61,867 nucleotides of DNA from Dehalococcoidia bacterium (lineage in GTDB: Bacteria > Chloroflexota > Dehalococcoidia > JAUQQI01): contig DAOUCL010000043.1 of assembly GCA_034432015.1 (NCBI GenBank), positions 1-61,867 of the forward strand. Reading direction: 5' to 3'. This document shows, piece after piece, positions 1 to 61,867 of the stretch. The position numbers and the translations under genes were made by a program. The notes beneath the pieces are model-generated. The model was not told where the DNA came from. It ran no database searches and was given only the letters and a program-made list of their open reading frames with translations. The stretch's first letter is position 1. Every line of letters begins with the position of its first letter.

Positions 1-1106
1 TGCTTACGGCCGGTTTTGCCTCGCCCTGGAACTGGATTTACAAGGCGGACATCATCGAGAAGGACCCCCGCTGGTACGAGAAGAACGTTTTGGGAACCGG
101 GGCTTTTAAGTTCGTCGAGTATCTCCCAGGCTCACAAGTGGTGGGAAGAAAGAACGAAAACTACTTCATCCAGGGCAGGCCCTACTTAGACGGCTTCCGG
201 GCTGTCTTTATGACCGACCGGGCGGCCATCGTGGCCGCGGTCCGGGGCGGACAGGTGGTGACCAATTTTCGGGGATTTACGCCCCAGGAGCGGGACGACT
301 TGGTCCGGGCCCTGGGGGATAAGGTCGTGGTCCAGGAGAGCCCGTGGGTCGCCATGCTTCCCATGGTCATTAACAACGAAAAGCCGCCTTTTAACGACCC
401 GAGGGTTCGGCGGGCCATCACTTTGGCCATTGACCGCTGGGGCGGGGCCCAGCATCTGTCCCAGTTCACCTTTATGCGGTGGGTGGGCGGATTGGTGCGG
501 CCGGGCGGCCCCTTTGCCATGCCCGACTCGGAGCTGGAGAAGATTCCCGGCTACTGGCGGGACGTAAACAAGAGCCGGGAGGAGGCCCGCAGGCTCCTGC
601 GGGAAGCCGGGGTTCCCGAGGGATTCTCTTTTGTTTTAAAAAACCGCAACATCGAACCTTACCCCTCCCTCGGGGTATTTCTCATCGACCAGTGGCGGCA
701 GGTGGGGCTCAGGGTGGAGCACCAGCTTCTGGAGACCGGCCCCTGGACCCAGGACCTGCGGTCGGGCAACTTCGATGTGACCCTTTACTCTTACCCGGGG
801 GATGATGACCCGGACGTGTTGCTCTTGCTCTTTCTATCCCCGGAGAAAAGTCCCTCCAATTACGCCCGCTACCGGGACCCGGTCCTGGACGACCTTTACC
901 AGCGGCAGAGCCGGGAGCTGGACCCGGAAAAGCGCAAGCAGATTGTCTGGGAGTTTGAGCGGCGGGTGCTGGGGGAGATGGCCTATCAGCTTTCCACCCT
1001 CTGGTGGCACCGAATTGTTGTCCATTCGGCCAAACTTAAAGGCTGGCGAATCACCCCGACCCACTTTGTCAACCAGGACCTGGTCGACGTCTGGCTGGCC
1101 GGGTGA
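1..1106 (+). CDS. ABC transporter substrate-binding protein, family 5 (DppA/OppA-like), 5'-truncated by the window edge
   Basis: Frame 3 is open from base 3. The listed ORF start (90) is an internal TTG inside the family-5 motif NVLGTGAFKF. Size and sequence are typical of SBP_bac_5. Confidence 0.8.
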   Translation, partial: LTAGFASPWNWIYKADIIEKDPRWYEKNVLGTGAFKFVEYLPGSQVVGRKNENYFIQGRPYLDGFRAVFMTDRAAIVAAVRGGQVVTNFRGFTPQERDDLVRALGDKVVVQESPWVAMLPMVINNEKPPFNDPRVRRAITLAIDRWGGAQHLSQFTFMRWVGGLVRPGGPFAMPDSELEKIPGYWRDVNKSREEARRLLREAGVPEGFSFVLKNRNIEPYPSLGVFLIDQWRQVGLRVEHQLLETGPWTQDLRSGNFDVTLYSYPGDDDPDVLLLLFLSPEKSPSNYARYRDPVLDDLYQRQSRELDPEKRKQIVWEFERRVLGEMAYQLSTLWWHRIVVHSAKLKGWRITPTHFVNQDLVDVWLAG

Positions 1107-1148
1107 CCCGGCCCGCCCTGGGGCTGGGCCGCGGACGTCCGGCGGAAA

Positions 1149-1177
1149 TTGACAACCCTGGGCGGGCATGGTATTAT
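1149..1177 (+). promoter_or_regulatory. sigma-70-type promoter of the thiamin-salvage operon
   Basis: TTGACA (1149-1154), an exact 17-nt spacer, then TATTAT (1172-1177), directly upstream of the THI-box. Confidence 0.6.
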
Positions 1178-1189
1178 CGGGCGACAACT

Positions 1190-1290
1190 GAATAGGCCGC
1201 GGGAGCTTGGGTTAGCCAGGCTGAGAGGGTGACCGCACACGTCACCGACCGCCAGAACCTGACCCGGGTAATGCCGGCGTAGGGAGAATC
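1190..1290 (+). promoter_or_regulatory. TPP (THI-box) riboswitch aptamer; boundaries approximate
   Basis: Contains the conserved cores CUGAGAG and GAACCUGACCCGGGUAAUGCCGGCGUAGGGAG. The consensus is CUGAGA ... ACCUGAUCUGGAUAAUGCCAGCGUAGGGAA. It sits upstream of tenA. Confidence 0.85.
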
Positions 1291-1306
1291 TGGTAGTCAA
1301 AGCGTC

Positions 1307-1347
1307 GGGCCACAGGCCCCTCCGGCCTGTGGCCCTAACCTTTTCGG
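1307..1347 (+). terminator. riboswitch expression-platform hairpin / intrinsic terminator
   Basis: A 12-bp perfect stem GGGCCACAGGCC / GGCCUGUGGCCC with a CCUCC loop (anti-SD-like), followed by UAACCUUUUC. It lies just 5' of the GGGGAGG RBS of tenA. Confidence 0.6.
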
Positions 1348-1355
1348 GGAGGAAA

Positions 1356-2030
1356 ATGATGGCCGGAAAGTTTACCGCCGAGCTCTGGGAAAGCATCACC
1401 CCCATCTTCCGGGCAATCCTCGAGCACCCTTTTATTCAAGGTCTAACCGACGGCTCGTTGCCCGAAGCCGCCTTCAAGTTTTACGTGGTTCAGGATGCCC
1501 TCTATTTAAAAGACTTTGCCCGCTCGCTGGCCGTCGCCTCGGCCAAATCCCCCCGGGACCCCTGGTGCGAGATGTTCGCCGACCACGCCAAAACCGCCCT
1601 GGTCGTCGAACGGGCCCTGCACGAAAGCTTCTTTAAGGACTGGGGCCTCGCCCCCGAGCAGGTGGAGCAGACCCCGATGGCCCCCACCAACCTGGCTTAT
1701 ACGTCCTACCTTTTGCGGGTTGCCTACGCCGCCCCCTTCGAGGAACTGCTCGGGGCCCTCCTGCCCTGCTACTGGATTTACTGGGAGGTGGGAAAGGCCC
1801 TGGAGGCCAAAGGGTCCCCTAATCCCCTTTACCGGCGCTGGATTGAAACATACGCTTCGGAGCAGTATGCCGGCGTGGTCCGCCAGGTCCTTGAGGCGGC
1901 CGATGCGGCGACGGCCGACCTGCCCGAAAGCCGCCGGGCTCCCATCCGCCGCCACTTTATAACCACCAGCCGCTACGAGTGGATGTTCTGGGACGCCGCC
2001 TACCGGCTTGAAGGCTGGCCGGTTGGCTGA
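1356..2030 (+). CDS. tenA: thiaminase II / aminopyrimidine aminohydrolase (TenA_C type)
   Basis: FTAELWESITPIF..HPFIQGL.DG.LP...F..YVVQD..YL is TenA-like. The LLPCYWIY segment contains the TenA_C catalytic-type Cys. ATG 1356 follows the GGGGAGG RBS; the listed start 1329 lies inside the terminator hairpin. Confidence 0.85.
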   Translation: MMAGKFTAELWESITPIFRAILEHPFIQGLTDGSLPEAAFKFYVVQDALYLKDFARSLAVASAKSPRDPWCEMFADHAKTALVVERALHESFFKDWGLAPEQVEQTPMAPTNLAYTSYLLRVAYAAPFEELLGALLPCYWIYWEVGKALEAKGSPNPLYRRWIETYASEQYAGVVRQVLEAADAATADLPESRRAPIRRHFITTSRYEWMFWDAAYRLEGWPVG

Positions 2031-2049
2031 TTCCCCGGGAGGTGCGCCC

Positions 2050-2724
2050 ATGACCCAGGATGCCGCCCAGCTTATTCGGGAGATAAAGGGCCAGACCCGG
2101 GCCCTCGACGACCGGATTCTAAACCACCCTTACCTGGCCCGGCTGGAGGAGGGCCGGATTCCCCGGGAGAACCTGGCCGCCTTTGCCGGCCAGCAGTATC
2201 ACATCATCACCAGCGACCTGGCAAGCTTCGGGCGGGTGCTGGCCCGGCACGCCGCCCTGCCCAGCCGGGGCTTTTTTATAAACCTGATCCGGGCCGAAGC
2301 GGCCGCCTTAGAGGCCCTCTTTAAGTTCGCCGGGGCCCTGGGATTGGGTCCGACCGAGCTGGAGGCTTTCGACCCCATCCCCGGCGGCCACGCCTACACC
2401 GCCTTTGTGACCTGGCTCTCCTTCCACGGTAGCGACGCCGAGGTGGCGGCCGCCTTTCTGGTCAACCTGCCGACCTGGGGGGCCAACTGCGGCCGGATGA
2501 GCCGGGCCCTCCGGGAGACTTACGGCTTCAGCCCCGAACAGGTGGCCTTCTTCGACCTTTTTGCCCGGCCCGACCCGGCCTTCGAGGCGGAGGCCCTGGG
2601 GGTGGTCCAGGCCGGCCTCGAGCGGGGCGTAAACCCCGCCCGCATCGCCCGGGCCGCCCGGTTGCTTCAGGCTTACGAATTAACGTATTGGGACGCCATG
2701 TACCAGGCGGCCGGCCTGGGCTAG
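2050..2724 (+). CDS. TenA/THI-4/PqqC (heme-oxygenase-like) family protein, second paralog
   Basis: HPYLARLEEGRIPRENLAAFAGQQYHI matches the TenA-like fold pattern but lacks the PCYW Cys motif. ATG 2050 sits behind a GGGAGG RBS. Probably co-transcribed with tenA. Confidence 0.65.
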   Translation: MTQDAAQLIREIKGQTRALDDRILNHPYLARLEEGRIPRENLAAFAGQQYHIITSDLASFGRVLARHAALPSRGFFINLIRAEAAALEALFKFAGALGLGPTELEAFDPIPGGHAYTAFVTWLSFHGSDAEVAAAFLVNLPTWGANCGRMSRALRETYGFSPEQVAFFDLFARPDPAFEAEALGVVQAGLERGVNPARIARAARLLQAYELTYWDAMYQAAGLG

Positions 2725-2795
2725 GAAAAATTTTTGCGGCCCCACCTTTGGGCGGGGTAAAATGGGCCGAAAGCGCTTTCGGCGGAGGGCGGAAA

Positions 2796-3221
2796 ATGGG
2801 GGTGACCTTCATCCGGGACGGCCTTTCCGGCCTGGTCGGGGCCCTGGTTATGGTGGGCCTCTGGCATGTGCCCCGCCTTTGGAATGAGGAGGGCCTCGAC
2901 CTGAGCCGGGTAATCGTAACGAAATTTCTGGGCTTCCACGCCAACTCCTATTCCCGGCTGGGGCTGGCCGCCCACCTCCTTGTGGGCTTCGTGCCGGGGG
3001 TGATTTACGGCAGCCTCTTCCACCCGCTTCCCAGGTCGCTAGAAATCCTCAACGGCCTCCTTTACGGCCTTATTCTCTGGCTCGTTTTGATGGTAGTAGT
3101 CCTGCCGGCCGTGGGGGAGGGCTATTTTGGGGTCAAGCTCGGCCGCACCGCCCGCATCTCCAGCCTCCTATCCCACCTGGTATACGGCCTCATCCTCGCC
3201 GGGGTCTACGTCCTCTGGTGA
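2796..3221 (+). CDS. small polytopic membrane protein (about 141 aa, about 4 TM), function unknown
   Basis: Hydrophobic segments throughout. ATG 2796 sits behind a [15 protein letters not shown]. It is the last gene of the riboswitch-controlled unit. Confidence 0.6.
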   Translation: MGVTFIRDGLSGLVGALVMVGLWHVPRLWNEEGLDLSRVIVTKFLGFHANSYSRLGLAAHLLVGFVPGVIYGSLFHPLPRSLEILNGLLYGLILWLVLMVVVLPAVGEGYFGVKLGRTARISSLLSHLVYGLILAGVYVLW

Positions 3222-3230
3222 CCGCCGCCT

Positions 3231-3866
3231 TCAGCCCAGACAGACCCGCCTGGGGTGGACCCGCAGGTGCTCGGCCGTAACGATGGCCTCGAACTGGGCG
3301 GCCGCCTCTTCCAGTCGGCCCGGGTAGTTGATGATTAAATAGTCAAACAAAGGCAGGGATTCCAGCTCTTCCCGAACCTTGGCCAGCCGCCGCTCCAGCT
3401 CGGCCGGGGATTCCGTCCGGCGGGCCGAAAGCCGCCGGATAAGCTCCTCCTCGGAAGGTGGGGCTAAAAACACCAGGACGGCCTCGGGGCAGAGCCGGCG
3501 GACGGTCCGGGCGCCCTGGACGTCGACCCGGAGCAGGACGTCCTTTCCCCGGGCCAGGGCCTGCCGGATGGGTTCCTTGGGGGTGCCGTACCAGTGGCCG
3601 TAAACCTCGGCGTATTCTAAAAGCTCCCCCGCCGCCCGCATTCTTTCGAACTCTTGGGGGGCGACGAAGATATAATCCCGGCCGGGCACCTCCCCGGGCC
3701 GGGGGGGACGGGTGGTGGCGGTGACGACCCGGACGACGTCCAGCCCCCGGCGCTCCAGGCACCCGATGAGGCTGTCTTTGCCCGACCCGGACGGCCCGGA
3801 AAGCACCAGCAGGAGGGGCGTCGTCTGCCGCCGGAGGAGGGGACCGTCCGCCGTCCGCCCACCCAT
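3231..3866 (-). CDS. gmk: guanylate kinase
   Basis: P-loop LSGPSGSGKDS plus TTRPPRPGEVPGRDYIFV. The start ATG overlaps the aroA stop (TGATG). Confidence 0.9.
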   Translation of the reverse strand: MGGRTADGPLLRRQTTPLLLVLSGPSGSGKDSLIGCLERRGLDVVRVVTATTRPPRPGEVPGRDYIFVAPQEFERMRAAGELLEYAEVYGHWYGTPKEPIRQALARGKDVLLRVDVQGARTVRRLCPEAVLVFLAPPSEEELIRRLSARRTESPAELERRLAKVREELESLPLFDYLIINYPGRLEEAAAQFEAIVTAEHLRVHPRRVCLG

Positions 3867-5203
3867 CAGGCCGGCAGGAGCCGGGCGACGGGCCCGGCAA
3901 CCTCCTCCAAAGTCTGCCAGAAGGCGGGGTAAGAGACGCCCACCGCCTCGGCCCCGAGGATTCGGGTCTCGCCCACAGCTACCAGGCCGGCCACCGCCCA
4001 GGCCATCGCCAGTCGGTGGTCGCCCATGGCGTCAAGCTCGGCCCCGGCCAGCCGGGCCGGTCCCGTAATTATAAGCCCATCGGGCCGTTCGCCGACGACG
4101 GCCCCTAGCCGACCCAGGCCCAGGGCGACTCCGGCCAGCCGGTCGCTCTCCTTAACCCGCAGTTCGGCCGCGTCCCGGATTGTGGTTGTGCCCTCGGCAA
4201 AGCAGGCCACCAGGGCCACCAGGGGCACCTCGTCGATGAGCCGGGGAAGCAGGCTTCCCCCCACCTCGGCCGCCTTCAACCTGGAGGACCGGGCGGTCAC
4301 GGTGCCGACAGGCTCCCCGGCGGCCTGCCCGGTAACCCTAGCCTCGATATCGGCCCCCATCAGCCGAAGGACGTCGAGGAAGCCGGTGCGGGTCGGGTTT
4401 AACCCGACCCCTTCAACGGTTACCTCCGCCTCGGGGTGGATGACGGCGGCGGCCAGCCAGAAGGCGGCCGAGCTGAAGTCGCCCGGCACCCGGGCCTTGA
4501 TGGCCGGAAGGCTCCTGGGGGGAGTTATCCGGACGGCGAATCCGCCCTCCGGCTCAGCCCAGGTCTCCACGTGGACCCCAAGCCCTTTAAGCAGGCGTTC
4601 GGTGTGGTCCCGGGAGGGGACGGGCTCGATTACCGTCGTGGGCCCGTCGGCATAGAGCCCGGCCAGCAGCACCGCCGATTTTACCTGGGCGCTGGCCACC
4701 GGCGACCGGTAGGTTATGGGCCGCAGGTCCCCGCCCCGAATGGCCAGGGGGGCCAGGCGGTCCCCGGCCCGGCCCATAACCTGGGCCCCCATCTCCCGGA
4801 GGGGCCGGATGATGCGGTCCATGGGCCGCCGGCGCAAAGACTCGTCCCCGGTGAGGACGCTCAAAAACGGCTGACCGGCGAGGATGCCGGCCAGCAGCCG
4901 GATGGTGGTCCCGCTGTTGCCGGCGTCCAGGACGTCGGCGGGCTCGGTGAGGCCCCGCAGCCCCCGGCCCCGAATCCGGAGGCGGCCCCCGGCCAGCTCG
5001 GCCGAAATGCCAAGGCCGTTAAGGCAGGCCAGGGTCGCAAGGCAGTCGGCAGCCTCTAAAAAGCTTTCGATTTCGGAGTCCCCTTCGGCCAGGGCCGCCA
5101 GCATACCCAGCCGGTGGGAAAGGGACTTGTCGCCGGGGACCCGAACCCGGCCGGAAAGCCTCGGGGCCGGTCCCCGAATGACCGCCACCTGACGGGGAGG
5201 CAT
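3866..5203 (-). CDS. aroA: 3-phosphoshikimate 1-carboxyvinyltransferase (EPSP synthase)
   Basis: VRVPGDKSLSHRLGMLAALAEG and LRVKESDR motifs. The start is trimmed to ATG 5203 (MPPRQVAV...), just after the tyrA stop at 5208. Confidence 0.9.
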   Translation of the reverse strand: MPPRQVAVIRGPAPRLSGRVRVPGDKSLSHRLGMLAALAEGDSEIESFLEAADCLATLACLNGLGISAELAGGRLRIRGRGLRGLTEPADVLDAGNSGTTIRLLAGILAGQPFLSVLTGDESLRRRPMDRIIRPLREMGAQVMGRAGDRLAPLAIRGGDLRPITYRSPVASAQVKSAVLLAGLYADGPTTVIEPVPSRDHTERLLKGLGVHVETWAEPEGGFAVRITPPRSLPAIKARVPGDFSSAAFWLAAAVIHPEAEVTVEGVGLNPTRTGFLDVLRLMGADIEARVTGQAAGEPVGTVTARSSRLKAAEVGGSLLPRLIDEVPLVALVACFAEGTTTIRDAAELRVKESDRLAGVALGLGRLGAVVGERPDGLIITGPARLAGAELDAMGDHRLAMAWAVAGLVAVGETRILGAEAVGVSYPAFWQTLEEVAGPVARLLPA

Positions 5204-5207
5204 CAGG

Positions 5208-6215
5208 CTAGCCAGACTTGGATTTCTTGCCGTTCTCGTCGGGTTTGGGGGGCCGCAGGGCCTCCTGGGAGGCCCGGGCCAGGCGCTCACCGAAGAGGAA
5301 AGACATCATGCTTTCGCCCATGCCGGGCACCCGCGGCCCGGGCTCGACCCCCACCGTTCGGGGCGACCTCAGCCACCGCTCCCGGGCGGCGTGGGTCCGT
5401 TCGAACTCTTCTCCCAGGGCCGGACCGCCCTCGGCAATGAGGGCCCGGTAGCGCTTAAGCTCTTCGATAAAGAGGTCAATCCAGCGGATTATGCTTTCCC
5501 GGTTGGTGAGCATGATGTCCCGGTTCATCACCGGGTCGCCTGAGGCCAGCCGAGTAAGGTCCCGGTAGGCGGAGGCGGCCACCTTAGCCATCTCCCGCCA
5601 GGCCGGGCTCCGGGTGGTGCTGGCCACCAGGGCCGAGGAGATAACGATGGGCAGGTGACTTACGGCCGCAACGAAGCTGTCGTGTTCGGCGGCATCCACA
5701 AAGTAAGGTTCGGCCCCGAGGAGGCTTACCAGGTTGACCACCGTATCTACCGCCCGCTCCGACGCCCTCACCGAGGGCACCACGCAGTAGACCGCACCCT
5801 TAAAAAGGTCGGGGTCGGCGGCATCGGGGCCGGAAAGCTCCTTGCCGGCCATGGGGTGGCCCCCGACGAAGTGGACCGTTTCGGGCAGAAGCTCGTCGGC
5901 CCAACGCAGGACCTCGGCTTTGGTGGAGGCGGTGTCGGTGATGATGGCCCCCTCAGGCAGGTGGGGGGCCGTAACCTCGAAAATCTCCCGGATGGCCTTG
6001 ACCGGCACGGCGAGAACGATAAGCCCGGCCCGTTCCACCGTCCGGATCAGGTTCCACTCGGTCCGGTCGACGGCCCCCAGCTTTTTTGCCTTGGCCGCAT
6101 GCTCCGGCTCCCGGTCGTGACCGATGATTTCGACATCTTGGAGCTTGGCCCGCTTTAAGGCCAGCCCAATGGACGTTCCGATGAGGCCCGTTCCGATTAT
6201 GGCGACCCGGTTCAT
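5208..6215 (-). CDS. tyrA: prephenate dehydrogenase
   Basis: N-terminal Rossmann motif IIGTGLIGTSIGLAL, HFVGGHPMAG, and a C-terminal PDH domain. Confidence 0.85.
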   Translation of the reverse strand: MNRVAIIGTGLIGTSIGLALKRAKLQDVEIIGHDREPEHAAKAKKLGAVDRTEWNLIRTVERAGLIVLAVPVKAIREIFEVTAPHLPEGAIITDTASTKAEVLRWADELLPETVHFVGGHPMAGKELSGPDAADPDLFKGAVYCVVPSVRASERAVDTVVNLVSLLGAEPYFVDAAEHDSFVAAVSHLPIVISSALVASTTRSPAWREMAKVAASAYRDLTRLASGDPVMNRDIMLTNRESIIRWIDLFIEELKRYRALIAEGGPALGEEFERTHAARERWLRSPRTVGVEPGPRVPGMGESMMSFLFGERLARASQEALRPPKPDENGKKSKSG

Positions 6216-6231
6216 ACCTGCAACCCTCCGG

Positions 6232-6978
6232 TTAACTTAATCGACGTCCCACAACCACCTCGGTGGCCACCTGAAGGGCAGGTCCCACCAGGCGGCTGAT
6301 TATTCCGGCGTGCAAAAATACATCCAGGGCCAAGATCATAATAAGCAGGGCCGGACCCCAGGTGAATTCAAGCCTGGCCACGGCCGTAGCCAGACCCCGG
6401 GGCAGAATGCCCACCAGGATCCGGTAGCCGTCCAGGGGCGGCAGGGGAAGAAGGTTAAAAACCGCCAGCGCCAGGTTGATGACGATGGTGTAGCCGACCA
6501 CCTCGGCCAGGATAAAACGTGGGTCCCAAACGTCAAAAAGGTCCCACAGCCGCCAGAACGTCAGCACGTACCCGGGCGGGTGCCAGGGGAGCAGCCGCTC
6601 CCGGATGACCAGACCCAGCAGACCGGCCAGCAGAACGTTGCTCACCGGCCCGGCCAGGGCCACCAGGGCCATGCCGGCCCGGGGGGATATGGTCCGGAAG
6701 TTGAGGGGATTTACCGGGACGGGCTTGCCCCACCCGAAGCCGACGAAGAGGAGCATGAGGGTCCCCAGGGGGTCCAGGTGGGCCAAAGGGTTTAAAGAAA
6801 GCCGCTTTAAAAATCGCGGGGTAGGGTCGCCCAGCCGGTCGGCAACAAAGGCGTGGCTGAATTCGTGGATGGTGATCCCCACCACCAGGGAGATAATTAG
6901 GCTTAAGCCCAGGACCGGAAAGATAACCGCGAAGGCGACCGGGTCCCGAAAGAAGAGCCCAAGAAATTGAAAAATCAT
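6232..6978 (-). CDS. site-2 protease family (peptidase M50) membrane metalloprotease
   Basis: HEFSHAFVADRLGD (HExxH) in a polytopic membrane protein, plus LLPLPPLDG. Confidence 0.8.
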   Translation of the reverse strand: MIFQFLGLFFRDPVAFAVIFPVLGLSLIISLVVGITIHEFSHAFVADRLGDPTPRFLKRLSLNPLAHLDPLGTLMLLFVGFGWGKPVPVNPLNFRTISPRAGMALVALAGPVSNVLLAGLLGLVIRERLLPWHPPGYVLTFWRLWDLFDVWDPRFILAEVVGYTIVINLALAVFNLLPLPPLDGYRILVGILPRGLATAVARLEFTWGPALLIMILALDVFLHAGIISRLVGPALQVATEVVVGRRLS

Positions 6979-7039
6979 ATAATCATATGGCGGTTAAAAG
7001 GCTAAAAAGGCGCCGGGCAGCACGTTTCCGCCTAAAGCC

Positions 7040-7049
7040 ATTATACCAG
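7040..7049 (-). promoter_or_regulatory. candidate extended -10 (CTGGTATAAT) for the M50-tyrA-aroA-gmk operon
   Basis: The minus strand reads CTGGTATAAT. The same 10-mer recurs at 46645-46654. Confidence 0.35.
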
Positions 7050-7086
7050 AACGGCCGTCGGCGGCCCTGGGACGCCCTGGTCCGGT

Positions 7087-7092
7087 TATAAT
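7087..7092 (+). promoter_or_regulatory. candidate -10 box (TATAAT) immediately upstream of the ECF S-component gene
   Basis: TATAAT lies 3 nt before GTG 7096 and 15 nt before ATG 7108, with no SD. This suggests a very short or leaderless transcript starting at ATG 7108. Confidence 0.35.
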
Positions 7093-7095
7093 CTG

Positions 7096-7680
7096 GTGAC
7101 AGGGCCAATGGCTTTCCTTCGGACGTGGGAGCGGCGGCTAACGGCCGTGGCCGGGCTTTTGCCCGTGGCGGTGGCCGTCAACATCGGGGTGGGCGAGGTG
7201 GTCGCCCGCCTTCAGCTTCCCCTTTACCTGGACTCGGTGGGGACGGTGCTGGTGGCGGCCCTGGCCGGGCCCTGGACCGGGCTGGTGACGGGGGTCCTCT
7301 CGAACCTGGTCTGGGGCCTGCTCCTCCGGCCCACGGCCGCCCCCTTCGCCGTCACCGCCGCGGTTATCGGCTTGGTAAGCGGCCTTCTGGCCGGACGGGG
7401 AGTCTTCGGGGCCTGGTGGAAGGCCCTGCTGGGCGGCCTCTTTACGGGGCTGGTGGCGGCGGTGGTTTCGGCCCCCATCGCCGCCTACGTCTTCGGGGGA
7501 GTAACCGGGGGCGGCTACGACCTTATCGTCGCCCTCCTCCTGGCCGGGGGCCAGGGGCTTCTGGAGGCCGTCCTTACCCAGTCGATTCTAACCGACCTGG
7601 TAGATAAAGCCCTCACCTTTCTGATTGTTTGGGCCTTCCTTCAGAACATACCCCCCAGGTATTTTGAGCGCTTTCGTTGA
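7096..7680 (+). CDS. ECF transporter S (substrate-capture) component, substrate unknown
   Basis: About 190-aa, 5-6 TM protein directly followed by EcfT and a duplicated EcfA. The true start may be ATG 7108. Confidence 0.6.
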   Translation: MTGPMAFLRTWERRLTAVAGLLPVAVAVNIGVGEVVARLQLPLYLDSVGTVLVAALAGPWTGLVTGVLSNLVWGLLLRPTAAPFAVTAAVIGLVSGLLAGRGVFGAWWKALLGGLFTGLVAAVVSAPIAAYVFGGVTGGGYDLIVALLLAGGQGLLEAVLTQSILTDLVDKALTFLIVWAFLQNIPPRYFERFR

Positions 7681-8392
7681 TTTTAAGCCGGCCACCTGGG
7701 CCGGCATCGCCGCCGGCTTTTCTCTGGCCGCCTTCGCCTCGGAGAAACCCGCCCTCGGCGGCGGCCTCCTGGCCGCCGAGCTTGCCCTGGCGGCCGCTTC
7801 CCGGCGGTTGAGGGCCTTTCTGGCCGCCCTTCTCGCCGTTCTGGGGCCGCTGGCGGTTTCGCTCTTTATCATCCACGGGCTTCTGCATCCCGGGTCGGCC
7901 GGGGTGTCCGTGGGGCCCCTTTGGGTCCGGCCGGAAGGGCTGGCCTTCGCCGCCCGAACCCTCGTCCGGCTGGCCGACCTCAGCGGGGCCGTCCTGCTGG
8001 CAACCCTGGGCATTCCCCCGGGCCGGATTTTGCGGGACCTGGCCGACCGGGGCGTACCCCCGGCCCTGGTGTACGGCCTGGTGGCGGCGGTCCGCTTCGT
8101 GCCCGAAACCCGGGCCCGGGCCCGCCGGATTATTGCCGCCCAGCAGACCCGGGGCCTTCCCTTAGACGGCAATCCCGTTCGCCGCTTCCGGGCCCTGGGC
8201 GCCCTGGTCCGGCCCCTACTGCTTTCGGCCCTGGTGGAGGCCGAGGCCCGGGCCGTTACCCTAGAGCTTCGGGGGTTCTGGGTCCGGCCCCGGCGGCCCC
8301 CCGCCGAATCCGCGGCCGAGCGGCTCATCCGGTGGGGGACGGCGCTGGGCGGGGCGCTGGCCCTGGGCTTGGGCCGGCTGGTCTTCGGGTAA
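7625..8392 (+). CDS. energy-coupling factor transporter transmembrane (T) component, CbiQ/EcfT family
   Basis: Polytopic protein with the Arg-rich coupling region ARRIIAAQQTRG. The start is uncertain; TTG 7664 is plausible. Confidence 0.7.
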   Translation: MFGPSFRTYPPGILSAFVDFKPATWAGIAAGFSLAAFASEKPALGGGLLAAELALAAASRRLRAFLAALLAVLGPLAVSLFIIHGLLHPGSAGVSVGPLWVRPEGLAFAARTLVRLADLSGAVLLATLGIPPGRILRDLADRGVPPALVYGLVAAVRFVPETRARARRIIAAQQTRGLPLDGNPVRRFRALGALVRPLLLSALVEAEARAVTLELRGFWVRPRRPPAESAAERLIRWGTALGGALALGLGRLVFG

Positions 8393-8396
8393 GGCC

Positions 8397-9872
8397 ATGG
8401 GGGCCCTGGTTGACCTCAGCCTTAAGTTTGTTGGCTACCCCGGCCGGGCGCCGGTTCTGGCCGACCTGGGCTTAAGCCTCGGGCCGGGGGAGGTGGTGGG
8501 CATCGTCGGGCCCACCGAGTCCGGCAAGACCACCCTGGCATACCTTTTGGCCGGCCTCATCCCCGGGGCGGTTCCGGGGCGGGCCTCGGGCCGGCTCGTA
8601 ATCGCCGGCCGGGCCTGGGACTTTAACCGCCCCCCGGACCGCCGAGAATGGCTCGGGCAGGTGGGCCTGGTCCTGGCGGAGCCGTACTTCCAGCTCAGCG
8701 GGGCCGCCGACACCGTCGCCGAGGAGGTGGGCTTTCCCCTGGAAAACCTGGGGCTCAGGCCCGAGGAGGTAAAGGCCCGGGTGGCCGGGCTTCTGGAAAG
8801 GTTCGGGCTTGGGCTTCTGGCCGACCGCTCCCCTTTTCAGCTTTCGGTGGGGCAGCAGCAGCGGGTAGTCCTGGGGGCCACCTGGGCCCCCGGGCCGAAG
8901 GTGCTGGTCCTCGACGACGCCTTCGAACACCTGGACGGGGCCGGGTGGGCGGCCTTGCGGCAACTTTTAACCGAGGGAAAGGCCGCGGGCAAAGCCGCCA
9001 TCCTCCTGAGCGGCCGGCTTCGGCGCCTGGAAGGATTGGCCGACCGGCTCCTTCGGCTGGAAGGGGGCCGCCTCTACCCCGGTCCCCCGCCCCGGCCCGG
9101 CGACGGGCCGAATCCCGGGCCCCGAACCGAGCCGGGGCCGCCGGTCGTGGAGGTCGAGGAACTCTGGGCCGGCTACTCGCCCGGGGAGACGGTCTTAGCC
9201 GGGGTATCTTTTCGGGTCCGGGCCGGGGAAGCCCTCGCCCTGGTGGGGCCCAACGGGGCCGGCAAGTCCACATTGCTTTTGGCCCTGCTGGGGCTCCTTC
9301 GGCCCCGGGCGGGGCGGGTGAGGATTTTCGGCCTGGACGCCGGTCGGGAGGCCCCCTGGCGTCTGGCCCGGCTCATCGGCTACCTGCCCCAGAATCCGGC
9401 CGAAGGCCTCTTCGGGCCGACGGTCTGGGACGACGTCGCCTTCGGCCCCCGAAATCTGGGGCTCCCGGCCGGGGAAGTGCGACGGCGGGCCGAGGCCTCC
9501 CTTTCGGCCGTCGGCCTCGGCGACCGGGCCGGCCGCCATCCCCTCGACCTGAGCCCGGGCTGGCGGCGGCTGGTTGCCCTGGCCTCCATCCTGGCCTTAG
9601 AAACCCCCATTCTGGCCTTGGACGAGCCGACGGTGGGCCTCGACGACGGCCTCTACGGCCGCCTGGTGGGGTTACTGGGGCGGCTTAAAGGGGCGGGCCG
9701 AACCTTGCTTCTGGTCTCCCAGGACCTGGAGTTCGTCGGGCAGGTGGCCGACCGGGTGGTCTTTCTGGCCGGGGGGCGGCTGGTGGGTGAGGGTTCGGCC
9801 CGGGCCGTCCTCAGCGAAACACCGCCTGCTGAAGGCCGTCCCCCACCAGATTCACCGCCAGGGCCGTTATAA
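8397..9872 (+). CDS. ECF/ABC transporter ATP-binding protein with two fused ATPase domains (YkoD-like)
   Basis: Two Walker A sites (GPTESGKTT, GPNGAGKST), two signature-like motifs (LSVGQQQR, LSPGWRR) and two Walker B sites (LVLDDA, LALDEP). Confidence 0.85.
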   Translation: MGALVDLSLKFVGYPGRAPVLADLGLSLGPGEVVGIVGPTESGKTTLAYLLAGLIPGAVPGRASGRLVIAGRAWDFNRPPDRREWLGQVGLVLAEPYFQLSGAADTVAEEVGFPLENLGLRPEEVKARVAGLLERFGLGLLADRSPFQLSVGQQQRVVLGATWAPGPKVLVLDDAFEHLDGAGWAALRQLLTEGKAAGKAAILLSGRLRRLEGLADRLLRLEGGRLYPGPPPRPGDGPNPGPRTEPGPPVVEVEELWAGYSPGETVLAGVSFRVRAGEALALVGPNGAGKSTLLLALLGLLRPRAGRVRIFGLDAGREAPWRLARLIGYLPQNPAEGLFGPTVWDDVAFGPRNLGLPAGEVRRRAEASLSAVGLGDRAGRHPLDLSPGWRRLVALASILALETPILALDEPTVGLDDGLYGRLVGLLGRLKGAGRTLLLVSQDLEFVGQVADRVVFLAGGRLVGEGSARAVLSETPPAEGRPPPDSPPGPL

Positions 9873-10689
9873 GGATCACCAGGCCGGGAAAGAGGGGTAT
9901 CCACCAGGCCCCCGAAAGGGCGGCCACCTGGCCGTCCGTCAGCATATTGCCCCAGGAGGCCTCGAAGGGCGGTACCCCCAGGCCCAGAAAGCTCAGGGCG
10001 GCCTCGATTAAGACGGCGTCGGCCACCCCTAGGGTGGCAAAGACGATAACCGGGCCGGCCACATTGGGAAGAAGGTGGCGGCCGATGATGCGGCCGGTGG
10101 GCAACCCCAGGGCCCGGGCGGCCAGGATAAACTCCCGCTCCCGCAGGCTCAAAACCTGGCCCCGCACGATGCGGGCCAGGCCCAGCCAGGTGGTCAGGCC
10201 AATGATGCCGACCACGTTCCAGACGGAGGGGGGAAGGAGGGACTGGACAGCCACCAGGATAAAGAAGGTGGGCATTGAAAGGAGGGCATCCACCGTCCGG
10301 GAAAGGACCGCATCCACCCAGCCGCCGAAATAGCCGGCCGCCAGCCCCACCAGGGTTCCCAGGAAGGTGGCCAGGAGCACGGCGGCGGCCGCCACGAAGA
10401 GGGAGACCCGGGCCCCGAAAAGGAGGCGGCTGGCGATATCCCGGCCCAGGCGGTCGGTTCCCAGGGGGTGTTCGGGACTGGGGGGCCGCGCCCGGGCGGC
10501 CAGGTCGATGTAGTCGGGGGGATAGGGGGCAAGCACCGGGGCCAGGAGGGCCAGCAGGACCACGACGCCCAGCACCAGCCCGGCCAGGAAGGCCGTCCGG
10601 TGGCGGACGAAGGCCCGGCCGGTGCGCACCCACGGGCTCTCGGCCTTTAAAGGGGTGTCGGGCCTGGGCGGCAGGGTTTGGGCCTTCAC
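9811..10689 (-). CDS. ABC peptide/nickel transporter permease (DppC/OppC type)
   Basis: BPD_transp_1 core with a typical OppC-like N-terminus. It overlaps the upstream permease stop by 4 nt. Confidence 0.85.
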   Translation of the reverse strand: MKAQTLPPRPDTPLKAESPWVRTGRAFVRHRTAFLAGLVLGVVVLLALLAPVLAPYPPDYIDLAARARPPSPEHPLGTDRLGRDIASRLLFGARVSLFVAAAAVLLATFLGTLVGLAAGYFGGWVDAVLSRTVDALLSMPTFFILVAVQSLLPPSVWNVVGIIGLTTWLGLARIVRGQVLSLREREFILAARALGLPTGRIIGRHLLPNVAGPVIVFATLGVADAVLIEAALSFLGLGVPPFEASWGNMLTDGQVAALSGAWWIPLFPGLVILITALAVNLVGDGLQQAVFR

Positions 10690-11645
10690 CGGCTCTTCCC
10701 GTAGCGGATTCTCGGGTCGGCCACCCCGTAGGCCAGGTCGGCCAGGAGGCTCCCCAAAATGACCAGCGCCCCCACCAGCACGACCTCCCCCATAAGCACC
10801 GGGTAATTCCGGGCAAAGGCCGCCTCCACCAGCAGCCGACCCATCCCGGGCCAGCTGAAAAGGGTTTCGACCACCACCGACCCGCCCACCAGCCGGGGAA
10901 TAAAGAGGCCGACCAGGGTGATGGCCGGCAGGGCGGCGTTCCGAAAGGCGTGGTCCAGGACGACCCGGTACTCGGGCAGGCCCTTGGCCCGGGCCAGCCG
11001 AATATAGTCCTGGCCAAGCACCTCGACCATTCCCGCCCGGGTGTAGCGGATGAGACTGGCCATCTCCCGGAGGGAGAGGACAAAGGCCGGCAGGATCAGG
11101 TGGCTGAGCCGGTCGGCCAGGGAGGTAGGCCCCCGGACGGACTGCATTCCGGCCGAAGGAAGCCAGCCGAGCCAGACGGAGAAAATCAAAACCAAAATGA
11201 GGCCCAGCCAGAAGTTAGGGGCCGAATAAAGGACCGTCGAAACTGTGGTTACGGCGTAATCGAGCCGGGAGAGGGGCCGCAGGGCGGATACTATCCCGAC
11301 GGTGATGCCCACCACCAGGGCGATGGCCAGGGCCGACGCCGTCAGGTAAAGGGTTGCGGGCAGCCGCTCCAAGATAACGTCCCGCACCGGCCGGCCGTCG
11401 GCAAAGGAGCGGCCGAAGTCGAGCTGAACAAAGCGGCCCAGCCAACGCAGATACTGGAGGGGCAATGGGTCCTCCAGGCCCCAGGCCGTCCGAACGGCCT
11501 TAAGCTCCTCGGCCGAGAGGTCGGGACCGTAAAGGAGGGCCGCCGGGTCGCCGGGGGCCAGGTGCAAAAGTCCAAAGGCCAGGATACTTACCAGCAGGAG
11601 CACGAAGAGCCCCTGGCCCATTCGGGCGATGAGGTAGCCGGTCAC
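10686..11645 (-). CDS. ABC peptide/nickel transporter permease (DppB/OppB type)
   Basis: The N-terminus MTGYLIARMGQGLFVLLLVSILAFGLLHLAPGDP is diagnostic of DppB/OppB. Confidence 0.85.
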   Translation of the reverse strand: MTGYLIARMGQGLFVLLLVSILAFGLLHLAPGDPAALLYGPDLSAEELKAVRTAWGLEDPLPLQYLRWLGRFVQLDFGRSFADGRPVRDVILERLPATLYLTASALAIALVVGITVGIVSALRPLSRLDYAVTTVSTVLYSAPNFWLGLILVLIFSVWLGWLPSAGMQSVRGPTSLADRLSHLILPAFVLSLREMASLIRYTRAGMVEVLGQDYIRLARAKGLPEYRVVLDHAFRNAALPAITLVGLFIPRLVGGSVVVETLFSWPGMGRLLVEAAFARNYPVLMGEVVLVGALVILGSLLADLAYGVADPRIRYGKSR

Positions 11646-11687
11646 CGGTGCCCCGTCCCGGCGATTCTAACCCCAAAGGTTTAAGGT

Positions 11688-12500
11688 TTAGCGGCCCTTC
11701 CAGCGGGGGCGGCGCTTTTCCAGAAAGGCCCGAACCCCCTCCCGGAAATCCTCGCTCATATAGCAGGCCAGGATAAGGTCCTCGCTTTCCGGGGGCCGAC
11801 GGTGCTCCAGGATGCGCCGGATGGCCTCTTTGGTGACCTTGAGGGTGATGGGGGCGTGTTCGGCCAGGGTAAGGCCCAGCCGCTCCCCCCGCTGCTCCAG
11901 TTCGTCGGCGGGGACGACCTCGTTGGCCAGGCCGATCCTTAAAGCCTCCTCGGCGTCCACCATCTCAGCGGTAAAGATAATATATTTGGCCCGGGACGGC
12001 CCGACCAGGTCCACCAGCCGGGCGTAGTTGGCCATGCTCAAACAGTTACCCAGGGTCCGGGCGATGGGGATGCCGAACTTGGCGTCGGGGGCGCAGATGC
12101 GCAGGTCGCAGGCCATGGCGATGGCTGCCCCGCCCCCGACGGCATAGCCCCGGATGAGGGCGATGGTAGGTTTCTTTACGGCCTCAAGGCGGCCGATGAT
12201 ATTGTTCATCCGGGCCTCGTAATCGATGGCGTCCTGAGGACTTTCAAACTGCGTAAACTGGCTTATATCCGTCCCGGCGATAAAGGCTTTATCCCCGGCC
12301 CCCTTAAGCAAAAAGGCTTTTATATCGTCGTTTTTATCCACCCATTCGCAGGCCCGGACCAGCCCGTCGTACATGGCCCAGGTCATGGCATTGCGGGCCT
12401 CAGGCCGGTTAAACGTAAGCCAGGCCAGGGGCGCATCTACTTCGAAAATGAGCTCCTCCGTCCCCAGGTCAACGATTTTGCCCCGGTTTGAAGTGCTCAT
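11688..12500 (-). CDS. enoyl-CoA hydratase/isomerase (crotonase) family protein
   Basis: FIAGTDI...GYAVGGGAAIAMACDLRI oxyanion-hole motifs. Confidence 0.85.
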   Translation of the reverse strand: MSTSNRGKIVDLGTEELIFEVDAPLAWLTFNRPEARNAMTWAMYDGLVRACEWVDKNDDIKAFLLKGAGDKAFIAGTDISQFTQFESPQDAIDYEARMNNIIGRLEAVKKPTIALIRGYAVGGGAAIAMACDLRICAPDAKFGIPIARTLGNCLSMANYARLVDLVGPSRAKYIIFTAEMVDAEEALRIGLANEVVPADELEQRGERLGLTLAEHAPITLKVTKEAIRRILEHRRPPESEDLILACYMSEDFREGVRAFLEKRRPRWKGR

Positions 12501-12505
12501 CTGCG

Positions 12506-13747
12506 TTACTCCGCCGCCCGATTAAGGCCAGATGGGGCCCGCACCGGCCCGATAACCCCTTCGGCCTCCAGCCGGGCAATCTCTTCGGGCCCGAACCCCA
12601 GCTCTTTTAAAACCTCGGCGTTATGCTCCCCCAGGAGGGGACCGGCCCGCTCCAACCGGACCGGGGTTCGGGAAAAGTGGAGGGGCGAGCCCGTCACCCG
12701 AACCCGGCCGAGGGTGGGGTGGGGCAGGTCGACGATAAAGCCCCGGGCCTTAAGGTGCTCGTCGGCAACCACCCGGTCGATGGTGTTAATTATCCCGCAG
12801 GGGATCCCCGCCTCTTCAAAGCGGCGGTACCAGTATTCGCTCGTCTGGGTGGAGGTTACCCCCTCGATGATTTCGGCGAGGATCTTTTCGTTGGCCTTCC
12901 GGGCGGCCAGGGTGGCAAACCGGGGGTCCTTTTCAAGGTGCGCCAGGCCCAGGACCTGGCAGAAAATGGTCCAGTGGCGGGGGGTGGTGGCCCCGACGGT
13001 AATATAACCGTCGGCGGTCCGAAAGGCCTGGTAGGGGGCGCTCACCCGGTGGGCGGAGCCCAGGGGGCCGGGAACCTCGCCCGTGGCAAAGTAGCTGGCC
13101 GTCTCCCAGACCTCCAGGGCGACGGCCGCCTCCAGAAGGCTTAGGTCGATATACTGGCCCTGGCCCGTCCGACCCCGGGCGATCAGCGCGGCCTGGATGG
13201 CGTTGGCCGCAAAGAGGGCCGCCGTCAGGTCGGCAATCGGAACGCCGACCTTAACAGGGGGGCGGCCCGGCTCGCCGGTGATGCTCATCAGGCCCGACAT
13301 CCCCTGGATGATAAGGTCCAGCCCCGGACGGCGGCTGTACGGCCCCGTCTGGCCGTAGCCGGAAACCGCGCAGTAGACCAGGCCGGGGTTACGGGCGGTT
13401 AGGGTCTCGTAGTCAATCCCCAGGTCCCTGGTGGTGCCGGGCCGGAAGTTTTCGACGACCACATCGGCCCGTTCGGCCAGGCGCAGAAAGATCTGCCGAC
13501 CCTCAGGGTGCTTCAGGTTGAGGGCCAGGCTGCGCTTGTTCCGGTTCAGGGCAATAAACCCGGCGCTTTCCCCGTCCAAAAAGGGGGGAGTAGCCCGGCT
13601 GTGGTCGCCGCCTTCGGGGTTCTCGATTTTAATTACGTCGGCCCCCAGGTCGGCCAGCAGCATGGCGCAGTAAGGCCCGGCCATAAAGTTGCCCAGCTCA
13701 AGGACCCGGATTCCGTGCAGGGGTAGCAAAGCTTCAGCTCCGTTCAT
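12506..13747 (-). CDS. CoA-transferase family III (CaiB/BaiF type)
   Basis: GIRVLELGNFMAGPYCAMLLADLGADVIKIE. The start is trimmed to ATG 13747, preceded by GGAGG. Confidence 0.85.
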   Translation of the reverse strand: MNGAEALLPLHGIRVLELGNFMAGPYCAMLLADLGADVIKIENPEGGDHSRATPPFLDGESAGFIALNRNKRSLALNLKHPEGRQIFLRLAERADVVVENFRPGTTRDLGIDYETLTARNPGLVYCAVSGYGQTGPYSRRPGLDLIIQGMSGLMSITGEPGRPPVKVGVPIADLTAALFAANAIQAALIARGRTGQGQYIDLSLLEAAVALEVWETASYFATGEVPGPLGSAHRVSAPYQAFRTADGYITVGATTPRHWTIFCQVLGLAHLEKDPRFATLAARKANEKILAEIIEGVTSTQTSEYWYRRFEEAGIPCGIINTIDRVVADEHLKARGFIVDLPHPTLGRVRVTGSPLHFSRTPVRLERAGPLLGEHNAEVLKELGFGPEEIARLEAEGVIGPVRAPSGLNRAAE

Positions 13748-13994
13748 GCCGACCTCCGGGGAAGATTTTACCCGATCGGATGGGGTCGCCGCCGGCCCCC
13801 GCCCGCCCCTAACCTTGAAAGCGCCGGCGGGCCTCCGCCATTTCGCCCCGAACGGCAGGTTCCAGTAGCCGCACGGCGGCCCGGGGCGGAATCCCCGACC
13901 CATAAAGGAGCAGAACGTACATGATGCCGAAGATGGGCAGGTGGCCTAAAAGCTCCACCGGGGGCAGAAGGGGCACCGTCAGGTTAAAGGGCAC

Positions 13995-14819
13995 CTACAT
14001 TCCCAGGATCACGACCCGAGTAAGGACGCCGGTTATGAGCAGGACGCCGATGGTGGCCTCGGTGATACCGGCCGCGGCCACGAAGAGGTCGTCGTCGAAC
14101 CACTCAAAACCGAAGACCGACCGCATGAAGTTAAAATGGGGATACTGGGCCAGGAAGGCCCGCCCCAGCTCGGGGGCAAGTAGCTTCTCGTCAAAGGCGG
14201 CCACCACCAGGGAAAGACCGGTAAAAATGCGCAGGGCCGCCACCGCCTCGGTTTCATACTGGGAAACCCAGGCCAGCTTCCGGGCCACCCACTCCGGGGG
14301 AACGGTCCGACCCAGGACAAAAAGGGCCACGGCAATGCCCACGTAATGAAGCTGACTTAGCATGGCCAGAGGCGGAAAGAGCAAAAATCCGAGCAAGAAG
14401 GCGACGGCCAAAAGCAAGGCCCCGGCCCGGTCGAAGAGGCCGGTGATAAGCGTAAAGGCCACAAAGACCTGCAGCCCGACCAGGAGCCAGCCGAGCAGGT
14501 TTGGGGGAAGCACCAGCTGGGGAACGAAGAGGTTGCGCTGATAGGCGAACCAGACCAGGCTGATGCCGGTGTGGACGGCCAGCAGGGCGGTGGCGCAGGG
14601 CTCCATGTAAGCCAGGAGGGGCGGGTTGGGCCAATGGGGGCTGCCCACCAGCCGCTGGAGCAGGCGCAACCCGAGGAAGAGAACCAGGCTGGCCCCGATG
14701 ACGGCCAGGGTCGGCCAGGCGGCGATGAGGCCGAAATCCGGCGGCTGAAGGCGCAACCATTCGGGCACAAACCAGCGGACGTGGGCGGCGGCCGTCGAGG
14801 GGAGGGCCGCCACAACCAC
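13995..14819 (-). CDS. polytopic membrane protein of unknown function, ending at an in-frame TAG followed by 61 more open codons (13809-13994)
   Basis: Multiple hydrophobic helices. The next ORF on the track starts at the codon immediately after the TAG, in the same frame. See findings. Confidence 0.6.
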   Translation of the reverse strand: MVVAALPSTAAAHVRWFVPEWLRLQPPDFGLIAAWPTLAVIGASLVLFLGLRLLQRLVGSPHWPNPPLLAYMEPCATALLAVHTGISLVWFAYQRNLFVPQLVLPPNLLGWLLVGLQVFVAFTLITGLFDRAGALLLAVAFLLGFLLFPPLAMLSQLHYVGIAVALFVLGRTVPPEWVARKLAWVSQYETEAVAALRIFTGLSLVVAAFDEKLLAPELGRAFLAQYPHFNFMRSVFGFEWFDDDLFVAAAGITEATIGVLLITGVLTRVVILGM

Positions 14820-14890
14820 CAGCCAGAGGACCCTGCGTAAAAACTTTCCCCTCAGCCCGTTCCTCCCAAGGGTAGGCGGTTAACCCCGGT

Positions 14891-15739
14891 TTAGCCTTTG
14901 ACGGCCCCGGCGGTAAGCCCGGCTACGAAATATTCTACGAAGAATGAGTAAATCAGGGCCACCGGAACTGAACCCAAAAGGGCCCCGGCCATCAGGCTTC
15001 CCCAGAAGAATACATCTCCCCGGATTAGCTCCGAGGTCACCCCCACCGGGACGGTCTTGTTGGCGGGGTCGGAGATGAAGACCAGGGCGTAGATAAACTC
15101 GTTCCAGGAGAGGGTGAAGGAGAAGATTCCCACCGAAAGGATCCCGGGGATGGCCAGGGGCAGGGCGACCTTTATCAGGGCCTGGACTCGGGTGGCCCCG
15201 TCCACCAGGGCTGATTCCTCCAGGTCTTTGGGGATGGACCGAAAGTAGCCGATAAGGAGCCAGGAGCCGAAGGGGACCAGGAAGGTCGGGTAGGTAAGCA
15301 CCAGCGACCAGAGGGTGTTGGCCAGGCCGAGCCAGTTGATCACCTGGGCCAGGGGCAGAAAGAGCAGGGTTTGGGGAACCAGGTAGGTGACGAAAATGGC
15401 CCAGCCCAGGAGGGTTCCCCCCGGGAATCGAAACCGGGCCAGGGCGTAGCCGGCCGGGACCGACAAGGCCAAAGAAATCGCCGTCGAAAGGGTGGCCACC
15501 ACCGTGGTGTTCAACATCCAGTGGGCAAAGAGGGTTCGCTCAAACAGGTACCGGTAGTGGTCCAAGGTCGGCCGGAGCACGATAAAAGGATTACCCTTCA
15601 CGTCGAAAAGCTCGGCATTAGGCTTAATTGATGTTATTCCCATCCAGTAGAAAGGAAAAAGCAAAACTACTAAGGTTACGACCACGGGGATGTAGATACT
15701 GATAAAGCGGTCCAGAACCGCGGCCGGCTTGGGGGCCAT
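14891..15739 (-). CDS. carbohydrate ABC transporter permease (MalG/UgpE-like)
   Basis: BPD_transp_1 EAA region (ESALVDGATRVQAL). Confidence 0.85.
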   Translation of the reverse strand: MAPKPAAVLDRFISIYIPVVVTLVVLLFPFYWMGITSIKPNAELFDVKGNPFIVLRPTLDHYRYLFERTLFAHWMLNTTVVATLSTAISLALSVPAGYALARFRFPGGTLLGWAIFVTYLVPQTLLFLPLAQVINWLGLANTLWSLVLTYPTFLVPFGSWLLIGYFRSIPKDLEESALVDGATRVQALIKVALPLAIPGILSVGIFSFTLSWNEFIYALVFISDPANKTVPVGVTSELIRGDVFFWGSLMAGALLGSVPVALIYSFFVEYFVAGLTAGAVKG

Positions 15740-15740
15740 C

Positions 15741-16685
15741 TCAGTCCAGCTCCTGCCTGCGCATATACCAGAGGATAAGAAATACCGTCACGCACAAGGC
15801 GGGGAAGATGAAAAGGGAGATGGCCGCGCCCCGGCCGATCTCCCCCGAAGGCAGTCCCACCTGGTAGGCCAGGGTGGCAAATAGGTGGGTGCTGTTGGCC
15901 GGTCCACCCCGGGTCAGTACGTAAATAAGCTGAAAGTCCGAAAAGGTTAGAATGACCGAGAGCAAAAGCACAATGGTAATTACCGACTTAAGGAGGGGGA
16001 GGGTGATGTGGCGAAACATCTGCCAGCGGCTGGCCCCGTCGATGGCGGCCGCCTCATAAAGCTCCTGGTTTATGGTCTGCATGCCGGCCAGAAAACTTAT
16101 GGCGTAGAAGGGGGTGCCCCGCCAGATGTTAACAACCATTAGCGAAATCATCGGCCAGGGGTTGTTACCCAGCCAGACGGGGCCCTTTATGCCGAAGCGG
16201 GCCAGCACCCAGTTAAGGACGCTAAAAGTCGAATCGAACATCCAGAGCCAGGCTAGGGCGCTCAGAACCGTAGGCACGATCCAGGGCAGAAGCACCGCCG
16301 CCCGAACGAACCGCTTTAACGGAAAGCTGTTGTTAAGCAGGACAGCTATGGCCAGGCCGAAGATGAGCTTAAAAACGGTGGTGACACCGGTGTAAAGAAA
16401 GGTGTTGCGGAAGGTCTGCTGAAAGATAGAATCCTGGGTAAGCTCGATGAAATTTCTAAGGCCCACGAACTCGCCGGGGACGCCAATACGGCTGTCGGTC
16501 AGGGCAAGCCAGATTCCGTAAAGAAAGGGGTAAAGGACGAAGACCGTGAGCAGGGCGAGGGCCGGGAGCATGAGCAGGTAGCCCAGGACCCCCTCCCGCT
16601 CGAGGAGGATTCCCAGACGCCAGACCTTGGGCGGCCGCCTAACTACGGCCGCTGGGGATTCAGCAAGGACGCCCTTTTTGGCCAC
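15741..16685 (-). CDS. carbohydrate ABC transporter permease (MalF/UgpA-like)
   Basis: EAA region (YEAAAIDGASRWQMF). Confidence 0.85.
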   Translation of the reverse strand: MAKKGVLAESPAAVVRRPPKVWRLGILLEREGVLGYLLMLPALALLTVFVLYPFLYGIWLALTDSRIGVPGEFVGLRNFIELTQDSIFQQTFRNTFLYTGVTTVFKLIFGLAIAVLLNNSFPLKRFVRAAVLLPWIVPTVLSALAWLWMFDSTFSVLNWVLARFGIKGPVWLGNNPWPMISLMVVNIWRGTPFYAISFLAGMQTINQELYEAAAIDGASRWQMFRHITLPLLKSVITIVLLLSVILTFSDFQLIYVLTRGGPANSTHLFATLAYQVGLPSGEIGRGAAISLFIFPALCVTVFLILWYMRRQELD

Positions 16686-16728
16686 GAAAATAACCCGCTA
16701 AAAAGAGGCCGGAGATGCCGGCCTAAAT

Positions 16729-18058
16729 TTACGAGCGGCCGTAAATTTGGCGGAGCTGACCGGCCGCCCACTTGACGGCGTCGGCCGGCTTTAGCTCCCG
16801 GGAGACGGCCTTGGCGAAAAGGTCGACGATTATATAAGCCTCCCGCGCCTGGGCCGCCTTAGCCGTGGGCGGCCCAGGCCAGCCCGGCCACCGGCCCGAG
16901 CCGTTAACTACCACGTCCCGGAAGGCCTTAATCTTCGGGTCTTTGTTCCAGACCGGGTCGTTTTCCGAGTACTTAAAGGGGGCGAACTCGTAGGCTAGGC
17001 CCACGTCTACCCACTTCGAGTACTGTTGGGGGTCCATAAGGTACAGAATAAGGTCTTTGGCTGCCTGGATATTTTTAGAATAAGACATAATTCCCAGGCT
17101 AAAAAGGGCGTGGAGGGAGAACTGGCCGGCGGGCCCCCTAGGGTGGACGAAGTGGTCTGAGACCTCGGCAATCTTCGGAAAATCCCGCTTGGCCACGAAG
17201 TAAATGCTGGCCCCGTTCAGGGTGCACGAAATCTGCTCGGCCAAGTAGGCCCGGTTATTGGAGGTGTCATCCCATGAAAGACCGCTCTCATCCAGGGCGC
17301 CGTAAAAGAGCTCAATGGCCTTTTCCACCGCCAGGAGGGTTGCGTCGCTCTCCAGGGCAACCGTCTTGCCGTCCTCAAGCACCTCTTTGCCGCCCCAGGC
17401 CCAGAGCCACGGATACCAGAAGCTGGGCGGGTCCCCGTAGGAGTGGCCCAAAGCCTGGCCGAAAGGTTTGCCGTAAGCTTTAAGTTTTTTGCCTTCCTGG
17501 ATAAACTCGTCCCAGGTAGTTGGAATCTGGGCGTTGGCAGCCTTAAAGTAATCGATTCGGTAGACAAAAGCGCCCGGATTAACGCTCCAGGGGATCGCCC
17601 GCCAGACGCCGTTGACTTTGTTATAAGCCTCCGCGTCCGGGTAGATCCCGCCCAGCCGCTTAATAAGCTCTTCAACTTCTTTGGAGACGTCCACGAGGGC
17701 GTTCTCGTAGATCCAGGGCCAGCCCTGCGTCCAGCGGATCACATCCGGGCCCGAGCCCGACTGGATTGCGGCCGCAATCCGGGCGGGGGTGTCGTTGTAA
17801 GCGATGTGTTCGACCCTGACTTCAACGTTGTTTTTGCGGCCCCACTCCTGGGCCATCTGGTCCAGAAGCTTATCCTGCTCCTGAACGAAGCTTGACTGCC
17901 AGAGCACCAGAAGCTGGGTCGGCCGCCCCTGGACGGCCGGAGCCTGTTGGCCGGCCGGTTGGGTTGGGGGCACACGCCGCCGCCAGGGCCCCGGCCCCCG
18001 CCAAGGCTCCGCCCAGAAATTCCCGGCGGGTTATCGCTTTACGCCACGGCTTGCTCAT
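16729..18058 (-). pseudogene. family-1 sugar ABC substrate-binding lipoprotein, apparently split by a 1-nt frameshift near 17966-17970
   Basis: ORF 17870-18058 encodes only a twin-arginine/lipobox-like signal (RREFLGGALAGAGALAAAC). ORF 16729-17973, in a different frame, encodes the mature SBP (LLVLWQSSF...) with no signal peptide. Confidence 0.7.
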
Positions 18059-18078
18059 GGAACCCTCCTTTCCCGGTA

Positions 18079-19200
18079 TTAACCCGTCCTTGCCAGGGCC
18101 CTAAGCTCGGGCCCGATTAAAGCCTGCTCGGTCTTCGGGTCGAAAAGGTGGAGCTTTTCCGGGTCAAATTCCAGCTCTAAAATCATCCCGGCCTCCACAT
18201 TCAGCATCCCCGCAAGCCAGACCGTCCAGGTGTGCCGCCCGCTCGTCACGTGGACTAAAGTTTCGCTCCCTAAAGGCTCTACCACCTCCACCCGACACCG
18301 AATCCCAGACCCCTTCGGGCCTGCCAGCCGGATATGCTCGGGCCTCACCCCAAGGACCACCTCGGGCCCGGCTCCCCCCGCCAAAAGGGCCTTCCCCAGT
18401 TGCTCGGAAAGCTCCACCTTAAAATCTTCTAAGTCTATATAAAGCTTCGAATCCTGGCTAAAAAGCCGGCCCTTAAAAAAGTTCATGGCCGGGCTGCCAA
18501 TAAACCCGGCCACAAAGATATTGGCCGGATGCTCGTAGACGTTCTGGGGGGTGTCCACCTGCTGGAGGACTCCCTTATTCATCACGGCAATCCGGGTCCC
18601 CATGGTCATCGCCTCAACCTGGTCGTGGGTCACGTAAACGGTAGTGGTCTTTAAGGCCTGGTGAAGCTTTTTAAGCTCGGCCCGGGTCTGGACCCTAAGC
18701 TTGGCATCTAAGTTGGATAAAGGCTCGTCCATCAAAAAGACCTTCGGCTCCCGGACAATCGCCCGGCCCAGGGCCACCCGCTGGCGCTGGCCCCCCGAAA
18801 GCTGCCGGGGCTTTCGGTCCAGAAGGTCGGCAATGCCCAGAATTTCGGCCACCTGCTTTACCCGCCGGTCAATCTCGGCCTTCGGGAAACCCCGCAGTTT
18901 AAGGCCGAAGGCCATGTTGTCGTAAACGCTCATGTGGGGGTAAAGGGCGTAGCTTTGAAAGACCATGGCCACGTCCCGGTCCCGGGGCGGAAGGTCGTTT
19001 ACGACCCGGTCGCCGATCCAGATAAGGCCGCTGGTGGGCTCCTCCAGGCCGGCCACAAGCCTTAAGGCCGTGGTCTTGCCGCAACCGGAAGGGCCCACCA
19101 GGACCAAAAACTCGCCGTCCTCGGCCGTAAGGGTAAGGTTATCAAGGGCAACCACCTGCCCAAACTTTTTCGTTACCTGGTCCCAGACTACCCGGGCCAC
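18079..19200 (-). CDS. sugar ABC transporter ATP-binding protein (MalK/UgpC/MsmX family)
   Basis: GPSGCGKTT, LSGGQRQRVALGRA, FLMDEPLSNLD, and a C-terminal TOBE-like domain. Confidence 0.9.
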   Translation of the reverse strand: MARVVWDQVTKKFGQVVALDNLTLTAEDGEFLVLVGPSGCGKTTALRLVAGLEEPTSGLIWIGDRVVNDLPPRDRDVAMVFQSYALYPHMSVYDNMAFGLKLRGFPKAEIDRRVKQVAEILGIADLLDRKPRQLSGGQRQRVALGRAIVREPKVFLMDEPLSNLDAKLRVQTRAELKKLHQALKTTTVYVTHDQVEAMTMGTRIAVMNKGVLQQVDTPQNVYEHPANIFVAGFIGSPAMNFFKGRLFSQDSKLYIDLEDFKVELSEQLGKALLAGGAGPEVVLGVRPEHIRLAGPKGSGIRCRVEVVEPLGSETLVHVTSGRHTWTVWLAGMLNVEAGMILELEFDPEKLHLFDPKTEQALIGPELRALARTG

Positions 19201-19237
19201 TGGAAACCTCCCTCAGAAGTGGCCGTTCAACCGCGGG

Positions 19238-19243
19238 ATTATA
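19238..19243 (-). promoter_or_regulatory. candidate -10 box for the sugar ABC operon
   Basis: The minus strand reads TATAAT inside an AT-rich island, 37 nt upstream of GTG 19200, with a GAGGGAGG RBS in between. Confidence 0.3.
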
Positions 19244-19295
19244 ACTTTAAATTTAAATTTTGCCTAACGTCAATCGGCCGGGCGAGCGGGCTTTT

Positions 19296-19952
19296 TTATT
19301 CTTCGGGGCTGGCCTGGTTGGCCCGAAGGTATTCGAGGCTACGCCGGTACCAGAATTCGTCGATGAGGCCCGTGTTGTAGTAATAGTTGAGCATCACCGT
19401 AAGGCGCAGAATCGGAACCAGGTTGTAGCCCCGGCGCCGGAGCCGCTCCGTTGCCCCCTGTTCCCGGTCCACCAGGACAATAACATCCCTCACCTTAAGG
19501 CCGTGGGCTTCGAGAATCCCGGCCGTTTCCAGAATGCTACCCCCGGTGGTTATCAGGTCGTCGATGATGAGGACCGTCTGGCCCTCTTCATAGCGGCCCT
19601 CGATCCGGTGGTCCCTTTCGCCCCCCGGCCGGACGTAAATCATCGGAGTTTCGGTGAGGAGGGAGAAGGCAGTGGCCAGGTGCAGGCCCCCAAAGGGGAC
19701 CCCGGCCACCAGGTCGAAGGGGGCGATGCGGGGGCGCCGGCGGGCCTGGCCGAAGCTGGTCTCCTGGCGAATAAGTTCGGCCACCGCCTTTAGATACCGG
19801 GGCTGGCTCACCAGCACCCGGGGATTGATGTAAACGGGCGAGTCGACCGTGGTGCGGCCCAGGGTGAAGCTCCCAAATTGAACCCCACCCAGGTCGAACA
19901 GCGCCCGGGCAAGCCACAGGTTACCTTTAAGTTCGTTGGATGCCGATTCCAT
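19296..19952 (-). CDS. pyrE: orotate phosphoribosyltransferase-like (type I PRTase)
   Basis: PRPP-binding loop VLIIDDLITTGGSILE and overall OPRTase-like layout. It is not in a pyr operon. Confidence 0.7.
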   Translation of the reverse strand: MESASNELKGNLWLARALFDLGGVQFGSFTLGRTTVDSPVYINPRVLVSQPRYLKAVAELIRQETSFGQARRRPRIAPFDLVAGVPFGGLHLATAFSLLTETPMIYVRPGGERDHRIEGRYEEGQTVLIIDDLITTGGSILETAGILEAHGLKVRDVIVLVDREQGATERLRRRGYNLVPILRLTVMLNYYYNTGLIDEFWYRRSLEYLRANQASPEE

Positions 19953-19987
19953 CGGGAATCTGGGGCCGAGGGCCGGCGGCCCCGAAC

Positions 19988-20284
19988 TTACGACTGCGAA
20001 TAACCGGACGAGGTCGAGCTCTGCCCGAGCTCACGGCGCAGGATTCGGCGGGCCTCTTCGCCGACCCCTAGCTGGAGGCAGTCCCGGTAAGTGGAAAGAA
20101 TCGCCTTATCCAGGAGCTTTATCAGCTCCGGCGGCAGCTCGTCGACCCGGTGCTGGCGGCGCAATCGGAGAAAACGCTCCAGTCGGCCGAGGAAGAAAAG
20201 CTCCAGCGGCGTGTAGGAGTGGCGCTCGCTCCGGGTTGCAGCACCGTTGCCGGCCGATTCTCCCACGGGCTTCCCCCTCGTCAC
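19988..20284 (-). CDS. hypothetical small protein (92-98 aa)
   Basis: Coding-like composition. The better start is GTG 20266, preceded by GAGGGGGA. No recognisable family. Confidence 0.4.
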   Translation of the reverse strand: MTRGKPVGESAGNGAATRSERHSYTPLELFFLGRLERFLRLRRQHRVDELPPELIKLLDKAILSTYRDCLQLGVGEEARRILRRELGQSSTSSGYSQS

Positions 20285-20446
20285 TTATTCTAGCTTAATA
20301 TTAGCACATGGGCCGGCCGCCCACAAATTTCCGCGGGAGCCGGGGGTTTTTCCTAACTAGGGCCGCACGGCCGTGGGCCCATACAGCCGGCAGTTCCTCC
20401 CGAAAACTAAAAAGCCCCGCCCGAACCGCCGGCCCGGCTTTAAGAC

Positions 20447-20455
20447 TGTGATAAT
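20447..20455 (+). promoter_or_regulatory. candidate extended -10 (TGTGATAAT) for gatB
   Basis: TGnGATAAT lies 10 nt upstream of ATG 20466. Confidence 0.35.
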
Positions 20456-20465
20456 ATAAGGCGGC

Positions 20466-21956
20466 ATGGAGTACGAGGCGGTCATCGGCCTTGAGGTCCA
20501 CTCCCAGCTTCTAACCCGGAGCAAAATGTTCTGCCGGTGCCCGGCCTTAGACTACGCCCGGGCCGAGCCCAACACCCGGGTCTGCCCCATCTGCCTGGGC
20601 ATGCCCGGGGTGCTGCCCGTCATCAATCGGCGGGCGGTTGAATACACCATTATGACCGGCCTTGCCCTCAACTGCGAAATCGCCCGGTTCTCCAAGTTCG
20701 ACCGCAAAAACTACATGTACCCCGACCTGATGAAAAACTACCAGATCTCCCAGTACGACCTGCCCCTCTGCCGCAACGGCTGGCTCGATATCGAACTAAA
20801 CGGCCGGTCAAAGCGAGTGGGCATTATCCGGGTCCACCTGGAGGAAGATACCGCCCGCCTCCTCCACCGGACCGACCCCTCGGGGGAAACTTACTCCTTG
20901 ATCGACGTTAACCGGAGCGGGGTGCCCCTCCTGGAGATCGTCACTGCCCCGGACCTCCGCTCCCCCGAAGAGGCCCGGGCCTTCCTCGTTAAGCTGCGGA
21001 CCATCCTACAGTACCTTGGGGTCTCTTCCGGGAGCATGGAGGAGGGCAGCCTGCGCTGCGATGCCAACGTAAGCGTTCGGCCCGTCGGGGAGGCCCGCTT
21101 CGGCACCAAGGTCGAGGTCAAGAACATGAACAGCTTCCGCTCGGTGTACCGGGCCCTGGCCTACGAAATCGAGCGGCAGATCGGCCTCCTTAAAGCCGGC
21201 CGGCAAATAACTCAGGAGACCCGGGGCTGGCTGGAAGATAAGGGCATAACCGTACCCCAGCGCACCAAAGAGTACGCCCACGACTACCGTTACTTTCCCG
21301 AACCCGACCTTCCGCCCCTTACGCCGGCCCCGGAGTGGGTGGAGTCCATCCGCCAAAGGCTTCCCGAACTGCCCGACGCCCGCCGGGACCGCTTCATGGC
21401 CGAGTACGGGCTGGGCCGCTACGATGCCGCCCTCCTGACCGAAGAGAAGGCCCTGGCCGACTTCTTCGAGGCGGCCGTAAAGCTTACCGAGGGCCGGCCG
21501 GCCCTGGCCAAGGTTCCCCTGCCCCAGCGGGCCAAATCCCTGGCCAACTGGCTGCTTAATGAAACCCGGGGGCTGCTGGAGGCCACCGGCCGCGGTCTGG
21601 CCGAGACGGGCCTCGGGCCGGAGCATTACGTGGAGCTCCTTGAGCTCCTGGAAGAGGGGACGTTAAGCAGCCGGCTCGCCAAGCAGGTCTTCGAGGAGGT
21701 CTTCCGCACCGGCAAACTGCCCCGTCAGGTGGTGGCCGAACAGGGGCTGGTGCGCATCACCGACGTTGACCAGCTCCTGGCCGTTATCGACCGGGTAATC
21801 GCCGAGAATCCGGCCGCCGTCGCCGACTACCAGAAGGGCAAGGCCCAGGCCCTCACCTTCCTGGTGGGCCAGGTGATGAAGGCGACCCGGGGCAAGGCTG
21901 ACCCGGCCCTCACCAACCAACTGCTGCGAGAGCGGCTGGGGGGCAGTTTAGGATGA
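20466..21956 (+). CDS. gatB: Asp-tRNA(Asn)/Glu-tRNA(Gln) amidotransferase subunit B
   Basis: [20 protein letters not shown] and a full-length GatB pattern with a C-terminal YqeY-like tail. Confidence 0.95.
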
Positions 21957-23251
21957 GCCTGCTCAGGTGGCTTTCCCCCGGCATCGAGGTAAAGCGCTGG
22001 CTTATCGTCCTGGGGCTGGGCATCGCCGTGGTGGGCCTGGGCCTCGGCTACGTGCTCCGGGATATTTATGATTATTACACCTTCCCCGAGTGGGTTTACT
22101 ACGCCACCCTCCAGTTTCTGCCCCGTTGGGTTCGGGCGCTCCTCTTTTTGGGGGCCGGGCTGGGGCTTATCGGGTTCGGCCTTTATAAGCTAAACCGCTC
22201 CCTCCTTTCGGCCGTGCACGGCGACTATTCGGGCGCCCAGCTCTTAGACATCCTTCACCGGCGCCGCTACCTTAAGCGGGGACCTCGGGTCGTGGCGGTC
22301 GGGGGCGGCACCGGCCTTTCCACCCTGCTTCGGGGCCTTAAAAATTACACCGGCCAAATCACCGCCGTCGTTACCGTGGCCGACGACGGCGGGAGCTCCG
22401 GCCGCCTCCGGGAGGAGCTGGGCATCCTGCCCCCGGGGGACATCCGCAACTGCATCACCGCCCTGGCCACCGCCGAGCCCCTCATGACCCGGCTCTTCGA
22501 GTACCGGTTCAAGAACGGGGGCGGCCTCGAGGGCCACAGCTTCGGCAACCTTTTCATCGCCGCCCTGACGGAGGTTACCGGCAGCTTTGAAAAGGCGGTC
22601 CTGGAGTCGGGCCGGGTCCTGGCCGTGCAGGGCCGGGTCCTGCCGGCAACCCTGGAGGATATCCAGCTCTGCGCCGAGCTGGAGACGGGCGAGGTGGTCC
22701 GGGGGGAATCGAAGATCCCAAAGCGGACCGGCCGGATTCGGCGGGTCTTCCTAGTACCCCCCGACCCGCCGGCCTACGCGGCCGCGGTGCAGGCGATCCT
22801 CGACGCCGACCTGGTGGTTCTGGGGCCGGGAAGCCTTTACACCAGTGTCCTGCCCAACCTGATGGTTTCGGGCATCCGGGAGGCCCTGCGGGCCACCCGG
22901 GCCCTGCGGGTTTACGTCTGCAACGTGGCCACCCAGAAGGGCGAGACGGACAACTTCACCGTGGCCGACCACATCCGGACCCTGGTGGACCAGGCCGGGG
23001 GCGGCATCTTCGATTACGTCCTGGCCAACAGCCTCCCGGCCAAAAGCACCCACCCAGAGTGGGAGGTGGTCAAACCGGAGCCCGGCGGACCCCTCCCTTC
23101 CGGCGTCCGGGTGGTCTGGGCCCCTATTATCAACGAGGCCAATCCCCACTATCACGACCCGGACCGTCTGGCCCAGGCCCTCCTCGACCTCTACTTCCGG
23201 CACCGGCGGAATCTGGGCAAACTTTTCACGGTGGGCTCCGTCAAAAGATAA
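21953..23251 (+). CDS. YvcK/CofD-family (UPF0052, gluconeogenesis-factor-like) protein with an N-terminal two-TM extension
   Basis: [18 protein letters not shown]...[15 protein letters not shown]...PGDIRNC. About 95 N-terminal residues contain two hydrophobic helices. The ATG overlaps the gatB stop (ATGA). Confidence 0.8.
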
Positions 23252-23268
23252 AAGCATCTTAAAACACA

Positions 23269-26200
23269 ATGGCGGCAGCCAGAGTTGTGGCGCTGAGCCT
23301 GCGGGGTCTTGGGGTCGAGGCCGGGGAGCTGGTGCGGCGGTGGGCCGGCCCGGCGGCGGAGTTTCTGGCCGCGGCCGGGGTGGTGGCCGCCGGCTTGGCC
23401 TTCCTCGGACCCCTTTTGCGGGCCGGGCTGGTTTACTACGAGCGGGATACGGTCGTCTTTTACTACCCGGTCCTGGCGGCCATCCACGACCGCCTGCGGG
23501 GATTTGAACTCCCCCTCTGGACCCCCCACATCCTCGGGGGATATCCCCTCTTCGCCGACGGGGAGGTGGGGGCCTTCTACCCGCCGGTCTTTTTCGGGGC
23601 CCTCCTGCTCGGGCCCGCGGAGCTTTTCGTCGCCCTGGTCGCCGCCCACCTGGTCCTGGCCGGTCTGACCATGTACGCCTTCGGCCGCACCCTGGGTCTG
23701 GGTCGGGTCGGGGCCGTGGCCTCGGCCTGCGCTTATATGCTTTCCGGCTTTACGGTGGCCCAGGTCCACCACCTTAACATCCTGGCCGGTCTGGCCTGGG
23801 CGCCCCTGGTTTTCGCCCTGGCCGAGGCCGCCTTCCGCCGGCGGGACCGGCCCCGCCTGGCCGCCCTCGTGGGGGCCGGGGTGGCCTTCGGCCTTCAATG
23901 TCTTACCGTCCACGTGCAGGTGCCGATGATGACGGGCTTCGGCCTCGCCGTCTACGTGGCGGGCCGGGTCCTCTTAGGCCCGGCGGCAGGCCTTGGGGTA
24001 TCAAACCCCCTCCGGGACCCGGGCCGAACCCTGGCCGCGGCGGCCGGCCGGCTCGGCCTTGGCCTGGGCATCCTCCTGGGAGTTCCCCTCGTGGGGGGAG
24101 TGGTCGGGGCGGTTCAGCTTCTGCCCCTCCACGAGCTGGGAACCTTCTCAGCCCGGGCGACCGGCCTAAGCTACGAACTGGCCGGCCGCCATGCCGTTGC
24201 CCCACCCCACCTCTGGACCCTGGTTAATCCCTACTTTTTCCGAACACCCGAAGGCTTTGACTGGTCCCTCTGGTCCCCCTGGGAGACGGCCGTCTACGTC
24301 GGGACGGCCGTCCTTTTCCTGGGCCTGACCGGCCTGATTTTCGGGCCCTGGCGGACGGCCATCCCCCTGGCCGGGGTCGGGCTGGGCGGACTGCTGGTCG
24401 CCCTGGCTTATTACGCCCCGGTGAACGTCCACTTCTGGCTCTGGCAAGTTCACCCCTACAACCTGATTCGGGCCCCCGGCCGGTTCAGCCTGCTTTTTGC
24501 CCTGGGCATGGGCGCCCTGGCCGGCCTCGGGCTCCAGGCCATCCTCACCGCCGCCGGCTGGCGGCGCCGGTTGCTCCTGGTCTGGGTGGGCCTCTGGGCC
24601 GCCGGCATCTGGGCCGGTCAGGAACTCCTTCGGCAGGCCGCCGCCGACGTGGCCCGGAAGGCCGAGTGGGTGGCCGGGTGGGTGGATTATTACCTTTCCC
24701 TGCCCCGGATGGGTCGGCTGCCGGCCCGGGCCCTGACCGAGGACCGGGTCTACGAGGGGTTGCGGGCAAGCCTTTCCCCCGACAACTTCTGGTTCCAGGC
24801 GGCCGCCGTCTGGGTCGGCCTGACCCTGCTGGCCGCCGCCCTGGCCCTGGGCCTCCGCCGGGGCCGGCCGGTCATCCTCGGGGCCGTGCCGGTAATCGTC
24901 GCCGCCGAGCTCATCCTGGCCGGGCGGCCCTTCCACCCGGTGATGCTTATAAGCGAGCTGACCGCCCCCCAGCCCCTGGCCGCCGAGCTGAAAAAGCTGG
25001 TGGGTCCCGGCGACCGGGTTTTCACCCTCCCCGGGGCCGGCCTCGAGCCCAACACCCTGCTGCCCCTGGGGTTGAGCGACCTAAACGGCTACACCTCCCT
25101 GGTTTACGCCCGCCATTTAAGCTTTATTGCGGCCGCCGGCTGGGTGGAGGGCCCCCTCCTGGATGCGGCCGCCGTCAAGTACGTCGTCCGCCGGGGCCGG
25201 TACGTGCCCCTCCCGTCGGCGGAGCTTACCGCCTACGACCCGACCCGGCCCCTGCTGAGCGCCGCGGCCGGGGGCGCGGCCTCCGCCGCCGGATTCCGGG
25301 TTTCGCCTGTTTTTGAGGCCGAAGAGGTCCGGGTGATCTCCCTCCTGCAGAACAGCCTTAACGTGGGGCAGGGAACGCCGGTGGGGGAAGTGGTCCTTAT
25401 CGGCCCCGGTGGGGAGCGGGCCGAGCTCCGGCTCCTGGCCGGGGTCCACACCGCCGAATGGGCCTACGACCGGGCCGATGTCCGGCCGGTGGTGAAACAC
25501 GCCAAGCCCGGGGTGGCGGCCCAGTGGAAGACCATCGGTTTTGAGGCCAACGCCTACCTGGCCAAGTTTTCCCTCCCCCGGCCCTTCCCCGTAGCCCGGG
25601 TCCAGTTGAAGAGCCTTACCACGGGGGCGACCTGGCAGCTTTACGGCCTCAGCTTGGTGAGCTACCGCCGGGGCCAGGTCTATAACCTGGACCCCCTAAG
25701 CCGGGAGCGGTTTAACGTCGTCCGGCAGGGGGAGGACGGCATCGTCCTGGAAAATACCCGGGCGCTGCCCCGGGCCTTTTTGGTGGGGCAGTCGGCGGTG
25801 CTTCCGCCGGGCTCCGACGTGCTGGCCTTTATGCAGGGCGGCCCCTACGACCCGGCCCGGATGGTGGTCTTTGAGGCCCCGGGGGCCCCGCCCGAGTACC
25901 TGGTCGATTCCCTGCGGCTGGAGGCTGCCCCGAACCGGAACCAGCCGGGCACCGTCCGCTGGCTGGCCGACGAGCCGGAGCGCCTCCGCCTCGAGGTTTC
26001 AACCCCCTACTGGGCTTACCTGGTTCTGGCCGACAGCTACTATCCCGGCTGGTCGGCCACCGTGGACGGGGTGCCGGTCCGGATTTACCGGGCCAATTAC
26101 ATCTTTCGGGCCGTCCAGGTCCCGCCGGGGGTCCACCAGGTGGAGCTCCGCTACCTGCCCGAAAGCTTCCGGCGGGGCTACGTTATAACCTCGGCCGGCG

Positions 26201-26286
26201 CGGCCATCCTGGCCCTTTTGCTTTTGGAGCTTCGGCTGGGGATTTTCGGCCGGCTGGCGGGCCGGTGGTGGGGGAGGCTTCGGTGA
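23269..26286 (+). CDS. YfhO-family (GT-C-like) polytopic membrane protein, 1005 aa
   Basis: More than 12 TM helices at the N-terminus, LW.P.I.GG.PLFA motif, and the C-terminal YYPGWSATVDGVPV.IYRANYIFRAV.VP.G.H.VEL.Y typical of YfhO proteins. Confidence 0.7.
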   Translation: MAAARVVALSLRGLGVEAGELVRRWAGPAAEFLAAAGVVAAGLAFLGPLLRAGLVYYERDTVVFYYPVLAAIHDRLRGFELPLWTPHILGGYPLFADGEVGAFYPPVFFGALLLGPAELFVALVAAHLVLAGLTMYAFGRTLGLGRVGAVASACAYMLSGFTVAQVHHLNILAGLAWAPLVFALAEAAFRRRDRPRLAALVGAGVAFGLQCLTVHVQVPMMTGFGLAVYVAGRVLLGPAAGLGVSNPLRDPGRTLAAAAGRLGLGLGILLGVPLVGGVVGAVQLLPLHELGTFSARATGLSYELAGRHAVAPPHLWTLVNPYFFRTPEGFDWSLWSPWETAVYVGTAVLFLGLTGLIFGPWRTAIPLAGVGLGGLLVALAYYAPVNVHFWLWQVHPYNLIRAPGRFSLLFALGMGALAGLGLQAILTAAGWRRRLLLVWVGLWAAGIWAGQELLRQAAADVARKAEWVAGWVDYYLSLPRMGRLPARALTEDRVYEGLRASLSPDNFWFQAAAVWVGLTLLAAALALGLRRGRPVILGAVPVIVAAELILAGRPFHPVMLISELTAPQPLAAELKKLVGPGDRVFTLPGAGLEPNTLLPLGLSDLNGYTSLVYARHLSFIAAAGWVEGPLLDAAAVKYVVRRGRYVPLPSAELTAYDPTRPLLSAAAGGAASAAGFRVSPVFEAEEVRVISLLQNSLNVGQGTPVGEVVLIGPGGERAELRLLAGVHTAEWAYDRADVRPVVKHAKPGVAAQWKTIGFEANAYLAKFSLPRPFPVARVQLKSLTTGATWQLYGLSLVSYRRGQVYNLDPLSRERFNVVRQGEDGIVLENTRALPRAFLVGQSAVLPPGSDVLAFMQGGPYDPARMVVFEAPGAPPEYLVDSLRLEAAPNRNQPGTVRWLADEPERLRLEVSTPYWAYLVLADSYYPGWSATVDGVPVRIYRANYIFRAVQVPPGVHQVELRYLPESFRRGYVITSAGAAILALLLLELRLGIFGRLAGRWWGRLR

Positions 26287-28646
26287 AGGCCGTCGGGGCC
26301 ACGGCCGGTATCTCCCCGGCGGTTAGCGGTCGCCTGGCCCTGCCGGCCGCCCTGGCCGCCTTTTTCCTCTCGGGGTTTGCGGCCCTCCTCTATCAGGTGG
26401 TCTGGCAGCGGATGCTGGTCCTCTTCTCCGGGGCCGACGTCTACTCGGTAACGGTGACCGTGGCCGCCTTTATGGCCGGCTTAGGCTGCGGCAGCCTGGC
26501 CGGAGGTCACATCGCCGACCGGCTTCCCCGCAACCGGGCGTTGGCCCTCTTCGGCCTGGCCGAGCTTTTGGTGGGGGCCTTTGCCCTGCTGAGCAAGGGG
26601 TTTTATTATGACTTTTTGTACGTCCAGCACGGTTACCTGGCCCGGGACCTCTTAAGCCTGGGGGTAATCCTCTTTTTAAGCATGCTCTTTCCCACCTTCT
26701 TTATGGGGATGTCCTTGCCCCTCCTTTCCCGGGCGCTGACCTCCACCCTGGAGGCGGCCCCCGGAACCATCGGGGCCCTCTACGGGGTGAATACCTTCGG
26801 GGCGGCGGTGGGGTCCTTGGTTACCACCTGGTTTATCCTGCGCCGGATGGACTTCGAAGCGGCCCTCCACCTCGGGGCCGCCCTCAACCTCGCCTGCGCC
26901 GCCACCGCCATCCCCCTCGGCCTCCTGGCTGCCCCGGTCCCTTCCCGGGGCCCCCAGCCGGCGCCGGCCACAAACATTGGCCGGTCCGGCCTCGGCTTTG
27001 GGGCCTGGGCCGCCGTCTACGGCCTGACGGGGTTTATAAACCTCTCCCTGGAGGTCCTCTGGTTTCGGCTGCTCAGCACCATGCTCAAGGCCACCGCCTT
27101 CACCTTCGGCACCCTCCTGGGAATCTACCTAGGGGGCCTTGCCCTGGGAACCCTGGCCGGCATCGGCCTGGTAGGCCGGAGCCGGAATCCGGCCCGAACT
27201 TTTCTGCTGTTGGAGGCTGCCGTCGGGACCTACGCCCTGGTATCCCTGGCCCTGCTGGTGGGGGCCGTCGACCGGGTGCCCGCCCTGGCCCCCCTCTGGC
27301 ACTACCTCGGGGGGTACGAGCCCTTAGACGTCGGGCAGGCCCTGGCCAACCTGCGGGAATACCTGCTGGGGCTGGCCCCCTTCGACCCGGCCGCGGACCG
27401 CCTGACCTTGAAGTTTCTGGGGATTTACTTCCTACTGCCGGCGGCCGTCGTTGGACCCCCGACCTTTTTGATGGGCCTCAGTTTCCCCTTCTTGCAAAAG
27501 GCCACCCAGACCGACGCCGAAAAGGTCGGCCGGCGGGTGGGCTGGCTTCAGACGGCCAACATTGCCGGCAGCCTGGGCGGCACGGCGGCCACCGGTGCCG
27601 TCCTGCTGGGGGTGCTGGGAACGGCCGAAACCCTCCGGCTTCTGATGGTCTTAAGCGGCGGCCTCCTGCTACTGGCCGCCGGCCTCGCCGGGTCCCCGGC
27701 CCGGGGGGTCGCCTGGGCCCTCCCGGCGCTGGGCCTCTGGGCGGCGGCCCTCCTGGGGGGACCCCCGGCCGACCTCCTCTGGGCCAAGCTCCACGGCACC
27801 ACCCCGGACCGAATAATCTTTTTTGAGGACGGCTCCGGCCTCTCTCTGATAAAAAACGAACGGCCGGATTTCGGGGGCCGTTCGTTTATTTTTGCCAACG
27901 GCCGAGGGGAAAGCTGGGTGCCCTACGGCGGAACCCACACCCTCCTGGGAATACTGCCGGCCGTGCTCCACCCGGACCCCAAAGAGGTCGCCGTCATCGG
28001 CCTCGGGTCGGGGGATACCCTCTTCAACATCGCCAGCCGGCCCGAGACCGTCCGGGTGACCTGCATTGAGATCGTCGCCTCCCAGCCGGACGCCCTCCGG
28101 GCCCTGGCCGCCCGCCAGCTTTACCGGCCCCTCCGGCTGCTCTGGGCTGACCCCCGCATTGAGCTGGTGGTCGGGGACGGCCGCACCTACCTGGCCCGCA
28201 CCGACCGGAAGTTCGACATCATCGAGGCCGACGCCCTCCGGCCCAACAGCGCCTACGCCGGAAACCTCTACTCCCTGGAGTACTTCACCCTGATACGGGA
28301 ACGGCTTAAGCCCGGGGGCCTGGCGGTCACCTGGGTGCCGACCCTGCGCACCCACGACACCTTCGTAAAGGCCTTCCCCTACGTGGTGAGCTTCGGCATC
28401 ATCCTGGTGGGGAGCAACGAGCCCATCATGGTCGACCGGGAGGCCATCTGGCGCCGGCTCGCCGACCCCTTCGTTGTGGACCGTTACCGGGATTCGGGCC
28501 TGGATATCCCCGGCGGCCTCCGCTGGCTTTTAGATACCTATCCGCCGGCCTTTATCGGGCCCGAGTTTGACCGGTCCACCATAACAGACATAAACCGAGA
28601 CCTTCGGCCCAAGGATGAGTTTATGGTTGCGGGGAGGTTGCCATGA
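26283..28646 (+). CDS. fused polytopic membrane / spermidine-synthase-like (class I methyltransferase-fold) protein
   Basis: N-terminal FLSGFAALLYQVVWQRML, then VIGLGSGDT ... GDGRTYL ... FDIIEADA. GTG 26283 overlaps the yfhO stop (GTGA) and follows GGAGG. Confidence 0.75.
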   Translation: MKAVGATAGISPAVSGRLALPAALAAFFLSGFAALLYQVVWQRMLVLFSGADVYSVTVTVAAFMAGLGCGSLAGGHIADRLPRNRALALFGLAELLVGAFALLSKGFYYDFLYVQHGYLARDLLSLGVILFLSMLFPTFFMGMSLPLLSRALTSTLEAAPGTIGALYGVNTFGAAVGSLVTTWFILRRMDFEAALHLGAALNLACAATAIPLGLLAAPVPSRGPQPAPATNIGRSGLGFGAWAAVYGLTGFINLSLEVLWFRLLSTMLKATAFTFGTLLGIYLGGLALGTLAGIGLVGRSRNPARTFLLLEAAVGTYALVSLALLVGAVDRVPALAPLWHYLGGYEPLDVGQALANLREYLLGLAPFDPAADRLTLKFLGIYFLLPAAVVGPPTFLMGLSFPFLQKATQTDAEKVGRRVGWLQTANIAGSLGGTAATGAVLLGVLGTAETLRLLMVLSGGLLLLAAGLAGSPARGVAWALPALGLWAAALLGGPPADLLWAKLHGTTPDRIIFFEDGSGLSLIKNERPDFGGRSFIFANGRGESWVPYGGTHTLLGILPAVLHPDPKEVAVIGLGSGDTLFNIASRPETVRVTCIEIVASQPDALRALAARQLYRPLRLLWADPRIELVVGDGRTYLARTDRKFDIIEADALRPNSAYAGNLYSLEYFTLIRERLKPGGLAVTWVPTLRTHDTFVKAFPYVVSFGIILVGSNEPIMVDREAIWRRLADPFVVDRYRDSGLDIPGGLRWLLDTYPPAFIGPEFDRSTITDINRDLRPKDEFMVAGRLP

Positions 28647-30034
28647 CCAGGATTTTGACCCTGCCTTTCGGGACCGAAAAGATTCCGGTGGAGCTTCCCG
28701 AAGATGCCCAGGTCATCCGGCCGGCCCAGGCCCGCCTCGAACCCCTCGCCGACTTCCGGGCGGCCCTGGAAGGGGCCCTAAGCCGGCCCCTGGGCCTTCC
28801 ACCCCTTAAGGAGCTGGTGGGTCCGGCCGCCCGGGTGCTGGTCGCCTTCGACGACCCCTGCTCCCCGGCCCGGGGGCCCATCCGGGAAGTTGCCCTTAAA
28901 ACCGTCCTAGACAGCCTTGCGGACGCCGGGGTCCGGCCGGAAAACACCCGGGCGGTGGTGGCTAACGCCCTTCACCGCAAATTTAACCGGGCTGAGCTGG
29001 CCGCCACCATCGGGGCGGACCTGGTTGAGGGGTTGGGGGAGAGGCTTTCGTGCCACGACGCCGAGGACCCCGAAAACCTGATTTACCTGGGCAAAACCCC
29101 TTCCGGCTACGACGTCGAAGTCCACCGGGCGGTGACGGAATCCGACCTGACGGTTTATATAAACACCGGCTATAACCTGGGCTTTAACGGCGGCTGGAAG
29201 TCGGTATGCGTGGGCCTGAGCACCTGGCGCTCCATCCGCTGGACCCACACCCCCGACGGAATGTCCATGTCCCTCCGCAACAACCGGATGCACCGGGTCC
29301 TGGACGAGATGGGGGAATCCTTAGAGGCCCGCCTCGGCCGACGGGTTTTTAAAATCGAGATGCTCCGGGCCGGCTACACGGAGGCGGCGGCCGTCTGGGC
29401 CGGCGGGGTTCGGGAGACCCGGCAGGCGGCCTTAGAGACCCTGGCCGCCCGGCTCCCGTCCCGGCGGTCGGCCCTCCCGGAGCCGGCGGACATCCTGGTC
29501 TACGGGGTCCCGGACAACAGCCCCTATGCGGTCTTTGCCCGCCCAAACCCCATCCTGACCCTCATCTCCAGCGGGTTGGGCTACCTGGGCGGCTATATTG
29601 AGGCCATCGGCAGGCCGGGTTGCACCGTCATTATGGCCACCCCCTGCCCCGACGATTGGGACCTGGAGCACCACCCGTCTTATAAAGAGGTCTGGGACCG
29701 GGTGCTTCCCGAGACCCTGGACCCTTACGAGATTATGGGCCGGTTTGAGGCCGAGTTTGCCGCCCACCCCGGTTATATTGAAAAATACCGGTTCGGTTTC
29801 GCCTTTCACCCCGTCCACAGCCTGCTGGCCACCCACCCCCTGCGGCGGCTTCGCCATGCCGGGCGGGTGTTCGTGGCCGGGGCGGTCGACCCGAAGGTTC
29901 CCAAACGCCTCGGCTTTAAAGCCTTCGGCTCGGTGGAGGCCGCCCTGGCGGCCGCCCGGCAGATTCACGGACCCGGGGCGACTGCCGCCGTCATCGACTA
30001 CTCCGAACTGGTCGGGCCGGCCTCGGGGGCCTAA
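28643..30034 (+). CDS. LarA-like (lactate racemase N-terminal domain / DUF2088) protein
   Basis: Overall DUF2088 layout (ARVLVAFDD..., NALHRK, YINTGYNLGFNGGWKSV with a candidate cofactor-tethering Lys, then His). The ATG overlaps the upstream stop (ATGA). Confidence 0.65.
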   Translation: MTRILTLPFGTEKIPVELPEDAQVIRPAQARLEPLADFRAALEGALSRPLGLPPLKELVGPAARVLVAFDDPCSPARGPIREVALKTVLDSLADAGVRPENTRAVVANALHRKFNRAELAATIGADLVEGLGERLSCHDAEDPENLIYLGKTPSGYDVEVHRAVTESDLTVYINTGYNLGFNGGWKSVCVGLSTWRSIRWTHTPDGMSMSLRNNRMHRVLDEMGESLEARLGRRVFKIEMLRAGYTEAAAVWAGGVRETRQAALETLAARLPSRRSALPEPADILVYGVPDNSPYAVFARPNPILTLISSGLGYLGGYIEAIGRPGCTVIMATPCPDDWDLEHHPSYKEVWDRVLPETLDPYEIMGRFEAEFAAHPGYIEKYRFGFAFHPVHSLLATHPLRRLRHAGRVFVAGAVDPKVPKRLGFKAFGSVEAALAAARQIHGPGATAAVIDYSELVGPASGA

Positions 30035-32250
30035 AGGGGCCGGAGCTCGACGGCCAGCAGGCCCGAGGCCGGCAGAACCTCCAGGGGGAAGGGGCCCTTC
30101 CGGGCCAGAAAGAGGAGTTCGAGGCGGTCGCCCGGACCCAGGCCGAGGCCCCCCAGGGGCAGGCGCAACTCGACCACCCGGGGTCCTACGGCCAGGCCGA
30201 TTTCGGCCTCCGCCCTGCGCCAATGGCCTTCCCCTTCGGCCAAAAAGAGGACGGCCTCACCCCTCAGCGGCTCCACCGCCACCTCGGCCGAAAAGCCCAC
30301 CCCGGCCGGCAGGCCCGGCCAGTCCACCGGGACGCTCGTCCTGAGGCGGCGGGTCTGGGGCCGGTTGGGAAGGCGCAGCAGGACCGAAAAGCCGTACTCG
30401 TTCACCGGCCGGTGGCCCTCGACCCGCAGGTAAAAGTTTGTCTGGTCGTACCCGTAGAGGACCCGCCGAAACACCACCAGGGCCGGCCGCATGGTGGTGG
30501 CCTCAACGGGGGGCTCCACCCACCCAGCGTCGGACCAGCCGGTCCCGGCCGGGTCGGCGTCCAGGGGCGGGCTGACCTGGCCCTGGGGCGGCCGGGCGGG
30601 GGGTCGGGCCGGTTCCGGCCGGATGGGTTCCAGGAGCCAGCCGGGGACCGGCCGGCCGGTGGCCAGGTAAACGTTGGCCAGGTGGGAGCGAAAGGCCTGG
30701 TCAAAGGGGTTTTCGGGGCCGGGGTCGTGGCGGGAATAGTACCACCAGAACCAGTCGCTGCCCTCAGCCGTATATACCGACCGCCAGGCGGCCCCCAGGA
30801 GTTCGTGGTCCATCCCGGGGTTGGCGGCCTGAAACTGCAAAAATTCGGACCGGGTCCGGGCCAGGTATTCCCAGGCTCGGTTCTGGGCCGGCTCCCCAAT
30901 CCAGGTCTCCAGGTGGGCCCCAATCCAGCTGCCGGTGTGGAGGCGTTCCAGCCCGACTTCGGGGGGGAAATGGGCCAGGTACTCGCTAAACGTGACGGTC
31001 TTAAGCTCCGGGTCCTCCGTAAGGAGGCGGTAAAGGGTGCGCAAGAAGGGGTTGCCGCTCTCCTCGTAGCCGTCCCAGCAGTTTTCGCCGTCTAACGCAA
31101 TAGTAACCACGAAGGGCCGGTCTTTAGGCAGGCGCTGGCGGACGACCTTAAGCCGGCCGTAGAAATCCCGGGCGGCGTCCACCCCCGGGAAGTGGCGGTA
31201 AACAAAGCCGATCCGGTCCGAAAGGACCTGGTCCCGGAAGAACACCGCCAGGGCCCGGCCGTTGCCGGCCCTTACCCGGTACGGTCGATACAGGACCTGG
31301 GGGTTGAGGAGGTTGCCGTCGGCGTCCCGCTCCACCCAAGTCCCCAGGCTCCGGGTGAGGATGCCCTCGTCGGTGGCCAGCCACCGAAAATTTTCAAACC
31401 GGCCCGCCAGCTCCACCGTCTCGGGGGAAACAGCCCCCTCCGACGGCCAGAGGCCCGCCGGGAGCCGGCCAAAGGTACGTTCGGCAAAGCTTATCGCCAG
31501 CCGGAGCTGTTCCAAGGCGTCCTCAGGCCAGGCCGGGGGTGGGTCGGGTAGGGGGAGGTCCGGGCTTGCCCGCCGGGCCGATGTGCCGTCGATGAGCAGG
31601 GGCAGGATGGGGTGGTAAAATGGGGAAGTGGCGACCTCGGCCTGGCCCGATTCGATAAGCCGGCGGTAGGCCGGCAGGGTTTGCCGGGCGAACTCCCGGT
31701 GCTTGCGGAGGATAAGCCGAATATCGTCGGGGGTAAAATCCCGGCCCCGGGCCACCAGGGACGAAAGCTCCGGGTCGGCCTCCACCTGGTCGGGGGAGAC
31801 CCAGGCCAGGTTGAACCAGGCCTGGAGGTCCCGCCAGTAGGCCGGCCCGAAAAGGTCCGGGTCCTTCTCGGCCTCGGCCTTCAGCTCGAAGAGGCGGGCA
31901 TACCGGGGGTAACGGCGGATGACCCGGTCGGGGTTGATGCTGAAAAAGAGGCGCAAAATCTCCCGCTTTTCGTTGGGGGTAAGCTCCGCCGGGTCCTTAA
32001 GGCTTAAGAGTTCGGCCCGGTCGGCGGTCCGGCCGGCGGCGTAGTCTTCCAGCTGACTTATAAGCACCGGCGTCAGATTGAAGGTTACTTTTAGCCGGGG
32101 AAATTCGGCCACCAGTCGGGGCATGTGCAAATAATCCTTGGCGGCGTGAAGCCGGACCCACGGCAGGTAAACCTCCCCGGTCAGGCCGTTCCGGTACTCC
32201 GGCTGGTGCATGTGCCAGAGGAAGGCGACGTAGAGGGGGTGTTCGGCCAT
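30031..32250 (-). CDS. glycoside hydrolase family 57 protein (alpha-glucan-active) with a C-terminal extension
   Basis: N-terminus FLWHMHQPEYR ... LHAAKDY ... TFNLTPVLISQL is GH57-typical. Confidence 0.8.
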   Translation of the reverse strand: MAEHPLYVAFLWHMHQPEYRNGLTGEVYLPWVRLHAAKDYLHMPRLVAEFPRLKVTFNLTPVLISQLEDYAAGRTADRAELLSLKDPAELTPNEKREILRLFFSINPDRVIRRYPRYARLFELKAEAEKDPDLFGPAYWRDLQAWFNLAWVSPDQVEADPELSSLVARGRDFTPDDIRLILRKHREFARQTLPAYRRLIESGQAEVATSPFYHPILPLLIDGTSARRASPDLPLPDPPPAWPEDALEQLRLAISFAERTFGRLPAGLWPSEGAVSPETVELAGRFENFRWLATDEGILTRSLGTWVERDADGNLLNPQVLYRPYRVRAGNGRALAVFFRDQVLSDRIGFVYRHFPGVDAARDFYGRLKVVRQRLPKDRPFVVTIALDGENCWDGYEESGNPFLRTLYRLLTEDPELKTVTFSEYLAHFPPEVGLERLHTGSWIGAHLETWIGEPAQNRAWEYLARTRSEFLQFQAANPGMDHELLGAAWRSVYTAEGSDWFWWYYSRHDPGPENPFDQAFRSHLANVYLATGRPVPGWLLEPIRPEPARPPARPPQGQVSPPLDADPAGTGWSDAGWVEPPVEATTMRPALVVFRRVLYGYDQTNFYLRVEGHRPVNEYGFSVLLRLPNRPQTRRLRTSVPVDWPGLPAGVGFSAEVAVEPLRGEAVLFLAEGEGHWRRAEAEIGLAVGPRVVELRLPLGGLGLGPGDRLELLFLARKGPFPLEVLPASGLLAVELRPL

Positions 32251-32257
32251 AAAGGGA

Positions 32258-33742
32258 CTATTCCGGCGGGAGGGGCCGGAGGTGGGGGAACGGGATCACC
32301 TCCCGGATAGACTGGTTATCCGTGAGAAGCATTACCAGCCGGTCGACGCCCAGGCCGAGGCCGCCGGTGGGGGGCATGCCGTGCTCTAAGGCGATTAAAA
32401 AATCCTCGTCGACCTGCTCGGCCTCCTCATCCCCGGCCAGGAGCCGGCGGCGCTGTTCTAAAAAGCGCTCCCGCTGGTCCACGGGGTCGTTAAGCTCGGT
32501 GTAGGCGTTGGCCACTTCCATCCCCCCAATGAAGCCTTCGAACCGCTCCACCAGCCGGGGATTCTCCGGCTTGCGCTTGGCCAGGGGGGACATCTCCACC
32601 GGGTAGTCCAGAACGAAGCTAGGCTGAATAAGCCTCGGCTCGACAAACTCCTGCAGGAGTTTGTCGATGATTTTGCCCCGGCCCCGGGCCGGGTCGACCC
32701 GAAGCCCTAGCCCGGCGGCCCGGTCGGCCAGGGATTCGGCATCGGGATATTCTTCAAAGTCGATGCCAGCGAACTCTTTGATGGCCTCCCGCAGGGTTAT
32801 TCGCCGCCAGGGGGGCGTCAGGTCGACCTCGTGGCCGGCGAAGGTTATTTTGAGGGTCCCGAGGACTTTTTGGGCCACGAAGGCCACCAGCTCTTCCACC
32901 ATTCGCATCACGTCGTTGTAATCGGCGTAAGCCTCGTAGCTTTCCAGCATGGTAAATTCGGGGTTGTGCTTAGTGGAGAGCCCTTCGTTTCGGAAGACCC
33001 GGCCGATCTCGTAGACTTTATCGAAGCCCCCGATGACGAGCCGCTTTAGGTAAAGCTCCAGGGAGATCCGCAGGTAAACGTCCTGGTCCAGGGCATCGTA
33101 GTGGGTTACAAAGGGGCGGGCGGCGGCCCCGGTGGCGCTGGTCTGGAGGACCGGGGTCTCCAGCTCGATAAAGCCCCGGCCGTCTAAAAACTCCCGGATG
33201 GCGGCCACAATCCGGCTCCGGGTCTTTAAGACCCAGCGGGAACGCTCGTTGGCGATGAGGTCCAGGTAGCGCTGGCGGTAGCGCTTTTCAACGTCGACCA
33301 GGCCGTGCCACTTTTCGGGAAGGGGCCGCAGGGCCTTGGCCAGGATGGCGAAGTCGTGGACTTCGACCGTAATCTCCCCCGTCCTGGTCCGGAAAAGGGG
33401 ACCGGCCGCCCCGACGAAGTCCCCCAGGTCGAGGTCCTTAAGGACCTCATAATCCTGGGGCCCGAGGATATCCTGCCGAAAGGCCAGCTGAAGGCGGCCG
33501 GCCCCATCCTGAATGTGGGCGAAGGTGAGGCGGCCCATCATCCGGAAGCCCACCAGCCGGCCGGCGACCCGAACCTCGGCGGGAGCTGGGGCCTGCCCGG
33601 CCTCGGCCGCCTCAAAAAGGGCCCGGGCCTCGGCGGTGGTGTGGGTGCGGCGCCAGCGGGGCGGGTAGGGGTCGATGCCCCGGGCCCGCAGCCGCTCAAG
33701 TTTTACGAGCCGGGCCTGGTAAAGTTCCTCGCTTACTTCCAT
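32258..33742 (-). CDS. lysS: lysine--tRNA ligase, class II
   Basis: OB-fold N-domain plus class II motifs (FRNEG, GLGLGVDRLVMLL). Confidence 0.95.
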   Translation of the reverse strand: MEVSEELYQARLVKLERLRARGIDPYPPRWRRTHTTAEARALFEAAEAGQAPAPAEVRVAGRLVGFRMMGRLTFAHIQDGAGRLQLAFRQDILGPQDYEVLKDLDLGDFVGAAGPLFRTRTGEITVEVHDFAILAKALRPLPEKWHGLVDVEKRYRQRYLDLIANERSRWVLKTRSRIVAAIREFLDGRGFIELETPVLQTSATGAAARPFVTHYDALDQDVYLRISLELYLKRLVIGGFDKVYEIGRVFRNEGLSTKHNPEFTMLESYEAYADYNDVMRMVEELVAFVAQKVLGTLKITFAGHEVDLTPPWRRITLREAIKEFAGIDFEEYPDAESLADRAAGLGLRVDPARGRGKIIDKLLQEFVEPRLIQPSFVLDYPVEMSPLAKRKPENPRLVERFEGFIGGMEVANAYTELNDPVDQRERFLEQRRRLLAGDEEAEQVDEDFLIALEHGMPPTGGLGLGVDRLVMLLTDNQSIREVIPFPHLRPLPPE

Positions 33743-33753
33743 CTTTACCCAGG

Positions 33754-33759
33754 ATTATA
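33754..33759 (-). promoter_or_regulatory. candidate -10 box for lysS (near-leaderless layout)
   Basis: The minus strand reads TATAAT, followed by 11 nt (CCTGGGTAAAG) and ATG 33742, with no SD. Confidence 0.4.
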
Positions 33760-33919
33760 ACCCGTCCCCGCCCGCCGCCGGTGTATAACCTGAAGGGAGC
33801 TGACCTGCCGTGCGTCCCGGAAGGATTCGCACCCGCCTCAAGTGGGAGCTCTTCTGGTGGCTCCTGCTGGGCTGGCGATATCTAAACCGGCTGGGCCGCC
33901 GGCTGAGAAACCGCCGGGC

Positions 33920-35434
33920 CTAAACCTCCCGGATGCGGACGGTGATGGCGTGGTAGCCCGAGGCCCCATCGGGGAGGGGCGGCCGGGGGGTGGGGTCCTG
34001 AACCTCGCCGTTGCCGTCCACCGCCCGGACCACCACCCGGTAGCTTCCGGGGGGCGGGTCCCACTCGGCCGTCCAGAGGACCCAACTGTACGGCGAGAGG
34101 GCCGGGCGCAGCTGGGCCGGCCGCCAGGTCCGGCCGCCGTCGAAGCTCAGCTCCACCCGGAGGATCCCCCGGTCGCCCGCGAAGGCCACCCCACCTAGCC
34201 GCAGGGGCCCGGGACCCCGAACGGCCAGCGTCCGGCTGGGAACGATAATTTCGGACATGGTCTTGATGACGGCCCGGTCGCTCCAGCCCCGCTGTTCCCA
34301 GAACCCCAGGTAGTCGTAATCCACCGCCTCGACGGCCGTGACCCACTTGGGATTCTTCATCCCGTAAAGGCCGGGGGTCACCAAGCGGAGGGGGAAGCCG
34401 TGCTTGTGGGGGAGGGGCTCCCCGTTCATCTCGTAGGCCAGGATCGTATCCGGATGCCGGGCCTTCTCTAAGGGTATGGCCGTCGAATAGTCGTCCCAGG
34501 CCCGGATGACCACCTTCCGGACGCCCGGCCTGATTCCGGCCTGCTCCAAAAGGTAGGCCAGGGGGACACCCCGCCAGCGGGCGGTGCTTATAAGGTCGCC
34601 CCCAACCTCATTGCTTATACACTCAAAGGTCACAACCTCTTCTTTGGCCGGCAGCCGGCGGAGGTCGTCGTAGCTGAGGGTAAAGGGCCGGTTGACCAGG
34701 CCCCCAACTTCCAGCCGCCAGCGGACCGGGTCCACGGTGGGGTCAACGATATTTTTCGAAACGATGTAAAACCGGTCGTTAGGGGTGATTTCCGGGGGCA
34801 TCGGTTCTTCGGGGGTTACGGGGACGATAAGGCCACCCCCGGCCTGGCTTCCGGCCGGGTTTAGCAGCCGCAGGAGGCCCCCGCCGGCCACCAGCAGGCC
34901 CAACCCGACCCCAACCCCGGCCAGGAGGCGGCGCCGGCCGACGTCGGGGCCGGCCGAAGCCTCGGGGGCCCCCAGAAACTTCCAGGCCGCCGCAAGCCCC
35001 AGGCCGTACCCCAGGCCGTTAACCAGCAGGCCGCCGGCAACCGGCAAAATCCCACCCGGAAGGCCCGCCCCGAAAAGCCCGGCCCCGAGCAGAGGCATCC
35101 CCGCCAGCCCCAGCAGGACCCAGGCCCCAAGCCCAACCCCAAGGCCGGCCGCCCACGACGTTACCGGCCCAATGGCCAGGCCTGCGAGGCCCCCAACCCC
35201 GGCCAGGCCGAGGAGTATTCCCAGGTAGAAAACAACCTTGGCCCAGCCGCCCAGAAGGCTTATGCCCAGGGAAAAGAGGTCGAGGGGGACGACCAGCAGC
35301 AACCGTTCGACCAGAACGTCGGGCAGGGTTGCCCACCCGGCCGTCAGCTTGATACCCAGGACCGTCAGCCCGAAAACCAGCCCCCCGAACACCCCCGTGG
35401 CGAACCGCCAGCCCCGGCCCGGCCGCGTCTCCAT
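33920..35434 (-). CDS. sulfite-oxidase-family molybdopterin oxidoreductase fused to an N-terminal polytopic membrane domain
   Basis: ECISN..GG, RWRGVPL, MNGEPLP..HGFPLRLV.PG.YG.K..KW (Oxidored_molyb) plus a C-terminal Ig-like domain. About 190 N-terminal residues are hydrophobic. Confidence 0.8.
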   Translation of the reverse strand: METRPGRGWRFATGVFGGLVFGLTVLGIKLTAGWATLPDVLVERLLLVVPLDLFSLGISLLGGWAKVVFYLGILLGLAGVGGLAGLAIGPVTSWAAGLGVGLGAWVLLGLAGMPLLGAGLFGAGLPGGILPVAGGLLVNGLGYGLGLAAAWKFLGAPEASAGPDVGRRRLLAGVGVGLGLLVAGGGLLRLLNPAGSQAGGGLIVPVTPEEPMPPEITPNDRFYIVSKNIVDPTVDPVRWRLEVGGLVNRPFTLSYDDLRRLPAKEEVVTFECISNEVGGDLISTARWRGVPLAYLLEQAGIRPGVRKVVIRAWDDYSTAIPLEKARHPDTILAYEMNGEPLPHKHGFPLRLVTPGLYGMKNPKWVTAVEAVDYDYLGFWEQRGWSDRAVIKTMSEIIVPSRTLAVRGPGPLRLGGVAFAGDRGILRVELSFDGGRTWRPAQLRPALSPYSWVLWTAEWDPPPGSYRVVVRAVDGNGEVQDPTPRPPLPDGASGYHAITVRIREV

Positions 35435-35511
35435 CTTTCACCCCCGCTCTTTAGACTCCTTTATCTATTATCTGCTAAACTTAAAGGGGATGCACCCTTA
35501 ACCGGGGGGAG

Positions 35512-35946
35512 ATGACCAGAAAGAAGCACCGGAAGCGGAAGGCCCCGGCTCCGGCCGAACTTAAGTCGCCCGACGGCCGGGTCGTTTTCGCCCACGTCGC
35601 CGAAGCGGAGTTTGCCCGTCTCCTCGATTTTTACCAGATCAAGTGGGAATATGAGCCCCGGTCGTTTCCCCTCCGCTGGGACGAAAACGGCCGGCCGACC
35701 CAGAGCTTTACCCCCGACTTTTACCTGCCGGAGTTCGACCTTTATATCGAGCTCACTACCCTCCGCCAGCGGCTGGTAACCCGGAAAAACCAGAAGCTCC
35801 GGCGGCTCCGGGAGCTTTACCCCTGGGTGAATATCCGGCTCTTTTACGCCCGGGATGTCCGGAACCTTTTCCTCAAGTATGGCATCTCGGGGCTGCTCGG
35901 TTCGCCGCCCACCAACGGGTCGGGGCCGCCGACCCCTAACCAGTAA
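35512..35946 (+). CDS. hypothetical basic protein, possible PD-(D/E)xK nuclease-fold
   Basis: GGGGGGAG RBS. The pattern FTPDFYLPEFDLYIELTT...RK resembles D...(D/E)xK-type cores. The family was not recognised with certainty. Confidence 0.5.
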   Translation: MTRKKHRKRKAPAPAELKSPDGRVVFAHVAEAEFARLLDFYQIKWEYEPRSFPLRWDENGRPTQSFTPDFYLPEFDLYIELTTLRQRLVTRKNQKLRRLRELYPWVNIRLFYARDVRNLFLKYGISGLLGSPPTNGSGPPTPNQ

Positions 35947-35968
35947 ACCCGGCCGCGGGGTCCCTTAA

Positions 35969-36526
35969 GTGGCCGTAACGTTTGCCCAGGAAGTCATCGC
36001 TACGGTCCTACTCGACGCCGAGACCATTAGCCGAAGGGTGGCCGAGCTGGGAGCCGAAATCTCCCGGGATTACGAGGGCCTCGAGCCCATCCTGGTGGGG
36101 GTTTTGCGGGGGACGGTCTTCTTCCTGGCCGACCTGATTCGGCACATTACTACCCCCATAAGCATAGACTTTCTGGCGATAAGCTCTTATTCCCCCCAGA
36201 GCCCCAGCGGCGTCGTCCGAATAACCAAGGACCTGGATGAAAACATCGAGGGCCGCCACGTCCTGGTCGTCGAAGACGTCATCGATACAGGCCTGACCCT
36301 CCGGTATATTCTTCGGACCCTGGAGGCCCGCCGGCCGGCAAGCCTGCACGTGTGCGTCCTTTTGGACCGCCCCGCCCTGCGCCTGGTTCCCATCCCGGTC
36401 CGGTACGTGGGCTTCACCATCCCCAACCAGTTCGTCGTCGGCTACGGCCTCGACCTCTGGCAAAAATACCGCAACCTTCCGTATATCGCCGTCGTCAGGC
36501 GCGAGGTCCTCGACGGCCGCCCTTAG
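35969..36526 (+). CDS. hpt: hypoxanthine phosphoribosyltransferase
   Basis: LVGVLRG..FFLADL, VLVVEDVIDTGLTL, and the C-terminal GYGLD..YRNLPYI. Confidence 0.9.
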   Translation: MAVTFAQEVIATVLLDAETISRRVAELGAEISRDYEGLEPILVGVLRGTVFFLADLIRHITTPISIDFLAISSYSPQSPSGVVRITKDLDENIEGRHVLVVEDVIDTGLTLRYILRTLEARRPASLHVCVLLDRPALRLVPIPVRYVGFTIPNQFVVGYGLDLWQKYRNLPYIAVVRREVLDGRP

Positions 36527-36550
36527 CCCGCCAGCCTTGGGAGAGGACCT

Positions 36551-37108
36551 ATGGTCTTTCAGCCGGCCCAACTCGAATCGGCAGGGGTTTTACTCACCGC
36601 CCTGCTGGTCAGGCTGCTTATAAGCCTGGTCATCTTAGGGGTCGCCTACCTGGTTACCGGGCGGGTTTCGGGCCTGGTAAACCGGGTGCTGGCCCGGACC
36701 CGGGCTGAGCCCAACGCCCGCCTCCTGGTCGCCCGGATCATCCAGGGTGGGGTTTGGGCGGTGGCCGGGCTGGTCATCCTGGGGGTTTGGGGGACCGAGC
36801 TGGGGGCCCTGGCCGCCGGGGTCGGCCTCTTCAGCCTGGCCATCTCCATCGCCCTTCAGGACGTTCTGCGCAACTGGGTCGTGGGCCTTTACCTGCTCAT
36901 CGAGCGACCCTTTAAGATCGGCGACCGGGTGGCCCTTAAGGACAGCCTGGGGGTCATCGAGGACGTTCAGCTCCGGGTGACCCGGATCCGGGCCGACGAC
37001 GGCCGGGTGATCTACATCCCGAACCTGACGGTTTTTAACGAGATAATCGCCGTCCTTCCCCCCACCCCCAGGGCCGAAGACTCCGGCCCTTCCCAGACCC
37101 AGGCCTAG
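36551..37108 (+). CDS. small mechanosensitive ion channel (MscS family)
   Basis: Three TM helices followed by the ERPFKIGDRV beta-domain motif. Confidence 0.75.
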   Translation: MVFQPAQLESAGVLLTALLVRLLISLVILGVAYLVTGRVSGLVNRVLARTRAEPNARLLVARIIQGGVWAVAGLVILGVWGTELGALAAGVGLFSLAISIALQDVLRNWVVGLYLLIERPFKIGDRVALKDSLGVIEDVQLRVTRIRADDGRVIYIPNLTVFNEIIAVLPPTPRAEDSGPSQTQA

Positions 37109-38193
37109 GCCGTCCCAGGCCGCCTCCGGACGACCCGAACGGCGTACCGGGTCGCCTCGGCCAGAAACCGGCCCACCTCCCAGGCGGGCACCCCCCGCCG
37201 GGCCAGGGCGGCCCGAAGGGCCCCCGCCCGCTCGGGGGCGACGGCGATGAGCAGTCCGCCCGAGGTCTGGGCATCGGCCAGGATGAGCTTTTCGGCCTCG
37301 GTAAAGGCGTCGGCCCACTCGACCCGCACCCGGCCGGCCTTTTCGGTGCCGGAGAGGAAGGCCAGGTTTCGGCGGGTGCCCCCGGGCACCACCCCGGCCT
37401 CGGCCAGCTCCCGGACCGCCGGCATCAGGGGCACCGCCTCGAAGTAGACCTCCGCCCCCAGGGGGCTTTCCCGGACCATTTCGTAGAGGTGGCCCAGGAG
37501 GCCGTAGCCGGTGACGTCGGTGGCCGCCCGCACCCCCACCTCCACCATCGCCTCCGAGGCCTCCCGGTTGAGGGTGAGCATCCAGCGGACGGCCTCGGCC
37601 ACGGCTTCGGGCGGGGCCACCTCCCGCTTAATGGCCGTGGAGATGATGCCCGTTCCCAAAGGTTTGGTCAGAAAGAGGCGGTCGCCGGGACGGGCGGCCG
37701 TCTTGGCGATGATGCGCTCGGGGTGGACGGTTCCGGTTACTACCAGTCCGTACTTGGGCTCCGGGTCGTCGATGGAGTGGCCGCCGATAATCGGGGCCCC
37801 GGCCTCCCGGGCCTTCTCGGCCCCACCCCGCAGGATCTCCACCAGCACCTCCCGGGGCAGGGTATTAACGGGGAAGCCGATGATGTTCAGGGCGAAGCGG
37901 GGCCGGCCGCCCATCGCGTAGATGTCGCTTAAGGCGTTGGCGGCCGCAATGGCGCCGAAGAGAAAGGGGTCGTCCACGATGGGGGTAAAGAAATCGACCG
38001 TCTGGACCACGGCCAGGTCGTCCGAAAGACGGTAAACCCCGGCGTCGTCCGGCCGGTCGAGGCCGACCAGGACGTTGGGGTCGGTAAAAAAGGGCACCCG
38101 GCTCAGGACCTCGACGAGGTCCTCAGGACTTAGCTTGCAGGCTCAGCCGGCGCCGTGGGATAAGGTTGTAAGCCGAATCCTTTCCCGCTCCAA
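37105..38193 (-). CDS. selD: selenide, water dikinase (selenophosphate synthetase), selenocysteine-containing; UGA at 38145..38143 read as Sec
   Basis: The listed ORF (start 38097) lacks the catalytic N-terminus. The frame stays open upstream through one TGA to TTG 38193, giving (M)[31 protein letters not shown]. This aligns to E. coli [25 protein letters not shown]. Confidence 0.85.
38102..38126 (-). promoter_or_regulatory. SECIS-like hairpin downstream of the selD UGA
   Basis: 8-bp stem AGGACCUC/GAGGUCCU with an apical GUC, plus 2 outer pairs. It starts about 17-20 nt 3' of the UGA. Confidence 0.5.
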
Positions 38194-38196
38194 GGG

Positions 38197-39129
38197 CTAC
38201 CACCAGATAATTTTCTCGGCCGTCTCGGCCAGCTCTTCGGTCGGGGTGGTCCAGACGCCGCTCGACAGATACTTCCAGCCGCCGTCGGCAAAAAGGACGA
38301 CGATGTTGGCCGCGGTGAGCCGCTCGGCGTATTTTAGGGCGGCGTAGAGGGCCGCCCCGGAGGAGATGCCGGCGAAGATCCCCTCCCGGTGAAGCAGTTC
38401 CCGGGTGAGCCGGAAGGAGTCGATGGCCCGGACTAAAATCTTGCCGTCCAGGAGGTTAAGGTCGAGAATCGGGGGAACAAAGCCCTCCTCCAGGCTTCGG
38501 AGGCCCTGAACCTGCTCCCCGGGGTGGGGTTCGGCGGCGACCACCCGGATGTTCGGGTTGTATTCTTTGAGGCGGCGACCGACCCCCATCAGGGTGCCGC
38601 CGGTACCCAGGCCGGCGACGAAGACGTCGACATCAGGCAGGTCTTCGAGGATCTCCGGCCCGGTGGTCTCGTAGTGGGCCAGGGGGTTGGCCAGATTCCC
38701 GTACTGGTAGGGCATAAAGTACTGGGGGTCCTCGGCCAGCTTGAGGGCCACCTCGATGGAACCGTTGGTGCCCCGGCGGCCGTCGGTAAGGATTATTTCG
38801 GCCCCGAAGGCCTGAAGCACCTGCCGGCGCTCGACGCTTACATTTTCGGGCATCACCACCTTTAGCCGGTAGCCCTTCACCCGGCAGACCATGGCCAGGG
38901 AGATGCCGGTGTTGCCGCTGGTGGGCTCAAGGACGGTCTTATCCGGGGTGAGCTTGCCCTCGGCCTCGGCCCGCTCGATCATATACTTGGCGATCCGGTC
39001 CTTAAGGCTGCCCGAGGGGTTGTGACCCTCGAGCTTGGCGAAGATACGGACCCCTTCCTTCGGCCGGAACCGCTTAAGCTCCACTAAAGGCGTCCGGCCG
39101 ATGGCCCCCAGAATGTCATCGCAGCGCAT
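38197..39129 (-). CDS. cysM: cysteine synthase, CysM-like (candidate CysO-thiocarboxylate-dependent)
   Basis: PLP-enzyme motifs (NPSGSLKDR, TSGNTG, GTGGT). ATG 39129 follows a GGAGG formed by the Gly-Gly codons of cysO. The alternative start TTG 39147 is listed on the track. Confidence 0.85.
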   Translation of the reverse strand: MRCDDILGAIGRTPLVELKRFRPKEGVRIFAKLEGHNPSGSLKDRIAKYMIERAEAEGKLTPDKTVLEPTSGNTGISLAMVCRVKGYRLKVVMPENVSVERRQVLQAFGAEIILTDGRRGTNGSIEVALKLAEDPQYFMPYQYGNLANPLAHYETTGPEILEDLPDVDVFVAGLGTGGTLMGVGRRLKEYNPNIRVVAAEPHPGEQVQGLRSLEEGFVPPILDLNLLDGKILVRAIDSFRLTRELLHREGIFAGISSGAALYAALKYAERLTAANIVVLFADGGWKYLSSGVWTTPTEELAETAEKIIWW

Positions 39130-39409
39130 GGTCTTGGCCTCCGGCAAGGGCCGGCAAAATGGAAAGGACGTCCCCGTCCCGGGTGGGGGTATTGAGCCGC
39201 TGGAGGAAACGGACGTCCTCGTCGTTTAGATAAATGTTGATATGCCGCCGGATCTCCCCGTTTTCGTCCAGCAGAAGCTTTTTAATGCCGGGGAACTGCT
39301 GTTCCAGCCGGTCCAGGATTTCCCCGACCGTTCGGCCTTCGACCTTGATCACCTTCTGGCCGCCCACGGCCGACTGAAGGATCGCCGGAACCCGAACTTC
39401 AACCGCCAT
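39116..39409 (-). CDS. cysO: CysO/MoaD/ThiS-family ubiquitin-fold sulfur-carrier protein (97 aa) with a 6-residue tail after Gly-Gly
   Basis: MAVEVRVPAILQSAVGGQK...NIYLNDEDVRF...DGDVLSILPALAGG-QDHALR resembles M. tuberculosis CysO (..NIYVNDEDVRF...DGDSVTILPAVAGG). Only the last 97 codons of track ORF 39116-39874 are coding. Confidence 0.8.
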   Translation of the reverse strand: MAVEVRVPAILQSAVGGQKVIKVEGRTVGEILDRLEQQFPGIKKLLLDENGEIRRHINIYLNDEDVRFLQRLNTPTRDGDVLSILPALAGGQDHALR

Positions 39410-39428
39410 AGTCCTTTTCTCCGGGTCT

Positions 39429-40523
39429 TCAGCTCTGGGCGAGCACGGGCACGCCGCAGAAGGCTTCGTAGTCGATAAGCTCGGTGATGGTGGGGTTGTC
39501 CCCGCAGACCGGGCAGTTGGGGTTGCGGCGAATCTTAACGGTACGAAAGTCCATCGCCAGGGTGTCGATGAGGAGCAGCCGCCCGACCAACGGCTCGCCC
39601 AGCCCGAGAATGAGCTTGATGGCCTCGGTGGCCTGGATGCAGCCCACCAGGCCGGTAACCACCCCGAAGACGCCCGCCTCGGCGCAATTGGGCACCGCCC
39701 CGGGGGGCGGCGGGGCCGGGTAGAGGCACCGGTAGCAGCCGTGGCCCGGCATAAAGACCGTGACCTGGGCGTCGAACTTAAAGACGCTGGCGTCCACCAG
39801 GGGCTTTTTAAGAAAGACGCAGGCGTCGTTGACCAGGTAGCGGGTGGGGAAGTTGTCCGAGCCGTTGAGGACAACGTCGTAGTCTTTGATAATATCTAGG
39901 GCGTTGGCCGAGGTTAAAGCGGTGTTGTAGGGCACGACCTCGACGTCGGGGTTGATGCGCCGGACGGTGTCCCGGGCCGACTCCACCTTCGGCCGGCCGA
40001 TGTCGTCGGTGTGGTGGATGACCTGCCGCTGCAGGTTCGAAAGGTCGACCACGTCGAAGTCCACAACCCCGATCCGGCCGACTCCGGCGGCAGCCAGGTA
40101 GAGAATAGCCGGGGAGCCCAGCCCCCCCGCCCCGATGACCAGGACGCTGGACCCCAAAAGCTTGCGCTGGCCGGCCCCCCCGATCTCCGGCATGATCATG
40201 TGCCGGCTGTAGCGGATCACCTGCTCGGGGGTTAGGGTTCGGGGGGCCGCCCCACCGGCCAACGCCGGCACCACCGCAATCTCATCCCCGTCCCGGACCG
40301 GGGTACTCGGGCCGGCCAGGTCCTCGATCTCCTGGCTGTTCACGTAGACGTTGACGTACCGGCGCAGCCGGCCGGCCTCGTCGAAGAGCTCGGCCTTAAG
40401 CTCGGGAAACTGGGCCGCAAGCCGGTCCAGGGCCTCGGCCACATCCCGGGCCTCCACCTGGACCCGGGCCTGGTTGCCCGTAAACCGCCGCAAGGGCGTC
40501 CCGATGTAGACGTTAACCGGCAT
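39429..40523 (-). CDS. fusion protein: N-terminal CysO-like Ubl domain (ending ALAGG) + ThiF/MoeB-type E1 adenylyltransferase (no rhodanese domain)
   Basis: MPVNVYIG...NVYVNSQEIE...DGDEIAVVPALAGG-AAPRTLTPEQVIRYSRHMIMPEIG, the Rossmann motif VIGAGGLGS, and two CxxC pairs (CYRC, CPVC). ATG 40523 is spaced 11 nt from GGAGGG. Confidence 0.8.
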   Translation of the reverse strand: MPVNVYIGTPLRRFTGNQARVQVEARDVAEALDRLAAQFPELKAELFDEAGRLRRYVNVYVNSQEIEDLAGPSTPVRDGDEIAVVPALAGGAAPRTLTPEQVIRYSRHMIMPEIGGAGQRKLLGSSVLVIGAGGLGSPAILYLAAAGVGRIGVVDFDVVDLSNLQRQVIHHTDDIGRPKVESARDTVRRINPDVEVVPYNTALTSANALDIIKDYDVVLNGSDNFPTRYLVNDACVFLKKPLVDASVFKFDAQVTVFMPGHGCYRCLYPAPPPPGAVPNCAEAGVFGVVTGLVGCIQATEAIKLILGLGEPLVGRLLLIDTLAMDFRTVKIRRNPNCPVCGDNPTITELIDYEAFCGVPVLAQS

Positions 40524-40545
40524 CTTCACCATTACCCTCCGTCGG

Positions 40546-41490
40546 TTAAAATGGCATCGTCAGGTAGCGTTCACCGGTATCGGGCAGGATGGTCACCACC
40601 ACCTTGCCCGCCCCGAGCCGCTCTGCCACCTGCAAGGCCGCAAAGACGTTGGCCCCGGAAGATATCCCCACCAGAAGCCCCTCCTCCCGGGCGAGGCGGG
40701 CGGCGGTGGCGATGGCATCCTCATCCCGCACGTGGATGAGCTCGTCGATGACCTCCCGATTGAGCACCCCGGGCACGAAGCTGGCCCCCATCCCCTGAAT
40801 GGCGTGGGGCCGGAACTTGCCCCCGGCCAGCACCGGGGCTTTGGCGGGTTCCACCCCGACCACCAGCACCCCGGGAACCTCCGCCTTAAGCACCTCGCCC
40901 ACCCCCGTTATGGTGCCGCCGGTGCCGATGCCGATGACCACGGCGTTCACCTTCCCGTCGGTGGCCTCCAGGATCTCCCGGGCCGTCGTCTGCCGGTGGA
41001 TTTCGGGGTTGGCCGGGTTTTCGAACTGCTGGGGCATAAAGTAGCCGTATTTTTCCACCAGCTCCTGGGCGGCGTAAACCGCCCCGGTCATCCCCTCGAT
41101 GGCCGGGGTAAGGATTATCTCCGCCCCGAACCGCTGGAGGAGCCGGCGCCGCTCGATGCTCATATCCTCCGGCATCGTCAGGATTAGCCGGTAGCCCTTT
41201 ACGGCGGCCACCATCGCCAGGCCGATGCCGGTGTTGCCGCTGGTCGGCTCCACAATAGTGTCCCCGGGCTTTAAAATTCCGGCCCGCTCGGCCGCCTCCA
41301 CCATGGCCAGGGCGATGCGGTCCTTGACGCTTCCGGCCGGGTTAAGGGATTCCAGCTTGGCATAGATGGTGGCCGAGCCCGGCTTCGGCAGCCGGTTCAG
41401 CCGGACCATGGGGGTATTGCCGATAAGGTCTAGGACGCTTTCGGCGATTTTGGGCCGGGTTAAGACCTTGCGCGGAGCCCCCTCGGCCAT
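40546..41490 (-). CDS. cysK: cysteine synthase A (O-acetylserine sulfhydrylase)
   Basis: [38 protein letters not shown]. The start is trimmed to ATG 41490 behind AAGGA. Confidence 0.9.
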
Positions 41491-41501
41491 GGTTTGTCCT
41501 T

Positions 41502-41939
41502 TTAGATGTGATAAATCACCCGGGTTTCGGCCTGCTCTTCCCGCTCCAGCAGGTCCTGAAGGGTGACCGAATCGAGGATGCGCCGGGTCACCGCCCGGAC
41601 CTCCTGCCAGACCGACCGCTGGCCGCACCGCTCCGAGAGCTGGCAGGCGCCCATGTCATCCAGGCAGTCCAGGACGGCGATATTGCCCTCGAGGGCGGCG
41701 ACGACCTCCCCCATGGTGATCTGACTGGGGGGCCGCATAAGCATGTGGCCGCCCTGGGGCCCCCGGATGCTCCGGATGAGGCCGGCCTTCCGCAGCACCG
41801 TCAGCAGCTGGTCCAGGTAGGGTTCGGGGATGAACTGGCGGGCCGCGATCTCGCTGGTCTGCACGGGCCCCTCACCGTAATGGCGGGCCAGGTCCACCAT
41901 CGCCCGGATGCCATAATCGGCCTTCATGGAGATGCGCAT
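41502..41939 (-). CDS. Rrf2-family transcriptional regulator (IscR/CymR-like) with a three-Cys cluster-type motif
   Basis: [14 protein letters not shown]... wHTH, then [14 protein letters not shown] (C-x6-C-x5-C). Confidence 0.85.
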
Positions 41940-43356
41940 CGGCGGCCGTACCCCCTCCGTTATTGTTTAGCGTTAAACTCAACTTTATATTAGCAGATGG
42001 ACCGCCCGCATTTCCAGCCCGGGTTGTATTAGCCGGGCCCCCGGCCCCCAGGCGGACTGCCTGCCGGGCCAGCCGGTTCGCCTCGGCGTTTTCGGCCCGG
42101 GGCACCCATTTAAGGTCGAAAACCTCAAACCGGCCGGCCAGGCGGCGCACCGCCTCGTAGAGGCCCTGAAGCCGCCGGTCAAGGACCCGGTATTCGCCCC
42201 GCAGTTGCCGGTAAACCAGCTCCGAATCCAGCCGCACCTCGACCTGCCGGGCGCCCAGTTCCAGGGCCAGCTCCAGGGCCCGCTTTAAGGCCAGGTATTC
42301 GGCCTCGTTGTTGGTGGCCCTCCCCACCGGTTCCTGCCAGCTGCCCACCCGCCGGCCGTCGGCGAAGGCGACAACCCCGATGCCCGCCGGACCCGGATTT
42401 CCCGAACTGGCCCCGTCCACGTAAAAGACGAGCCTGGCCGGGGCCTCGGCCGCCCTGGGGCCGTCCCCCGACCCCGAAATAACCCCGGCCGCGACCAGGG
42501 CCTGCCTGATCGCCTCCTTTTCGGCCTCGTTGGGGGGCCGGAGGGGGCTCCGGGGGCGTCCGGCCCGGCGGCCTTGAAGTTCGAGGGCCCATTTTACTTT
42601 GGCCGGCAGGTTCGGCCCCTCCACCGCCCGCCAGATTATCAGGAGCCGGCGGTGGACCTCCAGGGCCTCCTGATGGCGCCCGGCCCGGACGGCTTCAAAG
42701 AGGCTTACCCCCAGGCCCGGGGCCACCGTAACGACGGCGGCGATGGCCCCGTGGGCCCCCAGCGCAAAGGAAGGGTAAAGCAGGTCGTCCACCGCGCTCA
42801 GCACCGTCAGCCGGTGGCCGAGGCGCAGCAGGAGGTCGGCCAGGGTGTGCAGGTCGCCCCCGCTCTGCTTGACGCTCCGGACCAGGGGCACCGCCGCCAG
42901 CTTTTCCATCGTGTCGGCCGTGATAGGCGCCCAGGGAAGCACGTTGTAGACGATGATGGGCAGGCCCACCGCCTCGGCAAGGCGGCCGTAGTACTCGACC
43001 AGGCCCTGGGCATCCGGCCGCCACAGGTAGTGGGGCGGGGTCACCTGGAGCCCCCCAACCCCGGCCTCTTTGGCCGCCAGCCCCAGCCGGATGGCTTCCC
43101 GGGTGGTGTCGGGGATGGCGCTGCCGTAGACGGGCACCCGGCCCCGGGCGGCTTCCACGGCCGCCCGGCAGGCCTGATAAAGTTCGGCCGGGTCGAGGCC
43201 TGCCCCCTCCCCCGTCGAGCCCCCAACGGCCAGGCCGTGGACTCCGGCCCCGACCAGATAATCGACCTCATCGGCCAGGGCCTTTAAGTCCAGCTCCTCG
43301 GCGTCGTCGAAAGGGGTAACCATCGGCGGGATGATGCCTTCGATGCGTTCGGACAT
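41872..43356 (-). CDS. fusion protein: DapA-family class I aldolase + C-terminal RNase H (RNase HI/RVT_3-like) domain
   Basis: aa 1-293: PMVTPF, GGSTGEG, Schiff-base-type VKQSGGD. aa 308-436: YVDGAS, NNEAEYLAL, LDSELV, NAEANRLA. It is a single uninterrupted ORF whose 58-aa tail reads across the rrf2 promoter/RBS and overlaps rrf2 by 68 nt. Confidence 0.7.
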   Translation of the reverse strand: MSERIEGIIPPMVTPFDDAEELDLKALADEVDYLVGAGVHGLAVGGSTGEGAGLDPAELYQACRAAVEAARGRVPVYGSAIPDTTREAIRLGLAAKEAGVGGLQVTPPHYLWRPDAQGLVEYYGRLAEAVGLPIIVYNVLPWAPITADTMEKLAAVPLVRSVKQSGGDLHTLADLLLRLGHRLTVLSAVDDLLYPSFALGAHGAIAAVVTVAPGLGVSLFEAVRAGRHQEALEVHRRLLIIWRAVEGPNLPAKVKWALELQGRRAGRPRSPLRPPNEAEKEAIRQALVAAGVISGSGDGPRAAEAPARLVFYVDGASSGNPGPAGIGVVAFADGRRVGSWQEPVGRATNNEAEYLALKRALELALELGARQVEVRLDSELVYRQLRGEYRVLDRRLQGLYEAVRRLAGRFEVFDLKWVPRAENAEANRLARQAVRLGAGGPANTTRAGNAGGPSANIKLSLTLNNNGGGTAADAHLHEGRLWHPGDGGPGPPLR

Positions 43357-43364
43357 CGGGCCTT

Positions 43365-44021
43365 CTAAAGGGGGTCGAAATACGCCTCGGCAAGTTCGCC
43401 CCGGTGGCAGGCGAAGGCGTGGGCGACCCAGACCGGGTCGCCGTGGGTGTTGGCCGGCACCTCCGACTGGGCAAAGAACCCGATTTCCAGAACCTCCCGG
43501 GGGTCGGGCTTAAGTTCCCCGCCCACCAGCCGGCAGTAAAAGAGCAGTCGGTAAAAATGAAGCCGGCGGGGCGAATGGTGGCGGATGCTGTCGTAGACGC
43601 CGATGAGCTTTACCGGCCGTACTACCAGGCCGGTCTCTTCGAGGGCCTCCTTGGCCGCCACTTCGGCCGGGGTGTAGCCAATGTCGGCCCAGCCCACCGG
43701 CACAAACCACCGTCCCGTATCTGCCCGCCGGATGAGCAAAATCCGGTCCTGCCGGTCGAAGATAACGGCCCCGACCCCAACCCTTGGGGTCGGGTATACG
43801 GGGTCGCCGGGCACCACCTCTTCACGCCAGCGGGCAAGGGTTTCGGCTTCGGGAATGCCGGTCCCGGCCGAAAGCAGGTTAGAAAGCCGGGCCGCGACTG
43901 CCAGAATTTCGGCGTACCGCTCCCGGTCATAAGGATCCTGGGCGTAGGCCAGGCCCACCTGGGCGGTCCCCCGAAGCCGTTCCGCCGCCCGCCCCACCTC
44001 CGTAATCAGGTCGTCGGCCAT
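43365..44021 (-). CDS. NUDIX hydrolase with an N-terminal NUDIX-associated helical domain
   Basis: Nudix box GWADIGYTPAEVAAKEALEETGL. The N-terminal GLAYAQDPYDRERY motif is typical of the Nudix_N_2 extension. Confidence 0.85.
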   Translation of the reverse strand: MADDLITEVGRAAERLRGTAQVGLAYAQDPYDRERYAEILAVAARLSNLLSAGTGIPEAETLARWREEVVPGDPVYPTPRVGVGAVIFDRQDRILLIRRADTGRWFVPVGWADIGYTPAEVAAKEALEETGLVVRPVKLIGVYDSIRHHSPRRLHFYRLLFYCRLVGGELKPDPREVLEIGFFAQSEVPANTHGDPVWVAHAFACHRGELAEAYFDPL

Positions 44022-44032
44022 CCTATCGGACT

Positions 44033-44042
44033 AATTATAATT
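44033..44042. promoter_or_regulatory. palindromic AATTATAATT giving a TATAAT -10 box on both strands for divergent genes
   Basis: TATAAT lies 13 nt before ATG 44055 (+) and 12 nt before ATG 44021 (-). The whole intergenic region is only 33 nt. Confidence 0.4.
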
Positions 44043-44054
44043 GCTTGTGAGTAA

Positions 44055-45113
44055 ATGCAAACGGTGAGCTTCCGACCCGGCGAAGTCTACGTCGTCTACG
44101 GGGTATTTTTCACCGCCCACAGCCGGTACACCGGCTACGTTTACACCCGCCAGTTCCGGTTTTCGGATATGATGAACGACCTGGACCAGGAGTTTATCCG
44201 GCTCCAGGACGCGACCTTCCAGCGGCTCCACGCCGCCCGGCAGGAAGAGGTTCAGGCCGGCTCCCTCGTCCTCAACCGGGACCAGATCATCTTAGCGATG
44301 CCCCGGGATATCGCCGGCTACGAGCGGCCGCCCGACCGGGCCCAGATGGTGGCCGAGCGGGAGCAGCTAAAGGTTATCATTGAGGCCTGGCCCTTCACCG
44401 TCGACGGCACCATTCACCGGGTCCAGGGGGCCGGGCTGATCGATTACATCCACGACCCCCTGCGGCTATTTCTGCCGGTGACCCAGTGCGCGGTGGCCTA
44501 CAACCTCAACCCGAATCTTAACTTTCAGGCCCCCTTTGTGCTGGTGAACCGCCGCCGGGTCGAGCTGATGGTCGAGGCCACCGCCGTCGGCCGACGCCAG
44601 CCGATTCGGCCCACCGAGGTCTTAAAAAATGTGGAGGACCGGGAATTTCGGCCGGAGGCGGTGGCGGCCTTTCTGGCCTCAACCCCGATGTTTAAATCCA
44701 TACTGCCGGAGGCCCTGGCGGCCGCCTGTGAAGACTTACTCGGACGCGGCCTTATGGGCCGGCGCTGGTACCGGGCTGGCACCAACGTTTTTACGGCCGG
44801 CGGCACCGGCGACATGCTTTACATCGTCGAAAGCGGCCGGCTGGTGGCCTACGTGGCCGATTACGAAAACCGGGAATATCCCCTGGCCACCTTCCTCCAG
44901 GGCGACCTCTTCGGGGAGATGGCCATCCTCGGCGACACCGTCCGCACCTTCTCCGTAAGGGCCCTGGAGCACTCGGTCCTTATCGGCATCCACCAGGAGG
45001 CGGTTCTGGAGCTGGTAAAACAGTTCCCGTCGCTGGTTACGAATCTGATTAACGCCCTGGTCCAGCGCCACGGCCGGCTGGCTGAGGCCCGCCGGGCGGC
45101 CATCGGCACCTAG
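44055..45113 (+). CDS. cyclic-nucleotide-binding domain protein with an uncharacterised, internally duplicated N-terminal region
   Basis: The C-terminal cNMP-binding beta-roll (FGEMAILGDTVRTFSVRALE). The first 190 aa or so show two related modules of about 75 aa. Confidence 0.7.
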   Translation: MQTVSFRPGEVYVVYGVFFTAHSRYTGYVYTRQFRFSDMMNDLDQEFIRLQDATFQRLHAARQEEVQAGSLVLNRDQIILAMPRDIAGYERPPDRAQMVAEREQLKVIIEAWPFTVDGTIHRVQGAGLIDYIHDPLRLFLPVTQCAVAYNLNPNLNFQAPFVLVNRRRVELMVEATAVGRRQPIRPTEVLKNVEDREFRPEAVAAFLASTPMFKSILPEALAAACEDLLGRGLMGRRWYRAGTNVFTAGGTGDMLYIVESGRLVAYVADYENREYPLATFLQGDLFGEMAILGDTVRTFSVRALEHSVLIGIHQEAVLELVKQFPSLVTNLINALVQRHGRLAEARRAAIGT

Positions 45114-45129
45114 GGCGAGTAGGTTAAAA

Positions 45130-45597
45130 ATGCCTGAGTTCGACCCCGCCAGGCTTTTAGACCCGGGCTACTGGCTCGAACCCCAGCCCGGACCCCCATC
45201 TCTGGTCGGCCAGTTGGTAGATATCCTTTTTCTCTTGGCCATGTTCGGGGGCCTTCTGCTGGTCAACTACGCCAACCGCCGCCTGGAGGCCCACCCCTTT
45301 AAATACGGCCTCCTGCAGCGGGTGGGTCGGATCGTCGTCTTTTACAGCGCCGCCGTCGTCCTGATTTTCACCGTCCGCTACCTGGGAATCCCCTACCTGG
45401 GCTCCCGGGTTATGCTCCTGGCAGCCGCCCTGGTCGGCCTGGGCCTGGTCGCTTACGGCCTGTTTTACTACTTTGTAATTTTCCCGAAGCGGCTGGCCGA
45501 GGCGGAACGGCAGCTGGCCGTCGAAAGGTATATGCCGGCCCCGAAGTCGGAGCGCAAGCGGCGCAAAAAGAAGAAAAAAAGCGCCGCTAACCGATAA
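45130..45597 (+). CDS. hypothetical membrane protein with a poly-Lys C-terminal tail
   Basis: Three hydrophobic helices and a C-terminal KSERKRRKKKKKS. Lies 17 nt after the cNMP gene. Confidence 0.5.
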   Translation: MPEFDPARLLDPGYWLEPQPGPPSLVGQLVDILFLLAMFGGLLLVNYANRRLEAHPFKYGLLQRVGRIVVFYSAAVVLIFTVRYLGIPYLGSRVMLLAAALVGLGLVAYGLFYYFVIFPKRLAEAERQLAVERYMPAPKSERKRRKKKKKSAANR

Positions 45598-46582
45598 GCT
45601 CCCGGGCGTAAGCGAAAAGGGCCGGGGACCCCCCTGTGTGCAGGAAAATGACCGTCTCCTCGGGTCCGACCCAGCCGGCCCGGATGTGGCCGATGAGGGC
45701 GGCCATCGCCTTCCCGGTGTAAACCGGGTCCAGCAGGATCCCTTCGGTGCGGGCCACCAGCCGGATGGCCTCCCGGGCCTCGGGGGTGAGGTGGCCGTAG
45801 CCCGGCCCCAGGTAATCCCCGTCGATGGAGACGTCGTGGGGCTCGACGCCGACGTTGAGGCCGAGTAGTTCGGCGGTATCCTGGGCCAGGGCCCAGATGG
45901 CCCGCCGCTGCTCGTCGGGGGGCCGGTAGACGGCGACGCCTTTCACCCGGTAGGGGGCCGAAAAGGCCTTGGCCCCGACGATGAGGCCGGCCAGGGTCGA
46001 CCCGCTACCCACCGCCAGGTAAAGATAATCGGGCTTTACGCCCAGTTCCACCGTCTGGCCGATAAGCTCCAGGCTGGCCAGTATGTACCCGGCCGCCCCG
46101 TAACGGCTCGAACCGCCCAGGGGGATAATGTACGGAACCTCCCCCTGGCGGCGGAGGTGCTCCGAGACCTCCTCCATCGCCTTATCCAGCTCGTCGGGGC
46201 TGGTGGCCGGGGCCTCGATTATCTTTACGTCCGCCCCAAAAAGGTTATCCAGCAGGAGGTTGCCCTGAAGCTCGGTGTGAAAACCCGAGGCCAGCACCAA
46301 GACGCATTTCAGGCCCACCCGGGCGGCGGCCGCGGCCGTCTGGCAGGCGTGGTTGGACTGGGTGCCGCCGCAGGTAATCACACAGGTGGCCCCCACAGCC
46401 CGGGCCCGGGCAAGCAGAAACTCCAGCTTCCGGAGCTTGTTGCCCCCAAGGGCTACCCCCGTCAGGTCATCCCGTTTGATGAAAATTTTCGGCCCCCCCA
46501 GGGCCTCGGTGAGCCTGGGGGCATACTGGAGGGGGGTAGGAAGGGTTGCCAGCCGGATACGTTCCAGGTTTGCCAGTTTCAT
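45587..46582 (-). CDS. PLP-dependent D-cysteine desulfhydrase / ACC deaminase family protein
   Basis: TPLQY..RL......I.IKRDDLTG.ALGGNKLRKLEFLL. The start is trimmed to ATG 46582. Confidence 0.8.
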   Translation of the reverse strand: MKLANLERIRLATLPTPLQYAPRLTEALGGPKIFIKRDDLTGVALGGNKLRKLEFLLARARAVGATCVITCGGTQSNHACQTAAAAARVGLKCVLVLASGFHTELQGNLLLDNLFGADVKIIEAPATSPDELDKAMEEVSEHLRRQGEVPYIIPLGGSSRYGAAGYILASLELIGQTVELGVKPDYLYLAVGSGSTLAGLIVGAKAFSAPYRVKGVAVYRPPDEQRRAIWALAQDTAELLGLNVGVEPHDVSIDGDYLGPGYGHLTPEAREAIRLVARTEGILLDPVYTGKAMAALIGHIRAGWVGPEETVIFLHTGGSPALFAYARELIG

Positions 46583-46644
46583 CCCGACCTCGCTTTGGGC
46601 TGAAGGTTTTCCGGTTGATTTTAGCGAATCGGGCCCGGTCGCCT

Positions 46645-46654
46645 CTGGTATAAT
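46645..46654 (+). promoter_or_regulatory. candidate extended -10 promoter (CTGGTATAAT)
   Basis: TGGTATAAT, followed by the AAGGAGGAAGG RBS and GTG 46689. Confidence 0.45.
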
Positions 46655-46688
46655 CCTGCCGAAAAGCCTGCCCCAAGGAGGAAGGCCC

Positions 46689-47594
46689 GTGCGCATCGGC
46701 TTCATCGGCCTGGGGAAGATGGGCCAGCCTATGACCCGCAACCTGCTCAAGGCCGGCTATGAGGTGGGGGTTTACAACCGGAGCCGGGCCCCCGTCGAAG
46801 AGCTGGCGGCCGAGGGGGCAATCCCGGCCGAGAGCCCGGTGGAGGTGGCCCGGCAGGTGGATATCGTCATAACCAGCCTGCCCGACCCGCCCACCGTCCG
46901 GCAGGCCTACCTGGGGCCGCAGGGGGTTGCCGAGGCGAGGCGGGTCGGCCAGCTCTGGGTGGATACCAGCACCGTGGACCCCGAGACCAGCCGGGCCCTC
47001 TATGAGGCCGCCCGGGCGGTGGGGGCCGCCTTTCTGGACGCGCCGGTAAGCGGCGGCCCGCCCGGGGCCGAGGCCGCCACCCTCACCATCATGGTGGGGG
47101 GCGACCGGGAGGCTTTCGAGCGGGCCCGGCCGGTCTTTGAAAAGCTGGGCAAAAATATCCATTACTGCGGCCCATCCGGGAGCGGCACCATCGTCAAGCT
47201 GGTAAACCAGCTGCTGGTGGGCATCAATATGGCGGGGGTGGCCGAGGCCCTGGTCTTTGCGGCCAAGGCCGGGGTTGACCCCGAGGTGGCCTTCGAGGTG
47301 ATAAAGACCAGCTACGGCAGCAGCATGATGTGGACCCGGTCCACCCCCCTCATCCTCCGGCGGGATTTTGCCCCCCGCACCCCGGTGGGCCTCCTCTGCA
47401 AGGACCTGGACCTGATCACCCGGCTGGCGACCCGAATATCCACCCGCCTCCTGATGGGGGCCCAGGCCGAGCAGGTCTTTCAGGAGGCGAAGGCCCTGGG
47501 CCTCGGCGACCAGGACATGGCCGCCCTGGTCCTTCCCCTGGAGCGGGTCGCCTCGGTGGAGGTGAAGCCGGGCGGGGCCGGTTCCGGCGCCTAA
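46689..47594 (+). CDS. NAD(P)-dependent beta-hydroxyacid dehydrogenase (3-hydroxyisobutyrate / 2-hydroxy-3-oxopropionate reductase family)
   Basis: IGFIGLGKMGQPMTRNL, DAPVSGG, and a C-terminal NAD_binding_11-like helix bundle. GTG 46689 follows a strong RBS. Confidence 0.85.
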   Translation: MRIGFIGLGKMGQPMTRNLLKAGYEVGVYNRSRAPVEELAAEGAIPAESPVEVARQVDIVITSLPDPPTVRQAYLGPQGVAEARRVGQLWVDTSTVDPETSRALYEAARAVGAAFLDAPVSGGPPGAEAATLTIMVGGDREAFERARPVFEKLGKNIHYCGPSGSGTIVKLVNQLLVGINMAGVAEALVFAAKAGVDPEVAFEVIKTSYGSSMMWTRSTPLILRRDFAPRTPVGLLCKDLDLITRLATRISTRLLMGAQAEQVFQEAKALGLGDQDMAALVLPLERVASVEVKPGGAGSGA

Positions 47595-50371
47595 TCTGCC
47601 CGGCCGGTCTCCCGCCGGGCCCGGAGTTTCGCCTCCCGCAGCCGGCCCAGGTCGGCCGTGGGGGCGGCCCCCGGCCGGCCGGGTTCGGACCCGGCCTCGG
47701 GCCTAACCTGGCCCAGCCGGCCCAGCATCGCCGGGACCTCCACAGCCCGGCGGGCGGTCAGCCGACGGCGGACGGCGGCGGCCACCGCCGCCCCAAGGGC
47801 CCCCGGCCCGACCCCCAGCTGCCGCCAGGCCACATCCAGGGGCCAGAGGGCCGCGGCCAGGAGCAGCAGCCAGGGGTAGAGGGGCGTGCTCTGCCGCACC
47901 GGCCGGAAGGCGGCCTTAAAGACTTCGGCCGGCTCGGGGTTAAGGCGGCCGCCGGTGGTCCGGACCAGGCCCGAAAGCAGGGCCGGATTCGGGGCCGGGT
48001 CCCGGTATTCGGCCGAGTAGGCCACCGCCAGGGCCGTGCGGTCACCCCGCACCGTCCGGTCGCCCGCCTGTTCGGTCACGGCCACGTAGTAGGTGCCCGG
48101 CTGGCCGGCCGGGAAGACTCCTTCGAACTGGCCCGGCCCTGTCTGGTCGAGGCGGACGGCCCTTACGGCGCCGTCGGGGCCGACGACCCGGGCCTCCAGG
48201 GTGTGACCCTCGGGCAGGGTGGGCCGGTCCAGGTCCACGGTGATAAAGCCGCCGGCCCCCTCGGCCCTTACCGCAGCCCGGAGGCCCTCCCCGGTGGGGG
48301 CCGCCCCCGCCCAGTCGACCACCTGCCGCCAGAAGGTGGGGAAACCGGCCCAGGTCACCCAGTCCCGGGCCCAGCGGCCCTTGGCGTCGGAGGTCCAGGC
48401 CACCACCCGGCCCAGGCCAGTCTGCCAGGCGGCCAGGATGGGGTCGTCCTTGGCCGACCTTAAAACCACCTGGGCCCCGGTCTTGGGGCTTGTGCCCAGG
48501 TAGCCGTGGAGGGGAGGCAGGCCGGTCAGGCCCCGCAAAATGGGGCTCGGGTCGGTGGGGGCCGGTCGGAAGGTCTCTTCGACGATGATGGTTCGTTGAA
48601 CCTCTTCCGTCTCCTTGACGAGGATCTGGGGGACATCCCGGGCGTCGGCAACGGCGTAATAGCGGCCGCCCCCTTCCTTGGCCAGGGTTTGGAGCAGGTC
48701 GGCCGAGCCGCCCCCGACCCCGATGGTGGACAGGGTAATCCCGTGGGCCTTCATCTCCCGGACCAAGGCGCTGAAGTCCCCCGTCCGGGACCAGCCGTCG
48801 GTCATCAACACGATGTGCTTTACCGCCGCCTGGCTCTTCTTCAGGGCCTCAACGGCCTCGGCCAGGCCGGCGTAAATGTTCGTCCCTCCCTCGGCCCGGA
48901 CGCCAGCGAGCAGGGAGAAGATACGCTGGAGGTCGGCGTTGGGCTCGGGCCGGGCAATCCAGCGGGCGGCGCTGTCGAAGACCAGCACCCCCACCTGATC
49001 CCGGGGGCCGAGGCGCTGGAGGGCCTGAAAGGTCGCCTCTTTGGCCAGTTCGATTTTGGGAATGTTGGGCGGGGGGCCGGCGAGGGGCGGGGAGCCGCAG
49101 GCCCCGGAGGTGCCGTGGCAGTTGCCCATGCTGCCCGATTTATCGATGACGGCCACGAAGGCCACGCTCGGGGTCTCCCGGTAGCTTTTGGGCTCCAGCT
49201 CCACCGGCAGCAGGTCGGCCAGGGGCGTCCGGTGGTAGGCCCCCAGGGCGTAGCTTCGCTCGCCCCCGACCACCACCAGCCCCCTCCCCAGCTCCCGGAC
49301 CAGGGTCGAAAGGACCCCTAGCTTTTCGCCCAGGGCCTCGGCCGGGACGTTGGCCAGGATGACGACGTCGTAGTCCCGCAGCCGGTCCAGGCTCCCCGGC
49401 ATATTCTCGGCCTCCACCTCGGTCACGGGCATGCCGGCGGCTTTAAGGGCGGCCGCCACCGGGCCCCGGTCCGCTTCCGCCCCCACCAGGAGGGTGCGGG
49501 TCTGGCCCAGGACCTGGACCACGGCCAGGGCCTCGTTGTTCTGGGGGTAGGTGTCGGGGGCGTTGGTCACCTGGAGGACCAGGTTGTGAAAGCCGGGCGG
49601 GAGCGGACCCACCTGGAAGGCGAAGTTATTAAAGCCGGCCTGAAGTCGGACGGCCTGCTCGGCGACGGGGACCCCGTCGGCCAGGAGGCGGACGGTGGCG
49701 TCGGCGGCCTGGTTGGCCCAGACCGTCCCCCGGAGCTCCAACTGCTGGCCTTCCCGCACCCGGCCGGGGGCCACCAGCCCCTCGGCCCGGACCTCCGGCC
49801 CCGCCCGGCCCGGCAGGGCCATCGCCCACACCTCCACCCCAGCCGCCGCCAGCAGGTCGGCCTGCCGCATCGCCTCCCCCTGGTTCTCGTTCCCGTCCGT
49901 TAAAAGGACCAGCCGGCGGGCCCGGTCCGGTGGCAGCAGGCCCATGGCCAGCCGCACCGCCGCCTCGATATCCGTTCGGCTACCGTCGGGCACCGAGGCG
50001 ATGCCCAAAAACTGGCTTCCCGGGGCCAGGCTCCGGTCCACCAGGGGCTCGGCCCCAAAGGTTATCACCGCCCACTCGTCCTCCGGCCGCAGCTGGGCGA
50101 CGGCCTGCCGGATGAAGGCCTCCTGGGCGGCCCGGTCCTCGGCCCCGATGCTGTCCGACCGGTCCACCAGGAAGGCGACGGCCAGTCGGTCCACCGGCAG
50201 GTTGAGCCTCACCCCGGCAAGGCTCAGGATTAGGCTCAGGGCTACCACTGACCGGAGGCCCACCGGCCCCAGGGGCACCCGCCGGCGGAAGCCGGCGGCG
50301 TAGACCACCAGGGCCAGGACGGGCAGGCCTAGCAGGAGGAGCAGGGGCCGGTCGAAGCCAAGGCTAGGCAC
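47591..50371 (-). CDS. large membrane-anchored protein with two vWA domains and a central GATase1-like domain
   Basis: MIDAS-type motifs VDRSDSIG and VIDKSGSMG, N- and C-terminal TM helices, and a position at the end of a MoxR/DUF58 operon. Confidence 0.75.
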   Translation of the reverse strand: MPSLGFDRPLLLLLGLPVLALVVYAAGFRRRVPLGPVGLRSVVALSLILSLAGVRLNLPVDRLAVAFLVDRSDSIGAEDRAAQEAFIRQAVAQLRPEDEWAVITFGAEPLVDRSLAPGSQFLGIASVPDGSRTDIEAAVRLAMGLLPPDRARRLVLLTDGNENQGEAMRQADLLAAAGVEVWAMALPGRAGPEVRAEGLVAPGRVREGQQLELRGTVWANQAADATVRLLADGVPVAEQAVRLQAGFNNFAFQVGPLPPGFHNLVLQVTNAPDTYPQNNEALAVVQVLGQTRTLLVGAEADRGPVAAALKAAGMPVTEVEAENMPGSLDRLRDYDVVILANVPAEALGEKLGVLSTLVRELGRGLVVVGGERSYALGAYHRTPLADLLPVELEPKSYRETPSVAFVAVIDKSGSMGNCHGTSGACGSPPLAGPPPNIPKIELAKEATFQALQRLGPRDQVGVLVFDSAARWIARPEPNADLQRIFSLLAGVRAEGGTNIYAGLAEAVEALKKSQAAVKHIVLMTDGWSRTGDFSALVREMKAHGITLSTIGVGGGSADLLQTLAKEGGGRYYAVADARDVPQILVKETEEVQRTIIVEETFRPAPTDPSPILRGLTGLPPLHGYLGTSPKTGAQVVLRSAKDDPILAAWQTGLGRVVAWTSDAKGRWARDWVTWAGFPTFWRQVVDWAGAAPTGEGLRAAVRAEGAGGFITVDLDRPTLPEGHTLEARVVGPDGAVRAVRLDQTGPGQFEGVFPAGQPGTYYVAVTEQAGDRTVRGDRTALAVAYSAEYRDPAPNPALLSGLVRTTGGRLNPEPAEVFKAAFRPVRQSTPLYPWLLLLAAALWPLDVAWRQLGVGPGALGAAVAAAVRRRLTARRAVEVPAMLGRLGQVRPEAGSEPGRPGAAPTADLGRLREAKLRARRETGRAD

Positions 50372-52253
50372 GGCCCAGCCTCCGCCCGCCGAAGGGCCGG
50401 GGCAGCCTCCAGCGAACGCGGACGCCCCGGTAAAAGGCCCACCACTCCAAAAGCATTAGGCCCAGGGCCGCCAGGGCCAGCACCTCCCAGAGCTCCCGCC
50501 GAACCTCGGTTTCGGCCGGCTGCTCCTGGGCGCCCGAGCCGACGACGGGAAGCTCCGACCGGGGGGCCGTCCGGCTCTCGTCGGGGCTGAGCAGGTTCAC
50601 GGCCGCCAGGGTGCGGCCAACCTCCTGGCCACCGGAGAGCTGGACCACCGTGTACACCCCGAGCTGGTCCGTCTGGCTGAAGGTGAAGACCTCGGACCTG
50701 GGCTCAAACGTAAGCTCCGAACCGTCGGGCCGGACTACCTTCACCTGGGTCGTCTCCGGCCGAACCCTCACCGGTACCGGGTCGCCGGGTCGGTAGACGG
50801 CCAGGGAGGCCGGGCCGGTGCGGCCGGTCCAGGCCACCAGGTTGGCAACGAAGATGGGAAAGCCGGGCTGGAGGGGAAAGTCACTCGCCTGCAGGTTGAA
50901 GGTCGAAACCACCTGCCTTCCGGCCTCGGTCTCCCGGGCCAGGAGGATGGGGGCCGGGCCGGCGGTGGCCAGAACCCGCCATTCGGCCGTGGCCGTAACG
51001 GTCCGGGTCCGGGCGAGGGCCAGGTTGCCCAGGTCCACCGACCGTAGGAGGGGATGCTCCGGGTCAAAAAAGGTCACTTCGGGGAAGAGCACCTCCGGCC
51101 CCACCTCAAAGCCGGGGCCGGCCCCGGCCGGCGGGTTAATCCACCACCAGTTGCCGGCCCCCTCGACCCGGGCGGCCACCCCGTCGAAGATGTACAGGTC
51201 GAAGCGGTCGGCGGGGAGGGGGTTATCCGGGGCTAGGCGGGTGAGCTCCACGCCCCGGATGAGGCCGAGGGCCCGCTCCAGGAAGAGGTTGCCCCGGCCC
51301 TGGTAGAGCACCCGGACCGTCTGGCGGCCGGAGCGGGCCACCCAGACCCGGTTGTCCGCCCCCAGGTCGTCGTTTACGTCCAGGACCACCTCCAGCACAT
51401 CTTCGCCGGCCGGAACCCCCGAAAAGACCGCCACCCCACCCCCTTCCGGGGTGACGGCCACCTCCCGCGCATCCAGCAGCCGTCCCCCGGCCAGAAGCTT
51501 CACCAGGACCCGGCCGGCCTGGGGAACGGACCCGTCGAGCCGGACGAAGAGGTCGTCGCCGCCGGGGCCGGGCCTGAGCTGGACGGCCGTGATCCCCAGG
51601 TTGTTGCCCCGGGCCCCTACTGGCCGAAAATCCAGGGGAACCGGCAGCCGGCCCAGGGGCAGGTTGGGTACGACCCCGTCCGAGAAGAGGACCACCCGGC
51701 CCCGCCCCACCCCCCCGGTGATGCCCACCGCCAAGCGGAGAAGCTCCCCCAGGTCGGAGGGCTCGGCCGTAACCTTGACGGCATCGAGGGCCCGCCGCAC
51801 CAGCTCCCGGTCCCGGGTCGGGCTGACCAGGACCCGGGCCTGACGGCCGCCCACCACCAGGGCGACCTCGTCGTCGGGGTGGAGGCTCTCCAGGTAGCGG
51901 CGGGCTTCCCGTTTGGCGGCCTCCAGCCGGCTGGGGGGGACGTCGGCGGCCCCCATGGAGGCCGAGGTGTCCAGGACCAGGACGTTGCGGCCGGTGGGTT
52001 GGGCCGTCTCGACCCGGAAGGGCCGGGCCGACCCCAGTACCAGGGCGGCCAGGATGAGCAGCTGCAAAAGCAAAAGCCAGCTCCAGCGGAACCGCTGCCA
52101 GGGCCGATTGGCCTGGAGGCTTGCCCGGGCGGCCGGCCAGAGCAGCAGGCTCGAGACCGGCCGCCGTTCCCGCCGGAGCTTAAGCAGATAGAGGACGATA
52201 ATCGGTCCGGCCAGCAGGAAGAGGGCCAGGGCCGCCGGTGCAATAAGACCCAT
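50364..52253 (-). CDS. BatA-like protein (aerotolerance-regulator N-terminal domain + vWA)
   Basis: The N-terminus PAALALFLLAGPIIVLYLLKLRRERRPVSSLLLW is BatA_N-like. MIDAS motif LDTSASMG. Confidence 0.75.
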   Translation of the reverse strand: MGLIAPAALALFLLAGPIIVLYLLKLRRERRPVSSLLLWPAARASLQANRPWQRFRWSWLLLLQLLILAALVLGSARPFRVETAQPTGRNVLVLDTSASMGAADVPPSRLEAAKREARRYLESLHPDDEVALVVGGRQARVLVSPTRDRELVRRALDAVKVTAEPSDLGELLRLAVGITGGVGRGRVVLFSDGVVPNLPLGRLPVPLDFRPVGARGNNLGITAVQLRPGPGGDDLFVRLDGSVPQAGRVLVKLLAGGRLLDAREVAVTPEGGGVAVFSGVPAGEDVLEVVLDVNDDLGADNRVWVARSGRQTVRVLYQGRGNLFLERALGLIRGVELTRLAPDNPLPADRFDLYIFDGVAARVEGAGNWWWINPPAGAGPGFEVGPEVLFPEVTFFDPEHPLLRSVDLGNLALARTRTVTATAEWRVLATAGPAPILLARETEAGRQVVSTFNLQASDFPLQPGFPIFVANLVAWTGRTGPASLAVYRPGDPVPVRVRPETTQVKVVRPDGSELTFEPRSEVFTFSQTDQLGVYTVVQLSGGQEVGRTLAAVNLLSPDESRTAPRSELPVVGSGAQEQPAETEVRRELWEVLALAALGLMLLEWWAFYRGVRVRWRLPRPFGGRRLGRA

Positions 52254-52264
52254 CCTTGCTTCCC

Positions 52265-53152
52265 CTAAACCAGAACCCCGCGCCGCGGCAGCTCTTTAAA
52301 GACCAGCTCTTCGAGGGGGATGCGGGTGTTCAGGGGGATAAAGTTGATGCCCCGCCGCAGACACCAGGCCGCCACCCCTTCCCGCCAGCGGCGGAGGTTT
52401 TCGGCGTATGCGTCAAGGTCGGCCGGGGTGAGGGTCACCTCCCGCCGGTCCCCGGTCTCGACGTCCACCAGCTCCAGGTCGCCCGTCAGGTCGGGTTCCA
52501 GCTCCTGGGGGGCAAGGACGTGGCAGACGGTCACCTCGTAGCCGGCGCCCTGCAGGGCCCGGAGCCCGGCCTCGAAGCCTTCAGGGGCAAAGAGGTCGGA
52601 AATTAAGATAAGGGGGCCGGGGGCCTGGGGCCGGCCGGCGTAGGCCGTAAGGGCCGCATTTAAGCGGGTTGTACCCCCCGCCTCCACGGCCTCCAGCTGG
52701 CGGAAAAGCTCCAGGGTATGGTGCTTGCCCCGGAGGGGCGGGGTCAGGGGGACGACCCGGTCGTCCCGAAGGGTCGAAACCACCAGCCGGTCGGAAGTGG
52801 CCAGGACGATGTACCCCAGGGCGGCCCCCAGCCGCAGGGCGAACCCAAGCTTTTGGGGCTCGCCCCAGTCCATCGACCGGCTGGCGTCAATGAGGATGTG
52901 GGCGGTAACGTCCGCCTCTTCCTGATAGAGGCGGACGAAAAGCTTTTCCAGCCGGGCGTAAACGTTCCAGTCGATGAGGCGGGGGTCGTCGCCGACGGCG
53001 TAGCGGCGAAAATCGGCAAATTCGACGGCCCGCCCCTTCTTGGTACTGCGCCGCTCCCCGCTCTGCCGGCCAGGCCGGGCCCGCCTTACGGCCAGCCTCA
53101 ACCCAGAAAGCTTCCCCAGCAAGGACTCGCCGAAGGTATCCCGCAGGCGCAT
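52265..53152 (-). CDS. DUF58 (vWA-like) protein
   Basis: EFADFRRYAVGDDPRLIDWNVYAR is the DUF58 signature. Confidence 0.8.
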   Translation of the reverse strand: MRLRDTFGESLLGKLSGLRLAVRRARPGRQSGERRSTKKGRAVEFADFRRYAVGDDPRLIDWNVYARLEKLFVRLYQEEADVTAHILIDASRSMDWGEPQKLGFALRLGAALGYIVLATSDRLVVSTLRDDRVVPLTPPLRGKHHTLELFRQLEAVEAGGTTRLNAALTAYAGRPQAPGPLILISDLFAPEGFEAGLRALQGAGYEVTVCHVLAPQELEPDLTGDLELVDVETGDRREVTLTPADLDAYAENLRRWREGVAAWCLRRGINFIPLNTRIPLEELVFKELPRRGVLV

Positions 53153-53155
53153 GGC

Positions 53156-54142
53156 TTACTTAACGGGCAGCTGCTCGAGGAGGGTCCGGACCACCTGGTC
53201 GGGCTGGATGCCCTCGGCCTGGCCCTCAAAGTTGAGGATGATCCGGTGCCGGAGGGCCGGCAGGGCCACCGCCCGAACGTCGTCGATGGCCACGTTGAAG
53301 CGGCCGTCGAGGAGGGCCGCAATCTTCGCCCCCAAGACCAGGGCCTGCGCACCCCGGGGACTGCTCCCGTAGCGGACGTAGCGCCTTACCACGTCGGGGG
53401 CTTCGGGGTTCTCCGGGTGGGTTGCCAGGACCAGGCGGGCGATGTAATCCATAACCGGGGAGGCCACCGCCAGGCCCCGGGCCAGCTCCCCCATGGCCAG
53501 GATCGTTTCGCCGTCGGCCACCGTTTCGACCCGGGGCTCCTCGACGGTGGTGGTGCGGTTGAGGATGTCGATAAGCTCATCGGCCCGGGGAAAAGAAACC
53601 AAAAGCTTGAAGAAAAACCGGTCGAGCTGGGCCTCGGGGAGGGGGTAGGTGCCCTCCATCTCGATGGGGTTCTGGGTGGCCAGGACGAAGAAGGGCCGGG
53701 GGAGGCGGTGGATGGTGTTGCTTACGGTGACGGTCCGCTCCTGCATCGCCTCAAGAAGGGCCGACTGGGTCTTCGGGGTGGCCCGGTTCACCTCGTCGGC
53801 CAGCACCAGGTTGGCAAAGATGGGCCCCGGCTGGAACTGAAAAGTCCGCCCCCCCACCTCGTCCTCAACCAGGATCATCGTGCCGGTAATGTCCGAGGGC
53901 ATCAGGTCGGGGGTAAACTGAATCCGGCTGAACTTTAAATTAAGGGCCGAGGCCAGGGTTCGGACCAGCATCGTCTTGCCCAGCCCGGGCACCCCTTCCA
54001 GGAGGACGTGGCCGCCGGCGATGAGGGCGATGAGGACGTAGCGGACCACCTCCCGCTGGCCGACGATAACCTTGCCGACCTCGGCCTCGATTCGGGCTGT
54101 GACTTTCTGAAACTCTTCGACGGTTAGGGCCGTTTCAACCAA
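53156..54142 (-). CDS. moxR: MoxR-family AAA+ ATPase
   Basis: GHVLLEGVPGLGKT, ILLADEVNRATPKTQSALLEAMQE, and VLATQNP.E.EGTYPLPEAQLDRF. Confidence 0.9.
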   Translation of the reverse strand: MVETALTVEEFQKVTARIEAEVGKVIVGQREVVRYVLIALIAGGHVLLEGVPGLGKTMLVRTLASALNLKFSRIQFTPDLMPSDITGTMILVEDEVGGRTFQFQPGPIFANLVLADEVNRATPKTQSALLEAMQERTVTVSNTIHRLPRPFFVLATQNPIEMEGTYPLPEAQLDRFFFKLLVSFPRADELIDILNRTTTVEEPRVETVADGETILAMGELARGLAVASPVMDYIARLVLATHPENPEAPDVVRRYVRYGSSPRGAQALVLGAKIAALLDGRFNVAIDDVRAVALPALRHRIILNFEGQAEGIQPDQVVRTLLEQLPVK

Positions 54143-54167
54143 CGCAAGCCCCCTGCGGCCAAAGTTT

Positions 54168-55820
54168 TTATCTACCCTGACTTAAAGCGTCAAAATAAGC
54201 CTTAACCAGGTCTTTAAAGGGTCCGGGCACGTAGCCGCCGTCCAGGGCCCGGCCGGCGGCCGCCTGGTACTGGCCGACCACCTCCTGATAGGGAACCAGC
54301 ATCCGTCCGACCTCCACCGGCCCATCCCCCGGCTGGCGCTCGACGGGGCCCTGGGACTGCTGGCCGGGGATAAAAGAGGTCTGGCCGGGGGAACCGAGCC
54401 GCCGGACCGGGGCGTAGACGGCGTCCAGCTCGCCGGTAGCGGTACTGCCCGGCCGGTCGGTCAGCGGCCGGCCGCCCCCGGTGGCCACCCCGCCCGGGGA
54501 AGTTGGGGCGGTGGTGCCGGCCACATCCCCCGAAGTCTGACCCGAAAATCCGGCCCCGGTCCCCGACCGGTCGGAACCGGCACCCTGACCCGGCTGGCCC
54601 TGGGCACCCTGGCCGGGTTGCTGGCCCTGCCCGCCCCGGTTCCCGGCCTGGGCGCCCGGGCCCGACGGCCCGGCCAGCTGCCGCCGCTCGGCCTCAAGGC
54701 GGTCGATAACCCGGGCGAGCCGTTCCTGGCCCTCCACCCGCCGGCCCATCTCGCCGGCCAGCCGCCCGGCCTCCGCCAGGGCCTGGCGGGCGGCGTCGAG
54801 GTCGCCCCGGCGGAGGGCGTCGGCGGCCTGCTGGAGCCGCTCGGCCAGGGCCGGATTAATGCCCCGCAGGGTCTGGGCCGCCCGCTCCAGGGCCTGGGCC
54901 AGGGCTTCCCGGTTTTCGGCCGAAAGCTCCCCAAGCCGGCCGGCGGTATTCTCCAGGGCCTCCGCCGGGGCCTGCCGGTCACCCTGGCCGAACCTTTCCC
55001 CCAGGCCCGGGGCCTGCCCCGAGCGCTCCAGTTCCCGGGCCAACCGGTCGAGGCCGAACCTTTCGGCCTGGGCCCGAGGACCCAATTGGCCGGCCAGATT
55101 CTGCTGGGCCTCGGCCAGGCGGGCCAGGGCCTGCTCCCGGTTAGGGCCGGCTTCGGCGAGTTCCCGGCTCAGCCGTTCGAGCTGTTCTTGGGCTTGCTCA
55201 AGCTCGGGGGAGGGGTTCGGCGAACTTCCCAGCTCCCCCCTTAGCCCCCCGATGCGGGCCTGGACCGCGGCGATGGCCTGGCGGGCCTCCGCCTCCCGGG
55301 CCAGTAACCGGTCCCGGGGGTTCGGCTGAAAAGTGAGCCAGAGAAAAAGGGCCGTAAGCAGGGCCGCGGCCAGCCAGCGGAGGGGGTGCCACCGCCAGGG
55401 GAAAACCCGGGCCGGGGGGACCGCCGAGCCCGCGGCCAGGGCGTCGGCCAGCTGGCGGTCGGCGAAGGGGGAGCGGATGCGCCCCTGGGAAAGCTCCACG
55501 GCGGTGGTGAGCCGGTCCTTAAGGCCGGCCGAAAGGTCCACCAGCCGGGCGATTCTCAGGTCGCCCCAGCCCAGGCGGATAAGGTAAACCCCGAGGCCGA
55601 CCAGGGCGGGCAGGAGGAGCAGGAGGCCGGCCAGCCGAACCTGGGCGGAAGGCAGGCCGGGGAGAAGGAAGTTAACCGCGGCCAGGGCCGCCCCCGCCGC
55701 CCCCCAGAGGCCCAGGGCCCCGGCGACGGCGGCCCAGATTTCGACGAGCAGGCGCCGGCGCCGAAATCGGCCCAGCAGACTCTTCAGTTCGGCCCCCATA
55801 GCTCCTCCAGACCGCGGCAC
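54168..55820 (-). CDS. membrane-anchored coiled-coil protein with a Gly/Gln-rich linker (DUF4175-like), first gene of the MoxR cluster
   Basis: N-terminal TM helices, long A/E/Q/R/L heptad-like repeats, a GQGQQPGQGAQGQPGQG tract, and a conserved-looking C-terminus YFDALS. Confidence 0.6.
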   Translation of the reverse strand: MPRSGGAMGAELKSLLGRFRRRRLLVEIWAAVAGALGLWGAAGAALAAVNFLLPGLPSAQVRLAGLLLLLPALVGLGVYLIRLGWGDLRIARLVDLSAGLKDRLTTAVELSQGRIRSPFADRQLADALAAGSAVPPARVFPWRWHPLRWLAAALLTALFLWLTFQPNPRDRLLAREAEARQAIAAVQARIGGLRGELGSSPNPSPELEQAQEQLERLSRELAEAGPNREQALARLAEAQQNLAGQLGPRAQAERFGLDRLARELERSGQAPGLGERFGQGDRQAPAEALENTAGRLGELSAENREALAQALERAAQTLRGINPALAERLQQAADALRRGDLDAARQALAEAGRLAGEMGRRVEGQERLARVIDRLEAERRQLAGPSGPGAQAGNRGGQGQQPGQGAQGQPGQGAGSDRSGTGAGFSGQTSGDVAGTTAPTSPGGVATGGGRPLTDRPGSTATGELDAVYAPVRRLGSPGQTSFIPGQQSQGPVERQPGDGPVEVGRMLVPYQEVVGQYQAAAGRALDGGYVPGPFKDLVKAYFDALSQGR

Positions 55821-55887
55821 CCTTCGGCCGCCGCCCTAACTACTCTAGTATCCCCCGGCCGAAAACTTTTGTCCAGTTGCGCCCGAC

Positions 55888-56601
55888 TCAACCCGGCCGG
55901 CGGCCAAAGTAGACCGCCACCAGTCCCAGGGTCAGGGGCCGAAAGCCGGTCTCTTCGAAGCCGGCGGCGGCCATCACTTTTAAAAGCTCCGCCCCCCGGG
56001 GCAGGTTTTTCAGCGACGCCGGCAGGTAGGCGTAGGCGGCGGGGTCGCCGGAGATGAGGCCCCCTACCAGGGGCACCAGCCGGTAAAAATAGAGGCGGTA
56101 GAGGGGCATCAGGGGCCCAAGGTTCGGTTCGACGGCATCCAGGCAGACGACCCGGCCACCGGGCTTCAGCACCCGGTACATCTCCCGAAAAGCCTGGTTT
56201 AAGTCGGCCAGGTTTCGGAGGAGAAACCCGTTAATTACCACGTCGAAGGTGTTGTCGGCGAAGGGCAGGTTTAAGGCGTCCCCCACCACCCAGTCAGGCG
56301 GCGGCGAAAGGCCGAGCCGCCGGGCCTTGGATGCGGCCAGGACCAGCATTTCGGGGGCAAAATCGACCCCGACCACCCGGGCGGCCCCCTGCCGCAGGGC
56401 CGCGAAGGCCAGCTCCCCGGTCCCCGTGGCCAGGTCGAGGACCCGGGCGCCGCCGACCCCGGCCCGCAGAACCGCCGTCCGCCGCCAGTACCGGTCGAGG
56501 CCCCAGGACATCAGGGTATTAAGCAGGTCGTAGCGGGCGACGATCCGGCGGAACATCGCCCGCACCTGCCGGGCCTTTTCGAGGGGGCTCTCCGTTGCCA
56601 C
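55888..56601 (-). CDS. ubiE: demethylmenaquinone/ubiquinone C-methyltransferase
   Basis: F..IA.RYDLLN..MS.G.DR.WRR plus the SAM motif VLDLATGTG. Confidence 0.85.
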
Positions 56602-56615
56602 CTTCCCCCAAGTTT

Positions 56616-56621
56616 TATAAT
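56616..56621 (+). promoter_or_regulatory. candidate -10 box for purQL
   Basis: TATAAT in the AT-rich divergent spacer, followed by the ACGGAGG RBS. Confidence 0.4.
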
Positions 56622-56666
56622 AGTTTTTGCGGTGGCTTTGAATCCTACGGAGGCTTTTACTTAAAT

Positions 56667-57371
56667 TTGCGCTTCGGCGTCGTTCGCTTCCCCGGAACCT
56701 GGAGCGACCTGGATTGCTTCTACGTCCTTTCCGAGGTTTACGGCCAAGACGTCCGCTACGTCTGGTACCGGGAGACGGACCTTTCCGACCTGGATTGCGT
56801 CATCCTGCCGGGGGGCTTCTCCTACGGAGATTACCTGCGCCCGGGGGCCATCGCCCGGTTTGCGCCGGTGATGGGGGCGGTGGCCGACTTTGCGGCCGCC
56901 GGCCGGCTGGTTCTGGGGATCTGCAACGGCTTTCAGATTCTGTGCGAAGCCGGCCTTTTACCCGGGGCCCTTTTGCCAAATAACCACCTCCAGTTCCGGT
57001 GCCAGTGGGTCTACCTGCGGGTGGAAAACAACGAGACCCCCTTCACCCTCGCCTGTGCCCGGGGTCAGGTCCTTAAAATCCCCATCTCCCACGGCGACGG
57101 CAATTACTTCGCCGACCCCCAAACCCTGGCCGAACTGGAGCGGACCGGCCGGGTGGTATTCCGCTACGCCACCCCGGCGGGGGAAATAACCCCCGAGGCG
57201 AACCCCAACGGGTCGGCAAACAACATCGCGGGAATTATCAACCCCGCCGGCAACGTCCTGGGGATGATGCCCCACCCGGAGCGGGCCTCGGAAGAGGTCC
57301 TGGGAAGCGCCGACGGCCGCTACATCTGGGACTCGATAATCAGGTGGGCCAGTGGACGCAACCCTGCTTAG
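56667..57371 (+). CDS. purQ: phosphoribosylformylglycinamidine synthase I (glutaminase subunit)
   Basis: (M)[16 protein letters not shown] and the catalytic GICNGFQIL...MPHPER. Probable TTG start at 56667. Confidence 0.85.
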
Positions 57372-59610
57372 GCAAGTCGGCTTAACCGAATCGGAATACC
57401 GGACCCTGGTCGAACGCCTCGGCCGGCCCCCTAACCACCTGGAGCTGGGGATGGTCGGGGCCCTCTGGAGCGAGCACTGCGGCTACAAGCACACCAAGCC
57501 CCTCCTCAAGATGCTGCCGGGGACCGGTCCCCGGGTGGTGGTCGGCCCCGGGGAGGAGAACGCCGGGGTGGTCAGCATCGGGGACGGCTACGTGGTGGCC
57601 CTCAAGATTGAGTCCCACAACCACCCCTCGGCGGTGGAGCCCTATCAGGGGGCGGCCACCGGGGTTGGGGGCATCCTCCGGGACATCTTCACCATGGGGG
57701 CCCGGCCCGTCGCCCTCCTCGACTCCCTCCGGTTCGGCCCCCTGTCGGTCCCCCGCAACCGGTACCTGTTCAACGGGGTCGTGGCCGGCATTGCCGGCTA
57801 CGGCAACTGCGTCGGGGTCCCAACCGTCGGGGGCGAGGTTTTCTTCGACCCCGCCTACTCCGACAACCCCCTGGTCAACGTCATGTGCGTCGGCCTGGCC
57901 AAGGCCGACCGACTCCTGCGGGCCCGAACCGGCCGGCCCGGCGACCTCCTGATCCTGGTGGGGGCGGCCACCGGCCGGGACGGCATCCACGGGGCCGCCT
58001 TCGCCAGCTCCACCCTGGGGGCGGAGACCGAGGCCCTGCGGCCGGCGGTTCAGGTTGGGGACCCCTTCACCGAGAAGCTGCTTTTAGAGGCCTGCCTGGA
58101 GCTGGCCGAATCGGGCCTCCCCGTGGGCCTCCAGGACCTGGGGGCGGCGGGGATCACGGCCGCGGCCGTCGAAGCCGCCGCCCGGGGCGGCCACGGCGTC
58201 GAGGTGGACGTGGACCGGGTGCCCCGGCGGGAGGCCGGAATGACCCCCTACGAGGTGATGCTTTCGGAATCGCAGGAGCGGATGCTGGTCATCGCCCGGC
58301 CCGAGGATGAGCCGAAAATCGGAGCCATCTTCGCCAAGTGGGGCCTTAATTACAGCATCATCGGCCGGGTCACCGCCGACGGCCTGATTCGGGTGCTGGC
58401 CGGGGGCCAGGTTGTGGGAGAGCTGCCCGTAAGGCTGCTAACAGACCCCCCAACCTACCGGCTCGAGGGTAGGCCCCTCCCGGAGTGGGCGGAGCGCCGC
58501 CGGCTCGACCTGGGCGCCCTGCCCGACCTACGCCTCTTTGCGCCCCCCTGGGAGACTACGGGCATACCGGTGGTGAGCGACGTGCTGGTTCGGCTGCTGG
58601 AATCGCCCAACATTGCCAGCAAAGAATACGTTTTCCGCCAGTACGACCACCAGGTCCTCCTCAACACGGTGGTGGGGCCGGGGGCGGATGCGGCCGTCCT
58701 TCGGGTTAAAGGCACCAACAGGGCCATTGCCGTCACCACCGACGGCAACGGTCGGCTCTGCTTTCTTAACCCTTACGTGGGGGCGATGGCGGCGGTGGCC
58801 GAAGCCGCCCGGAACCTGGTGTGCGTGGGGGCCGAGCCCATCGCCGCCACCGACTGCCTTAACTTCGGCAACCCCGAGCGGCCGGAGATTTACTGGCAGC
58901 TGGAGGAGGCGATTCGGGGGATGGCCGAGGCCCTGCGGGCCCTGGAGATACCCGTCGTCTCCGGCAACGCCTCCCTTTACAACGAGACCGAGGGCCGGGC
59001 CGTGCTACCCACTCCCATCGTCGGGATGGTAGGCCTTATCGAGGACCTAAACCACGTCTGCACCCCGGGGTTTAAGGCCGAGGGGGACCTGGTGGCCCTG
59101 GTGGGGCCGCCCCCCGATGGGGCTGACCCGGCGGCCGCCCTGGCCGGAAGCGAATATTTAAGCCTCATTCACAACCAGGTCCGGGGCGAGCCTAGCATCG
59201 ACCTCGACCTGGAGCGCCGGGTCCAACTTACGGTCCTAGAGGGGATTCGCCGGGGGGTTATCCGGTCGGCCCACGACTGCTCGGAGGGGGGCCTGGCGGT
59301 GGCTCTGGCCGAGTGCTGCATCCACGGGGATGTCGGCTTCCGGGACTGGGCTTTCGAGCCCGGGGGCCGGTTGGATGTGGCCCTCTTCGGCGAGGTCCCG
59401 AGCCGGGTCGTAGTCTCGGTAAGTCCCGGCCAGTACCTCCGGCTTCAAGAGCTCGCCCGCAACTTCGGAGTCCCCCTTACCAAACTGGGCGTCGTCGGGG
59501 GTCGGCGTTTCACCATAAAGGGGATAGTGGACCTGCCCCTCAGCCTCCTGGCCGACGCCTGGCGCAACGGCTTGGTCCGGGCCTTGGGGGCCACCGCCCG
59601 TCCCACCTGA
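57352..59610 (+). CDS. purL: phosphoribosylformylglycinamidine synthase II
   Basis: G..WSEHC.YK, ESHNHPS, and duplicated AIR-synthase-like domains. 752 aa. Confidence 0.95.
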
Positions 59611-59717
59611 TATCAGGCCAGCGGGGCTCGCTATTTTTTGGCGCCGAAATGGCAGGGGCGCCCCTACAGCATGCAGCCAAGCTTCGTACCTTAACGCCGA
59701 AGGCAGGGCCCCTGAGG

Positions 59718-59723
59718 TATAAT
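59718..59723 (+). promoter_or_regulatory. candidate -10 box for the rpsP operon
   Basis: TATAAT 41 nt upstream of ATG 59765, with a CTGGAGGA RBS in between. Confidence 0.4.
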
Positions 59724-59764
59724 CTTTACTTGGACAGAACCAAGACCCTGGAGGACCGACCTGA

Positions 59765-60019
59765 ATGCTGCGAATTCGCCTGCGCCGGATGGGAAGCAAA
59801 AACCGGCCCTTTTACCGGATCGTGGTGGCCGATGCCCGGGCCCCCCGGGACGGGCGGTATATCGACATGGTGGGCATCTACGACCCCCTTACCGAGCCCT
59901 TTACCCTGCGGGTCGACGCCGATAAGGTTCGGGAGTGGCTCCGCAAAGGGGCCCAGCCCACCGACACCGTCGCCCGCCTCCTGGCCCGGGCCGGGGTCGA
60001 CCTGGGAGGGCGCGGGTGA
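59765..60019 (+). CDS. rpsP: 30S ribosomal protein S16
   Basis: [31 protein letters not shown]. Confidence 0.95.
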
Positions 60020-60258
60020 AATCCTTCGTCGAATTTGTCGTGAGGTCGGTCGCCACCCGGCCCGAGGAGGTGAGGGTCGAGGAGGCCGACGAGGGTGGGG
60101 TTCGGGTCTTCCGGGTCCGGGTCGCCCCGGAGGATGTCGGCCGGGTCATCGGCCGCCAGGGCCAGGTGATCCAGGCCGTCCGCACCATCCTGCGGGCCGT
60201 GGCCGCCCGGCGGGGCGAGCGGGTTCAGGTCGAACTGGCCCAGGAGCAAACCCCTTGA
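60016..60258 (+). CDS. KH-domain RNA-binding protein (YlqC/UPF0109 family)
   Basis: Canonical position between rpsP and rim[19 protein letters not shown] is the KH GxxG motif. GTG 60016 overlaps the rpsP stop (GTGA). Confidence 0.8.
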
Positions 60259-60265
60259 CCCGACC

Positions 60266-60766
60266 ATGGTGGAGCTCAAGTTTGTGGCCATCGGGAAGGT
60301 CCGCCGGCCTCACGGCGTCCGGGGTGAGGTCAAAGTTCAGCTTCTAACGGACTTCCCGGAGCGCTTTAAGGGCCTCAAGACCGTCTATATCGACGAGCAG
60401 CCTTACACCATCGAGCGGCGCCGGTTTACGGGGGATGGGATCCTCATCAAGTTCGCGGGCATCGATACCCCCGAGGAGGCGGCCTTCCTCCGGAACCGCC
60501 TCATCGAGGTCCCCGTCTCCGAAACCGTCCCCCTGCCCCCAGACACTTACTATCACTTTCAGATCCTCGGCCTCGAGGCCGTCACCACCGCCGGGGAGGT
60601 CCTGGGCAAGGTGGTGGACATCATCGTAACCGGTGCCAACGACGTCTACGTCGTCCGCTCCGCCGAGGGCCGGGAGGTCCTGCTGCCGGCCATCGAGGAC
60701 GTCGTCAAAGAGGTCGACCTCGGGGCCAACCGGTTGGTGGTGGAGCTTATACCCGGCTTAGTTTAG
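60266..60766 (+). CDS. rimM: 16S rRNA processing protein RimM
   Basis: IGKV.RPHGVRGEVKV...DFPERF, a PRC-barrel C-terminus, and rpsP-KH-rimM synteny. Confidence 0.9.
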   Translation: MVELKFVAIGKVRRPHGVRGEVKVQLLTDFPERFKGLKTVYIDEQPYTIERRRFTGDGILIKFAGIDTPEEAAFLRNRLIEVPVSETVPLPPDTYYHFQILGLEAVTTAGEVLGKVVDIIVTGANDVYVVRSAEGREVLLPAIEDVVKEVDLGANRLVVELIPGLV

Positions 60767-60778
60767 AGTCCCCCCGAA

Positions 60779-60814
60779 AATACTGCGGGCGGGGAATTCC
60801 CCGCCCGCAGTATT
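60779..60814. terminator. bidirectional intrinsic terminator between rimM and glnA
   Basis: A perfect 16-bp inverted repeat AATACTGCGGGCGGGG / CCCCGCCCGCAGTATT around an AATT loop, flanked by A-run/T-run on both sides. Confidence 0.8.
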
Positions 60815-60830
60815 TCTGGCCGTCCTCCAA

Positions 60831-61867
60831 TTAGACGTCGTGGTAGAGGTAAAATTCGTAGGGGTGGGGCCTGAGGTTTACCTGCTTGAGCTCCCGCTCA
60901 CGCTTGTAGTTTACCCAGGTCTCGATGACGTCCGGGGTGAAGACATCCCCCCGGAGCAGGTATTCGTGGTCCTGCTCTAGGGCATCCAGGACCTCGCCCA
61001 GGGAGCCGGGCGTCGACTTGATGGCGGCCGCTTCCTCCGGCTCCAGCTCGTAGAGGTCCTTGTCGATGGGGGCCGGGGGCTCGGTCCGGTTGATGATACC
61101 GTCGATGCCGGCCATCAGGATGGCGGCGAAGGCCAGGTAGGGGTTGGCCGACGGGTCCGGCGGCCGGAACTCGATTCGCTTGGCGGCCGGGTTGTCGCTG
61201 TACATGGGGATCCGGACGCAGGCGCTCCGGTTGCGCTGGGAGTAGACCAGGTTGATGGGCGCCTCGTAACCCGGCACCAGCCGCCGGTAGGAGTTGGTCG
61301 TCGGGGCGCAGAAGGCCAGCAACGACGGGGCGTGGGCCAGCAGGCCGCCGATGAACCACCTGGCCAGGTCCGAAAGAAGGGCGTACCCGGTCTCGTCGAA
61401 GAAGAGGTTGGTCCCGTCCTTCCAGAGGCTCACGTGGGTGTGCATCCCCGAGCCGTTATCGCCGAAGATGGGCTTCGGCATGAAAGTGGCCACGTATCCC
61501 CGCTCATTGCAGACGTTCTTGATGATGTACTTGTAGAGCATGACGTTGTCAGCCATCCGGGTCAGGGTCTGGAAGCGCATGTCGATCTCGCCCTGGCCGG
61601 CGGTGCCCACCTCGTGGTGGTGAATTTCCACCTGGACGCCAACCTGCATCAGCCGCAGGACGATCTCCGACCGGAGGTCCTGGAGCTTGTCGGTGGGCGG
61701 CACCGGGAAGTAGCCCTCCTTGTAGCGCGGCCGGTAGGCCAGGTTCCGGCCGTTCTGCCCGTTGGCCCCCGAATCCCAGACCCCTTCATCGGACCCGATG
61801 AAGTAAAAGCCCGAGTGGGTCGTCTGGTCGAACCTGAGGTCCGTGAAGATGTAAAACTCAACCTCCG
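60831..61867 (-). CDS. glnA: glutamine synthetase type I, 5'-truncated by the window edge
   Basis: The frame is open to the window end (…[14 protein letters not shown]…[13 protein letters not shown]). The listed start 61703 is an internal GTG. Contains the NGSGMH.H.SLW motif. Confidence 0.9.

Follow-up and report, generated by a model that had tools for sequence, protein, structure and literature searches.

Is the in-frame TGA near the 5' end of a Chloroflexota selD gene a stop codon, or is it read as selenocysteine (Sec)? The question is raised by a contig of 61,867 nucleotides (hereafter the window, i.e., the whole stretch of DNA that was analyzed), which has a GC content of 67% and comes from an uncultured hot-spring Chloroflexota. 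The ORF-caller start of selD, at GTG 38097, drops 32 codons, and the called product is 330 aa long versus 362 aa for the full frame; gene callers take UGA as a stop and resume at the next GTG, which results in a 330-aa product without the catalytic loop. The original prediction held that the minus-strand frame stays open upstream of this GTG, through a single TGA, to TTG 38193, and that the next in-frame stop upstream is the cysM TAG at 38199..38197. We re-read every coordinate on the minus strand and arrived at the same frame, verified the position of the cysM TAG, and reproduced the translation of the extension exactly. Here, we consider this selD very probably to be a genuine selenoprotein gene in which Sec would be inserted at codon 17 through UGA, a reading made from nucleotide and predicted protein sequences. 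The TTG at the 5' end of the frame is probably the selD start, and in the aligned contigs of relatives a GTG is found at the position aligned with it. A GGUGG element just upstream may serve as the Shine-Dalgarno sequence of selD (Table 1).

Table 1. Features of the selD region in the window, hairpin registers in Sec-type selD genes, and loci outside the clade that link selD with E1 and CysM-like genes.
Feature	Coordinates or position	Strand	Remarks
selD, full-length CDS	37105..38193	minus	362 codons plus TAG; Sec predicted at codon 17; one in-frame TGA
selD stop TAG	37107..37105	minus	Read from the sequence
selD putative start TTG	38191..38193	minus	Earliest start codon past the upstream in-frame stop; 3 nt after the cysM stop
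Shine-Dalgarno-like GGUGG	38200..38204	minus	6 nt 5' of the TTG, within the end of cysM; invariant among relatives
In-frame TGA, selD codon 17	38143..38145	minus	Followed by A18, C19, K20
GTG (Val33)	38095..38097	minus	ORF-caller start; internal codon of full selD
SECIS-like hairpin	38105..38123	minus	8-bp stem AGGACCUC/GAGGUCCU, 3-nt loop GUC
cysM-like PLP enzyme gene	38197..39147	minus	TIGR01136 cysKM, 362.8 bits; synteny kept in L001-L007
Hairpin register	33 nt after UGA		20 sequences; GGCGCAG-GUN-CUGCGCC (LAQVLR codons)
Hairpin register	15-20 nt after UGA		~22 sequences; GGUCC-GGG-GGACC (GPGDL codons)
Hairpin register	27 nt after UGA		Window clade and two others
selD-E1/CysM linkage outside the clade	L080:10001-13579; L085:3784-8264; L043:1511-11000		Three unrelated loci

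Aligned to the SelD families, the extended protein gives a full-length match to TIGR00476 (402.8 bits, cutoff 125, profile positions 1-310 of 311), and scores 393.8 bits on NF002098 (cutoff 299). The truncated ORF scores 370.4 bits on TIGR00476 and its match begins at profile position 34, i.e., the 32-codon extension raises the SelD HMM score by 32 bits and accounts for profile positions 1-33, which bears out the claim that the enzyme without it would lack its glycine-rich catalytic loop. PF00586 and PF02769 (AIRS and AIRS_C; PurM-like) are present, as precomputed domains, on the window SelD (P0001) and on all of its relatives. The best match among solved structures is Escherichia coli SelD (PDB 3U0O; phmmer, 301 bits, residues 3-344), in which Cys17, Cys19, and Lys20 align with U17, C19, and K20 under identical numbering; the UGA had been predicted to fall on catalytic residue 17, with Lys20 conserved, and it does. 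The stretch SHGAG-U-ACK here corresponds to SHGAGCGCK in E. coli SelD, a correspondence that holds only if UGA is read through. E. coli SelD has a TGC Cys codon at this position and needs no recoding, whereas the window selD has TGA. The second structure match is SelD of Aquifex aeolicus (2YYE/2ZOD), a natural selenoprotein of the same family that was crystallized with Cys in place of Sec; U17 aligns with this Sec-to-Cys position, i.e., the Sec position is the same in both. From the family match, the selD product is predicted to be an enzyme that makes selenophosphate from selenide in an ATP-dependent manner.

A hairpin follows the UGA in the coding region (Table 1). Its stem begins 19 nt and its loop 27 nt past the UGA, the SECIS-like placement that the original prediction had assigned to it, and codons E24-D25-L26 and E28-V29-L30 (EDL-x-EVL) form the stem. 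The bSECISearch model of Zhang and Gladyshev (2005) is said to place the loop 16-37 nt after the UGA, into which 27 nt fits. Throughout the clade of the window and its relatives the stems are invariant, and the loop reads GUC, GGG, or GGC, always with G first. None of the six stem codons is synonymously variable versus 138 of the 286 comparable codons elsewhere in selD (Fisher p = 0.02). With a comparable hairpin taken as a perfectly paired stem of 8 bp or more and a loop of 3-8 nt that starts 16-37 nt downstream and has G in loop nt 1-2, the probability of one after a random position of the contig is ~0.004-0.006 (~0.5%), and 4 of the 929 TGA triplets in the contig have one, selD's own included. 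The fold energy of the 59-nt segment is unremarkable versus shuffles (z = -0.91). There is no compensatory covariation, since the stems never vary in the clade. No Rfam family matches the hairpin region, and no SECIS family does so even with E up to 10, which is expected because a single model does not capture the diversity of SECIS elements in bacteria (PMC12013277).

Bacterial SECIS elements are stem-loops with a small apical loop that contains a G (PMC1088965). Among 82 distinct SelD genes from other species, the best downstream hairpin has a mean of -14.6 kcal/mol in the 55 Sec-type genes versus -11.2 kcal/mol in the 27 Cys-type genes (Mann-Whitney p = 0.005), and a G is found in the first two loop nucleotides of 48/55 versus 13/27. 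Within one conserved peptide, the hairpins of Sec-type selD genes occupy at least three discrete registers (L008-L087, 57 nt after the residue-17 codon; Table 1), and that of the window clade is shifted two codons relative to the commonest of them; such a shift would imply co-evolution with the clade's SelB, a reading that we consider unlikely. The E. coli fdhF-type SECIS is likewise a coding-region stem-loop just downstream of the UGA with a small G-containing apical loop; the window hairpin, in contrast, has a loop of 3 nt only and its MFE fold has no bulged U, and SelB binding is putative. We consider this hairpin a candidate SECIS that would be bound by SelB.

If the UGA is decoded as Sec, the decoding genes should be found elsewhere in the genome, and the original prediction pointed to selA, selB, and tRNA-Sec (selC). 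This expectation was borne out in part: the lineage has selA and selB, as does a sequencing run that matches the window at 100%, while tRNA-Sec was not found in the loci searched. Within the window itself, the ORFs of selA or selB size were identified as aroA, ABC ATPases, a CoA-transferase, PurL, and other genes. Please note that the link to selA and selB is made via the run in question, X2, and not via the window's own assembly. X2 carries a single-organism label and consists of 1.64 Mb of Logan contigs at low coverage; it is 100% identical to the window over ~55-60% of an 18-kb stretch at a depth of 3.4-5.7. Judging from its label, its size, and its uniform depth, X2 seemingly represents one organism.

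For selA, an X2 contig of 1,700 nt aligns collinearly, in two blocks, with a Chloroflexota selA (L065); translated in the selA frame, the contig ends outside the alignment give LCLAGLAATL and LARSRGIWL. Eight metagenome contigs, all with full-length SelA, were retrieved with a degenerate DNA pattern encoding LCLAGLAATL; three of the eight match the window in GC and share synteny, and one of these three (FWWL01003285.1) is from the same assembly as a relative of the window selD (L004). On TIGR00474 (cutoff 268), the SelA proteins of the clade reach 551-571 bits. X2 contigs at a depth of 4-5.6 collinearly tile the 9.5-kb clade selA locus at ~90-93% identity, and all of selA is covered. For selB, a 2,156-nt X2 contig at a depth of 5.5 aligns at 83% with the G-domain region of a selB gene from Dehalococcoidia; X2 itself contains only this part of the gene. 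The motifs DRLP.EK..MT.DLGF and EHLEILDLL of this fragment are what we take to be SelB-like. When the X2 segment was embedded in a SelB-length scaffold as the query and the segment alone was scored, the top match was P0171 (620 aa), 100% identical over about 93-95 aa. P0171 contains SelB winged-helix domains and matches the full TIGR00475 profile with 351 bits (cutoff 242). SelA of the clade and SelB of the P0171 type co-occur in two independent assemblies (JGI 3300020139 and ENA ERZ27245891). SelA and SelB orthologues in the window lineage are shared with the E. coli fdhF-type decoding system (SelB/SelA/SelC).

A tRNA-Sec gene was found neither in the window, nor in X2, nor in 113 kb of clade loci. 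The tRNA-Sec of L065 used as a query gave no match in X1 or X2, and that of L051 gave a partial match only, in X1 and X3, in a sequence that is not callable by ARAGORN. In X1, an 11-kb contig carries a partial tRNA-Sec-like D-arm and anticodon arm with UCA; its depth is 21.9, and the selD and selB contigs of a relative in the same run have depths of 21.8 and 20.9, respectively. Depth alone is suggestive of the tRNA-Sec-like contig belonging to this relative. Within 10 kb of clade selA neither selB nor selC was found, and selC is likewise absent within 10 kb of selB; selD, selA, and selB of the clade are on separate contigs with unrelated neighborhoods. This arrangement differs from that of L065, a MAG of the same phylum which also has a Sec-type selD and whose SelA is 57% identical to the clade's: there, a 6-kb cluster contains tRNA-Sec, selB, selA, and selD, whereas selD, selA, and selB are dispersed in the window clade. 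We infer that the organism has a tRNA-Sec gene.

The search for tRNA-Sec bears on an alternative in which UGA is read through without Sec, e.g., with Cys or Trp inserted by a near-cognate tRNA, or Cys by Cys-tRNA(Sec), so that a Cys-type or other enzyme would result, at least under selenium limitation. When selenium is scarce, Cys can be mis-inserted at Sec codons, and the empty result for tRNA-Sec in the sequences just named would agree with such a reading. Nevertheless, we regard it as very unlikely, as the lineage keeps dedicated SelA and SelB genes and a hairpin with conserved stems is found at SECIS distance. TGA is an ordinary stop elsewhere in the contig and ends, e.g., gatB at 21954-21956; the genetic code is therefore not reassigned. 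A Cys codon, moreover, is only one mutation away, and 28 of the 80 other species have one here. Please note that this count, with TGA in 52/80 and TGC or TGT in 28/80, refers to the residue-17 codon of species-representative SelD loci among the matches listed, and that C stood in for U in the search pattern, which biases it towards Cys forms.

The conservation of the TGA and of its flanks was then considered as evidence for translation through codon 17. The closest SelD relatives are 86-88% identical, and all database entries of the clade are 326-332 aa long; this is the same N-terminal truncation as in the window. At the nucleotide level, seven related contigs (L001-L007, from JGI, NCBI, ENA, and Logan assemblies), which represent three sequence types ~12-13% apart in protein, all carry the TGA, and no alternative base is seen at this codon in four sequencing runs (X1-X4). 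In three comparisons, the synonymous:nonsynonymous changes in selD codons 2-32 are 8:4, 10:3, and 5:2, and those in the rest of selD are 103:41, 91:38, and 96:35; the changes include an AGT to TCG serine switch. The ratio in the extension matches that of the gene body, which indicates that the extension is translated sequence under equal constraint, and the ratio just downstream of the TGA also equals that of the gene body. In close relatives, purifying selection has kept both the TGA and the peptide encoded upstream of it, which speaks against the concern, raised with the original prediction, that orthologues might start downstream and leave the upstream peptide without conservation.

It is highly improbable, in view of these ratios, that UGA is a true stop, with selD starting at GTG 38097 as a 330-aa product and the upstream sequence being non-coding or a short leader peptide. 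All of the gene-caller output for the clade, at 326-332 aa, is in line with a true stop; however, the resulting product would be devoid of profile positions 1-33, including the catalytic Cys/Sec17 and Lys20, and the gene-body ratio of the 32 upstream codons would leave a conserved peptide unexplained. Those codons, furthermore, encode the canonical IRLT..SHGAG(U/C)xCK, which is found in 80 other species. An error of assembly or sequencing at the TGA, or a recent decay of selD into a pseudogene, is hardly credible at all even though the window is a metagenome-assembled contig of low coverage (depth ~5 in X1 and X2), as the identical TGA is present in the seven contigs of independent assemblies and three sequence types and unchanged in the four runs, selD has no further disruptions, and purifying selection acts on both sides of the TGA.

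We return to selD as a selenoprotein gene and propose the following decoding. Translation would begin at TTG 38193, three bases past the cysM stop, and the ribosome would reach the UGA at codon 17 while the downstream stem-loop of the mRNA is bound by SelB. SelB would then bring Sec-tRNA(Sec), made by SelA from Ser-tRNA(Sec) with the selenophosphate that SelD itself produces. Sec would in this way be placed where E. coli SelD has Cys17, in the glycine-rich N-terminal loop together with Cys19 and Lys20.

The genomic context of selD is conserved in the clade as well. selD closes an operon of the order Rrf2, cysK, ThiS::ThiF fusion, ThiS-like carrier, and cysM (window 37105-41939, minus), and the relatives L001-L007 share the order Rrf2, PALP, ThiS-ThiF, ThiS, PALP, a 99-nt "gap," and selD. 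The cysM gene is probably co-transcribed and translationally coupled with selD. Outside the clade, selD lies within a few kb of E1 (ThiF/MoeZ-like) and CysM-like genes in three MAGs, two of Actinomycetota and one of Methylomirabilota (Table 1). One could speculate, with considerable reserve, that selenium, too, is handled by the protein-thiocarboxylate cysteine pathway, which might, e.g., supply or sequester selenide for SelD or take part in the discrimination between sulfur and selenium; we consider this an unlikely, although not negligible, explanation of the linkage.

Several other observations were made in the window and in the clade loci. With regard to the corollary of the original prediction, that annotation of this genome would truncate further selenoprotein genes, the three other TGA triplets with a comparable hairpin do not stand out as selenoprotein candidates, one being out of frame and two antisense to called genes as judged from the ORF list only; this screen of the window catches perfect 8-bp hairpins only. 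Rejected was a TGA upstream of the ORF at 19296-19952, which precedes a non-conserved Arg/Pro-rich stretch. ARAGORN reports "tRNA-Pro (ggg)" calls of 94-96 nt in GC-rich coding sequence, at 37118-37213 (minus) of the window, L003:10884-10979, and L096:354-447, the former two being situated in the 3' end of selD with no Rfam tRNA at the gathering threshold; the long-variable-arm search has almost certainly produced false positives here. At 9653-11684 of the window, two long ORFs of 469 aa (plus) and 476 aa (minus) overlap, neither of them with an NCBIfam match. A NurA-like nuclease and a family-B DNA polymerase (PF03104/PF00136) are encoded just downstream of clade selB (L099:11867-17867), and a gene for a 111-aa thioredoxin adjoins clade selA on the opposite strand (L096:11433-11768 and L098:4353-4688). 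Thioredoxin-fold proteins are often selenoproteins.

A Sec-type selD with UGA at the catalytic site is a common, well-documented, and standard bacterial arrangement. SelD is one of the two selenoproteins that are most widespread in bacteria (PMC1794560), and it is a selenoprotein in many organisms (PMC12013277). Sec-containing forms are described from Moorella thermoacetica, Symbiobacterium thermophilum, and many Deltaproteobacteria and Clostridia. The window selD shares with these Sec-type genes a coding-region stem-loop after the UGA and the peculiarity that the synthesis of SelD depends on the product of SelD itself. It differs from them in its hot-spring Chloroflexota host, in a loop at 27 nt rather than at 33 or 15-20 nt, and in its position at the end of a cysO/cysM-type operon, not adjacent to selA or selB.

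The scientific value of this case is small, as the literature has described Sec-type SelD, and how it is mis-annotated, for two decades. For the family, it means that all public SelD entries of the clade, at 326-332 aa, are without the catalytic loop and need correction; for the organism, it means that the lineage can be scored as Sec-decoding.

Follow-up and report, generated by a model that had tools for sequence, protein, structure and literature searches.

The closest described counterpart of the locus analyzed here is the CysO/CysM/Mec+/MoeZ route of Mycobacterium tuberculosis. The sulfur carrier of this route, CysO, ends in Gly-Gly, and a mycobacterial JAMM peptidase of the Mec+ kind cuts the CysO-cysteine adduct after Gly-Gly and so regenerates the carrier. 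In M. tuberculosis the activating enzyme (E1) MoeZR serves several carriers (PMC3227635). Enzymes of the MoeZ/MoeBR type have a C-terminal rhodanese domain, which supplies persulfide sulfur.

Two other systems involve carriers or modifiers that do not end at their Gly-Gly. In Wolinella (HcyS-Ala/HcyD) and Pseudomonas (QbsE-CF/QbsD), a pathway-linked JAMM removes the residues after Gly-Gly before activation by the E1. Eukaryotic ubiquitin precursors, such as polyubiquitin and the ubiquitin-ribosomal protein fusions, place the modifier at the N-terminus, and a peptidase cuts after its Gly-Gly. In a further group, the MoaD-MoaE fusions, the carrier is in frame with its partner enzyme and the Gly-Gly is internal. 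The activity of one of them, M. tuberculosis MoaX, requires cleavage (PMC4326299), the MoaD-MoaE protein of Deinococcus radiodurans is cut by the JAMM DR0402 (PMC8832034), and HvJAMM1 of Haloferax acts on SAMP1-MoaE (PMC4443979).

Fusions of a ubiquitin-fold (Ubl) domain to an E1 form a large family, present in the literature since 2006-2010, although an earlier note on this DNA took it to be unusual. Iyer et al. 2006 (PMC1779556) described Ubl-ThiF proteins in Campylobacter and low-GC Gram-positives, and argued for a different role of the fused Ubl from the presence of a solo ThiS in the same thiamine operons. Makarova and Koonin 2010 listed a Ubl-E1-TBP protein of Thaumarchaeota, 'shared with bacteria', and a study in mSystems 2024 reported MoaD-MoeB in Thaumarchaeota, Rokubacteria and NC10, thus in only two bacterial groups, under molybdenum-cofactor synthesis. 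None of these papers offers a mechanism for the architecture that it lists. In our literature search we found comparative-genomic mentions only, and no paper on the processing, or any biochemical study, of a Ubl-E1 fusion, which leaves a small but real gap.

A carrier domain in frame with its activating enzyme

Within the window, that is the whole stretch of 61,867 nucleotides that was analyzed, a minus-strand ORF of 367 amino acids plus stop (39429..40532) encodes a Ubl carrier domain in frame with an E1 (PF02597 and PF00899), as the earlier note had read it. The probable start is ATG 40523 or GTG 40529, with GGAGGG upstream at approximately 40537-40532. From ATG 40523, the 91 residues of the carrier domain (MPVNVYIG...DGDEIAVVPALAGG) run straight into AAPRTL-TPEQVIRYSRH, also in agreement with that reading.

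The fused domain (40251..40523, minus strand; residues 4-94, C-terminal ALAGG) is a sulfur carrier of the CysO/SAMP1 type and has both the profile match and the terminal Gly-Gly of the beta-grasp ThiS/MoaD family. Pfam ThiS PF02597 matches at residues 12-94 with 48 bits (cut-off 22.5), the SAMP1 profile NF041918 is borderline (60.0 bits against a cut-off of 60), and M. tuberculosis CysO (3dwg_C) matches at 1.6e-11. Gly93-Gly94 closes the domain, encoded by ggt ggg at 40256-40251. The domain is under purifying selection (dN/dS 0.12-0.17), with a somewhat lower dN/dS in the E1.

The E1 part (39432..40232, minus strand) consists of a MoeB/ThiF-type adenylyltransferase core and a short conserved C-terminal tail, ...DYEAFCG. 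ThiF PF00899 covers residues 108-342 with 293 bits over model positions 1-238 of 238, and the top PDB matches are MoeB (1jw9_B, 1e-61) and ThiF. Both the N-terminal RYxRH motif and the Gly-rich nucleotide-binding loop GxGGLG are present, and R107, Y108, R110, H111, G134, G136, G137 and G139 are invariant. So are the two CxxC zinc motifs (C266/C269 and C340/C343), C283 of the crossover loop and C359. No rhodanese domain was found among the profile matches of the fusion protein, in which it differs from the MoeZ/MoeBR type; the protein stops 25 residues past the ThiF domain, and fused relatives from Gemmatimonadota and Acidobacteriota have about 110-125 additional C-terminal residues.

The order of the domains, a beta-grasp domain followed by the Rossmann domain of the E1, is that of the catalogued Ubl-E1 fusions. 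The Campylobacter Ubl-ThiF proteins, by contrast, were described as 'distinct from ThiS' and sit in thiamine operons. The other known systems differ from this protein in the partner of the carrier. In MoaD-MoaE fusions it is the downstream sulfur-using enzyme, whereas here it is the activating E1; the 'extension' of HcyS or QbsE corresponds here to an entire 270-residue enzyme; and the partners in ubiquitin precursors are not activating enzymes, are mostly separated by cysteine proteases, and belong to protein tagging rather than sulfur transfer.

The junction between the two domains

The domains are joined by the six-residue linker AAPRTL (40233..40250, minus strand), and the proposed cleavage site lies directly after Gly94. 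In an AlphaFold2 model of the two-domain protein (pTM 0.72) each domain is confident, and pLDDT falls below 50 at residues 92-97, so that the linker is predicted to be flexible. No chain with both domains was found among the solved structures in the PDB. Linkers vary in length and sequence between homologues. The distance from Gly-Gly to RY has a mode of 10 residues, similar to the stretch that precedes RY in unfused E1s, and most homologues therefore have almost no real linker. Gly-Gly is followed by a small residue in 88% of the homologues, and by Ala in 85 of 120.

A run of six C lies inside the linker (40246-40241 on the coding strand; GGGGGG on the plus strand). As the earlier note correctly observed, deletion of one C gives GCG GCC CCC GAA CCC TAA (AAPEP*), with a stop five codons on, and the fusion could thus be a sequencing or assembly artefact of a true C5, hiding a separate Ubl (...AGGAAPEP*) and an E1 that starts at the in-frame GTG 40220-40218. 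Despite the position of the homopolymer exactly at the junction, we regard this as effectively refuted. Relatives with 96% identity read GCG CCT CCC CGA, a C4 run with unchanged frame, and relatives with 89% identity have a different linker, longer by 10 codons and still in frame; together they represent four independent assemblies of close relatives. PF02597 and PF00899 occur together in all 120 best homologues (61-96% identity), and the fused state is found in five of the five genomes of the genus. The GTG is indeed present and in frame, but its proposed use as the E1 start does not hold: it would remove the LTPEQ segment that unfused E1s keep at their N-terminus, and no Shine-Dalgarno is evident in the sequence before it.

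The same homopolymer looks slippery, and two products could in principle come from one mRNA with no proteolysis, either by frameshifting on the C run or by internal initiation of the E1 at GTG 40220. We reject this as very unlikely, because the run is not conserved even in the closest relatives, because linkers elsewhere contain nothing of the kind, and because a ribosome-binding site is not evident ahead of the GTG. The frameshifted Ubl would moreover still end in a five-residue tail after Gly-Gly. The in-frame fusion of carrier and E1 is a real gene architecture, widespread and catalogued before. In annotation, the gene should be neither split nor flagged as a frameshift, and the label 'MoeB' or 'ThiF' hides the carrier.

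Operon context and fused or split relatives

All genes of the operon given here with coordinates lie on the minus strand. At its head is an Rrf2/CymR-like regulator (41502..41939; PF02082, 140 bits; the CymR profile NF047409 is sub-threshold), and immediately upstream of the fusion is CysK, O-acetylserine sulfhydrylase A (40546..41490; TIGR01139, 443 bits, cut-off 351). Downstream of the fusion lie a free CysO-like carrier of 97 amino acids (39116..39409; PF02597, 58 bits; SAMP1, 64.5 bits, above the cut-off) and a PLP-dependent sulfhydrylase, CysM (38197..39129), which overlaps the carrier gene by 14 nt. Among solved structures, the closest relative of this CysM is M. tuberculosis CysM, an O-phosphoserine sulfhydrylase (3dwg_A and 3dki_A, 3e-96), clearly above other cysteine synthases, and the free carrier, like the fused domain, matches CysO 3dwg_C. 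Compared with the mycobacterial route, the operon additionally has CysK, the Rrf2 regulator and selD, and both of its carriers have residues after Gly-Gly. The free carrier ends in ...PALAGG-QDHALR*, and this six-residue tail, which overlaps the start of cysM, has the same length but different sequences in relatives (RGHAQR, QCDAGF).

The free CysO and the fused domain share 45% identity over 91 gapless residues (E 9e-29), including the motifs NxYxN and DGD....PALAGG, a similarity well beyond chance. The paralogy proposed in the earlier note is thus supported, but not as a recent tandem duplication of cysO, because a tree of carrier domains, with a short alignment and moderate support, separates the two copies into different old lineages. 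The free CysO falls in the actinobacterial lineage, that of M. tuberculosis.

Since the operon has a separate free CysO before cysM, the fused copy is not strictly needed as a carrier for CysM here. This leads to the possibility that the Ubl is never released and is a built-in module of the E1, the free CysO being the real carrier. Such a module might offer CysM, CysK or JAMM a surface to dock on, by analogy with the ubiquitin-fold domain of eukaryotic E1s, or else be a pseudo-substrate that fills the site for carrier binding and regulates the cell's sole E1. We hold this possibility to be a tentative one, less likely than release although with several points in its favor. The free CysO of M. 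tuberculosis-type lineage would already supply the carrier, and Iyer et al. 2006 concluded likewise for the Ubl-ThiF fusions that co-occur with solo ThiS. The minimal linker of most homologues, the reasonable pTM of the two-domain model and the somewhat higher dN/dS of the fused domain than of the E1 also agree with it.

Comparison with relatives points mostly in the opposite direction. G93 and G94 are invariant in all 69 aligned sequences and in all 120 homologues, and a structural domain that stays uncleaved has no obvious need of a terminal Gly-Gly. Fused genes occur in about 13 further genomes from other families of the same class, and our survey found Ubl-E1 fusions in at least a dozen phyla, and in a setting of cysteine synthesis together with CysM and JAMM. 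Some of the direct homologues are proteins of the NC10 type. Orthologous loci are mixed rather than uniformly split, with the closest all fused. In the split operons the order Ubl-stop-E1 occupies the same place, and the carriers end in GG* or in GG followed by 1-4 residues. Two sister taxa are in opposite states (L011 fused and L019 split, 100% support), and well-supported branches force at least 5 changes between the two states. The very Ubl lineage of the fusion is found in sister taxa as a separate GG*-ending gene directly upstream of the E1, which argues against a built-in module. Judged from these sequences, the fused domain and a free carrier are equivalent, and fused and split forms are interchangeable.

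Most fused operons, moreover, lack any other carrier for CysM. The flanks of 26 of the 28 fused loci contain no free ThiS-family ORF, and those of 24 contain a JAMM gene (in both cases up to 6-8 kb per side, contig permitting). A recurrent operon type is CysM/PALP-JAMM-[Ubl-E1], where the fused domain is often the sole carrier; loci L006 and L007, for example, read Rrf2-PALP-[Ubl-E1]-PALP-JAB. The order Rrf2-PALP-[Ubl-E1] also recurs (L003, L004, L006, L014, L088 and L090). Apart from the fused gene, a complete Gemmatimonadota chromosome has no ThiS-family genes but MoaD, adjoining MoaE, and ThiS, adjoining ThiG. We also considered the co-occurrence of JAMM as a test of cleavage. Each genome in the class that has a fused E1 gives a strong match, but JAMM follows the E1 across relatives whether this is fused or not, and its presence consequently does not discriminate between the readings.

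Carriers, E1 and peptidase in the genome and a proposed release pathway

An inventory of the 95%-complete assembly returned the fusion as the only full E1, against seven ThiS/MoaD carriers. A second ThiF match (C8) was discarded, as it covers only part of the profile and resembles a protein of the NAD-dependent sugar epimerase/dehydratase type. Six of the seven carriers have residues beyond Gly-Gly, among them a MoaD-MoaE fusion, ThiS-QC, TtuB-like-QADALH, CysO-QDHALR and one with a 14-residue tail. Among the free carriers of this genome and of related loci, between 1 and 14 residues follow the GG, an arrangement of the same kind as in HcyS-Ala and QbsE-CF. A permanently filled binding site, as with an uncleaved pseudo-substrate, would hinder the E1 in serving six other carriers.

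The genome has a single intact JAMM peptidase (contig C112, 12311-12745; PF14464, 85.7 bits) with the metal-site motif EC..., HSHx7SxxD. It is related to PfJAMM1 (5lda) and the desampylase family, and shares 49.6% identity with the JAB encoded within the operon of L004; it is the orthologue of the peptidase that relatives encode in the same operon. A Mec+-type JAMM with intact metal site and one E1 that probably serves several carriers, as MoeZR does, are further likenesses to the mycobacterial route, which differs in that the E1 here has a second carrier at its N-terminus and the JAMM gene is on another contig. The location of this gene outside the fusion operon is an observation that counts against release.

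The earlier note offered three options for the fused Ubl, namely proteolytic release, a regulator or decoy acting in cis, and an artefact. Release is the best supported of them, by the invariant Gly-Gly, the interchangeable fused and split forms, the operons with no other carrier and the availability of a JAMM. The other Gly-Gly extensions in this genome, the purifying selection on the fused domain, the predicted flexibility of the linker and the known cleavage of MoaD-MoaE fusions also speak for it. We consider it probable that the fusion is a pro-carrier from which JAMM releases the carrier after Gly-Gly, and that the E1 next activates this carrier for cysteine synthesis by CysM. The primary product has no free C-terminal Gly carboxylate, since 273 residues follow Gly94; a carboxylate for adenylation would appear on Gly94 only upon the cleavage that we infer.

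The CysO-type carrier would be translated as the N-terminal part of its own activating E1, and the polyprotein would fold into two independent domains with a short flexible connector. The stand-alone JAMM/MPN+ metallopeptidase of C112 would then hydrolyze the bond after Gly94, to which we assume it has access even with the almost absent linker of most homologues, leaving a free E1 and a free carrier with a Gly-Gly end. The released E1 would adenylate the carrier, which would become a thiocarboxylate via sulfide or some persulfide donor, proposed here because the E1 is without a rhodanese domain. The M. tuberculosis-type CysM, two genes downstream, would use this thiocarboxylate to form cysteine. 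The same JAMM should also remove the six-residue tail of CysO and process the rest of the extended carriers, including the MoaD-MoaE fusion, and the released E1 would serve all seven carriers, as it is the sole E1 found in the genome.

Seven carriers, all but one in need of trimming, thus appear to depend on one E1 and one JAMM, and this would make the JAMM a maturation factor of general use in sulfur trafficking. As the pathway peptidase would already cut after Gly-Gly, a carrier gene that lost its stop codon ahead of the E1 would incur little cost, and this would explain the repeated fusion and fission: with such a peptidase in place beforehand, the stop codon could come and go almost neutrally. 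The fusion would represent a prokaryotic parallel to ubiquitin precursors, in that the carrier is produced as a fusion, from which JAMM most likely frees it after Gly-Gly.

Release might also have a second effect, which we consider rather unlikely. The only E1 of the cell would be a zymogen, its carrier-binding site blocked by the attached Ubl until JAMM cuts after Gly94. If so, the cut would activate all seven carrier pathways (cysteine, probably homocysteine, molybdenum cofactor, thiamine, tRNA thiolation and others), would deliver a pre-docked first substrate, and would act as a proteolytic master switch of sulfur trafficking. The RYxRH arginine reportedly reaches the active site of the partner subunit in MoeB-type dimers, according to the MoeB structure paper. 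In the fusion, the N-terminal helix that bears this arginine is joined directly to the Ubl.

Architecture and authenticity of the carrier-E1 fusion

The window holds a tightly packed minus-strand operon encoding an Rrf2/CymR-like regulator (41939..41502), CysK (41490..40546), the fusion (40532..39429), a free CysO/SAMP1-like carrier of 97 aa (39409..39116), CysM (39129..38197) and, a few bases past the cysM stop, selD (37105-38193). By sequence, CysM clearly falls with the M. tuberculosis type of O-phosphoserine sulfhydrylase (3dwg_A, 3e-96). The 367-aa fusion ORF, Ubl-E1, joins a ThiS-family domain of ubiquitin fold (Ubl; residues 12-94, PF02597, 48 bits) to a full ThiF domain (residues 108-342, PF00899, 293 bits) and has no rhodanese domain. 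Mtb CysO is matched by both carriers, the fused and the free, which share 45% identity over 91 residues with no gaps, in agreement with the paralogy proposed in an earlier note. In selD the catalytic position is occupied by an in-frame TGA, which as a Sec codon gives LSHGAGUACKLSPEDL; the table-11 ORF (38097..37105) is therefore short of about 32 N-terminal codons. A single minus-strand ORF at 41872-43356 combines a DHDPS/DapA-family aldolase with an RNase H/RVT_3 domain; gene calls in two close relatives, L088 and L089, show this fusion too.

The earlier note had also described an internal Gly-Gly followed by AAPRTL as link between carrier domain and E1, a C6 run at 40246-40241 in which one fewer C would create a stop, and an in-frame GTG at 40220. 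All of these details are correct (the Gly-Gly codons lie at 40256-40251), and the C run had raised the suspicion of an assembly artefact. A search of a protein collection, however, returned both Pfam domains in all 120 best homologues (61-96% identity), whose named sources are Chloroflexota, NC10/Methylomirabilis and one candidate Acidobacteriota lineage. The frame is also kept without an intact C run. In a 96%-identical relative (two assemblies) the junction reads GCG CCT CCC CGA, which interrupts the run and leaves the frame unchanged, and an 89%-identical relative (two assemblies) has a different linker with 10 additional codons, again in frame. The fused gene is present in 5/5 genomes of the genus. 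The fusion is therefore not an artefact; this reading and those of a frameshift or an internal start of the E1 are together highly improbable. Nor are the orthologues uniformly split: among the 36 genomes of the class with an orthologue, approximately half match from residue 2-6 (fused) and half from about residue 95 (unfused).

Phyletic spread, fusion and fission

The Ubl-E1 architecture is already known. Iyer et al. 2006 (PMC1779556) described Ubl-ThiF fusions and JAMM/E1/Ubl/cysteine-synthase operons, Makarova and Koonin 2010 included 'Ubl-E1-TBP in Thaumarchaeota' among fusions that bacteria share, and in 2024 a census of fusions recorded MoaD-MoeB for Thaumarchaeota, Rokubacteria and NC10. 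Public annotation names the homologous proteins MoeB, ThiF or SAMP1. Our analysis adds the cysteine-synthesis context, a much wider phyletic spread, repeated fusion and fission, and the co-occurrence of one E1, one JAMM metallopeptidase and seven mostly extended carriers in one organism.

By scanning species-representative genomes, we recovered 80 loci from many phyla, including Bacillota (Thermaerobacter), Gemmatimonadota, Acidobacteriota, Elusimicrobiota, Bacteroidota, Ignavibacteriota, Rhodothermota, Actinomycetota, Planctomycetota and Spirochaetota, as well as several archaea. We annotated these loci with profiles built from the window's own proteins, and four arrangements recur. The window type is Rrf2-CysK-[Ubl-E1]-Ubl-CysM(-JAMM). 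Two others are without a free carrier, namely the NC10-type Rrf2-PALP-[Ubl-E1]-PALP-JAMM (PALP, PLP-dependent enzyme; loci L006/L007) and PALP-JAMM-[Ubl-E1-extra C-terminal domain]. In the fourth, the same operon encodes the carrier as a separate gene directly upstream of the E1, ending in GG* or in GG plus 1-4 residues. Among 28 non-redundant fused loci, the fetched flanks contain a JAMM gene in 24 and no free carrier in 26.

These data bear on the main alternative to the pro-carrier proposed below, in which the fused domain would stay attached for docking or regulation and the free CysO next door would be the true carrier. In a tree of the carrier domains (short alignment, moderate support) the free CysO falls in the lineage that immediately precedes cysM in Actinomycetota, and the fused domain in another; Iyer et al. 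2006 argued for such a different role in Ubl-ThiF fusions co-occurring with solo ThiS. However, the Gly-Gly of the fused domain is invariant (120/120 homologues, with a following stretch that differs in sequence and length), split orthologues exist, and many fused operons are devoid of any other carrier; we consider a permanently attached module unlikely. The E1-domain tree requires at least five switches between fused and unfused on branches with good support, and sister Bryobacterales genomes show opposite states. Beside the fused gene, one complete Gemmatimonadota chromosome encodes as ThiS-family genes only a MoaD adjoining MoaE and a ThiS adjoining ThiG. Together, the invariant Gly-Gly, the operon arrangements, the tree and this inventory indicate that the fused domain and a free CysO-type carrier are functionally one and the same, and that the stop codon separating carrier from E1 was repeatedly lost and regained.

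Loci of some relatives (L039 5995-7533, L085 2387-3598) have a rhodanese domain at the E1 N-terminus in place of the Ubl, so the N-terminus of this E1 family accepts different fused modules; L039 also has, immediately upstream, a free carrier that ends in GGR. A relative from metagenome-derived assemblies (L004/L005) has a second carrier system at 1074-3957, which lies 4 kb upstream of its fused system. It comprises a PALP enzyme of 415 aa, a protein with a NIL domain, a ThiS that ends in GGA, and an unfused E1 extended by 92 residues at its C-terminus.

Carriers, E1 and peptidase of the genome

The 95%-complete assembly encodes one full E1, the fused one. A second, weak ThiF match covers only part of the profile, and its sequence resembles an NAD-dependent sugar epimerase/dehydratase-type protein. 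Seven ThiS/MoaD-family carriers are present: the fused Ubl; the free CysO, with tail QDHALR (39116-39136, minus strand) overlapping the cysM start; a MoaD-MoaE fusion with internal Gly-Gly (FVPPVSGG-EVQPMIEI; C282:12760-13488, minus strand); a ThiS ending GGGQC; a small protein ending GG-QADALH that adjoins a TtuA-like tRNA 2-sulfurtransferase; one with 14 residues beyond GG, ahead of an Ldh_2-like gene; and one whose last residues are GG, which immediately follows a Zn-ribbon threonine-synthase-like enzyme and is possibly part of a homocysteine route. The last four of these lie at C198:324-1874, C48:315-1470, C62:20048-20350 and C282:14848-15192, and a single E1 was found for all of them. Since six of the seven extend beyond Gly-Gly, those six need something removed. 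Close relatives keep the six-residue length of the free CysO tail and not its sequence (RGHAQR, QCDAGF); the tail seems to be a side effect of the overlap with cysM and would have to be trimmed.

The assembly has one intact JAMM/MPN+ gene (contig C112, HSHx7SxxD motif). Among the peptidases of the surveyed loci its nearest relative (49.6% identity) is that of the L004 operon, which has the window's gene order plus a JAMM gene. It is also related to Pyrococcus JAMM1 (5lda), with a below-threshold match to the haloarchaeal desampylase family.

The junction and a proposed pro-carrier

The residue next to Gly-Gly is Ala in 85 of the 120 homologues and small in 88%. The commonest distance from Gly-Gly to the E1 RY motif is 10 residues, and unfused E1s have a stretch of similar length ahead of this motif, indicating that in most members the carrier is joined almost directly to the natural E1 N-terminus. 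Residues 92-97 are predicted to be flexible (pLDDT <50) between two confident domains. The dN/dS values (0.12-0.17 for the fused domain, 0.06-0.15 for free CysO and 0.05-0.06 for the E1) point to purifying selection on the fused domain.

We propose that the fusion gene probably makes a pro-carrier. The JAMM peptidase would cut after Gly94, the E1 set free by the cut would adenylate its former partner domain and convert it to a thiocarboxylate, and the carrier in this form would feed CysM. In the established mycobacterial pathway (see also PMC3227635), the JAMM enzyme Mec+, as Burns et al. 2005 reportedly found, cleaves the bond between Gly-Gly and Cys in each round of the reaction. A peptidase of the required specificity thus already belongs to the pathway, so loss of the stop codon would be nearly neutral, which would explain the frequent fusion and fission. 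Cleavage has experimental precedents in MoaD-MoaE fusions (PMC4326299, PMC8832034, PMC4443979), and the one in this genome is of the same kind as the M. tuberculosis and Deinococcus fusions that need it. Purifying selection, the predicted flexible junction and these precedents are consistent with a functional domain whose junction is exposed. Literature searches gave no experimental study of how any Ubl-E1 fusion is processed, and no structure of such a fusion was found in the PDB; if the uncleaved form gates the cell's only E1, this would add modest significance.

Residues 343-367, which form the E1 tail beyond the second CxxC (39432-39506, minus strand), are conserved, with L352, D354, Y355, F358, C359 and G360 invariant in 69/69 sequences. 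Speculatively, Cys359 is a candidate for relaying sulfur in this E1, which has no rhodanese domain to do so.
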